Part shown: positions 1 to 41,426 of the stretch, piece by piece
Layout: the number at the start of each line of letters is the position of its first letter
Position numbering within the stretch: the stretch's first letter is position 1
From: a virus
Lineage: Duplodnaviria > Caudoviricetes
Reading direction: 5' to 3' (one strand)
Virus record (IMG/VR): IMGVR_UViG_3300027533_000050
Location: 1 to 41,426 of that record
Length of the DNA stretch: 41,426 bases
The notes under the pieces: generated by a model
The model's input: the letters and a program-made list of their open reading frames with translations, nothing else
Told to the model about the DNA's origin: nothing
Database searches by the model: none
Made by a program: the position numbers and the translations under genes

Positions 1-459
1 TTCAGGAGACTCAACTTCCCGGGCAGCCAGGTAGCAGTCCCTACCACTGACTCTGTGGACGGGTCCTGGACTGACCAGGCGGGCGGAACTAGCCTCTTTG
101 CTGCCATCGACGAGACAGTGCCATCAGACTCTGACTACATCCGATCGCCGATAGGACCTGCAAACTCGGGCTGTCGAGTGAAGTTAGCTACGCTCGCTGA
201 TCCTACGTCCTCGGACGATCATAGGATCCACTGGCGGACTGGCAAGGACTTTGTCGGGGGCCCACAGATCAATATGACGGTGAAGCTGTACCAGGGCGGA
301 GGCGACTCACTGGGTGCTGGCACGCTGATCGCTACCTTTGCTCGCAATAACGTCGGTCAGGCTCTGACGACCTTTGTGGAATCACTATCGGGCGCGGAGG
401 CTGATGCGATAACGAACTACGCTGACCTGTACCTCGAATTCTTCGCCAACCAGGTGTAA
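1..459 (+). CDS. Virion structural/fibre-associated protein, 5'-truncated by window edge
   Basis: Frame is open from base 1 (FRRLNFPGSQVAVPTTDSVDGSW...). Beta-rich G/S/T/D sequence ending LSGAEADAITNYADLYLEF, directly upstream of the repeat fibre gene. Confidence 0.55.
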   Translation, partial: FRRLNFPGSQVAVPTTDSVDGSWTDQAGGTSLFAAIDETVPSDSDYIRSPIGPANSGCRVKLATLADPTSSDDHRIHWRTGKDFVGGPQINMTVKLYQGGGDSLGAGTLIATFARNNVGQALTTFVESLSGAEADAITNYADLYLEFFANQV

Positions 460-465
460 CGTAGC

Positions 466-3177
466 GTGGCTATTGCCTATACCGCCACCGGGCAGCAAGT
501 AGGTGTTGCAACTGAGACGAGTGGAGCGGCGTGTTCGCCTCTAAGCCCGTCTACAGTCAATGCGGGCGATATTCTCATCATCCACACTTACTTCGAGGGC
601 ACGGCTACAGCTCCCGATACGCCCTCAGGCTTCACGCTACTCGATGGCCCGCGTGTTATCGAGTCTACGATCAGCCGACATTGGATCTACGGCAAAGTCG
701 CAGATGGCACTGAAGACGGCGCTGCTAACGCGCTCGGCTCACAGGCTGTCACGACGATGCGGTCTGGTCGTGTGTACCGATTCACTGGCCGCATTTCAGG
801 GGCTATCGCAGACCTGGTCAATGGATTCTCGGCTACATCTCATGCTACTGACCCGCAGATGCCGTCGGTTACAACGACCGCTGCCGGTGCTCTTGCCTGT
901 GCGTGTGTGGCGCAGAATGATAACAACGCTCTTGCGGCTGCTACTGGCATGTCAGGTGGCACCTGGGCTGAGGCGACTGCTGAGTTTGTAGCAGCACTGG
1001 CGCCGGGCCTAGTTCTTCAACTTCAGACTTGTACGCCCACAGCTGATCCGGGCACGGTGTCTGGTGGTGCCGTCGCCGCTGCTAACGATCCCTCTGGCGT
1101 TATCGGCTTCCAGATTCGTGACAGTGCACCAGTGATTCTTACACCTTCTGGTGTGGTGCATACGCGGGCTTTCGGCACTGCTAAGATCAACCATACGCTC
1201 ACAGCCAATGCTCCGGTGATTCATGCGCGGGCTTTCGGTACTCCTGTTCTCCCGAAGCGAGGATTCGTTGCGTGGGTTCAGATGCAGGTACCGCCAGAGG
1301 CTGCGCAGGCTATATCGCCCACAGGTGTAGCTCATAGCCGCGGCTTTGGCACAGCTGTTGTAGTTCGTGGAGCAGTGATAGTAGCGCCAAGCAGCGTTGC
1401 TCATAGCCGCACGATTCCTAGCCCAGTAATAGTACGGACTATTCACCAGGCTTCGGTCGTACATGCTAGGGTGATTGGCACTGCTGTAGTAGTTTCCGGC
1501 GTAGTTACTATCGTCGAGACTTCGGTTATTCATACCCGAGCGTTTGGCACAGCTAAGATCAATCAAACCCTTACAACCACTGCCGTTGTCCATACTAGAG
1601 CGTTCGGTACGGCCACAGTTGGGGGCGTATTCCCGTCGGTAGCTTTCTCGGCAGGTACGCAGATCACTGCCGATACAGCTTCACCACACACCGTCACTAT
1701 GCCCACAGGCATACAGGCGGGCCATCGGCTACTGGCTTTCTTTGTCGTAGATGGCGATCATAACATCTCGTGGCCTGCTGGGTGGACTGAGATTGGACAA
1801 CTGGCATCTGGTGGTACTGTCACTGGCTCTGTCGCTGAACGTATTGCTGACGGTGGTGAGGGTAGTACTATTCAGGTGTCCTTTGACGGGGGTATCTCAG
1901 AGGAGTCAGTATGTATGATCCTCCGTGTAGTCGATGTAGACTCAGCACAGGCTTCTGAAGTTGCTAGCGCTAGCGGCTCTTCTACATCACCTGACCCCCC
2001 GGTACTAAACCCCACAGGTTGGGATATTAGAAACACTCTGTGGATAGTCTTCATTGCCACAGACAACTCAGTGGAAGTCACTGCTAGTCCAACTAATTAT
2101 ACCACAATTGACTCCCTCAACTCTGGCGGTGCGACAGGTGTTGGTCTTGGTTGGGCGGTGCGTCAGCTTGCTGCTGCTAGCGAGAATCCAGATACTGGTA
2201 CGATAGCCTCTTCAGATGATTGGGCTGCTTTCACTGTTGCTGTTACGCCACAGGGAGAAGCTGCTCAGCAAATAGCTCCATCTGGGGTTGTTCATACGAG
2301 AGCTTTTGGTACTGCTGTCGTAACTCGAGGCGCAGTCTCTATCACACCAAGCGGTGTAGTTCATGCCCGAGCCTTTGGTACAGCTGCTATCAATGCGAGA
2401 CGCGGGTTGGTGGCATGGGTTCAACTACAGACTCCCGCTGTTCTCGTTACTATCCTACCTAGCAGTGTTATTCACACCCGCGCGTTCGGTACTGCTAAGG
2501 TCTACTCGTCTAGAATCACACCAACCGGCGTAGTACATACACGAGCTTTCGGTACTACTAATGTTATCGGTACTCAAGCTGTTGCTCCTGTCTCGGTTAT
2601 TCATACACGAGCTTTCGGCACTACATTCGTAGGACTTGAGCCTCGAAAGGCTGCCGCTGGCTTTATCTGGTTGCACGGTGATGTAGAGTTTGGCTTGCTC
2701 GAAGTTCCATCAGTGATTCACTCCCGAGCTATTGGTACTGCTAGACTTCGTATGATGATAGTGGTACCATCTGTTGTGCATACAAGAGCCTTCGGTACTA
2801 CTATTATCGGAGCCTACATTATCCCCTTCTCAGTTATCCACATACGTGACTTTGGCTTGCCGCAACTGAACCACAATCTCACTGCCTCTAGTGTGATTCA
2901 TACAAGAGGCTTTGGTGGCCCCACTGTCGGCCACGGTCTAACTCTAGTTCAGACTACAAGTGTAGTGCATGGACGGACTTTCGGTACAGCTGTAGTAACA
3001 GTCTCAGTGTTTACTCAGTTCATCATCACCTCCTCCGTAATCCATACAAGAAATATCACGGGTCCACTAGTCACAAGGGCTGGTGATCCAGCGGTGAAGA
3101 AGCAGGGTGCTTTCGCAATGGAGTGGGGCGTTGATACGTTCCACCCAGGTGACGTAGAAGTAGAGGTTACAAACTGA
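466..3177 (+). CDS. Repeat-containing fibre/adhesin-like virion protein (903 aa)
   Basis: Two paralogous beta-rich domains (P..AGD/H.L, PS/AGF/WT, ADG.E, DP..P) alternate with blocks of ~20-aa (S/G)V(V/I)HxRxFGT repeats. Stop overlaps terL start (TGATG). Confidence 0.6.
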   Translation: MAIAYTATGQQVGVATETSGAACSPLSPSTVNAGDILIIHTYFEGTATAPDTPSGFTLLDGPRVIESTISRHWIYGKVADGTEDGAANALGSQAVTTMRSGRVYRFTGRISGAIADLVNGFSATSHATDPQMPSVTTTAAGALACACVAQNDNNALAAATGMSGGTWAEATAEFVAALAPGLVLQLQTCTPTADPGTVSGGAVAAANDPSGVIGFQIRDSAPVILTPSGVVHTRAFGTAKINHTLTANAPVIHARAFGTPVLPKRGFVAWVQMQVPPEAAQAISPTGVAHSRGFGTAVVVRGAVIVAPSSVAHSRTIPSPVIVRTIHQASVVHARVIGTAVVVSGVVTIVETSVIHTRAFGTAKINQTLTTTAVVHTRAFGTATVGGVFPSVAFSAGTQITADTASPHTVTMPTGIQAGHRLLAFFVVDGDHNISWPAGWTEIGQLASGGTVTGSVAERIADGGEGSTIQVSFDGGISEESVCMILRVVDVDSAQASEVASASGSSTSPDPPVLNPTGWDIRNTLWIVFIATDNSVEVTASPTNYTTIDSLNSGGATGVGLGWAVRQLAAASENPDTGTIASSDDWAAFTVAVTPQGEAAQQIAPSGVVHTRAFGTAVVTRGAVSITPSGVVHARAFGTAAINARRGLVAWVQLQTPAVLVTILPSSVIHTRAFGTAKVYSSRITPTGVVHTRAFGTTNVIGTQAVAPVSVIHTRAFGTTFVGLEPRKAAAGFIWLHGDVEFGLLEVPSVIHSRAIGTARLRMMIVVPSVVHTRAFGTTIIGAYIIPFSVIHIRDFGLPQLNHNLTASSVIHTRGFGGPTVGHGLTLVQTTSVVHGRTFGTAVVTVSVFTQFIITSSVIHTRNITGPLVTRAGDPAVKKQGAFAMEWGVDTFHPGDVEVEVTN
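1141..3075 (+). repeat. 18 protein-level repeats V(V/I)H(T/A/S)RAFGT in two blocks (7 + 11)
   Basis: Counted in the translation. Codons differ synonymously between copies. Confidence 0.9.
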
Positions 3178-4655
3178 TGGCACATAAGACCAAAATCCAG
3201 CGAGGCACCAAGGATATCCCGATTGGGTACAACCCCCTGCCGAAGCAAGCAGAAGCTCATGCACTCAAAGCTAAGTATCGCGGCTTCTGTGGTGGATGGG
3301 GTAACGGCAAAACGTCCTGGGGTTGCGTGGAGACATTCGTGAGGCTTATGGAGTATCCGGGTGCGAGAGCTATTGTGGCGCGTAAGACGCGGCCTGAGCT
3401 CAAGTCGACCACTTGGGATATGCTCCTGAACGGTGATCCGGGCCATCCTAATGCTTGGACGGGGCTACCAGCTGAGGCGATTGAGAGCTACAATAAGTCT
3501 GACTTGTATATCAAGCTGCGTAACGGTAGCGAGATATATGGGTTGCCACTCGATGACCCGAAGAAGATCGAGAACTATAACCTAGGGTTCTTCTGGATCG
3601 ACCAGGCTGAAGAGATCGAAGAGGAGATTTTCCTCAAGTTCCACGGTCGTCTTCGTCAGAAGATCGGTCCTCGCGAAGGTATTCTCACCTTCAACCCCGG
3701 CGGACACAACTGGCTGTGGAAGCGATTCTTCGATCCGAATCGACCCATTCGTTGGGTACCTCAGTACATATCCATCGAAGCTACCACATACGACAATCCG
3801 ACTCTACCAGATGACTACATCGACCAGTTCGATGGTCTACCTGAAGCGTGGATCCAGCGATTCCTTATGGGGTCACATGAGGTATTTGTCGGACAGATCT
3901 TTACCGACTTCGACCCAGATATCCACATCGTACAGCCATTTCATATCCCTTACTCTTGGCCTCGCTGGTGCTGTATTGATCCGGGCATTAGGCATGAGGC
4001 TGCGGTGTCGTGGATGGCTCAGGACTTTCTGGGCAACAAGTACTACTACCGCGAGCACCTTGCTGCGGGTCAGGACGTGTCATGGTGGTCTAATCTCATA
4101 CTTGACTTCGAGACTAGAGCTGACTGGGGCGGACCAGACGAGCAAATGTTCCGTAGGCTTATCGGACCTGAGGCTCGTCAGAGAGGACAGACTGACGGCA
4201 AATCGGTGCTGGACATATTCAACGAGAACTACATATACCCTGAGGCCGCTGATCGTAGTCCTGCTGCGCGTATCTCTGAGATCACTGCGCACCTACGACC
4301 GAAGACTGACCACAGGAATCCCTGGACGGGAGTGACTCCCGCTCCGCAGCTCTACATCTTCAGCGACTGCCACAAGATGATCGAGTACCTACCTCAGTAT
4401 CGCTGGAAGCCTCAGCGAATCAACTACGCTGAAGAGGACTTGCCTGAGGAGGTCAGAAAGAAAGACGACCACAACATCGACAACTGTGGCCACATCCTAG
4501 TGGCTATTGATAATACACCCGAAGTAAAGGAGGAGAGGCCGAGATCAGAGTCACCCGAACGTCGTGTACTCCGGGAGCTTGATGAGGAAGTCTACAAAGA
4601 AGCCGAAGCCCAGAAGTATGGTGAAGGCTACCACTCACTAGCAGGGAGGGTCTGA
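3177..4655 (+). CDS. terL: Terminase large subunit
   Basis: Adenine-binding PKQ, Walker A GGWGNGKT, Walker B region FFWIDQAEE, coupling motif TFNPG, nuclease CIDPG and DDHNID. Confidence 0.95.
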   Translation: MAHKTKIQRGTKDIPIGYNPLPKQAEAHALKAKYRGFCGGWGNGKTSWGCVETFVRLMEYPGARAIVARKTRPELKSTTWDMLLNGDPGHPNAWTGLPAEAIESYNKSDLYIKLRNGSEIYGLPLDDPKKIENYNLGFFWIDQAEEIEEEIFLKFHGRLRQKIGPREGILTFNPGGHNWLWKRFFDPNRPIRWVPQYISIEATTYDNPTLPDDYIDQFDGLPEAWIQRFLMGSHEVFVGQIFTDFDPDIHIVQPFHIPYSWPRWCCIDPGIRHEAAVSWMAQDFLGNKYYYREHLAAGQDVSWWSNLILDFETRADWGGPDEQMFRRLIGPEARQRGQTDGKSVLDIFNENYIYPEAADRSPAARISEITAHLRPKTDHRNPWTGVTPAPQLYIFSDCHKMIEYLPQYRWKPQRINYAEEDLPEEVRKKDDHNIDNCGHILVAIDNTPEVKEERPRSESPERRVLRELDEEVYKEAEAQKYGEGYHSLAGRV

Positions 4656-5020
4656 TGCACAAGGTAAGTCGTATGACGCAGACGCCCACTACATGTCTCG
4701 TCTGTGGTCGAGGTAACACGCCGGATGATCCGGATTCGATGGATGAGTTCTTCGCCATCGATATGGAGCGTGACGTGAACTGGGGTGACTCCACTTACGT
4801 CTGTAAGTACTGCTGTGCAGAGCTAGCTGAGCTGGCAGGGTATGTGGACATGGCGACGCTACAAGAGCAGATGAATACCAGCGAGGCTCTGAAACGGAAG
4901 CTTCATACCAAAACAGCTCAGCTCGAAGAGCGAGATCGTCGTCTCGAAGCAATTGCTGAGGGACGTAAGGCATTGAAGAAGACGCAGAAGAGGGCGGTAC
5001 GTAAGGAGGCGGCAGCGTGA
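4655..5020 (+). CDS. Hypothetical protein, Zn-finger (CxxC...CxxC) plus coiled coil
   Basis: CLVC and CKYC motifs, helical charged C-terminus, TGATG coupling to terL. Confidence 0.7.
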   Translation: MHKVSRMTQTPTTCLVCGRGNTPDDPDSMDEFFAIDMERDVNWGDSTYVCKYCCAELAELAGYVDMATLQEQMNTSEALKRKLHTKTAQLEERDRRLEAIAEGRKALKKTQKRAVRKEAAA

Positions 5021-5361
5021 TCTGGGTAGTAGTTTTCGTTTTGACAGTTTCGGTCGCGCTCAATGTGCTGTTGACTGTACTCGTCTTCACATCGTCTCAA
5101 CGTGGTGCGATATTGCTCGATCGGTCGCATGCTAGAACCGTCGAGTATACTGAAGACCTACTCAACCGATTGATGGTCCGCGACTGGACACAGTATGTAG
5201 ATATGAACGCCGTCGTGCCACAACTTGAAGAAGAGGAGGCAACTGTCATTCAATGGGAGCCTACACTAGGCCCTGATCGTGGGGGCTTTGGTAGTAGGTA
5301 TGGACTCGCCGCCTATGCAGCCCAGGATGAAGAGATAGATCCTGAGAAGGAGATGCAATGA
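5017..5361 (+). CDS. Hypothetical single-pass membrane protein
   Basis: N-terminal hydrophobic helix, GTGA overlap and AAGGAGG RBS. Confidence 0.7.
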   Translation: MIWVVVFVLTVSVALNVLLTVLVFTSSQRGAILLDRSHARTVEYTEDLLNRLMVRDWTQYVDMNAVVPQLEEEEATVIQWEPTLGPDRGGFGSRYGLAAYAAQDEEIDPEKEMQ

Positions 5362-7559
5362 GGGTAGGTGAAGTAAGAAGCGATAAGGACCTCGTCGAGG
5401 CCTGCGAGACCCTCCGCCAGGATCGTCTGAACACTCGTAGGCCTCAGGAAAAGATCTGGTGGGACAATATAGCCTTCTATGCGGGTGACCACTACTCGGA
5501 GTGGAACTCTCAGCGGGCTCAGTACTACGAGCCTAAGAAGGATCCTCACCAAGTACGGCTTGTGATCAACCAGGCTCGTGTGATCGTAAGGCAGGAGATC
5601 GCCAAGATCACAAAGTCAAGGCCTATCATGGACGTAGTTCCACGATCCAACGACGAGATAGATATCGCTGCTGCGAAGGTGGGCTCATTCGCTCTCGAGG
5701 CATGTGAGTTCAAGTTCAACCTCCGACGCAAGCGACGCGATGCAGTTCGGTGGATGGTGATCGCAGGTGTAGCTGGCTGCTACGTCGGCTACAACCCGAA
5801 TGACGATGCCGATGGCTTGATCGAGTTTTACCTCGACCCAGCTACTAAAGAGCCGACGTTCAACCTCCAGAGGATCGAGGAATTGAAGGATATGGAGGCT
5901 GAGGGCATCGAGGTGACAAAAGAGTCTTGGCCTCTAGGCGACATGGAGTTCAAGGTGTACTCTCCATTTCAGATGCTGCCGGACGACACAGTGCAGAACT
6001 GGAGTGATATCTCAGATATCATAGTCACCGATGTAGTAGAGATCGAAGAGGCTAAGGACCTGTGGCCGGGTGCTGCTTCGGAGATTCAACCTGACGCCAA
6101 TAAGGAGTCTAGCTTCTTTTCTCGAGTTCTCCGTCGAGCTGGTATGTCTGATAGTCCAGGCGATATGTCTGAGGATACAGTCAGTATCAATTCTTACTGG
6201 CTAAAGCCGGGTGTCTACAACGGTCAGTACCTCAGTCAGGGGAAGATGCTTCGTTGGTGCGGTCAGCGAACTGTTCTCGAGGTCCACGATGAGATACCGT
6301 TCAGCGATAAACGGCTACCATTCGCATTCTTCGTCCATACACCTAACCCGATCAGCATCTGGCCTGATACTACCCTGATGGATGTCTGTCCGATCAACTT
6401 GGAGCTGGACAAGACTATCAGTCAGCTCCTTGAGAACCGTGACTACATGGTCAATCCGATGTGGCGTAAGGCCAAGCAGACACAGGTCGCGCCGATCAAG
6501 TCTCAGCCGGGAGGTACTGTCGAGTATGTCCACGTTCGAGATGTTCCACCACCAGAGCAAATTCCGGGTATTCCCCTCCCGACTCAGATCGAGAACCTTG
6601 TTGTTGGACTCCGAGATATGGTCCTCGATGTATCCGGCTCTGGCGAAGTCTCGCGTGGTCGAGTTCCGTCAGGTGTTAGAGCGGGTAACATGCTCGCGTT
6701 CCTCCAAGAGCAGGACGAGACGCAACTCGGTCCTATCGTCGAAGACTTCGAGGATTCAATTGCTCTGATGGGTTCGATGGTGCTCTCACGCTACTCACAA
6801 TTCTACTCGACTGAACGGTTGCTACGGGCGTATCGTCCTGGGGGTCGTTCGGACGTGTTGAAGTTCAAGGGAGCTGACCTGAAAGGTAATACTGACGTGA
6901 TGGTTCAGGCTGGCTCTGCGTTGCCCAAGCTCAGAGCTGCGAAGCAGCAGTACGTCATGCAGCTCGTAGAGATGGGTATTCTGAAGGACCAGAAACGAAT
7001 CGAGGACTGGCTCGAACTTGGTGGGGCTGAACCCGATGAGGTGGATCTTGCGTTCCGTCAGGCTGACCGCGAGAACGATTACATGATGCGGGCAGCTCAG
7101 GGCGCACTTGGCCAAGACGAGCAAGGCATGTTCCAGCCAAGCGTTGAGGCTGCCGCTGAGCCTGGCGCGATGGAGGGCATGAGTGAACTCGCCGCAGCAT
7201 ATGGTGGTGAAGGAATTACTCCCGAAGGTGCACCCGAGGAGAATGGAGCACCACCGCAGCAGGGTGCCCAGTCGTTCGCTATGCCGGTTAAGAAGTGGCA
7301 TATACACGAGGCGCACATGGCACGGCATCGGCGGTTTATGATGGGGCCTGAGTTCGAGAGACTCGCCTTGACTCATCCAGACGTCGTCCGTATTTTCGAT
7401 GAACATGCAGCTATGCACGAGCAAGCGATCCAGGAGCAGATGCTGCAGCAAATGCAGATGATGGCGTTGGCGCAGGGTGGCCCGTCTGAGACTGCTCCGG
7501 ACCCAGCTGCACAGCCCACAGCGAACGCTCAGCCTGTGGCAATGCGATCGGGTGAATAG
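5358..7559 (+). CDS. Portal protein (podovirus/P22-like, 733 aa)
   Basis: Size and position between terL and scaffold. Motifs VINQAR..., SPFQMLPD, RGRVPSGVRAG, and a His-spaced helical, Gln-rich C-terminus. Confidence 0.9.
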   Translation: MRVGEVRSDKDLVEACETLRQDRLNTRRPQEKIWWDNIAFYAGDHYSEWNSQRAQYYEPKKDPHQVRLVINQARVIVRQEIAKITKSRPIMDVVPRSNDEIDIAAAKVGSFALEACEFKFNLRRKRRDAVRWMVIAGVAGCYVGYNPNDDADGLIEFYLDPATKEPTFNLQRIEELKDMEAEGIEVTKESWPLGDMEFKVYSPFQMLPDDTVQNWSDISDIIVTDVVEIEEAKDLWPGAASEIQPDANKESSFFSRVLRRAGMSDSPGDMSEDTVSINSYWLKPGVYNGQYLSQGKMLRWCGQRTVLEVHDEIPFSDKRLPFAFFVHTPNPISIWPDTTLMDVCPINLELDKTISQLLENRDYMVNPMWRKAKQTQVAPIKSQPGGTVEYVHVRDVPPPEQIPGIPLPTQIENLVVGLRDMVLDVSGSGEVSRGRVPSGVRAGNMLAFLQEQDETQLGPIVEDFEDSIALMGSMVLSRYSQFYSTERLLRAYRPGGRSDVLKFKGADLKGNTDVMVQAGSALPKLRAAKQQYVMQLVEMGILKDQKRIEDWLELGGAEPDEVDLAFRQADRENDYMMRAAQGALGQDEQGMFQPSVEAAAEPGAMEGMSELAAAYGGEGITPEGAPEENGAPPQQGAQSFAMPVKKWHIHEAHMARHRRFMMGPEFERLALTHPDVVRIFDEHAAMHEQAIQEQMLQQMQMMALAQGGPSETAPDPAAQPTANAQPVAMRSGE

Positions 7560-7586
7560 TAGTGCTAATCGTGCTAGGAGGAAGTA

Positions 7587-7673
7587 ATGCCGAAGAGTCC
7601 GGGCTCCTACAAAGGGGCACCGAAGATGAAGACTCACATCAAGGTAAGCAAGAAGGGAGGTAAGAAGACATGA
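7587..7673 (+). CDS. Small basic peptide MPKSPGSYKGAPKMKTHIKVSKKGGKKT (28 aa)
   Basis: AGGAGG RBS at 7576-7581, ATGA overlap with the next gene, fills the gap. Below the ORF-track cutoff. Confidence 0.7.
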   Translation: MPKSPGSYKGAPKMKTHIKVSKKGGKKT

Positions 7674-8224
7674 GCGAAGCAGTAGTAGCACCAGATGCTA
7701 CGACTGAGGAGGAGTTCGATGAGGAGCGCGTTGCAGCGCTTGTCTCAGAGCTCACCATCGGGGATTTGGAGCCTGTAATCGCTGAAGCAGGCCCTAGAAA
7801 ACTCGATGCTCTCGAGGCTGCAGAGAAGGAAGGCAAGGAGCGTGTCGGGGTCTTCGACTCCATCGAGAAGCGTCGTCAGGAACTTGCAGCGGTCGATGAC
7901 GAAGACGACGAAGATGAGGAAGAGGAAATTCCCGAAGCGCCAATCGACGAGATCAAACCGATCATCCGAGTAGGTGACTGGGTGACTCTCGGTCGAGGTA
8001 AAGGGATCCCCAATCACGTCGTCAACCTCGACGCGGTAGTCGAGCGAGCCAACGTCAAGCACTCCGAAGGTGGCGATACAATGTCACCGTCGGGCTACGA
8101 ATTCCAGGACGACTCCGACACATTCCTAGTCCGCGTCCGCAATACGGGTGATGTTCTCGAAGTCACCCGTGCGCAGATCGCCAACCACGGGACGCAACAG
8201 TCGGAGCTTGGGTTCCGGCCGTGA
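7670..8224 (+). CDS. Acidic head-region hypothetical protein (helical N-domain, SH3/KOW-like C-domain)
   Basis: GGAGG RBS. LDALEAAEKEGKERVGVF helical motif, acidic linker, then IRVGDWVTL. Confidence 0.7.
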   Translation: MSEAVVAPDATTEEEFDEERVAALVSELTIGDLEPVIAEAGPRKLDALEAAEKEGKERVGVFDSIEKRRQELAAVDDEDDEDEEEEIPEAPIDEIKPIIRVGDWVTLGRGKGIPNHVVNLDAVVERANVKHSEGGDTMSPSGYEFQDDSDTFLVRVRNTGDVLEVTRAQIANHGTQQSELGFRP

Positions 8225-8499
8225 GCGGCATCTTCGAGGATATCGACAAGGTGTTCGAGGTCTTGGACGACAAGATCGTCCGGACAGACCAGGGCTCCTT
8301 TATCAAAGTCGATGACCTCAAAGAGTTCCACAAGCAGGTCCGTGAAGCGAAGGCAGAAGAGCAAACTCGACCCCGCCCACGTTCATTCGCATCTGCGCGT
8401 GAGCAGGCGAAACGGGACCCGATGTTTGCCGAGCCGCCTCCTGCTCCGCGTGCACCCGCTCTCTCCAGCGTAAAAGGAGTAAGCACAGAGGAGGCATGA
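8221..8499 (+). CDS. Hypothetical protein carrying a copy of the scaffold C-terminal motif
   Basis: GTGA coupling. PRSFASAREQAKRDPMF matches scaffold PRSLAEARRLALADPMF. Confidence 0.7.
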   Translation: MSGIFEDIDKVFEVLDDKIVRTDQGSFIKVDDLKEFHKQVREAKAEEQTRPRPRSFASAREQAKRDPMFAEPPPAPRAPALSSVKGVSTEEA

Positions 8500-8500
8500 G

Positions 8501-9388
8501 ATGACGCTTCGTAATCTTTGGGGTCTTGAGTTGTTCTACTATGAGACCCCTGACAATGCCGGGGGAGCGACGCCCCCAGTGCCGGGTGCCGGTGAGGCAG
8601 CCCAGGGAGATCCTTCTGCATCTACGCCTTCGGGGGCGACACCACCCGTAGCAGATCAGGATCCACCGGGGCCGATTCCGTACGCCCGTTTTTCGGAGGT
8701 AAACAATCAGCGCCGTGCTCTTGAGGAGGAGGTCCAGCCATTCCGAGACCTCGTAGAGAGCGGCTATGATGCCGACAACCTCCAGCGGCTCGCCATGTGG
8801 GAGCAAGAGTATGTGCAGGACCCTGTCGGAACTTGGCTACGTACGGCAGAGCAGATCGATGGCCTACCAGACGAGGTAAAGGCAGCTATTGCGGCCGCCG
8901 GTGAGTCGGCTGCTAGCGCCCAAGGAACACCCCCAGCGGATGGGACTCCTCCTCAACAGGTCACTGCTAGTTCGGACGATGAACTCCGCAGGCAAGTGCA
9001 GGAACTCACAACTGACCGCGATGCTCGGCTCCAAAAAGAGCAGGAGGAAGCGATCAGTGCTTTCTACGATGGTTTAGTAGATGCCTGGAAAAAGATCGAC
9101 GTAGAGCAGGGGATCGTTACACCAGACGAGGCAATACACGCTCACCTGGCGGCAGCTTCGCCCAACGCGGCGCGAGCTGAAGATATCCTGAGAGACGGTC
9201 GTGAACGGTGGCTTGCTGTGCGTGAGGCAACTCTCGCTGGGGCCATTACAAAACCAGGCGCGGGTAGTACGGTGCCTCGATCGGTACCCGGCAGTGGCGG
9301 TGGTAACGCTCCTCCGGTTCAGCCGAGATCGCTCGCCGAGGCAAGACGATTAGCGTTGGCAGACCCCATGTTTTCCGACGCTCAATAA
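8501..9388 (+). CDS. Capsid scaffolding protein
   Basis: Disordered N-terminus, IPYARFSEVN motif typical of scaffolds, coiled coils, Gly/Pro linker and short C-terminal helix; lies upstream of the MCP. Confidence 0.85.
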   Translation: MTLRNLWGLELFYYETPDNAGGATPPVPGAGEAAQGDPSASTPSGATPPVADQDPPGPIPYARFSEVNNQRRALEEEVQPFRDLVESGYDADNLQRLAMWEQEYVQDPVGTWLRTAEQIDGLPDEVKAAIAAAGESAASAQGTPPADGTPPQQVTASSDDELRRQVQELTTDRDARLQKEQEEAISAFYDGLVDAWKKIDVEQGIVTPDEAIHAHLAAASPNAARAEDILRDGRERWLAVREATLAGAITKPGAGSTVPRSVPGSGGGNAPPVQPRSLAEARRLALADPMFSDAQ

Positions 9389-9400
9389 CGAGGAGGTGAC

Positions 9401-9739
9401 ATGGCTGTTGCAGTAAGTACTCTCGCGCGAGACGTTTCTAGTCTCAAGCGAGTAATTGCACTGCTGACCTTCTCTGGCACGTACACCACGGGTGGCGAAG
9501 CACCAACGGCGGGATTCCTAAAGGAATTCTCACTCTCGAAGATTCATGCAGTTTTCTTCGAGCAGGCTGACGTGCTTGTCACAGGCGGTCTTGTTGCAAG
9601 CTATGACCATGTGAACAACAAGGTCTTCTTGCGTGAGACTGCTGGTACGGTCGATTTGCCTCTGAAGGAGCTTTCTTCAGGCGCTTCGTTGACCGGCGTG
9701 TTGTTCAGAGCAGAGTTCATCGGCGAAGGCAATAACTAG
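9401..9739 (+). CDS. Putative capsid decoration/cement protein
   Basis: 112-aa beta-rich protein (FSGTYTTGGE, SYDHVNNKV) with GAGGAGG RBS, between scaffold and MCP. Confidence 0.6.
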   Translation: MAVAVSTLARDVSSLKRVIALLTFSGTYTTGGEAPTAGFLKEFSLSKIHAVFFEQADVLVTGGLVASYDHVNNKVFLRETAGTVDLPLKELSSGASLTGVLFRAEFIGEGNN

Positions 9740-9748
9740 GAGGAAGGG

Positions 9749-11110
9749 ATGAAAGGACTCCCGCACGATCGGTGGTTTGGGGGTGACCTGTTCCTTAGGG
9801 TTCAGGATACCGCTCAGGCCGATGCCGTGCTCCAAAACTACTACCTCCCTGTGGTAGTGGAGATGATCAACCAGCGTGCACTATTGCTCTTCGGGTACAC
9901 CCCGGCGGAGCTCGACGCTGGTATGGGTCATGCGAACGCGGTCAACGGTGAGACCATCAACTATCGGGGGATCACGAAGGACGCGGATGCGTTCGAGTTC
10001 GCCGGTAGGAAGTGGTTCTTCGCCGCTCACACGAAGAGGAACGAGTCGGGTACTGCTACCTCTGAGGGTGGATTGATTCCACTTCCGGGGCAGCAGGGCT
10101 ACGAGGACTTCTCGGATGGAATCGTCCACTTCGCGAAGCAGTTCGAGATCACCGGGTACTCCATGGAGATCTCCGAGCGCAACGTGGGCCGATTCCTCTC
10201 TCTGCTCGAAGGAGAGACCGAGGGGACAATCAACGATGCCCGACACGACCTGAACCGACAGGGCTACGGTGACAAGACGGGTACTCTCGCAATCTGGACC
10301 GCTGAGGGTGCGAACACAATCACTGTGGATACAGTTCAGTACCTCCGAGTAGGCATGTTCATCGACTTCATCAACTCTGCCACAGACGCGGTGCAGGCAA
10401 CCAACCGTAAGATCACTGCTATCAACTCGAGCACTAAGGTCGTGACCTACGACGGTGCTGACGCAGCTGGTGTGATCGGTTCCGGCACTTCAATCTGTAT
10501 CGTTGGCAACTGGAAGAAGGAGATCAACGGCCTCAAGAACATCATCGGCCCCGATGGTGCTAGCTATCCAATTCTTCACACAGTGGATGGCTCGGCCGCG
10601 GGGAATGAGTACTGGCAGGGGAAGGTCTACGATGGAAACGCCGCGACCTTCGATGAGGACCAGGGTCAGCAGATTCTGGATGACCTGTCAGCAGAAGGCT
10701 GGGAGACTGAGCTGCTCATTACCACCCGCGGAATCCGCCGGCGGTATGTGAACACGCTCAAGGCCCAGAAGCGCTTCAACGATTCGATGGCGGGAGTCCT
10801 CCACGGAGGCTTCAAGACCATCGACTTCAACGGCGTGAGCATGACCATCGACGACCAGGCACCGAAGGGCAACATGTGGTTCCTGCGTCCGTCTGACCTG
10901 TTGTGGTTCTATCTGGGCGCGAACGACTTCCGTTGGCTGCAGAGGGATGGCAAGATCCTCCGCATGACCATCGGTGTCGGACCGAACGGAGAGGACAAGG
11001 ACAACTGGCGGGCGACGTTGTACCGCTACCACGACCTCGCGTGCAAGCGTCGCAAGACGCAGGCTCGTCTCAAGAACCTAGCCGACGACGCGGCGAAGAT
11101 CTCGTCGTAA
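9749..11110 (+). CDS. Major capsid protein (HK97 fold with insertion domain)
   Basis: Strongly biased codons, AGGAGG RBS. DAVLQNYYLP start, DLNRQGYGDKTG, GGFKTIDFNGV..DDQAP, RLKNLA end. Confidence 0.9.
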   Translation: MKGLPHDRWFGGDLFLRVQDTAQADAVLQNYYLPVVVEMINQRALLLFGYTPAELDAGMGHANAVNGETINYRGITKDADAFEFAGRKWFFAAHTKRNESGTATSEGGLIPLPGQQGYEDFSDGIVHFAKQFEITGYSMEISERNVGRFLSLLEGETEGTINDARHDLNRQGYGDKTGTLAIWTAEGANTITVDTVQYLRVGMFIDFINSATDAVQATNRKITAINSSTKVVTYDGADAAGVIGSGTSICIVGNWKKEINGLKNIIGPDGASYPILHTVDGSAAGNEYWQGKVYDGNAATFDEDQGQQILDDLSAEGWETELLITTRGIRRRYVNTLKAQKRFNDSMAGVLHGGFKTIDFNGVSMTIDDQAPKGNMWFLRPSDLLWFYLGANDFRWLQRDGKILRMTIGVGPNGEDKDNWRATLYRYHDLACKRRKTQARLKNLADDAAKISS

Positions 11111-11137
11111 GCTAGGACTGTCCCGGGAAGGAGCGTT

Positions 11138-11599
11138 ATGGAGGTACACGGCATCAGAACTTGGTACAGCCAACGTGAAGGTGTCGTGGTGGTCGAGGAC
11201 GATGTCCAGAGTATTGTGAGAGGCATAAAGGAGATCTCTGATCGCCTACATGTCTTCTACAACCCTCAGACGGGCGGATTCGACATAGTCGAGAGCTGTT
11301 TGGATCATACAGACAGGCTCGTCTTTTCGGTTCCCCAACTGGACGGTAGAGTCCTCGACCGCCTCCATAACGCAGATCACTGGTATGGTAAGGACGTACC
11401 GGATCGTGTCCTGGGCGATGATGAGGACTTCGCTGCTCGTGTCGATAAGTTCAATGAAGCCCTCGAACGTGCCTCTCGCGAACACTTCAAGGACAAGCTT
11501 GGTGACGTGGGTGAACGTCTAGTCAGGACCCTCGATAACGTCAGTGACCGTCCCTCTGTGGGCGGTACGATCAGGGTGCCGAGGAGCATCGATGGCTAA
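11138..11599 (+). CDS. Hypothetical protein downstream of MCP
   Basis: GGAAGGAG RBS; overlaps the next gene. Confidence 0.75.
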   Translation: MEVHGIRTWYSQREGVVVVEDDVQSIVRGIKEISDRLHVFYNPQTGGFDIVESCLDHTDRLVFSVPQLDGRVLDRLHNADHWYGKDVPDRVLGDDEDFAARVDKFNEALERASREHFKDKLGDVGERLVRTLDNVSDRPSVGGTIRVPRSIDG

Positions 11600-12254
11600 T
11601 ATGTCTCGAGACCAGTTCGTTGCTGAACTACAGGCTCGTGGTTGGTCACGGTTCCTAGCTGCACAGCTCGAGAAATACCTCGACTGGGCGCTTCAGGACA
11701 TCTACGGCAAGGCACGCTTCGACCGTTCGGTACTGTCGATGGCAACTGTTGCAGCCACTGAGCTAGATGTGATCCCGTTCAGTACCATCAGTGGAGCTGG
11801 CGGTGAGTTAGTGAACGAGGTCAAGGCGGTCTACATTCAACAAAGCGGACAAGAACCTCAGAAGATTGCGCCGGCCACAGAGGAGGACTTTCTCACCGTG
11901 ATCTGGCCGAATACTGAGTCACCTGCACCTGATCTTGGGGTGCCGGATATGTACTTCGTCTACGACCTCAATGTCTACCTCTACCGAAAGCCATACCCTG
12001 CGGTTGATGTTCATATCCACCACATGCTGAGAGAGGATACCTTCAGTGGCGGTAGTGATACGACCAGCTTGCCAGAGCGCTTCGACAAGGCGATCCTCGC
12101 GCTTGCGGAAGTCCACTGTAATCGTAGGTCCCACAACTACGAGGACATGGCAGCAGCTCAGGCGGTCTTCGATCAATTCCTGCTCGATGAGCTCGGGCGT
12201 GAAGGGATGCAGATGGCTGAGCGGACGGATAGGGTGCTACCATGGCGGGGGTAG
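11592..12254 (+). CDS. Head-to-tail adaptor/connector protein
   Basis: Start reassigned to ATG 11592 (GAGGAG RBS). Helix-beta-helix layout with YLDWALQDI, GVPDMY and LPERFDKAILALA. Confidence 0.7.
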   Translation: MANMSRDQFVAELQARGWSRFLAAQLEKYLDWALQDIYGKARFDRSVLSMATVAATELDVIPFSTISGAGGELVNEVKAVYIQQSGQEPQKIAPATEEDFLTVIWPNTESPAPDLGVPDMYFVYDLNVYLYRKPYPAVDVHIHHMLREDTFSGGSDTTSLPERFDKAILALAEVHCNRRSHNYEDMAAAQAVFDQFLLDELGREGMQMAERTDRVLPWRG

Positions 12255-12457
12255 CTGATAGCATCACGAGAGATGAGGTTGCTACTCTCGTTACTGCTGC
12301 TCGCAATAGCGGTCAGGATGAGAAAGTGTACGTCAAGACTCACCTCACGCAGAGGTATCCGGGTATCGAGAACGCTACTATCCGCAGAGGTGGATCAGTT
12401 TACTCGGTCTTGGATTACCTAGTGGAGGATACTGAGTCTTATGTCACCGGCTCGTAG
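12242..12457 (+). CDS. Hypothetical protein (71 aa)
   Basis: Fills the gap and overlaps both neighbours. Confidence 0.6.
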   Translation: MAGVADSITRDEVATLVTAARNSGQDEKVYVKTHLTQRYPGIENATIRRGGSVYSVLDYLVEDTESYVTGS

Positions 12458-13961
12458 TGTAGAACTGAAGATTCCGCCGCCAGTTGCTGGTGTGAATCTC
12501 GCCGTTGGCATCGACAAACTTCAACCTCACGAGGCGTTGAACCTACGCGGCTTCGAATTCGATGAGTACGCTACCATGGGCGTACCTCGAGCGCCGAAGA
12601 GCTTGGGCACAATTGTCGCTGGACAGAAGATCCTCTCGGCACATATGTTCCAGCGCGCAAGCGGTGCGACACAGCTCATTATCCACCTTGATGACGGGTC
12701 TCTGAGGTATTCTACTGATTTCCTCACAACATCTGGTTCCGCAACCTGGACCACCATTGCGACTGGTCTCTCAACTACACTACCATTCCACTACATCACT
12801 TGGCTGAGTGCTGTATGGATGGGCAACGGTACAAATGACTTCCGCAAGTGGGACGGAACTACTCAGACAACTTACCCCACTGCACCTAAGGGCGCGTTCC
12901 TAGCTTTGTGGCGGGATACGCTGTGGATGTCTGGTGATACTACAAACGCAGATCGAGTCTACCAATGTGCTCCTGGTGACCCTACAGTCTGGCCTGCTCT
13001 CAATTTCGTGGATATTGAGAAGGGTGCCGGTAGAGGCATTACGGGACTCACTTCAGTTGAGTCATCGCTAGTGGTCTGCAAACTCCTTACAACCCATATC
13101 ATCTTCGACCCTGTGGAGTACACTAACCGTACTATCGACCGAGGCAAGGGCTGTCTTTCTCACTCGTCTATCGTTAGTCACGGTGGGAGTGTATACTTTG
13201 TAAGCCACCTTGGTGTGTGTCGGTTCCTCGGTGATGGTCCATCTGAACTAGTGTCGGATAAAATCGCGCCTATCTTCGACGACCTCTATGTATTTGGTAC
13301 GTCGCTTGGTGCGCAAGTCTTTGACACTGCTAGAGAGACTCACATCTGGGGTTTCTCCTTCGAGAACTTTGTGGGTTGGTACATTCCCAGTAATTCCTTT
13401 AGCCAGTACATCAAATACTTCCCATCGCTACCTGAGAAGCCGTGGCTCTTCGGTACGCCCACAGAGGTACCCAGTGCTAATAAGAGTGTTGCGGTTTCGG
13501 TGCGCGAGCCGGGTGAGTATGCGGAGTTATATCGTATTGGTGGAAGTCCTGCCATCATCGTCCGCGAGTATGGTGGAGCTATTGACGATGCTATCGCTTG
13601 TGAATGGGGGTCAGCGTGGTTCGACTTCGATCAGCCAACCCAAGAGAAATATGTGGACATGGTCCAAATCCTTCATCGAGGTCCTCTAGATATCCGTATC
13701 AAGAGGAACTATGACGACGACGAATTCCGTGAGGTCGCGACGGGGTTGGATCACGGGCAACCAGAACTTCACGAGTCTACCGTCTTCACAGACGAATACG
13801 CCCGTTCGATCCAGCTATACATCACCTCTACCACTAACCCCGGTGAACGTAAGCAGATAGTGGGAAGTGGGTTGTCTGGTGTTGCGAGTATCACTCGATT
13901 CCAGGCTGCAATCGCAGCTGTAGTTGTGACCGCTCAGATGCTCGGGACGATGCGCAGATGA
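12441..13961 (+). CDS. Tail nozzle/stabilisation protein (P22 gp10/T7 gp12-like beta-propeller)
   Basis: GVNL N-terminus, propeller-like repeats (WRDTLW, DPTVW, GCLSHSSIV..GSVYF), SAWFDFDQPTQEK. Confidence 0.75.
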   Translation: MSPARSVELKIPPPVAGVNLAVGIDKLQPHEALNLRGFEFDEYATMGVPRAPKSLGTIVAGQKILSAHMFQRASGATQLIIHLDDGSLRYSTDFLTTSGSATWTTIATGLSTTLPFHYITWLSAVWMGNGTNDFRKWDGTTQTTYPTAPKGAFLALWRDTLWMSGDTTNADRVYQCAPGDPTVWPALNFVDIEKGAGRGITGLTSVESSLVVCKLLTTHIIFDPVEYTNRTIDRGKGCLSHSSIVSHGGSVYFVSHLGVCRFLGDGPSELVSDKIAPIFDDLYVFGTSLGAQVFDTARETHIWGFSFENFVGWYIPSNSFSQYIKYFPSLPEKPWLFGTPTEVPSANKSVAVSVREPGEYAELYRIGGSPAIIVREYGGAIDDAIACEWGSAWFDFDQPTQEKYVDMVQILHRGPLDIRIKRNYDDDEFREVATGLDHGQPELHESTVFTDEYARSIQLYITSTTNPGERKQIVGSGLSGVASITRFQAAIAAVVVTAQMLGTMRR

Positions 13962-14671
13962 CCGAAATCTTCTTCCCGCTCAACCCCCGTCCTCGTGAGG
14001 ATCCAGCTGCTGCTGGCGTGGTGCAAGAGAACTTGGAGTACGTCATGCAGCTGTTCCAGAAGGGTATTGAAGACGGCGATATCCTTGTGTGGGACAAGCT
14101 CCTCCAACGTTACCTTGCTAAAGCTGCAGGAGGTGCTGAACTCGGTTCATCACTGCCGATATTGGATCTCTACCCGGGCAGGCCATTTATACTTACAGAT
14201 AATCCGACTAACCCATCATATCTATGGCACTTGAGATACAATCCCGACTCACCATCTTCATACAAGTGGGAGTGTATGGGCGGATCACCAGGCATGTCTG
14301 TGACCACAGCTCTTGGTCAGGAGGCAACGACTTCAACAACATACACCAACCTCGCTACTATCGGTCCTAGTTTCCAGATTCCCGCGGGTGTTGGAGGTGA
14401 CTTTCTCATCGAGGCCGGTGCTTCACTAGCTCACGATATAGCCGGCAACACCTCTTTTATGAGCTACGATCTAGGTGCTACTGCCGCTATCGACGCAGAC
14501 GCTGTACGTGGGTCTACTTCTGACCCAGTGTCAGCAATGAAGAAACGAAAGAAGCTTGCTGTGGCTTCTGGTGCCTTGATCCGCGCAAGATATCGTTCGT
14601 CCACAGCAGCGAATGAGGCGAGGTTTCAGAACGACAGGTGGATCACAGTCTTTCCATACCGTGTAGGCTAG
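13958..14671 (+). CDS. Short tail fibre/spike-like protein
   Basis: N-terminal VQENLEY helix, DGDILVWD, beta-sandwich C-terminus (TTSTTYTNL). Confidence 0.55.
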   Translation: MTEIFFPLNPRPREDPAAAGVVQENLEYVMQLFQKGIEDGDILVWDKLLQRYLAKAAGGAELGSSLPILDLYPGRPFILTDNPTNPSYLWHLRYNPDSPSSYKWECMGGSPGMSVTTALGQEATTSTTYTNLATIGPSFQIPAGVGGDFLIEAGASLAHDIAGNTSFMSYDLGATAAIDADAVRGSTSDPVSAMKKRKKLAVASGALIRARYRSSTAANEARFQNDRWITVFPYRVG

Positions 14672-14681
14672 GAGGTAAATA

Positions 14682-15761
14682 GTGCCACTTACTGAAGATA
14701 TCCGCCGACTTTTGGGATTCGATGATGGGCCTCAGAGTAACGCGGAAATCCAGTTCAAGATCAAGCCACTGGGTGCTGTAGGTGCGGCTGCAATTCCATC
14801 TGACCCGAGTGTTGTGGGTGCTGGTGGAGATACAGCAGCTAGTGGTGGGCCGGGTGCAGCGGGTGCAATACCTACTGGCCCGGGCAACACCGCAGTCAGC
14901 CCTACGGGCTTCGGTCCTCAAGGACAGACCATTCTGACTCCACAGCAGCAGATCAGCAAGAAGAACCCTTCACTCATCACTCATCCGCTCGGAGCTCAGA
15001 CCGACGACCTCTACGAATCGGCTGTGGCCCAGCTTCAGTTCGACACTCAGTCTCGATACGCCTCGCTGCTGCAAGAGCTTGGCTTCATGGACGACTCTGG
15101 TCAATTCATGCCGGGTACTCTCGAGACTGATGCATCTCGCCAACGAGGTGAGCTAGAGCGTCAGCGTGAACTCGGCTTGCAGGACGTGATCGAAAATGCA
15201 GTTCGTGGTGGAACAGTGTTCAGCGGCCGTAGAGCGAAACTTCAGTCACAGACCCAGCAACCCTTCGACTCGGCGATCGCTGAGCTTACAACGCGCCTCA
15301 GCCGCGAACTCGCTAATCGCTTCCAAGGTGTTGGTGGACTTACTCAACAGTTCGAGCTTGGACGTAATCAGCTCCTAGCCGAGGCAGCCGAGCGAATCAA
15401 GATGGGTCTCATGGGCGGACCTGTTGGCGGTGAGGACGGTGGCGGTGGTGGAGGTTTTCCCGGCATCGGTAATAATGCACTTATCACTCCTGAAGCTCGT
15501 GCTATTGCTGCTCAACACTTCGCAGGCGGTCCTACAACTCCTGGTGCTACACCTGGTGCACCTCCACCTCCACGTCCTAAGGGCATGCCAGCCGGGTGGA
15601 AGTGGAATGCTGCTAAGGGTTACTGGCAGTCACCTGATGGTAAAAACTTCTTGGTGCCCGGTAAGCCGTGGGCGTCGGGTGGAGGTAGTGCTGCTCCTCC
15701 TGCTCCTTATGCTCCCTCTGGTCGTGGCGGTGGCGGTGGCTATTTCGCTGAGGGCATCTAA
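14682..15761 (+). CDS. Putative internal virion (ejection) protein
   Basis: Gly/Pro-rich ends with a helical core (RGGTVFSGRR); follows the tail genes. Confidence 0.6.
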   Translation: MPLTEDIRRLLGFDDGPQSNAEIQFKIKPLGAVGAAAIPSDPSVVGAGGDTAASGGPGAAGAIPTGPGNTAVSPTGFGPQGQTILTPQQQISKKNPSLITHPLGAQTDDLYESAVAQLQFDTQSRYASLLQELGFMDDSGQFMPGTLETDASRQRGELERQRELGLQDVIENAVRGGTVFSGRRAKLQSQTQQPFDSAIAELTTRLSRELANRFQGVGGLTQQFELGRNQLLAEAAERIKMGLMGGPVGGEDGGGGGGFPGIGNNALITPEARAIAAQHFAGGPTTPGATPGAPPPPRPKGMPAGWKWNAAKGYWQSPDGKNFLVPGKPWASGGGSAAPPAPYAPSGRGGGGGYFAEGI

Positions 15762-16999
15762 TGTCTGGATACGCAGTACCCCCACCTCCCCCTGCAGCAA
15801 CTAGAGGGGGTGTTGTATCTGAGGTCGAAGCTGAACTTCAGGGGCAGATGGCGCCTCTCGAGGCAGACGCTGCTGGCTACGAACGAGCGTCCACTCGTGC
15901 TGTCGAAGATCTCAATGCTCTGTTCGCTGGCATCATGCCGTTTGTGGCAGGTTCAGCACAGCGCGTAGCAGAGCAGTATGGTGCGACGAATAAGGCTCAG
16001 GCCAGCATCTTCGATCAGGCGTGGCAACGACTCAACAGTCTCCGAGGCGAACGAGCAGCAGAAGCTCAGGCACTAGCTCAGCAGATCGGTGCACCCGTTC
16101 CACTCGATGCCATGATGACTAAGGGCATCACAAGTGAGATGGGTAACTTCGTACCTGAAGCTGCGGGTGAATTGCTGAAGGCCTCAACGATCGGTCAGGC
16201 TGGCGTGCAGCAGGCTGAAGCATTCGCTGGTCGTGTCATGCCTCTGATGCAGGCACGGCAAACTCGCGAGGTCAAGAATTACTACCGCGACCAGATCACC
16301 GACCTCAAGAAGCAGATTACGACGCTCAAGTCCATGAAGCCTGGGCTAGTGAACGAGCGACTACGTGCACGTCAGCTCGAAGACTATGAGATGAGACTCG
16401 CTCGCGCAGAAGCGTTGTTCTCACGCGAACAGACTAAGCGAAGCCTCAAGCTCGAAGAGAAACGACTCGCTGCACAGCTCGAAGAAATCCGCGGTAATCA
16501 GAAGCTTGCGAAGAAGGAGCTCACTCAGCGGAAGAACGAGAGTGACCGCGACTTTGCCCTACGACTACGACAGCAAAACATGGATGCAGCTACACGGAAG
16601 GCCAACAACAACTCTTACGTCAATGCTCAGAAGCAGAACATTGTGACGCTCTCCAATGCTCTCGCTAGGCCTGGTGCTCAGCAGATCGAGGAGAAAGTTC
16701 TGATCCGCCAGCCTGATGGTACATTGTCGTCTGAGACTGTCACGAAGACAATCAAGGGCCAGCAGCTCAGAAACCCCACGGTTCTGCTCAATGCTATTCT
16801 CGCACAGAGCGGGGTCACTAGAGGTCAGAAAGAACTCTATGGCTTTGCAGTGAAGCAAGTGATTGCTGTACTGAAGACCATGGGCCTCAACCCACCAGCT
16901 GACCCGAAGAAGTGGGCTTCCTGGTGGAAGAAGCGCCAAGGAACCAAGGGATCAACAGTCAGTGGTTATGAGTCTGGACCTCCGGGTACTCATAGGTAA
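15761..16999 (+). CDS. Putative internal virion (ejection) protein, coiled-coil
   Basis: Ala/Gln-rich long helices; TAATG coupling at both ends. Confidence 0.6.
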   Translation: MSGYAVPPPPPAATRGGVVSEVEAELQGQMAPLEADAAGYERASTRAVEDLNALFAGIMPFVAGSAQRVAEQYGATNKAQASIFDQAWQRLNSLRGERAAEAQALAQQIGAPVPLDAMMTKGITSEMGNFVPEAAGELLKASTIGQAGVQQAEAFAGRVMPLMQARQTREVKNYYRDQITDLKKQITTLKSMKPGLVNERLRARQLEDYEMRLARAEALFSREQTKRSLKLEEKRLAAQLEEIRGNQKLAKKELTQRKNESDRDFALRLRQQNMDAATRKANNNSYVNAQKQNIVTLSNALARPGAQQIEEKVLIRQPDGTLSSETVTKTIKGQQLRNPTVLLNAILAQSGVTRGQKELYGFAVKQVIAVLKTMGLNPPADPKKWASWWKKRQGTKGSTVSGYESGPPGTHR

Positions 17000-19900
17000 T
17001 GGCTCCGCCTCGATTCGCGCCTACCGGACGTCGTTTCGGTGCACCGCCAGGTGTACGGATAATTGACGCTGGGTCGGTTCCTCCAGGTGTCCGAGTTATA
17101 GACGCCAACTCACCGCTACCGTCTGGGGTACGAGTTATAGATGCGGGACAGTCCTCTAGAGGCAGTGGTGGCCTGTTCGGCACGAATATTGGCCCTAGAG
17201 AGGGCTTTAGGAGTATTTACAGAAGGCCGCTCTCGACGCTGGGCGCTGTGTTCAGAGTACTGGGAGTCGGTGAAAACGTAGCTGTAGGTGCTCTTCAGAG
17301 CGGTGTTGAGGATTTCCGAACGCTCCTCAAAGCACCCACGCCTGAGAAAGCACTAGCTGCTGTATCACCCTGGCTGTGGATCGCAGCCCATGCTCCTGAT
17401 AACTTCGTAGAGGTGAAGAACGCAGTCCAAGAGAACCGAACTTATGAAGGTTGGATTCGTGAGAGCCAAGAGCCGGGTAACTTTCTTTACGACAACGCCT
17501 TCGTCATCGGGTTGGGACTCTCGATATTCGGCGATCCCACAACCTACATCACCTTCGGCACAACCTCTGCGAGTAAGGTCGCTGGACAGAAACTACTAGC
17601 AGCATCCTATATGTCCTCAGCTGATGAGGCTACCGACGCAATTCTAACTGGCGTGATCCGACGCACCGGTGAAAATGCTAGTGACTACGCCAACGATTAT
17701 GACCGCATCTTCCACCGCATACATACCGACGCGCAAAGACCCTACACTGTGGGTGATTCATTGGAAGCGGTCAAGCGTGCAGATAGAGGTCAGCTACCGG
17801 ATATCAGCGATCAGTGGATAAAGGCAGTAGGCATTACTCCGAGAGGTCCCGTTCGCCGCACTGCTCGTAAGGTATTCGCACGAGGCGGTCAAGGCATTCG
17901 CTTTGGCGGGGCTGAGATTCCGGGCTCTCGTCAGATTGCGCCAGCATTTGGTAAGATGATGGGCAAAGTGCCAGGCGCACCTGACCGCGAGAGCCTCATT
18001 GAGACCTTCAAGCATGTGATCCCAAACGACAAGCTCCTGCGGGTGACAGAGGATGCTACTCGCGCTGTTGCCATGGCTGAGTTCACTAGAGCTAATCAGT
18101 TCATGGCGATGGCACGTACAGGCGCGTTCGAGGATGCGTTGGAGCATTTCGCTCTAGACCCAATACGAGCACGTCGAGCTATTGGTGCGCCTTATCTCGC
18201 TCGTGCTCAAGTCGCTGTCCGGAATATCTTCGACGATGTACCGCTAGCTGTACCAAAGAAGGACCGGATGAACCTCTTCAAGTCTGGCCATCGACCCACA
18301 GGTAAGTATAGTATAGCGTTGAAGGATATGCGGACCGCTGCGTACAAGACGCGCGACCGCCTACTCCAGGACGCAGAGGATATGGGCTTCACCGAGCATG
18401 GGCTCGATAGTCTACGCAGTAACTGGGACGATCTTGCACGAAGCCTCGATGATCCAGTCGATGTGCTTGCTCGTTGGGAGGCTAGTGTCGTTGGTACAAT
18501 GGCTGCTCACAATACCATAGAGCAGATCATGACCAACCCTTTGCTCGCACGTCCTGTACTTGAAGGGGCTGACGACCTCGCTCGCATCGAGGATGATATG
18601 TTGGACCTGAACGAGCGTATCGCTCGGGCTACCTCACGGATGAATGAGAAAGGTCTGAGTAACCGCGCACGTATGGCCCGTTCAGGTCAGCTTCAGGTAC
18701 TTCAGGAGAAGTCACAGACTCTCGCCTACAACTGGAATGTGGCTAAGGCTCGTATCACAGAGCAGGTGTCAGGTAAGACAATTGAGCTACCGCCCAACTA
18801 TACCGACGAGGTGATTGAAACTCCTGAGTGGATACCTGATGTAGTTGTTCGTAAGGGCGATGGTTGGACCGGTGTGTTCGCTCGTGAAGAGAAAGCGGGT
18901 CACTCACTAGCGCTTCGTATCCCTACTGATAAAGAAATTGAGGATAGCCCATGGAAGGCGTTTGCTCGCCTGTATGTAGAACCTGAAAAACCGCACCGCG
19001 TCTGGATCGGCACATCAGGCATGGATCACGAGGATGTTCTCAACACTGCTTTTGATATGACGGTAAAAGCAGAGAAAGCAGGCTTGCCTCAACCGCCAAA
19101 TCCTGAGGGATGGCTACAGTCTACTATCGTGTTTGAGAAGGGTCAAGTTGCAAGGATCAATCTTAGCGCTTTTATGGAGTCAGGTGAGCTTGGCGGTGCT
19201 AGTGCTAAGGAGCTTGGAATGACTCCCGCAGCCTACCAAAAACTAGTGGATAAGGTAACAAGTGATGTAGAGTCATTCTACAAGAGTGCAAAGCCTCAGA
19301 CTAGAGTCGATAAGGCTAACGTCAGAGTCGGTGGTGTACTCGACGAGGATGCAGCTCGTGCGGCCTTCCACGAGAATGCTGTGCCGTTCAAGTGGAGGGG
19401 TAAGAAGTACTTCGTGCCAGCACCGATCGAGCAAGCACTAACTGAGCTACGTAACCCGCAGCTAGTAGACAAAGAAATCCGTAAGTGGTTCCGTGCGATC
19501 AACTTCACCCAGAACAAGTGGAAGATTCTGGCTACCTCAGTCAATCCAAGATTCCACGTTATGAACCACATAGGCGGTGTGTGGAATAACATGCTCGGGG
19601 GAGTCTACAATCCCGGTGACTATGCCCAGCAGTGGACTTCGCTGTTCCGTCAGCGTATCGGCCGAATGGACGATGAGAGTTCAATGGGCAAGATGCTTGG
19701 TCCACTCAAGGGCAGAATTGACCAGGACAAGCTGGCCCGCGATCGTGAGCTCCTAGACGCTTACGACGCTAGGCATGCTGGTGGTGGATTCATCGCTCAC
19801 GAGACGCATCCTGAGTTCCAGGAGATGAAGCGATCGTCCAAGCTTCAGAGTAAGAAGGGTAAAGCCTTCCAGGTCACACGCCGAGCATACGCCGGCACTG

Positions 19901-21216
19901 TTATACCCCTAGCTGTGGCCCCTGATGAATGGGTGCCTGACGAAATCGAGGATAGCCCACTGTTCAATCCTCTCCTAGCTGTCGCTGCTGGCTTACCGGA
20001 ACTCGCGCGTACTGGTCGTTACGTCGCTAACGATGTAGAGACCGTGCTGCGCGAGACACCTATGCGCGTAGCTGCGAAGGATCCATCATACTATCAGTTG
20101 ATGGATGCGTTTTCGCTGGCGCCACCAGTTCACTTCGGTCGATGGATGGGTGAAACAGATATTGGCCGTAGCCAAATGGGCCGTGAGCTTGTGTGGGACA
20201 TAGGTGCTGCCAATGCTATCCGCTACCAGTTCGACTACAGCAACCTCACGAACTTCGAGAGGTACTTCGCGAAGACAGTCTTCCCTTTCTACACCTTCAA
20301 CAAGAACAACTTTGTTCTTCAGGTACAAGAGGTCGCCCAGCGACCGCGGTTCTTGGCTGTCACTTCGGACGTCATCAACTACCTCGGGCAAGTCACGGCC
20401 ACAGAGGAGAATCAGGCCTTCCAGGATATCTTGCCTGAGTACTTCGACAAGCTCGCGATGTTCCGTGTACCGGTGCCTGGCTTCATGCGTGACTTCATGG
20501 GTTTGCCGCAGGATCAGGACCTGTATCTGAACCCCACGATCCCCTTCGCGAGCCTGAACCTCTTCCCACCACTGTGGGAGATTACGAACGATGAGTCACT
20601 GACCCCGACGAACCACCGCTGGCTGCAAATGTTCGCGCCGCTCTTCGGTTCGATCGGACCTAACGCGATTCTGCCTGGCTTCAAGCCCATGCTTGAGTAC
20701 AGTATTGGCTACAATTTAGGCCTCGCACGACCGATTGACTATCAGGCCCTTCAGTCTGGTGGCTGGCGTCACTCGTACCGGGAAGCTCCTAACTTCATGC
20801 GCTATCTGCCGAAGCAACTGCAGAATACCTTCGGTGCATATAAGGACCCAACAACTGGTCAGCTGATGATGGACTCTAGTATGGCATATGTTGCTGAACA
20901 GATGGCCTCACCATTCATAAATGCCTCGGGTGACATTTTCAACTGGGGTCAGGGTGGCGTAGAATCTGATCGCACTAGGGCTAACAACTTCGCCTTCATC
21001 ACTGGCATCCGACTCACTCCAATCGACCCACTACGTCTACAGCGTTCGATGCTCTATCGAATCGAGAACTTCCTCGAGGGCGAGAAGGCTAACGCTAAGC
21101 GTCGCGGTGAGCCGTTCTCGCGTGAGGATAATACTATGCTCTCACGTGTCCGCGCACAGCTCAAGGGTGTTGAACTTGAGTGGGACCGCAAACAGGGAGC
21201 ATTGTACGGTGGCTAG
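16999..21216 (+). CDS. Large internal virion (ejection) protein, 1405 aa
   Basis: GLSIFGDPTTY hydrophobic segment, WKILATSVNPRFHVMN and FDYSNLTNFER..FPFYTF motifs typical of large podoviral ejection proteins. Confidence 0.7.
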   Translation: MAPPRFAPTGRRFGAPPGVRIIDAGSVPPGVRVIDANSPLPSGVRVIDAGQSSRGSGGLFGTNIGPREGFRSIYRRPLSTLGAVFRVLGVGENVAVGALQSGVEDFRTLLKAPTPEKALAAVSPWLWIAAHAPDNFVEVKNAVQENRTYEGWIRESQEPGNFLYDNAFVIGLGLSIFGDPTTYITFGTTSASKVAGQKLLAASYMSSADEATDAILTGVIRRTGENASDYANDYDRIFHRIHTDAQRPYTVGDSLEAVKRADRGQLPDISDQWIKAVGITPRGPVRRTARKVFARGGQGIRFGGAEIPGSRQIAPAFGKMMGKVPGAPDRESLIETFKHVIPNDKLLRVTEDATRAVAMAEFTRANQFMAMARTGAFEDALEHFALDPIRARRAIGAPYLARAQVAVRNIFDDVPLAVPKKDRMNLFKSGHRPTGKYSIALKDMRTAAYKTRDRLLQDAEDMGFTEHGLDSLRSNWDDLARSLDDPVDVLARWEASVVGTMAAHNTIEQIMTNPLLARPVLEGADDLARIEDDMLDLNERIARATSRMNEKGLSNRARMARSGQLQVLQEKSQTLAYNWNVAKARITEQVSGKTIELPPNYTDEVIETPEWIPDVVVRKGDGWTGVFAREEKAGHSLALRIPTDKEIEDSPWKAFARLYVEPEKPHRVWIGTSGMDHEDVLNTAFDMTVKAEKAGLPQPPNPEGWLQSTIVFEKGQVARINLSAFMESGELGGASAKELGMTPAAYQKLVDKVTSDVESFYKSAKPQTRVDKANVRVGGVLDEDAARAAFHENAVPFKWRGKKYFVPAPIEQALTELRNPQLVDKEIRKWFRAINFTQNKWKILATSVNPRFHVMNHIGGVWNNMLGGVYNPGDYAQQWTSLFRQRIGRMDDESSMGKMLGPLKGRIDQDKLARDRELLDAYDARHAGGGFIAHETHPEFQEMKRSSKLQSKKGKAFQVTRRAYAGTVIPLAVAPDEWVPDEIEDSPLFNPLLAVAAGLPELARTGRYVANDVETVLRETPMRVAAKDPSYYQLMDAFSLAPPVHFGRWMGETDIGRSQMGRELVWDIGAANAIRYQFDYSNLTNFERYFAKTVFPFYTFNKNNFVLQVQEVAQRPRFLAVTSDVINYLGQVTATEENQAFQDILPEYFDKLAMFRVPVPGFMRDFMGLPQDQDLYLNPTIPFASLNLFPPLWEITNDESLTPTNHRWLQMFAPLFGSIGPNAILPGFKPMLEYSIGYNLGLARPIDYQALQSGGWRHSYREAPNFMRYLPKQLQNTFGAYKDPTTGQLMMDSSMAYVAEQMASPFINASGDIFNWGQGGVESDRTRANNFAFITGIRLTPIDPLRLQRSMLYRIENFLEGEKANAKRRGEPFSREDNTMLSRVRAQLKGVELEWDRKQGALYGG

Positions 21217-22192
21217 CCCTTGGTACGATCCCAACTTCGGTCGCCGGGTACTTGGTGGTCTTGGCGCTAAGCCTACGCCTCAGAAGATGCGATTTCTACA
21301 GGCATGGGCACAGGCAGAGGGTACACAGGCTCAGTACAATCCGTTCGCTACAACCCGTAAGGGCTTCACAGGCGAGACGAACTTCAACTCTAAGGGCGTC
21401 AAGAACTATCCGGACCTTCAGACTGGGATCAAGGCTACAATCGACACGCTCTCGTTGGGTTACTACACTCATATCGTAGACCTTCTGCGGTCCAACGATG
21501 TGACTGCTGCGCAGCTGGCGAGTGCTGTCGCTGATTCCCCGTGGGGTACTGGCGCTGGGGTGTTGCGTGTGTTGGGTATAACTCAATCAGACGGATACGA
21601 AAAGACGCGCAGTACAGCTCAGTACGGTGCACAGAAGGGCAAACTTGAACAGCAATATCAAACTATCACTCTCGACCGGTTCAGACCGTCTGAGCAATAT
21701 CTCAAGGGACTAGAGGGTATGGGTCAGTCAGGTGCACTAGCACTTCGTGTAGCCTCTGGCTTCCAGCCCTTCACAAAGCAAGAGCCAATACCGATGCCAG
21801 CTATGCCTGCTGATGGTTTGGGCGATACTGGTCCTGCGACGTATCCTAAGGGAGGCTTCCAAGGCAAGGTCTACTACTTGCCTATGAATCAGAAGGGTAC
21901 GCATCCTACTGACAACCTTGGCTGGGACACAAAGTCTGCGGTAGATATCATGCTCGATCCGGGCACGCCACTCGGAGCACCAGAGCCTGGTAGAGTTGTG
22001 AGGTGGGGCAGCGCCCAAGGCGGCGAAGCTCTGTACTTCAAGGGTAAGAGCGGCAGAATGTACTGGCTAGGTCATATCGACAGTCGTGTACCCGTCGGCA
22101 CTCGAGTCAAGCGAGGACAGACAATTGCTCGTGTCTCAGCCGATCATCCTAGACCACATGCCCACTGGGACACAGGAGGAGGAGGTAAGTGA
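21209..22192 (+). CDS. Peptidoglycan hydrolase: lysozyme-like (GH73/glucosaminidase-like) N-domain plus M23 peptidase
   Basis: GTG 21209 with GGGAG RBS. AWAQAEG..YNPFATT..GVKNY in the N-domain; AVDI..GTP..AP..G.V, YWLGHI, VKRGQTI and HAH (M23). Confidence 0.8.
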   Translation: MASPWYDPNFGRRVLGGLGAKPTPQKMRFLQAWAQAEGTQAQYNPFATTRKGFTGETNFNSKGVKNYPDLQTGIKATIDTLSLGYYTHIVDLLRSNDVTAAQLASAVADSPWGTGAGVLRVLGITQSDGYEKTRSTAQYGAQKGKLEQQYQTITLDRFRPSEQYLKGLEGMGQSGALALRVASGFQPFTKQEPIPMPAMPADGLGDTGPATYPKGGFQGKVYYLPMNQKGTHPTDNLGWDTKSAVDIMLDPGTPLGAPEPGRVVRWGSAQGGEALYFKGKSGRMYWLGHIDSRVPVGTRVKRGQTIARVSADHPRPHAHWDTGGGGK

Positions 22193-22755
22193 GTGAGCCG
22201 TCCGATGCTGGCGAGTGGGGTTCTCGTCCAGTTCCTGATCCAACTGTTCTAACTACCTCCCAGCTTTTACGGGAGATTCAAGGAGTAGAGCGTTCGCTAT
22301 CGGCTCTGAAAGAACTTACAGAGTCGGACCTCGAAGGATTGGAGGCAGTCGTTGCTGAGAAGTTCAATTCGGTCGACACTCAATTCAGCCTCATTGAACG
22401 TCAGCGGGTCGAACAGAAAACAGACACGGGGAATGCACTCGCCGCTGCTCTTGCGGCGGCCAAGGAGGCTGTTACGAAGAATGAGGAAGCAACTAAGGAG
22501 CAGCTAGCACAGCTGAAGAATACCTTTGATACTGCTATCGCCGGTGTTCAGGCCCTCCTAAACGATCTTCGTGATCGCGTAGGACGAATCGAGAACGTCA
22601 AGCAAGGCGGACAGGAGCAGAGGACAGAGGACCGTGCTGGCATCAACTCGACTACAGCAATTATTGGCGCACTAGTTGCTGTCGTGATTCTTGCCTTAGC
22701 TTTGTATGCAGGGCTAAGAACTTCGCAGGTACCATCCGGGTTTATCTACTGGTAA
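22189..22755 (+). CDS. Coiled-coil protein with C-terminal TM helix (lysis-associated membrane protein)
   Basis: GGAGG RBS, long coiled coil, C-terminal IIGALVAVVILALALYAGL. Confidence 0.65.
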   Translation: MSEPSDAGEWGSRPVPDPTVLTTSQLLREIQGVERSLSALKELTESDLEGLEAVVAEKFNSVDTQFSLIERQRVEQKTDTGNALAAALAAAKEAVTKNEEATKEQLAQLKNTFDTAIAGVQALLNDLRDRVGRIENVKQGGQEQRTEDRAGINSTTAIIGALVAVVILALALYAGLRTSQVPSGFIYW

Positions 22756-22764
22756 GGGGGCAAC

Positions 22765-22989
22765 ATGTTCAAGAACCTCAACAGGATCGCAAAAGCTATT
22801 GTAGCTTGGGCTATACCCACAGCTACAGTGCTTGTGAGTGTCAGCTCAGACCTCGCTGGCATCACTGAAGATGGTATCGTCAGTGGTGCTGAGTGGCAGC
22901 TGCTTGGTGTGGGTATCATCTCTGGACTGCTCACATACTTCAAGCGCAATACACCCCCACCCGTGCCTGGCGCTGACGTAATTCCGTAA
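22765..22989 (+). CDS. Putative holin (2 TM)
   Basis: 74 aa. KAIVAW..., DGIVSGAEW, GLLTYFKRN pattern; last gene of the late unit. Confidence 0.7.
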   Translation: MFKNLNRIAKAIVAWAIPTATVLVSVSSDLAGITEDGIVSGAEWQLLGVGIISGLLTYFKRNTPPPVPGADVIP

Positions 22990-22999
22990 GTTCAACAGA

Positions 23000-23075
23000 G
23001 CTGGGAGTCGCCCTCTCCCCCCCCCTCCCAGCACGAAGCCCCCTGCTTAGGCCTCCTGACAGGGGGCTTCGTTTA
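23000..23075. terminator. Double hairpin between convergent transcription units, likely bidirectional terminator
   Basis: GCTGGGAG/CTCCCAGC (23000-23032) and a 13-bp stem ACGAAGCCCCCTG/CAGGGGGCTTCGT (23033-23072) followed by TT. Confidence 0.75.
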
Positions 23076-23091
23076 GCGCCGACTAGATAAA

Positions 23092-23187
23092 CTACCTCCT
23101 GACGATGTAGATGAGGGCACAGATGATGAGCAGGATCACGAGGATTGTGACCAGCATGTTGTTGCTGATCTCCGCTGCTAATATCAT
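23092..23187 (-). CDS. Small membrane peptide MILAAEISNNMLVTILVILLIICALIYIVRR (31 aa)
   Basis: AGGAGGT RBS, TAATG overlap with the upstream peptidase stop, single TM plus RR. Confidence 0.7.
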   Translation of the reverse strand: MILAAEISNNMLVTILVILLIICALIYIVRR

Positions 23188-23645
23188 TATACCTCCTCTG
23201 AATGAACACCGCTTACGTGGATATGGAACATGTGCGAGGTGTTGCCGTCATACCTGTGCCATCCAAGCTCGGGGTTCCAGGCTTTGGGCCCTCGTTGTGC
23301 CTTGTCCCACGACCGGCTCCAGATCCTCATACCAAGAATGACGTAGTTGATGGAGAGAGCTTTGTGATGACGGACGTACAGCTTGGCCAGTCGCCGCGCT
23401 TTGAGATAGTTGTAACCCCGATTCAGGAACCGGTCCTTGCGACCTAGGTCAAACGCGAACGCTGGTGGACCGATACCATGATCGCCTGCCTTATTGACAT
23501 AGGTGCCTAGATCAGTGAAGCCACGAACTCGACCCATTGAGTACGCCAGCCACAGTGTTGAGCTGAGTGAGGTCCAACCTTGGTTGGGCTTGACGAGCTT
23601 CTTGTGCTTCTTCTGGTAACGCTTGCGGAGTTGTTCGTAGGTCAT
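23187..23645 (-). CDS. M15-like Zn peptidase (putative endolysin)
   Basis: GDH...AFD, YVI..RIW and HMFHIHVS motifs. Start at ATGA overlap 23645. Confidence 0.7.
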   Translation of the reverse strand: MTYEQLRKRYQKKHKKLVKPNQGWTSLSSTLWLAYSMGRVRGFTDLGTYVNKAGDHGIGPPAFAFDLGRKDRFLNRGYNYLKARRLAKLYVRHHKALSINYVILGMRIWSRSWDKAQRGPKAWNPELGWHRYDGNTSHMFHIHVSGVHSEEV

Positions 23646-24256
23646 GGCAATCGGCCCATAGTGAACGCGAAACCATCCCACCCCACAGGTAGCTTGGCTG
23701 CGTCGTAGAATGGGCTAATGGATGAATCTGGGAAACCCCGCTCAGTTAGATCACGAGCGTAGGTGAGCGTGTCCCAGACTTCAGTCATCGCACCGTTGTA
23801 GCACTGTGGTACAAGACGCACTCGGCAGGTAAGAATCCGCTTGACGAAGTTCGGCGACATCCATCCACCTTGATTCGCTTCCATCGTCCAAGATGTACCA
23901 GTCCAAGGTCGAAACAGACGCCACTCCTCGAGCGTAGAGGCGATCTTGTTCGGATCGTCTACCTCTGGACGAAGGTCGTGCTCCTCCATATCGAACTGTA
24001 CCTTCAACCCTGGTATAAATAAACGAGTGTACTCAGCATTGACTATGGCTGCGATTTGTTTGGGTGTTTTGCCGATGAACTGCGGCCAGTTCGTGACCAT
24101 GTAGAGTCCTACAGCATGACCCCTACTCTGTGTATCTTGGAGATTAGCTTTGGTAGTCAGGCTATCGAACATAGGCCAGAAGTAGCCGTCGATTCCGTGT
24201 CGATCTCCGACTGCGAAGTCGGGATCGTCTCCAGTAACTGTCCATACAAACCTCAT
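23642..24256 (-). CDS. Putative TIM-barrel glycoside hydrolase
   Basis: GHAVGLY, VQFDMEE (DxE) and VPQCY motifs. AGGAGGT RBS before ATG 24256. Confidence 0.5.
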   Translation of the reverse strand: MRFVWTVTGDDPDFAVGDRHGIDGYFWPMFDSLTTKANLQDTQSRGHAVGLYMVTNWPQFIGKTPKQIAAIVNAEYTRLFIPGLKVQFDMEEHDLRPEVDDPNKIASTLEEWRLFRPWTGTSWTMEANQGGWMSPNFVKRILTCRVRLVPQCYNGAMTEVWDTLTYARDLTERGFPDSSISPFYDAAKLPVGWDGFAFTMGRLP

Positions 24257-24264
24257 ATTACCTC

Positions 24265-24726
24265 CTATGGCTGGCAGATACCTGCCCACTCATGCCAATC
24301 TGTACCACCTTTCGATAGATAGAGTGCTGCTTTGGCGTTCACCCAGGAGTTGTAGAGATCACGGGCGATGACAGTGTGACGGTTACCCCACCTCACAAAA
24401 CGCCCCACGTTTCCTGGGTGAACTTGAAAGAGACCTGCTGTCCTCGATTCGCGGTTTGTGGCCCAACGACTATATGTGTCCCCTGTCTCACAACTTACTA
24501 CCAGCATCGCGTCCTGCTGGGTATGGTTGGGGAACACAGTGTAGATGACGCGTTGGGCTTTGATGCAGTTCCGTAGGTGGAATGAGTCTACATGCAACCG
24601 GCAGAAATTATCCGGTGATTGCCACCCTCGGTAGTGACTGACCTTGTGATGCCCGGGCTGTGCTTGACCTGTGGCTATAAGAGCTAGGACAGCCACTACA
24701 ACGATTGCAGCTGCGATCCACTTCAC
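24265..24726 (-). CDS. Secreted lytic transglycosylase (SLT/Rpf-like)
   Basis: Signal peptide MKWIAAAIVVVAVLALIATGQA; catalytic CET, AGLFQ, NAKAA and W..W motifs. Confidence 0.75.
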   Translation of the reverse strand: MKWIAAAIVVVAVLALIATGQAQPGHHKVSHYRGWQSPDNFCRLHVDSFHLRNCIKAQRVIYTVFPNHTQQDAMLVVSCETGDTYSRWATNRESRTAGLFQVHPGNVGRFVRWGNRHTVIARDLYNSWVNAKAALYLSKGGTDWHEWAGICQP

Positions 24727-24732
24727 AGAACC

Positions 24733-25026
24733 TCATTTCCGAGTGCTTCGCTTGAGGATTCTTTCGACCTCATCCACAGACGAGACTACCTCACCGATAC
24801 CACCAGCTTCTCGTATGCGGTGGAGGACTACTTCCTGCCTGGGCGAAGGTTTCTCGCCAGGTAGTTTTACCTCAAGCCCCATGAACCGACCCATATAGCA
24901 TACAAACAGGTCGGGTAGTCCTACTTCTTGGAACTTATCGTCACTGCCTTGGATCTTTGCGGACCATGCACCCCGACTCGCTAGATGACGGCGGATCTTC
25001 AGGACTAGCCTCGATTCGGGTTGCAT
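24733..25026 (-). CDS. VRR-NUC domain nuclease (putative resolvase)
   Basis: ES.L, GLPDL, GLEVK..G.KPSPRQ, GG...VV.S motifs. Confidence 0.9.
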   Translation of the reverse strand: MQPESRLVLKIRRHLASRGAWSAKIQGSDDKFQEVGLPDLFVCYMGRFMGLEVKLPGEKPSPRQEVVLHRIREAGGIGEVVSSVDEVERILKRSTRK

Positions 25027-25032
25027 ATCAGC

Positions 25033-25041
25033 ACCTTACCA
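25033..25041 (-). promoter_or_regulatory. Extended -10 promoter (TGG-TAAGGT), leaderless-type
   Basis: TGnTANNNT 6 nt upstream of the VRR-NUC ATG; no SD in between. Confidence 0.5.
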
Positions 25042-25057
25042 TAGAGGAGGGATGACA

Positions 25058-25097
25058 CCGAGGGGACGGAACCGGCGTGAAGGCCCCGCCCCCTCGG
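25058..25097. terminator. Imperfect GC-rich hairpin after the recombination/SSB block
   Basis: CCGAGGGG...CCCCTCGG arms in an intergenic gap. Confidence 0.5.
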
Positions 25098-25110
25098 ACT
25101 TAGTCAGTCG

Positions 25111-25368
25111 CTAGGACTGAATCCTAAGGATCATCTCGTGCATCGCTTTATTGCAGTTTGAGAAGCGACCCACAAGAGCCTGTAGTTCGTTTACAGGAGC
25201 TGCTACGGGATGAGTTCCCGGCTCAACCGACTCGGATGGAACAAGAAACGGTTGTGCTCTGCCTTCGAGTAGGGGTATAAGACTGCTGTACTGGTCGATT
25301 TCTCGATCGAGAGCACTAATGATAGTAGCTCTATCGGGACCTGGTGACACTCCTACTAGACCCTCCAT
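25111..25368 (-). CDS. Hypothetical protein (85 aa)
   Basis: TAATG coupling to the SSB stop. Confidence 0.65.
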   Translation of the reverse strand: MEGLVGVSPGPDRATIISALDREIDQYSSLIPLLEGRAQPFLVPSESVEPGTHPVAAPVNELQALVGRFSNCNKAMHEMILRIQS

Positions 25369-25940
25369 TACATGTCCTCCTCAGTGTCTACGTCGTCGAG
25401 GTCGTCCTCGTCGTCTTCTTCCTCATCCTCATCTTCGTCATCTTCATCCTCATCCTCGTCGTCTTCTTCATCTTCGTCGTCCTCATCTTCATCCTCGTCC
25501 TCAGCTTCGAGCTGGTCCTTCGGGAGAACATCGACACAGCGGGACTGAATCTTCTTCTTGTACTCCTCGTCCTCGACAATGATGCCGATGACCTTGCCGA
25601 CGAGCTTGTTCGGATCGAAGTTGACGGCCTTGCCCGTGACGTTCTTGCCCGTTGATGCGAAGATGAGGTTCCGCAAGTTGAACAGGGCGTCGGGCTTTAG
25701 GGACGTGTAGTAGTGGAACGTCGTACCCTTGTATTTCTTGTTGCCGCTGGCAGACTCGGTGACCTGGAACTGCCAGTGGAATGAACGTCCCTTCTCGGTC
25801 TTGTGCGGTTCGACCTTGGTGATCTTGGCGAGGTAATCGCCCTCGGGGATACGTCGACCACCACGCCGCTGTCCGGGGGTACCCTCCACATCACCGAAGT
25901 TGATCTTGGTTACTTTGGTCTTTCTGGCTGGTCTTGCCAT
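25368..25940 (-). CDS. ssDNA-binding protein (DUF669-like) with long acidic tail
   Basis: IPEGDY.AKI OB-fold start; follows the Sak4-like ATPase; about 34 consecutive D/E. Confidence 0.8.
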   Translation of the reverse strand: MARPARKTKVTKINFGDVEGTPGQRRGGRRIPEGDYLAKITKVEPHKTEKGRSFHWQFQVTESASGNKKYKGTTFHYYTSLKPDALFNLRNLIFASTGKNVTGKAVNFDPNKLVGKVIGIIVEDEEYKKKIQSRCVDVLPKDQLEAEDEDEDEDDEDEEDDEDEDEDDEDEDEEEDDEDDLDDVDTEEDM

Positions 25941-26753
25941 TTACTCTGCCTCCTTGGAGATGAACTCGATCATCTGAGAGATGTCAGGCGCGTCAATGTA
26001 TGGCGCACCAAAGTGGTACCGATCTTTCGTCTGGTATCGATCTGCAGGATCGTCTATCAGCAACCTCCTTCTTACGATTCGCTCACGTTTCTTCTGCCCC
26101 TTGCGCTTGACGTTTACCTGGCGCTTGTGCAGATAGCCGATTAGAGGGACAGCTCTTTCCGCTGCACCTGCAGCAGCTGGTGTCAGGGCTGGACCAATAT
26201 AGATCTCCTGCTCATCATCCTCATCGCCCACAGCAGTCTTACGTTCAGTGGCTGTGTAGATGACGTTCATGGGTAGGTTACGGTAGTTGGTGATCTGAGT
26301 CTTCATCAACTCACCAACCTTGCCCCACAGTCTTCGGTCCATCATATCGGGGTCACGACTAGCATCGCGGCTAGTCTCATCACCCAGCACGAACCTGACT
26401 GCAAGGTCCTGCATTGCTGTCAGTCCATCAAGGATAACCGAGTCGAACGCGTGGTCTCCCTCCTGTAGGAACCAGTAGATATCAGTCAACTCGGACCAGA
26501 ACTTGACCTCGATGGTGTTGGGGTTATGCGGCTCCTTTCTTACTGAGTCCCAACCCTCCTCATTGATATCTATGAGCAGCGGGTTAGGTGCCGTACACGC
26601 TAGCCTCGTTTTACCCGCGCCCGATCGTCCGTAGATAAGTACACGGAATCGTTGGGGGCGCTCACTCGCGAGCATTATTCTCTTCGCCACACGCTTCGCC
26701 ACCTTCGATCGATCTACCACTGTGGTCGTACTTCGTCTTCGTCTTGGTGCCAC
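25941..26753 (-). CDS. Sak4-like AAA_24 ATPase (recombinase)
   Basis: LIYGRSGAGKT, LLIDINEEG, VILDGLT, WG, KDR; exonuclease-ATPase-SSB synteny. Confidence 0.85.
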   Translation of the reverse strand: MAPRRRRSTTTVVDRSKVAKRVAKRIMLASERPQRFRVLIYGRSGAGKTRLACTAPNPLLIDINEEGWDSVRKEPHNPNTIEVKFWSELTDIYWFLQEGDHAFDSVILDGLTAMQDLAVRFVLGDETSRDASRDPDMMDRRLWGKVGELMKTQITNYRNLPMNVIYTATERKTAVGDEDDEQEIYIGPALTPAAAGAAERAVPLIGYLHKRQVNVKRKGQKKRERIVRRRLLIDDPADRYQTKDRYHFGAPYIDAPDISQMIEFISKEAE

Positions 26754-27844
26754 TAGTTGACCTCCTCAACCGTGTAGCGTTCGGGTTCGACATGGAAAGA
26801 TTTCTTCATCAGGTTGGTGATGTCGAGTCCTTGGAAGGAGGCAACACACGCCTCATGGAAAGAACACGAGAACTTACAGTTGTAGATATAGTTACGGATC
26901 GGTTCGACTCGGTTCTGGATACGACCCACAGCGATGATGTATTCCTTGAGGCCGTTATCCATACGCGGGCCATCAAGGGGGATGCGCTGACGGTCAAACC
27001 ACAGTGTCTCACGGGCCTTCAACTCCTTGAGCTTGGGTCGGTATACAGTCTTAGCGAACTTCTTCCATTGCTTGCCGTGAGCCTTCTTGATCGCGCGCAG
27101 ATAGGTCATTACGTCGGTGTCGATGTTCTTCCGCATCGTGACAGTGCCGTTCTGGAGTATATACGGTATCGCTGGGGGCTTTGTACGGCCGTAGTCGTAG
27201 ATGAATCCACGAATATCCCAGCCCAACGATCGAAGAGCCCAGGCGTACATGATGTTCTGCGGGCTCATCATTCGTTCGTCGGTACTAGGTAGTGACTTCA
27301 TCCACTTGGCATCACGAATCCAATAGCCGCCATATTCGAGGTCCCGGACAAGGATATCGACTTGCCCTTTGAAGATACCCTTGAGACCAAACTGCTTGAG
27401 TGGCACTTGGATGACAAACTCCACCGCGGGTTCACCCTTAGGTAGTCGAGCGGTGTGGAACTTTTCATCGTCGTCCTTGTAGTAACGCAGGTAGCGTCGC
27501 ATGAGACTGCCGCACTGATCTGGAAGATCACCATAGTACTCCTGCTCCTCCTCGAAGAGTTCAGAGAACTCGTCGCTAAGCTCTTCGTGCTTCTCCTGCC
27601 ACCCATTACCGATGCCTGCGACCTCAAGCCAGTGTGCCTGCATGAGCGTGTGCATCCACCCACCACGTTTGAGTCCTTCGGGTAGGCGGTTAGGCTGGAG
27701 CTCACCTCGTTTGCCAAGCTCTTCTTTCGGGTAGTCGTAGCGAAACGAGTAGGCCATCTCACAGCGGGTGAACAGCTTGACTCGTGAGTTGTTGTAGGCT
27801 ACAGGCTTACGGCGAGGTCGGGCGGCTTTCGATGAAGTTGTCAA
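26753..27844 (-). CDS. PD-(D/E)XK Cas4/RecB-like exonuclease
   Basis: S....RC, G..MH, E, GQVDIL, IRDAK, Q..MY and C-terminal C..C..C. Likely TTG start at 27844. Confidence 0.85.
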   Translation of the reverse strand: MTTSSKAARPRRKPVAYNNSRVKLFTRCEMAYSFRYDYPKEELGKRGELQPNRLPEGLKRGGWMHTLMQAHWLEVAGIGNGWQEKHEELSDEFSELFEEEQEYYGDLPDQCGSLMRRYLRYYKDDDEKFHTARLPKGEPAVEFVIQVPLKQFGLKGIFKGQVDILVRDLEYGGYWIRDAKWMKSLPSTDERMMSPQNIMYAWALRSLGWDIRGFIYDYGRTKPPAIPYILQNGTVTMRKNIDTDVMTYLRAIKKAHGKQWKKFAKTVYRPKLKELKARETLWFDRQRIPLDGPRMDNGLKEYIIAVGRIQNRVEPIRNYIYNCKFSCSFHEACVASFQGLDITNLMKKSFHVEPERYTVEEVN

Positions 27845-27983
27845 GGTCCTCCCTTCGCACTCGCCAGGTGTGCCCATTGATCTTCACAGCACGAAGCTCT
27901 CCCTCCCGAATCCACTTAGAAACGGTGCGTGGTTTCACGCCGAGAATTTTTGCCACCTCTCTTGTCTTTAGCAATTTACCCAT
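27807..27983 (-). CDS. Excisionase-like HTH DNA-binding protein
   Basis: LLKTREVAKILGVKPRTVSKWIREGELRAVKING..WRV; ATG 27983. Confidence 0.9.
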   Translation of the reverse strand: MGKLLKTREVAKILGVKPRTVSKWIREGELRAVKINGHTWRVRREDLDNFIESRPTSP

Positions 27984-27990
27984 CTCCTCT

Positions 27991-28019
27991 ATTGTACGTT
28001 CTTGACGTTCGCCTGTCAA
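27991..28019 (-). promoter_or_regulatory. Sigma70/SigA-type promoter TTGACA-N17-TACAAT
   Basis: Near-consensus with an exact 17-nt spacer, 7 nt upstream of the HTH ATG. The spacer holds a GAACGT direct repeat. Confidence 0.8.
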
Positions 28020-30469
28020 AGGTGACTCTCAACTTCCCCCCAGTGCTGGCCCCACTCAACATCAGAGACTATAGGTACAGAGATGTCGGCGCCGAACGTG
28101 CGCTTGATCGGTAAGGTCTCTAGCGTCTCCTTGATGATCAGAGCCCAGTAATCAACCTTATCCTCCTTACACTGGAACATGATGCCGTCGTGGAGGGTCA
28201 TGACCATGAAGCATTGTGCTGGGTCCAGCACTTTGTATAACTGTACCATACCGTAGAGCATTAGGTCTGTGGCACACCCCTGCACTGGCGAGTTGATCGC
28301 CTGCCTGACGGCTTCCCGAGCAACAGCACCATCGCCCGAATAGACATTAGGCAAGTGACGTATGCGACCAAGAGGCGATTGCACATACCCACGCGAGCGG
28401 ACAATCGTCTCCTGTCGTCTGTGCCAGGCTTCTAGATCGGGGAACATCTTGAAGAACTGATCGCGGAACTTCTCAGCCTCAGCCAATGACACCAGCAATC
28501 CGTAGTTCTCAAACGCATAAGCCTGGAACTTCTTCGGATACATGCCGTAGACGAACCCGAAGTCTACTGCCTTCGCCAGCTTTCGTTCCTCCTTCAGCTT
28601 GAATGTTATGTCCCCCTCGTACTCCGAGATGGATCTGCCTGTAATCATCGACGCCACAGTAGAATGGATATCCTCGCCTGTGTTGAAGGCCCGAATCATC
28701 CGTCTCTCGTGAGCCACATGTGCTGCGATGCGGAGTTCAATCTGTGAATAATCAGCTTGTATGAATCGCCAGCCTTCTGGAGCTCCAAAGACAGTCCGTA
28801 TGAATGGGTCTCTGGGTACCTGTTGAAGGTCCCCGCTAAGACGTCCTGTAACAGTTCCATAGATCTTGTATGTAGTATGAATACGGGATCTCGCATCTAG
28901 CCTCACAGACCAGGGTAGTAGGTTTGTGTTCATCCACTTGAGCTGCAGTGTACGGTACTCAAGAAGCGCTTGGATTGCTGGCACCTCTCGGTAATGCAGC
29001 AACACTGACTCCTTCGTGGAGTACGCGCCTGTCTTAGTAACTTCGATCGGGTCGAGCCCAAGACCTCCTTTCTTACTCTTGCCGAATAACCACATCGCTA
29101 ACTGCTGGGTCGAGTTTGGGTTCATACCCTCCGGTGCACCGGCTTCGTAGATGACTGCCAGCTGCTCCTCGATGCGACTGTTGAGTATGTCGATACGCTC
29201 GAACAGCCGGTTGGGGTTGATGTAGACACCTGCGTACTCGACTTGTTGGAGAGTGTGAGACGCAGGCATCAACAGCTTGACGAACAACCTCGCTAGCCGC
29301 GGATGAACCTTCAGCTCGTCTTTCAGTGGCTCGTACAATTGCCTAGTATAGCCCACGTCGTAGCCATTAGCAAGGCAGATAGTACGATAGTCCTGCTTGA
29401 GGATCTGTTCAGGCTTTAGGTCTAGAGATCCTTTCCATGTGTCGGCACCAAGAATCGTTTGACTGAGGAAGCCGAGGTTCTTGGGGCGGTTCTCATCCAG
29501 CAAATGAGCAGCGAGCATAATGTCGAAGGTGTGCTCAAGAAAAACACCGGCGCCTGCGAGCTGGAGATTATCATGCTTAGCATTCTGTCCAACCAGTTTG
29601 ACATCTCCTCGGTCAAGGACTGGCTTGACATAATCTCGTAGGAGGCGCCGCCACTTTTTCCGGAAAGACGAATCAGGGTGACGGAGTGGGATGACAAAGG
29701 ACCTGTCTCCCGTAGCACTAATTCCAAGACACAAGAGGTACCACTCTTTTCCGTTCCACGGTGCATAGCGATTCTCCACATCATAGGACAACACGGGCTG
29801 AGTCTTCAAGTACCGACAGACACGACGCAGCTGATCTTCTGTGGTCACGAGCTGGACGCGGATTGACTTCGCCTCTAGCGTACCGTCCATCATACGACGG
29901 AAGCGTTTGATATCCTCAGCTAGGACTGTTCCTTGTCCCGGGTTTCGTAGAATGTAGGCAGGATGCCACGTAGCCATAAGCTGAGATTCGCCCAGTCCAA
30001 GGTCGAGGGTAAGCTTGGTATGCTTGAGCCTGACACCACGGTTCTTTCCAATGGCACCTGCTCCCCAAGCAGCACGAAGAGCAACTCCTCCAAGGAATAG
30101 AACTCCAACCGGACCCACAGCCTCGATTTCCCGTCGTAAATATCTACGGCAAGCCTCCCATTCGACCGCCGTAGGATTACGATTCTCTTCGGGCCTGCAC
30201 TTGACCGCGTTAGTAATGTATGGTCGCCTTTCCGATAGACCGGCTTCTCTGAGATATGTATCCAACAACTGCCCGGCCCTACCGCTGAAGACTTTCCCTG
30301 TGTACTCTTCATTGCCACCCGGTGCCTCCCCTATTAGCATGATCCTAGACTTGGGACTACCTCGACCCATGATGCACACTCGTTCTGTATCCTCGTGCAA
30401 GTCGCATCGAGTACAGTCATGGTCTGCGAGGTGATCGAGCTTGGACTTATACTCCATCCGCAGCCTCAT
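28016..30469 (-). CDS. polA: Family A DNA polymerase with N-terminal family-4-type uracil-DNA glycosylase and 3'-5' exonuclease domains
   Basis: CTRC, GEAPG, KCRP..NRNP, HPAY (UDG); YDVE, NAKHD (exo); ADYSQIELR, KAVDFGFVYG, LHDG (pol motifs A/B/C). Confidence 0.95.
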   Translation of the reverse strand: MRLRMEYKSKLDHLADHDCTRCDLHEDTERVCIMGRGSPKSRIMLIGEAPGGNEEYTGKVFSGRAGQLLDTYLREAGLSERRPYITNAVKCRPEENRNPTAVEWEACRRYLRREIEAVGPVGVLFLGGVALRAAWGAGAIGKNRGVRLKHTKLTLDLGLGESQLMATWHPAYILRNPGQGTVLAEDIKRFRRMMDGTLEAKSIRVQLVTTEDQLRRVCRYLKTQPVLSYDVENRYAPWNGKEWYLLCLGISATGDRSFVIPLRHPDSSFRKKWRRLLRDYVKPVLDRGDVKLVGQNAKHDNLQLAGAGVFLEHTFDIMLAAHLLDENRPKNLGFLSQTILGADTWKGSLDLKPEQILKQDYRTICLANGYDVGYTRQLYEPLKDELKVHPRLARLFVKLLMPASHTLQQVEYAGVYINPNRLFERIDILNSRIEEQLAVIYEAGAPEGMNPNSTQQLAMWLFGKSKKGGLGLDPIEVTKTGAYSTKESVLLHYREVPAIQALLEYRTLQLKWMNTNLLPWSVRLDARSRIHTTYKIYGTVTGRLSGDLQQVPRDPFIRTVFGAPEGWRFIQADYSQIELRIAAHVAHERRMIRAFNTGEDIHSTVASMITGRSISEYEGDITFKLKEERKLAKAVDFGFVYGMYPKKFQAYAFENYGLLVSLAEAEKFRDQFFKMFPDLEAWHRRQETIVRSRGYVQSPLGRIRHLPNVYSGDGAVAREAVRQAINSPVQGCATDLMLYGMVQLYKVLDPAQCFMVMTLHDGIMFQCKEDKVDYWALIIKETLETLPIKRTFGADISVPIVSDVEWGQHWGEVESHL

Positions 30470-30734
30470 TGAGCAGCGTCTTGATATCTAGTAGCGGCCA
30501 GACTATAAGCCCACTCTTCATGCCTACTTCAATGAGTGTATCAAGCTGACCCTGGATGGTGAACTGGATATTCATCAGTGGGTGACTGAAGTCTAGCGTC
30601 TCCTGTTCAGGGTCGTCGAAGCGATAGGCGTTGAGCTGGCTGATCGCCTCCCACAGTTGTTTGATCTCGAGGCAGTTGAACTTGTAGAGTTGCTCGATCT
30701 TGGGCTGATCACTCCAGTCAGTTAGCTGAGACAT
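30447..30734 (-). CDS. Hypothetical protein (95 aa)
   Basis: Overlaps both neighbours in the operon. Confidence 0.65.
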   Translation of the reverse strand: MSQLTDWSDQPKIEQLYKFNCLEIKQLWEAISQLNAYRFDDPEQETLDFSHPLMNIQFTIQGQLDTLIEVGMKSGLIVWPLLDIKTLLNEAADGV

Positions 30735-31144
30735 TCGACCTTCACCTCCGCCTCATGTAGCATTGTCACCCCTGACTCGTCACGATACGGTGTCAGGTAC
30801 ACTACTCTAGCGATACCAGCAGCGATGCACAGACGAGCGCACCCATCACACGGTGAACGCTCAACGTATAGTGTTGCTGCGTCTGTACTGATTCCCTGGC
30901 GCGCCGCGAACGCGAGAGCATTAGTCTCGGCATGTGTAGCTAGACACTCGTTGGTTTCATGGGCACGGCGAGGACAGTGGGGCATACCTGGTGGTGAACC
31001 GTTGTAGCCCCACGAGACTGCACGCCCATCTCGTGTAACAATGCAGCCTACTTGAGCACGGTTACATGTACCGAGTGAGCCTAGTGTCACTGCCATCTCG
31101 AGGAACACGTGGTCTTTGAACAACTCTCGGTCAGTGACGGACAT
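30722..31144 (-). CDS. dCMP deaminase
   Basis: C.RAQVG, GYNG.P.G..HC, HAE.NA and SPCDGC motifs. ATG 31144 with AAAGGAG RBS. Confidence 0.92.
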   Translation of the reverse strand: MSVTDRELFKDHVFLEMAVTLGSLGTCNRAQVGCIVTRDGRAVSWGYNGSPPGMPHCPRRAHETNECLATHAETNALAFAARQGISTDAATLYVERSPCDGCARLCIAAGIARVVYLTPYRDESGVTMLHEAEVKVECLS

Positions 31145-32036
31145 GATGGATGTCTCCTTTGTGGACATGGAAGGAATAGGCGGTGAAGAACAGTGTACCC
31201 GGATCGACGTCCACCCAAAATTGTGGACTATCTCCATGCTCTCCACGCAACTCCCTCTCTCGTAGCTCCTGGATCACCCATATGAGGAGACGACAAGCCA
31301 GGTATACATCATCGCGGAAATGACGGACGAGGTCACAGCTACGAATCGGATACCAAAGGTTGAGACGACCATTGCGTAGTAGAAAGTGGTAGTGCAGAGT
31401 ACAAGGGATGCGACCACCATGAACAGCACCTGTGTCCTCCGGGAAGAAGATTGGGAATGTAGCCTGCCGTGTGAATGGGTTTTTAGCGAGGAGTGAGACA
31501 ACATCGTCTAGATCGCCATACTCATAGCGGATGCCATAGATCTCTTGACCCTCAATGCGTTCTAGAGACCCTGCATACTTAGGCCAGAACCTTTCCTGGT
31601 AGGTGTGGGTGAAAATAGGTTCATCGAAGTACCCCGGACAAGTGTCCAAATGAGTACGCCCCTCTCGTTCGCCGCATGAACGACAGATCCTAGCCTCTGA
31701 CTGACCTTGCCACCACGGCCAGTTCTTGTACTCCTCGCCGGGGTTACTTGGGTCACGGGACACTCGCTCATCGAAGTGATCGTCGGCCCAAGGTAGGTTA
31801 GGCTGTATCTGTTCGGCGAGCACTCCGGGCAGATCACGGAGCTCAAATATATCACCAATGCCCGTCTGCACTTCGATTGGGCACTCGAACATGAGGTTCA
31901 GTAGCTCAATGGTGACAAGATCGGGCTTGCCCTTTGTCTCGTACCCTTGCCATGAGCCGGCATCAACTTCAACACCTCGACTCATGAGAGCGGCAGTTGC
32001 GTGGGCGATAGCTTCATTGAAAGTGACGAAGTACAT
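31131..32036 (-). CDS. Thymidylate-synthase-fold enzyme A (dCMP-modifying type)
   Basis: TY.ER, TRQA, catalytic PC, RSCD.......D and SFH motifs. Confidence 0.85.
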   Translation of the reverse strand: MYFVTFNEAIAHATAALMSRGVEVDAGSWQGYETKGKPDLVTIELLNLMFECPIEVQTGIGDIFELRDLPGVLAEQIQPNLPWADDHFDERVSRDPSNPGEEYKNWPWWQGQSEARICRSCGEREGRTHLDTCPGYFDEPIFTHTYQERFWPKYAGSLERIEGQEIYGIRYEYGDLDDVVSLLAKNPFTRQATFPIFFPEDTGAVHGGRIPCTLHYHFLLRNGRLNLWYPIRSCDLVRHFRDDVYLACRLLIWVIQELRERELRGEHGDSPQFWVDVDPGTLFFTAYSFHVHKGDIHHVRH

Positions 32037-32893
32037 TACCTCCTCCTAGTGAGTGGACTGAAGTCGAGGGTGTTTATCGGTACGGACGGAAGGAATTCAC
32101 CATTCATGTACTCGCGGTATCGACGGGTGACACGCCGTAGTGGGCCGTACTTGATTCTGTCGAGCGGAATTTCGTCCTCGGTAGACTGAACTATCTGATC
32201 CCACCACCTGCCGATGATCTTGAACGCAGGATACTCAAGCCTAAGACTCTTGTTGTGAAAGTCCTGGATATAGTTCTGCTTGTAGAGCATCGGTAGGCTC
32301 TTGAATGCGTGTAGTTGGAGGGCATCTATCGCCCACTCGAACCTGAACGAAGAGACCGGTATGTTGATCCGCTTTGATATGTACCTCGCAAGTACGTAGG
32401 CAACTGCAAGATCGGCACCTCCTATGTAGGCTATATAGGATACGCGCGAGTGCAGTGTAAGTGTTGGTTGATCCTTCCGATGCCCACGGTATGTGAATGC
32501 CATCATACAATTTCCCCATCTGTGCTTCTTCGCCTCCCTAGCTACATCATTACAGAACATGTTGGTGATTACTCCTCGTCGTCCCTCCTTGTTTCCGATC
32601 TTCTCCGCATGAGCAAGAAAACGTAGTAATTCAGTCCGATCAAGATACTGACGGCAAAGAACAGTCCAACGACTACGGTTGAGCCAAAGATCCCGGCCAA
32701 GATCGAAGTCGTAAGCCATAGAATCAGCAACGAGACGATTACCGTAGCGTATAACATCAATCCCCGCCACATAGTCGATACCCCCTCCCTCGATCGTACC
32801 ATAGAGCATACTGTGGACAGTATCATGCCACAGGTCGGTCATCGTGTCGAAATGGGATGGTCGATGTTCGAGGTCTGATCGACGACGCTTCAT
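32036..32893 (-). CDS. Divergent thymidylate-synthase-fold protein B
   Basis: GNC, LTLHSR..........D and LQLH fall in register with the TS motifs of the neighbour. TAATG coupling; ATG 32893. Confidence 0.6.
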   Translation of the reverse strand: MKRRRSDLEHRPSHFDTMTDLWHDTVHSMLYGTIEGGGIDYVAGIDVIRYGNRLVADSMAYDFDLGRDLWLNRSRWTVLCRQYLDRTELLRFLAHAEKIGNKEGRRGVITNMFCNDVAREAKKHRWGNCMMAFTYRGHRKDQPTLTLHSRVSYIAYIGGADLAVAYVLARYISKRINIPVSSFRFEWAIDALQLHAFKSLPMLYKQNYIQDFHNKSLRLEYPAFKIIGRWWDQIVQSTEDEIPLDRIKYGPLRRVTRRYREYMNGEFLPSVPINTLDFSPLTRRR

Positions 32894-33048
32894 GCGCCTA
32901 TCCACGTGAGAAACCTACTGCCCCATCTGCACTTCGGCGTAAGCCAGTCGAGTATGTAGACGAAAGCTACTAGACCCAGCGTCGGGATCAGGATAATAAA
33001 CCACCCGAGCTGAAAGAACACTCCATACGGGTCCCACCAAGGCATCAT
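32890..33048 (-). CDS. Small membrane protein MMPWWDPYGVFFQLGWFIILIPTLGLVAFVYILDW... (52 aa)
   Basis: AGGAGGT RBS, ATGA overlaps at both ends; not in the ORF track. Confidence 0.7.
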   Translation of the reverse strand: MMPWWDPYGVFFQLGWFIILIPTLGLVAFVYILDWLTPKCRWGSRFLTWIGA

Positions 33049-33365
33049 TCACCTCCTGTCTGCTTATCGTCGTTCCAATTACGCTTTCGGACTTTCTTCC
33101 ACACTTCACTAACTACGTGAGGAAAGCTAAGACCCTCACTGTAACAGTACCCATCGAGGAAGATAACAATATCCCCGATAGCATCTATCTTCATAGCGAG
33201 GATCTCTTCAGGCATGTGCCTGATACCTTGTTGTCCTTTGAGATGAGCGTGTGCTAACTCGCCTACTTCCTCGACGACTCCAAATAGTGCTTGCTCTGAG
33301 GTTTGATTGGGGAAGTTCTCTCGTAGCCAGTGGCGGTGTTGTAACTGCAGTGATTCCAGGTCCAT
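33045..33365 (-). CDS. MazG-like nucleotide pyrophosphohydrolase
   Basis: W...NF, EEVGEL and DAIGD motifs. Confidence 0.85.
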   Translation of the reverse strand: MDLESLQLQHRHWLRENFPNQTSEQALFGVVEEVGELAHAHLKGQQGIRHMPEEILAMKIDAIGDIVIFLDGYCYSEGLSFPHVVSEVWKKVRKRNWNDDKQTGGE

Positions 33366-33688
33366 TACATATCCCTCTCGATCATCTCGTAGACATTAGC
33401 GTAGCCACAGATGTCAGTCATGTTGTCGGCGTGTCCGGGCATGTACTTCTCGCGACACAGTTTGAGGAAGATATTGAAGACGGCCCCGTCTAGCGCGTTC
33501 ATGGAACGGACAATACCTTCCGGATCACTAACTCCTGGGATTCGAAGCCAGATGTTCATGTGATCGGCGAGATCTAAATAGATCGGGGTAGGTGGACCAT
33601 AGACTGAGCCTCTATCCTCTACGACTCTGGTAGCGCGAACTGACGGGGGCTCGTATTGGGACAACACCGGCCGCTTGCTTTTCGCCAC
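33365..33688 (-). CDS. DUF6378-like protein (possible nucleotide hydrolase)
   Basis: DRG.VYG.P, LK..R and H.DN..DI.GYA motifs. Confidence 0.75.
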   Translation of the reverse strand: MAKSKRPVLSQYEPPSVRATRVVEDRGSVYGPPTPIYLDLADHMNIWLRIPGVSDPEGIVRSMNALDGAVFNIFLKLCREKYMPGHADNMTDICGYANVYEMIERDM

Positions 33689-33722
33689 GGTACCATGCCT
33701 CCTTTGTAGTTTCTTACTCGTT

Positions 33723-33731
33723 ATTGTACCA
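33723..33731 (-). promoter_or_regulatory. Extended -10 promoter (TGG-TACAAT) driving the nucleotide cassette
   Basis: TGnTACAAT in the gap after the helicase, followed by an A-rich leader and AAAGGAGG. Confidence 0.6.
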
Positions 33732-33737
33732 TACCCG

Positions 33738-35189
33738 TCAAAACCCGAACAGGAAACCGCGAGGATGCTTCATCATCTCAGCGTGCATGTCCCGTTTCCC
33801 CCGCAGCGCGCTGAGCACTGACACGTCTACAGTTCCTCGAGCAAGGAGGTACGTATACCGGACGGGGCGCTTTTGCTTGGGTCCCATGACTCTGTCACCA
33901 GTCTGCTTGAAAGTTTCCCAACTATCCGGGAGACTATAGTAAAACACCTCCGCCGCCCGCGTGAGCTCAATGGCAAGCGCACCAGCCTCAGACTGGAAAA
34001 TGATGGCCTGGGGTCCTGGAGATTGTTGGAACTCTGCAATCGCTGTAGTTCTATCTTTACGTTTGACTGCTCCGGTGATAGTATTGCTGCTATAGCCCAG
34101 CTTTTGCACGAGCTCGGAGCAGGCCTGTACTTCTGGAAGATGGCGTGCATACACCACCACTGACTCGTCCTGTTCACGAAGGTCCTGAAGATAATCGCGT
34201 GCCGCCGTGATTCTAGCCCGATGGATCTCACGTCCTGATGTAGTAAATCCACCGGTGATTTGGAGTAGGCGGAGACGCCGAACGCCTGCATTAGCTGCGT
34301 CAATGAGCTCATCGCCGATCTGAACCACAAGCTCTTCTGCAAATCGGTCATATAGCTCCCTAGTTTCAGGTGGTAGACTAAATCGAATGGGATTGAAGAG
34401 ACGAACACCCTCGAGGCCTGCCTCTTTCGCATTGACCACAGTGGCGTGTCGATCGACCTTCTTGAGTAGGCGCTTCTTATTCTTGTAGCGGATGATTGTG
34501 TACTTCCGACGACCTCTACCGTATACGCAGTACTCGTCCTCGAAGTCGGTCTTCGCTGTGCCTAGGATGGAATCATCGAGGATCCGATACTGCGCGAAGA
34601 GATCAATATATCCCTTTGGGTTTGGAGTTCCTGAGAGTAGATATACGAAAGGAAGTCTATCACCTCGTCTATCTCTAAGGCGGCGTATGCAACGCCAGAG
34701 CGCTTGACTACGAACAGCCCCCGCTCTCTTACAGCGGTGCGACTCGTCGAGCACAAAGAGATCTGGCTCCCATCGTTCCACCGCATCAAGATAATCATTT
34801 CGGTAGGGTTCTTCAAGACCCCTCCTGCTGAACTTGTCGTAGTTGACTAGGTAGAAGTGTAGCTTGATCTTCTCCCTCTTGCTGGACTTCGTTGACGGGT
34901 AGATGTGTAAGTGAGGCTCTTCGCCTACAACCACGACTGATGCAGGCACAGCTAGGTGCTGTGTAATCTGATCTACCCATACATCGAGGGCGATGAGTGG
35001 GGCGATCACGACTACACGCTGTACTTTGCCTCTAATGTGCTGTACGGCGATGGTGTCAAGTGCTGCTTTCGTTTTACCGAGTCGGGGCTCAAAGAAGAAG
35101 GCGTGATTGCCTTGCTTCAATGCCCGTTTCATAGCCTTGAGTTGATGGGGCCAAGGCTTCGTTCGTAGCCTAAGCTTGTGGCGGGCCAA
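33738..35189 (-). CDS. SF2 (SNF2-like) helicase
   Basis: PWPHQ, EPRLGKT, VNYD, LDESH, LSGTP and Q..DR motifs. Confidence 0.9.
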   Translation of the reverse strand: MARHKLRLRTKPWPHQLKAMKRALKQGNHAFFFEPRLGKTKAALDTIAVQHIRGKVQRVVVIAPLIALDVWVDQITQHLAVPASVVVVGEEPHLHIYPSTKSSKREKIKLHFYLVNYDKFSRRGLEEPYRNDYLDAVERWEPDLFVLDESHRCKRAGAVRSQALWRCIRRLRDRRGDRLPFVYLLSGTPNPKGYIDLFAQYRILDDSILGTAKTDFEDEYCVYGRGRRKYTIIRYKNKKRLLKKVDRHATVVNAKEAGLEGVRLFNPIRFSLPPETRELYDRFAEELVVQIGDELIDAANAGVRRLRLLQITGGFTTSGREIHRARITAARDYLQDLREQDESVVVYARHLPEVQACSELVQKLGYSSNTITGAVKRKDRTTAIAEFQQSPGPQAIIFQSEAGALAIELTRAAEVFYYSLPDSWETFKQTGDRVMGPKQKRPVRYTYLLARGTVDVSVLSALRGKRDMHAEMMKHPRGFLFGF

Positions 35190-35376
35190 CGTACCTCAGT
35201 ACCTTCCCGTCCCAGTTCAACCTCATATCGACGGTGCCATTGATTCTGACCTTAGTGGACTCGTCGGACATGTAGTCATGGAATGGTAAGCTGAATGTGA
35301 CGGTACCGCCGGGTTCGATAACCATCTCCCGGTCATTGTAGGATACTCTGAGTCTGCGGAGTAGTAGTAGCTGCAT
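35170..35376 (-). CDS. Hypothetical protein (68 aa)
   Basis: AGGAGG RBS, TAATG coupling. Confidence 0.65.
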   Translation of the reverse strand: MQLLLLRRLRVSYNDREMVIEPGGTVTFSLPFHDYMSDESTKVRINGTVDMRLNWDGKVLRYVGPPQA

Positions 35377-36218
35377 TATCGCCTCCTTGTCCTACTCTTC
35401 TTATCGGCTCTGGCTTTTTTACCTCGGGTTGTGCGGATGCGGGGCTTGACACGTCTCACGCCCTGTTTGATACGACGCTTCTCCCACGGCTGATTGCTGC
35501 GACGCCAGATGGGACTGCGATTATTGTGCCCACAGAGTTGGCATTCGATCACATAGACTGAGCGCTCTACCCAGTCATACCTGCCTTTACTCTCACGCCA
35601 TACCTTCTTCAAGACCGAGAACTCTTCACGAGGCTCTTTGATCTTGAAGACGCGGAATGTACCACAATGAGGGCACCACTTGAACCTCTTCGGTATCTTC
35701 TCTTTCCGGAATCGCCACTCAGCTGGCAGTTCGTATGTGTGGGCTAAGGATACTATACCGGAGGATGGGTGACGAGTGTGGATCTTCTTATGGAATACTA
35801 CGGCATCGTACAGGTTATTGAAGCGCTTTCGCTTGCGTGTCGTTCCCTTGGGTGCGGCGATGAGAACGTAGACTGCCCACGGACGTCGCTGGGCGATCTG
35901 ATTCCATACAAACCCCTCTTGCAGGAAGAACTCTACATTCTTTGGCACCTGGTACCCATTACGGCTCAAGCCTAGAAGCGCATCAACAGCCATCGAGCGC
36001 TGTCGTTGCATGAGCTTGTCCTCCATGTCTGTGCCGATGAACTCAGACCGCATCTTATCGTTATCGTAGACCTCTGATAACGATCTGACACGCGGCCGCG
36101 AACGCGACCGTATAGCCTTCTCGTTGCGGATGAAGCACAGTGTCTCTGACACTCCGCGATGGCGCTTCGAGTCTAGTCGCTTTCTGCACCATCGACAGCG
36201 CGGGGAGCGCCTATTCAT
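35376..36218 (-). CDS. Very basic Zn-finger protein (putative nucleic-acid binder/regulator)
   Basis: CRWC..H..C, CPHC and CQLC motifs, Arg/Lys-rich. Likely ATG 36218. Confidence 0.7.
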   Translation of the reverse strand: MNRRSPRCRWCRKRLDSKRHRGVSETLCFIRNEKAIRSRSRPRVRSLSEVYDNDKMRSEFIGTDMEDKLMQRQRSMAVDALLGLSRNGYQVPKNVEFFLQEGFVWNQIAQRRPWAVYVLIAAPKGTTRKRKRFNNLYDAVVFHKKIHTRHPSSGIVSLAHTYELPAEWRFRKEKIPKRFKWCPHCGTFRVFKIKEPREEFSVLKKVWRESKGRYDWVERSVYVIECQLCGHNNRSPIWRRSNQPWEKRRIKQGVRRVKPRIRTTRGKKARADKKSRTRRR

Positions 36219-36465
36219 CGTAGCCAGAACCCCACTCCGAGAACGAGTCGGTAGTCTCATGCAACTTTTCAGTCACCTCGCTCAGTCTCTCGTCGAAACC
36301 CTCACGCGCGCCATCATACTGTGGCAGAGTAAGCATGAGGTCAGTGACAGCAGCGGTTGAGATCAATCCACCTGCTGCCAGAACGAGACGGACTTGCTTC
36401 GAGGTTATGTCGTCTAACTGTATCTCGTGACCGCACTCAGAGCACTTAGCTATCTCCATCATCAT
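36211..36465 (-). CDS. Hypothetical protein with CxxC
   Basis: MMMEIAKCSECG start following GAGG; overlaps neighbours. Confidence 0.6.
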   Translation of the reverse strand: MMMEIAKCSECGHEIQLDDITSKQVRLVLAAGGLISTAAVTDLMLTLPQYDGAREGFDERLSEVTEKLHETTDSFSEWGSGYDE

Positions 36466-36715
36466 CCTCGTCGTCAGCCCTACGTTCGAGCATCCGACGT
36501 TCGTGCTCGTAGTGGAGGTAGGCGCAGAGCATTGAAGCTGCCTCACGTGAGTGCGGTTCGAGCTTGCTCCGGCGCTCTATACCATCATCGTCTTCCGTAA
36601 TCACATGCCATCGTTGGTTTACTGGGTTCTTCTTGATGAAGCCAGCTTCGTAGTCGTCGACCTTGACCTTGTATCGCTCCTCACCTGGGAGTTCGATGAA
36701 TGAGACTTGGATCAT
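36446..36715 (-). CDS. Hypothetical early protein (89 aa)
   Basis: ATGA coupling. Confidence 0.65.
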   Translation of the reverse strand: MIQVSFIELPGEERYKVKVDDYEAGFIKKNPVNQRWHVITEDDDGIERRSKLEPHSREAASMLCAYLHYEHERRMLERRADDEDDDGDS

Positions 36716-37017
36716 CGCACGACTGACGGCGGCGAGACTATATCACCCGTCAGCTCACCTAGTGCCTCGTCGCGGCGATTACTTTCCAATTGATCTCGCT
36801 GCTGTCGACTAGCGATGAACCACCCATAATCAAGACCTGGGAAGAGTTCGACGCCGATGCAGACGATCGGCATACCCCAAGTAGCACCTTCCCAGTCAGC
36901 CTGGTCGATCGCCTCGACCTGTGCTATGCTTGGGTCGTCGTTGAGCTCTTGCTCACTCTCTTGGAACTCGAGATTGCCATCCTGTTGGTAGCCGATGGTG
37001 AATGAACGGTAAAGCAT
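36712..37017 (-). CDS. Hypothetical early acidic protein (101 aa)
   Basis: AAGGAGG RBS. Confidence 0.7.
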   Translation of the reverse strand: MLYRSFTIGYQQDGNLEFQESEQELNDDPSIAQVEAIDQADWEGATWGMPIVCIGVELFPGLDYGWFIASRQQRDQLESNRRDEALGELTGDIVSPPSVVR

Positions 37018-37026
37018 GATGCCTCC

Positions 37027-37143
37027 TTACTTCTTTCGGGAACCAGGACGTCGGCGTGATCGCTGCTTATCCAAGCTAAGCCTTTCGTATGCCGCACGTC
37101 GAAGAGTGAGGCTCTTCAGCTTAGCCTTCACACGGTTGCTCAA
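37027..37143 (-). CDS. Small basic peptide MSNRVKAKLKSLTLRRAAYERLSLDKQRSRRRPGSRKK (38 aa)
   Basis: TTG start with GAAAGGAGGA RBS; first gene after the leftward promoter. Confidence 0.7.
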   Translation of the reverse strand: MSNRVKAKLKSLTLRRAAYERLSLDKQRSRRRPGSRKK

Positions 37144-37193
37144 CTTATTCCTCCTTTCTCTGTGGGTGGTAGTTTGTGTTCGTGTGTGACACG

Positions 37194-37222
37194 ATTATAC
37201 ACGTTCCGCGCTTCGGCCCCAA
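37194..37222 (-). promoter_or_regulatory. Leftward early promoter TTGGGG-N17-TATAAT
   Basis: Perfect -10 at the strand-switch point, followed by a C/A-rich leader and strong SD. Confidence 0.65.
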
Positions 37223-37313
37223 ATCGTCTACCGTTGAAGTCCAACACGCAGACCGAGTGTGCTATGACTATGGCGCGTTTGACGGGAATACTTGGGGACA
37301 TCATCATATAGGT

Positions 37314-37496
37314 ATGACCAAACCAGACGAGGCTGTTGACTGGCTAAAGAATTTACCTGGCTATCGTGAGCTAATCAAGCAGCGGATTCACGTCGAGCAG
37401 AAAAGGAGGTATTTACGAGAACTAAAAATGACCACCATACCCCGTAACCGGAAAGATGTAGACGAACTAGGAAGGGAGATAGATGGCTGCGGATAA
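37314..37496 (+). CDS. Hypothetical protein (60 aa, MTKPDEAVDW...)
   Basis: ATG 37314 lies 6 nt after TTGACG-N17-CATCAT, a possible leaderless promoter. Confidence 0.55.
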   Translation: MTKPDEAVDWLKNLPGYRELIKQRIHVEQKRRYLRELKMTTIPRNRKDVDELGREIDGCG

Positions 37497-37719
37497 TACG
37501 CCCCGCAAGTACGAACGACCGCCCCGACTATCAAATATATCTCTTAGCCCTAACCCGATAAGAGACCCTAATACGTGGCTACCCATTGGACCTAAATATA
37601 TCTACATGTTCGGGCCTAATGGGTATGAGAAGGACTGGGTGCCGGTTGTAGGTGAAGACAAACGCGATCTCCGTGACCCTGAAGAGGTCGGGAAGGAGTA
37701 CCTTGCTCGACACTCTTGA
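37483..37719 (+). CDS. Hypothetical protein (78 aa)
   Basis: AAGGGAG RBS; overlaps neighbours. Confidence 0.6.
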   Translation: MAADNTPRKYERPPRLSNISLSPNPIRDPNTWLPIGPKYIYMFGPNGYEKDWVPVVGEDKRDLRDPEEVGKEYLARHS

Positions 37720-39751
37720 GTTCCTTGATCTTGTATGGGGAAAGGAGGAGTGTTACGTTGATCTCCCCTCGAAGGCTGGTGGACATTGGATCCCCTGGAT
37801 TGCTGAGTGGCCCACAGATCGAGTACTGGTTAGAAGTCGTATCGCTTCCTGCCTTGAAGACGAGGAGGATATCTATTTCTCAGCCGCCCGCTTCGCTGGT
37901 AAAGGTCGGCGACTGTCTGATGTTCTCCCCACCCGCTGGCTATGGGCTGACCTTGATCGAACTGATCCGGTGTTCTTCGACAGCGACTACCTGCTACCTA
38001 CCATCTCATGGGAAAGTAGTCCGGGTAGGTACCAGTGCATGTGGCTACTCACTCGGGAACTCAAGCCATCGCTCCAGACCAAGCTCAATCAGCGCCTCAA
38101 TTACGCCATCGGTGCTGATCGCGGTGGCTGGGGCCTTACGAAGGTTCTACGACCGCCGGGTACGAAGAACTTCAAGTACGACCCAGTAGCACCCGTTGAA
38201 CTACTGTGGTACAACTCGGAGCTAGTATACCAGCCAACGGAGGTACGAGATGCGGTTATTCGGATTGAGGAAGAGGAAGCGCTCGCAGATGGAAAAGGGC
38301 GTGTGGCCCGACGGCTACGAAGAGTCGAGGCAACGTCGGACCATGCTCGTAGGATACCTGGCCGCGCACGAAGTTTACTTGCGACGCCGGCGGAGATGGT
38401 CCAAGTCGGTGAACGTAGTGACCGGTTATGGGAACTCGAGAAGCTCCTGGCTGAGTCGGGTTTTCCGGAAGAAGAGATCTTCAACCTAGTCTGGCCGTGT
38501 GCGTGGAACAAGCATCGGGAGGTGAATACAGGTGAGGAAAGACTCCGACGAGAAATCGCCAAGGTTGTCTCCTCTACTACCGTTAAGGTGGGACGCGTCA
38601 GATCGGTGGAGAGTACAGCTCCTGAACCCGACTGGGATGAGGATAAAGCTGACGAACCCAGAAAGAAACGACGAGCCCGAATCACTTCGCCATTCGTCGA
38701 CTATGCCACCTTCCTCAGTACCAACATCGAAACGCCGCGATGGCTGATTGAGGATATCTGGTCAGCATCGTCTCATGGTATTGTAGGCGGCGAGCCGAAG
38801 ACCTCAAAGTCTACGATGGTCATGGCAATGGCGCTGTCAGTCGCTACCGGCAAGCCATTCCTCAACAAGTACCCCATCGCCGAACCAGGGCCAGTCCTCA
38901 TGATTCAAGAGGAGAACGCGCCCTGGGTTGTGCAGGATCGGCTGCGAAAGCTCGCCCGATTGTATGGTCTCCTTGGTAAGAAAGATGTAGAGATCTCCGA
39001 AGCCCCTAGGGGGTCGATCGCCGAGCACGTCGTCAGGTTGAACTTTCCCGACGAAGCACCTCTTCGCCTGCTCAATAACTACGGGTTCGACCTGACTGAT
39101 GAGAAAGATCTGCGTCTTCTCGAACGTGAGGTACAGAAGACGGGGGCCGTCATGGTCGTAATCGACCCGCTCTATCTTGCGATGCCTGGAGTCAATCTCA
39201 GTCAGTCGCACGAGGTGGGCCCGTTGCTTCAGTGGCTCATGGCATTGCGCCATAACTACAACTGTGCGGTAGTACTGGTCCACCACTGGGCCAAGGCGAA
39301 CGATAACTCCAAGCTCCGACGGGCCGGGCAACGTCTGCTGGGTACTGGGTTCTTTCATGGCTGGCTCGAATCTGGGCTGTACATGGAGAAACTAGACAGC
39401 GATGATGCCATGCGCGTGAAGGTTGAGCGTGAGTTCCGCAATGTAGCTCCTATGGGAGACCTGGAAATCGCCTGGAAGATGGGCGAGCCAGGTGAGTTGG
39501 ACATGGACGTCGAAGTGTACAGCTGGAATCGTGAGGGTATGGTGGTGTCAGCAATTGAGAGACTGCTACCCGGAACTGATGGTCGCGGTCTAAACGCCAA
39601 GCTAGTCTCGGAGCAAGTAGACCTAGGCATGAATCCTCACTCCAGTGAGACTAAGAAAGAGATCGCGCTCATCGCCCGTGCTGCTGGGTACAAGGTCGTT
39701 AGAAAGAAGTACTCTCGTGGCTACGGCTATATCATCTCGGAGGTATCATGA
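37703..39751 (+). CDS. Primase-helicase (RepB-type AEP primase plus AAA_25/RecA-like helicase)
   Basis: DIYF, LWADLD, ESSPGRYQ, LRPPGT.NFK (primase); GGEPKTSKS, IQEE, VIDPL, LVHH (helicase). Likely TTG start with GGAAGGAG RBS. Confidence 0.9.
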   Translation: MLDTLEFLDLVWGKEECYVDLPSKAGGHWIPWIAEWPTDRVLVRSRIASCLEDEEDIYFSAARFAGKGRRLSDVLPTRWLWADLDRTDPVFFDSDYLLPTISWESSPGRYQCMWLLTRELKPSLQTKLNQRLNYAIGADRGGWGLTKVLRPPGTKNFKYDPVAPVELLWYNSELVYQPTEVRDAVIRIEEEEALADGKGRVARRLRRVEATSDHARRIPGRARSLLATPAEMVQVGERSDRLWELEKLLAESGFPEEEIFNLVWPCAWNKHREVNTGEERLRREIAKVVSSTTVKVGRVRSVESTAPEPDWDEDKADEPRKKRRARITSPFVDYATFLSTNIETPRWLIEDIWSASSHGIVGGEPKTSKSTMVMAMALSVATGKPFLNKYPIAEPGPVLMIQEENAPWVVQDRLRKLARLYGLLGKKDVEISEAPRGSIAEHVVRLNFPDEAPLRLLNNYGFDLTDEKDLRLLEREVQKTGAVMVVIDPLYLAMPGVNLSQSHEVGPLLQWLMALRHNYNCAVVLVHHWAKANDNSKLRRAGQRLLGTGFFHGWLESGLYMEKLDSDDAMRVKVEREFRNVAPMGDLEIAWKMGEPGELDMDVEVYSWNREGMVVSAIERLLPGTDGRGLNAKLVSEQVDLGMNPHSSETKKEIALIARAAGYKVVRKKYSRGYGYIISEVS

Positions 39752-40125
39752 CCACAGGAAGAGAGCCGAAGCGCAAGCGCAAGAGGAAGCGATCGCCTGT
39801 AACTAGGCCCTACGCCAACCAGCGAGTATTGTGGGACACTCGCTGGACTCCTAATTCAGAAGAGCTCCGATCGCTCATCGGAGTCGCAGTCAAAGAGGCT
39901 GGGTCAGTACTAGCACTGTCACGGATAATCAACATGAAGTACCGACATCTGAGGCGAGTCTATCACGGAGAATCGAAAGCCGTCTCCTATCGCATATGTG
40001 ATCAGATCCTCGCCCGCTCCAGTGTAGCCTGGAAGTTACAAGAACTGCCTTGGCTAACGGTCGAAGAGATGGTCGAGGCAGGAGTCTGGCAGCCCCAAAA
40101 GCTCTTCGCTCCGAGCAAGTACTGA
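39748..40125 (+). CDS. HTH DNA-binding protein with polybasic N-terminus
   Basis: AGSVLALSRIINMKYRHLRRVYHGE..VS HTH-like segment; ATGA coupling. Confidence 0.65.
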   Translation: MTTGREPKRKRKRKRSPVTRPYANQRVLWDTRWTPNSEELRSLIGVAVKEAGSVLALSRIINMKYRHLRRVYHGESKAVSYRICDQILARSSVAWKLQELPWLTVEEMVEAGVWQPQKLFAPSKY

Positions 40126-40270
40126 CGGTATGCTGGTCTGTACCACAACCCCCAAATGTCACCAAATCACGCCACCGTCCCAGGCAAACTACAATGAAAG
40201 AGAGGTTTCGGTAATGCCTACAATCCATCCTCAGGTAGGCTCCGCCCCCCGTAACCCACACATGTATACT

Positions 40271-40316
40271 GTCCTCTCGTCATATATACCCTTTAGGGTA
40301 ATATGACAGAGGGGAC
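40271..40316. promoter_or_regulatory. ~20-bp imperfect inverted repeat in the intergenic region
   Basis: GTCCTCTC-GTCATAT-A-TACCC-TTTA-GGGTA-ATATGAC-A-GAGGGGAC. Confidence 0.6.
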
Positions 40317-40350
40317 GACTGTTGTGATGGTTTAGATGAAAGGATGGAAA

Positions 40351-40977
40351 ATGTCAGAGTTGCCAGTCGTAGTCGACGCACGAAACCGATACCTGCAGCG
40401 CTACGGGCCCACGTTCCAAAGCTCATTTCACTGTGGTCAGGTCGCCCTGGGGCTTGAACTCGAAACACGCGCTCGGATCGTTGAGGGCGTCGGGTCAAGC
40501 GCATTCGAAGTATCAGTCGCAACACACATTGCTAGCACACTCAGAGATCTTCTAAGTGTAGTAGGGATTCGCGACGATGTGCTCGATGAGTACGAACGAC
40601 AAGTTAGGGACATTCGCACTTACGGCGCAGATGACGCCGCCGATTCTATCTGGACTCCCGCTTCCGGCGCCGAGCCCGACGTTTCGCAGCCCGATAGCGC
40701 TTCTTCTGACGCGCCTGCGCCGGCTCTTCATAACGATGATCCTCAAACTCCCTCTTCCGTTGAGACTGCTGTGACTCGAGCTCGTCTTCTAGCCGACGCT
40801 GACGCTTCATCGCTAGTGGTGGATAATGAGACTTCTCTCGAGGCACCCTTTTCAGTGCTTGAACTAACCAGTGAAGGAGAGGTACGAGTTTCGCCCGCGG
40901 AACGTATATCTCGTGAACGAAGTACCTTTGACCGGGAGCTACCCTACGGAGATGAAGGTAGGATGGATGAAGAGTGA
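40351..40977 (+). CDS. Hypothetical protein (helical N-half, disordered acidic C-half)
   Basis: GAAAGGA RBS-like sequence before ATG 40351. Long ORF whose C-half overlaps an antisense gene. Confidence 0.5.
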   Translation: MSELPVVVDARNRYLQRYGPTFQSSFHCGQVALGLELETRARIVEGVGSSAFEVSVATHIASTLRDLLSVVGIRDDVLDEYERQVRDIRTYGADDAADSIWTPASGAEPDVSQPDSASSDAPAPALHNDDPQTPSSVETAVTRARLLADADASSLVVDNETSLEAPFSVLELTSEGEVRVSPAERISRERSTFDRELPYGDEGRMDEE

Positions 40978-41029
40978 TTGTGAGTATCTCGCCGCCCGGT
41001 AGTTTCAGGCGCGCACGCTTACTCATCAT
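40646..41029 (-). CDS. Hypothetical basic protein (127 aa)
   Basis: Overlaps the upstream minus gene. Folded-looking N-half and Arg-rich tail. Confidence 0.6.
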   Translation of the reverse strand: MMSKRARLKLPGGEILTITLHPSYLHLRRVAPGQRYFVHEIYVPRAKLVPLLHWLVQALKRVPREKSHYPPLAMKRQRRLEDELESQQSQRKREFEDHRYEEPAQARQKKRYRAAKRRARRRKRESR

Positions 41030-41411
41030 CGCTTTTCACCGGAGGCGTCAGCCGAACCACCTTCTCGCGAGCACGTCGAAGACGATCCGCTTGCTCCTGA
41101 TGTAACAACCCGCCCATGTTCCCCGTTGGTCGTGTGTCCTTCTCGTCTGTGGGAGAGAGCAGGGGCGCAAGACGAGATGCGAGCAAGCGAAGGTCGTCCT
41201 GTACTTCATGGCCGATCCTGCCGTTGCGAGCGTCATCCAAGTCGAGCCAGTCGGCCAGATCGTTTAGGCGTTCCGCCGAGATCGTCTGCGCTACGTCGAT
41301 CAACGCCCGCAGATCGTTGCGCCGAACACGCACCTCTCCGTCAGTAAAGAACGTCTCAGCCTCCCGCTCGGCCGCGTCCAGTCGATCGAGAGGTGTGGAA
41401 TCGGGAGTCAT
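41019..41411 (-). CDS. Hypothetical protein (130 aa)
   Basis: Helical ORF with ATGA start context at the window end. Confidence 0.6.
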   Translation of the reverse strand: MTPDSTPLDRLDAAEREAETFFTDGEVRVRRNDLRALIDVAQTISAERLNDLADWLDLDDARNGRIGHEVQDDLRLLASRLAPLLSPTDEKDTRPTGNMGGLLHQEQADRLRRAREKVVRLTPPVKSDDE

Positions 41412-41426
41412 CGTCGGCTCGCGGGC

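Follow-up and report, generated by a model that had tools for sequence, protein, structure and literature searches.

TS enzymes are obligate dimers. In SPO1-type hmU phages the hydroxymethylase is uracil-specific (Asn177) and PolA carries an N-terminal UDG-like domain; in T4, a phage-owned kinase and dNTP pyrophosphatase (gp1 and gp56) mark a non-canonical nucleotide. The closest described systems are the T4 hmC pathway (gp56 dCTPase, gp42 [PDB 1B5D/6A9A], gp1 kinase, cd deaminase) and MilA (PDB 5B6D), the 5mC module of Xp12 and PaMx74 with the MetaGPA neighbourhoods, which in the accessible text combine an Asp177 TS, a dCMP-family deaminase, PRA-PH and PolA (10.1101/2024.12.05.627091; PMC8670742), and the 5-hydroxy-dCMP synthases (RB69 gp48, HY126 AfhB, PDB 9IQC), in which the TS fold is reused for new cytosine chemistry (PMC13326640). 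Asp177 gives dCMP preference (PMC13326640, PMC8670742), and Asp or Glu at position 143 is the dCMP hydroxymethylase signature (PMC13326640). In the available part of the MetaGPA report, cytosine-modified contigs were enriched in TS, dCMP deaminase, PRA-PH, PolA, AAA_28 and dUTPase_2, counted as Pfam families and not as the TS subfamily described here, and an Asp177 TS with a deaminase occurred in 104/149 modified-C contigs vs 17/277 (10.1101/2024.12.05.627091). No sequences of the present family were found in the MetaGPA supplements as far as these were accessible.

The window (the whole stretch of DNA analysed, 41,426 nt) is an entire record open at both ends; since many close relatives measure 45-48 kb, it may lack a few kb. 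Eight coupled ORFs lie on the minus strand, each overlapping or abutting its neighbour as the original prediction described. The features, with the evidence for each, were as follows.

33738-35189, minus strand: SNF2 helicase, directly upstream, a conserved neighbour of the cassette (domain match and relatives' loci)
33731-33723, minus strand: extended -10 promoter-like motif TGnTACAAT (sequence)
33688-33365, minus strand: DUF6378 protein, 107 aa, candidate non-P-loop dNMP kinase (PF19905, 1.1e-9)
33365-33045, minus strand: MazG-like all-alpha dNTP pyrophosphatase, 106 aa (phrog_715, 3e-6; Pfam MazG, 0.014)
33048-32890, minus strand: hydrophobic ORF, 52 aa (no Pfam or PHROG family matched)
32905-32036, minus strand: TS-A, 289 aa, unnamed TS-fold family (structure model and residue alignment)
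32036-31131, minus strand: TS-B, 301 aa, dCMP-type TS homolog (TS phrog_160, 2e-21; PDB profile; model)
31144-30722, minus strand: dCMP-family deaminase, 140 aa, zinc motifs intact (dCMP_cyt_deam_1, 3e-19)
30734-30447, minus strand: ORF, 95 aa (no Pfam or PHROG family matched)
30469-28016, minus strand: UDG-PolA, family-4-like UDG, 3'-5' exonuclease and family-A polymerase (matches to all three domains)

The DUF6378 and MazG-like ORFs overlap by 1 nt, as do TS-A and TS-B. The labels first given to DUF6378, the MazG-like protein, the dCMP deaminase and UDG-PolA were borne out by Pfam and PHROG matches. The deaminase start was placed at ATG 31144, which has a Shine-Dalgarno sequence ahead of it; the 174-aa GTG frame is over-long. 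The 52-aa and 95-aa ORFs had one homolog each among the loci and are probably passengers. A dedicated extended -10 promoter had also been proposed. The motif does lie within the 49-nt gap ahead of the cassette, and in 6 of the 13 relatives examined a similar one directly precedes the cassette's first gene. The window has three such motifs vs 1.63 in 100 mononucleotide shuffles, which by count is not above chance, and no terminator-like site was found between the upstream helicase and the cassette, so read-through is possible. The next unit begins with a sigma-70 match (11/12) at 28019-27991.

Neither the type of P-loop kinase seen in relatives nor DHFR (searched with Xp12 DHFR) was found in the window, and no glycosyltransferase was present among the 30 ORFs scanned. 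The original prediction likewise recognised no dNMP kinase, DHFR or glycosyltransferase; the kinase role may well be held by DUF6378. Across 68 TS-A-bearing loci, a kinase or DUF6378 was present in 65, of which 57 had the kinase only, 8 DUF6378 only and none both, and the place of DUF6378 in the gene order is exactly that of the P-loop kinase in Muddy and other relatives. This mutual exclusion in one slot is new in the present analysis. Since DUF6378 excludes the P-loop kinase and fills its place, it is a candidate dNMP kinase, for which gene displacement leaves the case evenly balanced. The protein has no P-loop, and neither a homologous known kinase nor a PDB relative was detected. With hhalign it did not align to DUF3310 (2 sequences) or MazG and aligned weakly to DUF1599 (E 0.027, probability 1.9%, motif order right); a weak search gave no longer or fused homologs. 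T7 gp1.7 (DUF3310; PF11753, 4.5e-23), a dNMP kinase by record annotation, is likewise a small helical phage domain, but it serves as precedent only, with no profile alignment from the few sequences. A DUF3310 gene adjoins TS-B in one locus (L030).

TS-B is a divergent TS homolog. Residues E90, Y146, R209, C212 and R232 correspond to ThyA 58, 94, 143, 146 and 166, and D235, H239, D243 and H290 to ThyA 169, 173, 177 and 207. Among 102 aligned rows C212 was conserved in 101, D235 in 100 and D243 (Asp177) in 101; the ThyA-143 position was Arg209 in 101 and the ThyA-147 position was Thr or Ser. The nearest PDB sequence relatives were MilA (4e-5) and T4 gp42 (2.5e-3). The TS fold, Cys146, Asp169 and Asp177 of gp42 and MilA were all found, and the protein ends near ThyA residue 220, without the C-terminal tail. 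The combination of Arg143 and His173 is unprecedented, and with Arg in place of Asp or Glu at 143 TS-B fails the published hydroxymethylase signature.

TS-A had no match in Pfam and in PHROG matched only 13667 (unknown function); its profile returned nothing relevant from the PDB (top match unrelated, E 0.05). Alignments of close relatives gave no fold with hhalign, and only diverse alignments aligned, the register on TS-B having an E of 0.0033 over 48 columns. In the predicted structure (pLDDT 93) Foldseek recovered the TS fold, and VIA-align gave a best Z of 15.2 (188 residues aligned at rmsd 3.4). The chains that reached Z 10 or more were seven members of the TS family, the next match being at Z 4.8. 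On the predicted model, TS-A has the TS fold despite the lack of a Pfam match. Both of the TS-fold genes originally proposed were thus recovered, TS-B by sequence and TS-A by structure model. TS-A Y87, C133, R154 and D165 correspond to ThyA 94, 146, 166 and 177 (the first correspondence is placed by its position in the motif, the rest by profile alignment), and Tyr157 replaces Asp169. The fold, catalytic Cys146 and phosphate Arg166 of the TS superfamily are all present. Among 202 diverse homologs Tyr87, Cys133 and Arg154 were invariant; the ThyA-177 position was Asp in 198 and Glu in 4, and the ThyA-169 position Tyr in 130 and Glu in 42. The canonical ThyA signature (Asn177, Leu143, His147) fits neither protein: both have Asp177, and TS-B has Arg143 and Thr/Ser147.

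The invariance of Tyr, Cys and Arg in 202/202 homologs suggests that TS-A is probably an enzyme and not a scaffold. It is unlikely that TS-B alone makes 5-hydroxymethyl- or 5-methyl-dCMP with TS-A as a structural or regulatory partner, perhaps a heterodimer subunit. Such a partnership would suit the dimeric nature of TS and the translational coupling of TS-A to TS-B, seen here and in many relatives. TS-B was near TS-A in 36 of 37 TS-A loci (the remaining locus stops at a contig edge), one of its two in-trans Arg positions is invariably Gln, and it also exists without TS-A. A scaffold, however, need not fix Cys, Arg, Tyr and Asp (198-202 of 202) while distant members share 12-19% identity, and the in-trans Arg positions of TS-A are variable. 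Heterodimer prediction for TS-B with TS-A (residues 14-289) scored 0.00 in both control-free runs and was counted neither for nor against the pair. A flavin-dependent role for TS-A, as an oxygenase or reductase like the 5-hydroxy-dCMP synthases with 5-hydroxycytosine or an oxidised derivative as its product, is very improbable. Its top structural match is 9iqc, a flavin-binding dCMP hydroxylase (Z 15.2 vs 12.5 for MilA), and it lacks Asp169, but identity is 9%, no glycosyltransferase lies nearby, and the diagnostic D169N (PMC13326640) is absent from both proteins.

The order kinase-pyrophosphatase-A-B-deaminase-PolA recurs in Gordonia cluster CT, Muddy, Zuko, Serbin, PMBT14 and Clostridium phages. 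The TS-like pairs that the original prediction mentioned in actinophages are real, and the gene-neighbourhood survey placed the pair in proteobacterial and Clostridium phages as well. Hosts of cultured members are M. smegmatis, Gordonia and Pseudomonas fluorescens. A pyrophosphatase was present in 67/68 TS-A-bearing loci (19 distinct ones are homologous to the Xp12 enzyme) and a deaminase in 62 of the 65 with enough flank. TS-A was missing beside TS-B in 18 of 86 loci, two of them complete genomes searched end to end. TS-A was not found by weak searches of 10 such records, nor by local profile in G001, G003 and G007 (all but about 100 nt). Loss of the kinase along with TS-A was rejected, since a P-loop kinase is present in G001 and DUF1599 or DUF3310 in the others. 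A C5-DNA-methyltransferase-like gene lies near the cassette in 5 of the 18 loci and, if it acts on DNA, would need unmodified cytosine. Assignment of these genes as CmoX was rejected, HPEC replacing SPPC.

Since both TS-fold enzymes keep the cytosine-selecting residue, cytosine is likely exchanged for a modified base, and the best reading is a T4/Xp12-like pre-replicative replacement in which two steps yield a C5-modified base. With modest confidence, we propose that the operon makes a C5-modified cytosine nucleotide that is incorporated for cytosine, both TS-fold proteins being working enzymes in sequence. The non-canonical pyrimidine first suggested is thereby kept, as the product of a base-substitution cassette, and narrowed to cytosine; the SPO1 hmU analogy is dropped, as Asp177 in both proteins argues against it and against conversion of dUMP to dTMP by either. 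Points against cytosine replacement are Arg143 in TS-B, the TS-B-only loci, the C5-methyltransferase-like neighbours, and EcoRI restriction patterns, obtained for all isolates including the cassette-bearing Polewnik and Strzyga, with no per-phage result found in the accessible text (PMC10070969). The literature found held no nucleoside, restriction or enzyme data, or biochemistry, for any cassette member; the available parts of PMC7775415, PMC5559632, PMC6884629 and 10.1101/2023.02.06.527410 held nothing on base chemistry.

The cassette is annotated as thymine synthesis in relatives. We consider it improbable, however, that it is solely a DHFR-independent dTMP route (dCMP to 5-methyl-dCMP to dTMP) in a phage with canonical DNA. 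The annotation in a genome announcement (PMC10353413) and relatives' kinases annotated as thymidylate kinase point that way, but such annotations are based on fold names. ThyA and ThyX were absent within 5 kb in 66/68 TS-A-bearing loci, which also fits a pair serving thymidylate supply, and DHFR was found in no cassette locus. Two intact A+B cassettes nevertheless hold ThyA (Huwbert gp68, Asn177) or ThyX (L139), with which this route would be redundant; the near-obligate kinase and pyrophosphatase mark a non-canonical nucleotide, as with T4 gp1/gp56, and the MetaGPA counts given above favour modified cytosine. The added ThyA or ThyX and the near-universal kinase and pyrophosphatase likewise disfavour the non-canonical thymidylate route of the original prediction.

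Phages with this cassette also have the nearest relatives of the deaminase: among the 40 best-listed matches (3,356 records), 39 belong to phage groups carrying it. Such co-evolution would also suit deamination of a C5-substituted dCMP to a modified dUMP replacing T, as in SPO1-like phages, which we regard as unlikely, though slightly less so than the dTMP route. Deaminases of this kind can act on 5hm-dC nucleotides, according to the accessible text of 10.1101/2024.12.05.627091, and the available text on 5mC-selective deaminases describes their selectivity as polyphyletic, with no published residue rule. PolA is UDG-fused in 108/118 long PolA ORFs (duplicates counted), and TS-B, deaminase and pyrophosphatase are retained beside the C5-methyltransferase-like gene. 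Opposed to T replacement are ThyA or ThyX inside a cassette, pyrophosphatases of Xp12-like and 'dCTP pyrophosphatase'-annotated types, and the scanned neighbours, in which no post-replicative hmU kinase or transferase turned up. DNA with dU for T was set aside since the UDG motifs of PolA are intact (the Cys ligands are also present).

For cytosine replacement the following steps are proposed. The MazG-like protein, a predicted dCTPase/dUTPase, would destroy dCTP (and dUTP), giving dCMP. TS-B Cys212 would attack C6 of dCMP and add a one-carbon unit from methylene-THF, leaving the folate unoxidised; the residues are present, and the product may be a hydroxymethyl or trapped-methylene form. In the least certain step, possible but tentative, TS-A, which keeps the nucleotide-activating Tyr, Cys, Arg and Asp without Asp169, would re-form the Cys adduct and replace or reduce the C5 substituent. 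That would give the final base, perhaps 5-methyl-C, perhaps a new adduct; the order TS-B then TS-A is a guess. DUF6378 (the P-loop kinase in relatives) would phosphorylate the modified dCMP, a role to which gene displacement lends about even weight. The deaminase would supply the thymidine branch, from dCMP via host TS or from the methylated nucleotide as in Xp12-type phages. PolA would then incorporate the base, and its UDG domain would clear stray uracil.

More doubtful is the wider proposal that a supergroup of small PolA phages of Actinobacteria, Proteobacteria and Firmicutes, including the therapy phage Muddy, makes an undescribed cytosine base by a relay of two TS-fold enzymes, with TS-A a new class of folate-independent Cys enzyme, no need for DHFR, and DUF6378 a new dNMP kinase family. 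If true, the TS superfamily would gain chemistry beyond methylation, hydroxymethylation and flavin hydroxylation, DUF6378 would gain a function, and the 'thymine synthesis' cluster of dozens of cultured phages would be re-annotated as genome-wide base substitution. The substitution would govern sensitivity to restriction, CRISPR and modification-dependent nucleases, and the handling of therapy phage DNA.

The cassette shares with T4 the pyrophosphatase, an Asp177 TS homolog, the kinase slot, the deaminase and a phage-owned polymerase. Unlike T4, it has a family-A polymerase with a UDG domain and lacks a glycosyltransferase and, in most cases, ThyA and DHFR. The best alignments of TS-B are to MilA and gp42, which it resembles in lacking the ThyA tail, but a second TS-fold enzyme is present, and Arg143 and His173 stand in place of an acidic 143 and Gly173. 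The Asp177 TS beside a deaminase, the all-alpha pyrophosphatase and PolA are shared with Xp12-type modules. Xp12, however, has one TS, whose likeness to TS-B is only distant (E 5.6e-7 against the B profile) and which keeps Gly173 and a ThyA-like tail, and DHFR adjoins its dCMP methylase, whereas two TS-fold genes and no DHFR match are present here. In structural comparison 9IQC ranks first for both models (for TS-B jointly with other TS), but the 5-hydroxy-dCMP synthase signature D169N is absent (Asp in TS-B, Tyr/Glu in TS-A), and so are the arabinosyl and glycosyl transferases of those systems. With SPO1-type phages the UDG-like N-domain on PolA is shared and Asn177 is not. The same gene order with orthologous A and B is found in CT, Muddy, Zuko, Huwbert, Serbin, PMBT14, Polewnik, CPD4 and Desulfofustis MD02, whose cassettes, annotated as thymine synthesis or hypothetical, carry a P-loop kinase where the present phage has DUF6378.

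The window spans an entire virus record of 41,426 nt (54% GC). Its plus strand carries genes for terminase, a P22-like portal and capsid, and its minus strand the replication module. At least half of its sampled words were present in six groundwater/sediment metagenome runs, one of which is possibly its source. All eight genes named in the original prediction of an operon (28016..33731) were present on the minus strand, coupled through overlaps of 1-23 nt. The features used here are as follows.

33731-33723, minus strand: extended -10 in front of the cassette (sequence motif)
32905-32036, minus strand: TS-A, a thymidylate synthase (TS)-fold protein
32036-31131, minus strand: TS-B, a second TS-fold protein
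31144, minus strand: start of the dCMP deaminase
28019-27991, minus strand: sigma-70 promoter near consensus (11/12), overlapping the PolA stop

Extended -10 motifs numbered 3 in the window versus 1.63 in shuffles, which is unremarkable; of the 13 relatives checked, 6 carry one like it ahead of the cassette. Genes for an excisionase-like HTH protein, an exonuclease, a Sak4-like and an SSB-like protein lie behind the sigma-70 promoter; the first of these probably starts at the ATG near 27983 rather than at TTG 28019.

TS-A matched no named family in Pfam, PHROG and PDB profile searches. Its model was confident (pLDDT 93) and its structural matches were TS-family chains only, with Z scores of 15.2 for dCMP hydroxylase 9iqc, 12.5 for MilA and 10-11 for ThyA and gp42; the next match stood at 4.8. 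A set of 202 TS-A sequences was compared, of which 77 came from loci and the others, length-filtered, from the 150 matches listed of 336 representatives. Tyr87, Cys133 and Arg154 were invariant in it, and Asp165 was found in 198, with Glu in the other 4. TS-B matched the TS PHROG at 2e-21, and its profile found MilA (4e-5) and then T4 gp42 (2.5e-3) as top PDB matches. TS structures made up the matches of its model throughout (Z 16.4-17.4, tied). ThyA numbering, taken from PMC13326640, places Cys146, Arg166, Asp169, Asp177 and His207 in TS-B. Its unusual residues were Arg143 (101/102 rows) and His173 (97/102 rows). Aligned with E. coli ThyA, TS-B stops near residue 220; reductive methylation requires the ThyA C-terminus. 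A low-confidence insertion at residues ~116-140 of the window TS-B (31131-32036) carries CxxC...HxxxC, a possible zinc site that is not in the family consensus. C133, R154, Y157 and D165 of TS-A were aligned by hhalign with C212, R232, D235 and D243 of TS-B (E 0.0033). From the conserved residues and this register, each of the two proteins appears to act on cytosine, and TS-A, though Asp169 is lost, appears to be catalytic.

Searching 50,697 phage records with tblastn placed TS-A in 85 and TS-B in 126 (RefSeq duplicates counted), and protein searches returned 416 and 2,167 matches, respectively. The family is essentially viral, since TS-B patterns matched only 7 MAG contigs among 185,579 prokaryote genomes; it is wide and has cultured members. 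The order kinase, pyrophosphatase, ~270-aa hypothetical protein, TS, deaminase, PolA was shared by GTE2, Huwbert, Serbin, PMBT14, Polewnik, Muddy, CPD4, Zuko and MD02, with no deaminase found within the stretch of CPD4 examined. The hypothetical protein was TS-A in 9/9 (iterated profile). According to PMC6884629, the genes of Muddy further include a singleton for a QueC-like N-type ATP pyrophosphatase; this is a possible tailoring enzyme.

The locus set held 101 distinct TS-B rows, one locus being counted twice; 86 had at least 4 kb upstream and 15 were dropped. TS-A lay within 6 kb of TS-B in 68/86, a biased rate because loci were collected by similarity to window proteins, partly with TS-A as query, and 80/254 were kept at one step. 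Pyrophosphatase was present in 67 of the 68 TS-A-bearing loci, and deaminase in 62 of the 65 with enough flank. Nineteen pyrophosphatases were homologs of the Xp12 enzyme, and 39 of the best 40 deaminase matches listed belonged to the phage groups that carry the cassette. Cassettes with three TS-fold genes were seen at L063:5018-7288 (A and two B-like) and L064:4897-7871 (two A and B). At L146:4875-5630 a Stf0-like sulfotransferase is inserted directly ahead of TS-A, and a sulfated derivative is hinted at in that lineage.

Among the same 68 loci, 57 carried a P-loop kinase only, 8 DUF6378 only (window included), 3 neither and none both, versus ~6.7 co-occurrences expected by independence (hand arithmetic, kinship ignored). 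DUF6378 directly preceded the pyrophosphatase, the kinase's place, in 8/8 relatives listed. Its label required 5 changes on a quick TS-B tree, at least 2 of them forced by starred branches, and one forced change sits on a long branch. PDB and profile comparisons linked DUF6378 by homology to none of the known kinases, so gene displacement alone makes it a candidate kinase; alternatively it could be a second pyrophosphatase or a phosphatase partner, and an Atlas cluster unites a similar fold with HAD_PNKP. Where TS-A and the P-loop kinase were both missing, the slot held DUF1599 (L069, L081, L086) or DUF3310 (L030); T7 gp1.7, annotated as a nucleotide kinase, is a DUF3310 protein. Kinase and pyrophosphatase share one reading frame at ~3108-4080 of L170/L171, and kinase is joined to a UDG-like domain at L157:13445-14434 in the TS-A-less genome G001.

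Thirteen TS-B loci without TS-A formed one clade (98) on the TS-B tree, where its absence is unproven because the records are mostly large and incomplete and the genes dispersed. Glycosylation is suggested in this large-genome clade; at L031:4909-7475 TS-B adjoins NDP-sugar epimerase, UDP-glucose dehydrogenase, NUDIX and cupin genes. TS-A was absent throughout two complete genomes of the TS-A-less type. At five other such loci (L069, L081, L086, L028, L030) a C5-methyltransferase-like gene adjoins TS-B, accompanied in four by an asparagine-synthase-like/glutamine amidotransferase gene. The products form a divergent C5-cytosine methyltransferase-like family with an HPEC catalytic motif, DDL for ENV (motif VI) and a Cys-rich tail; they resemble CmoX but fall outside its published motif definition (PMC12783734, accessible part). 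The association required 3 changes on the TS-B tree. One reading makes the protein a cysteine/C6 enzyme analogous to TS-A and standing in for it; C5-methyltransferases are able to couple nucleophiles to hydroxymethylcytosine. Another is an independent DNA-level modification, which would require a free C5 and would count against full substitution by TS-B alone.

Pre-replicative replacement of cytosine, all versions included, is the probable function, because Asp177 occurs in both TS-fold proteins, the private kinase and pyrophosphatase are almost obligate, the deaminase's best relatives lie in the same phage groups, the UDG on the polymerase is intact, and such domains are enriched in cytosine-modified contigs (PMC8670742; 10.1101/2024.12.05.627091; accessible parts). 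The version with both TS-A and TS-B catalytic is slightly better than an even bet. With Xp12 DHFR as query, no DHFR was found at these loci. This and the gp42-like features of TS-B suggest that TS-B would first make a non-oxidative one-carbon transfer and TS-A would then perform a second step; both the sequence of the two steps and the product are inferred.

The original prediction of a pyrimidine pathway is narrowed: Asp177 and the domain enrichment point to cytosine replacement, and its other branch, in which the pair serves solely as a thymidylate source, is argued against. That 66/68 TS-A-bearing loci lack ThyA and ThyX would suit such a source, but within 5 kb one has ThyA and one ThyX, and the canonical ThyA (Huwbert gp68, L002:12236-13039) and the ThyX (L139:3668-4573) both lie inside intact cassettes. 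Four cassette genes are called thymine synthesis, with TS-A omitted, in the accessible part of PMC10353413. A literature search, largely outside subscription journals and covering accessible parts of PMC6884629, 10.1101/2023.02.06.527410, PMC7775415, PMC10070969 and PMC5559632, turned up neither biochemistry nor nucleoside analysis for the TS pair or for DUF6378; the lists of enzymes tested in 10.1101/2024.12.05.627091 may include family members.

The cassette probably works like the T4 cytosine-substitution kit and the Xp12 kit. It is a member of neither, because TS-B lacks the acidic residue of the T4-type position-143 test and is distant from the methylase of Xp12 (which has a DHFR), the D169N of D169N-type enzymes is in neither TS-A nor TS-B, and TS-A belongs to no named family.
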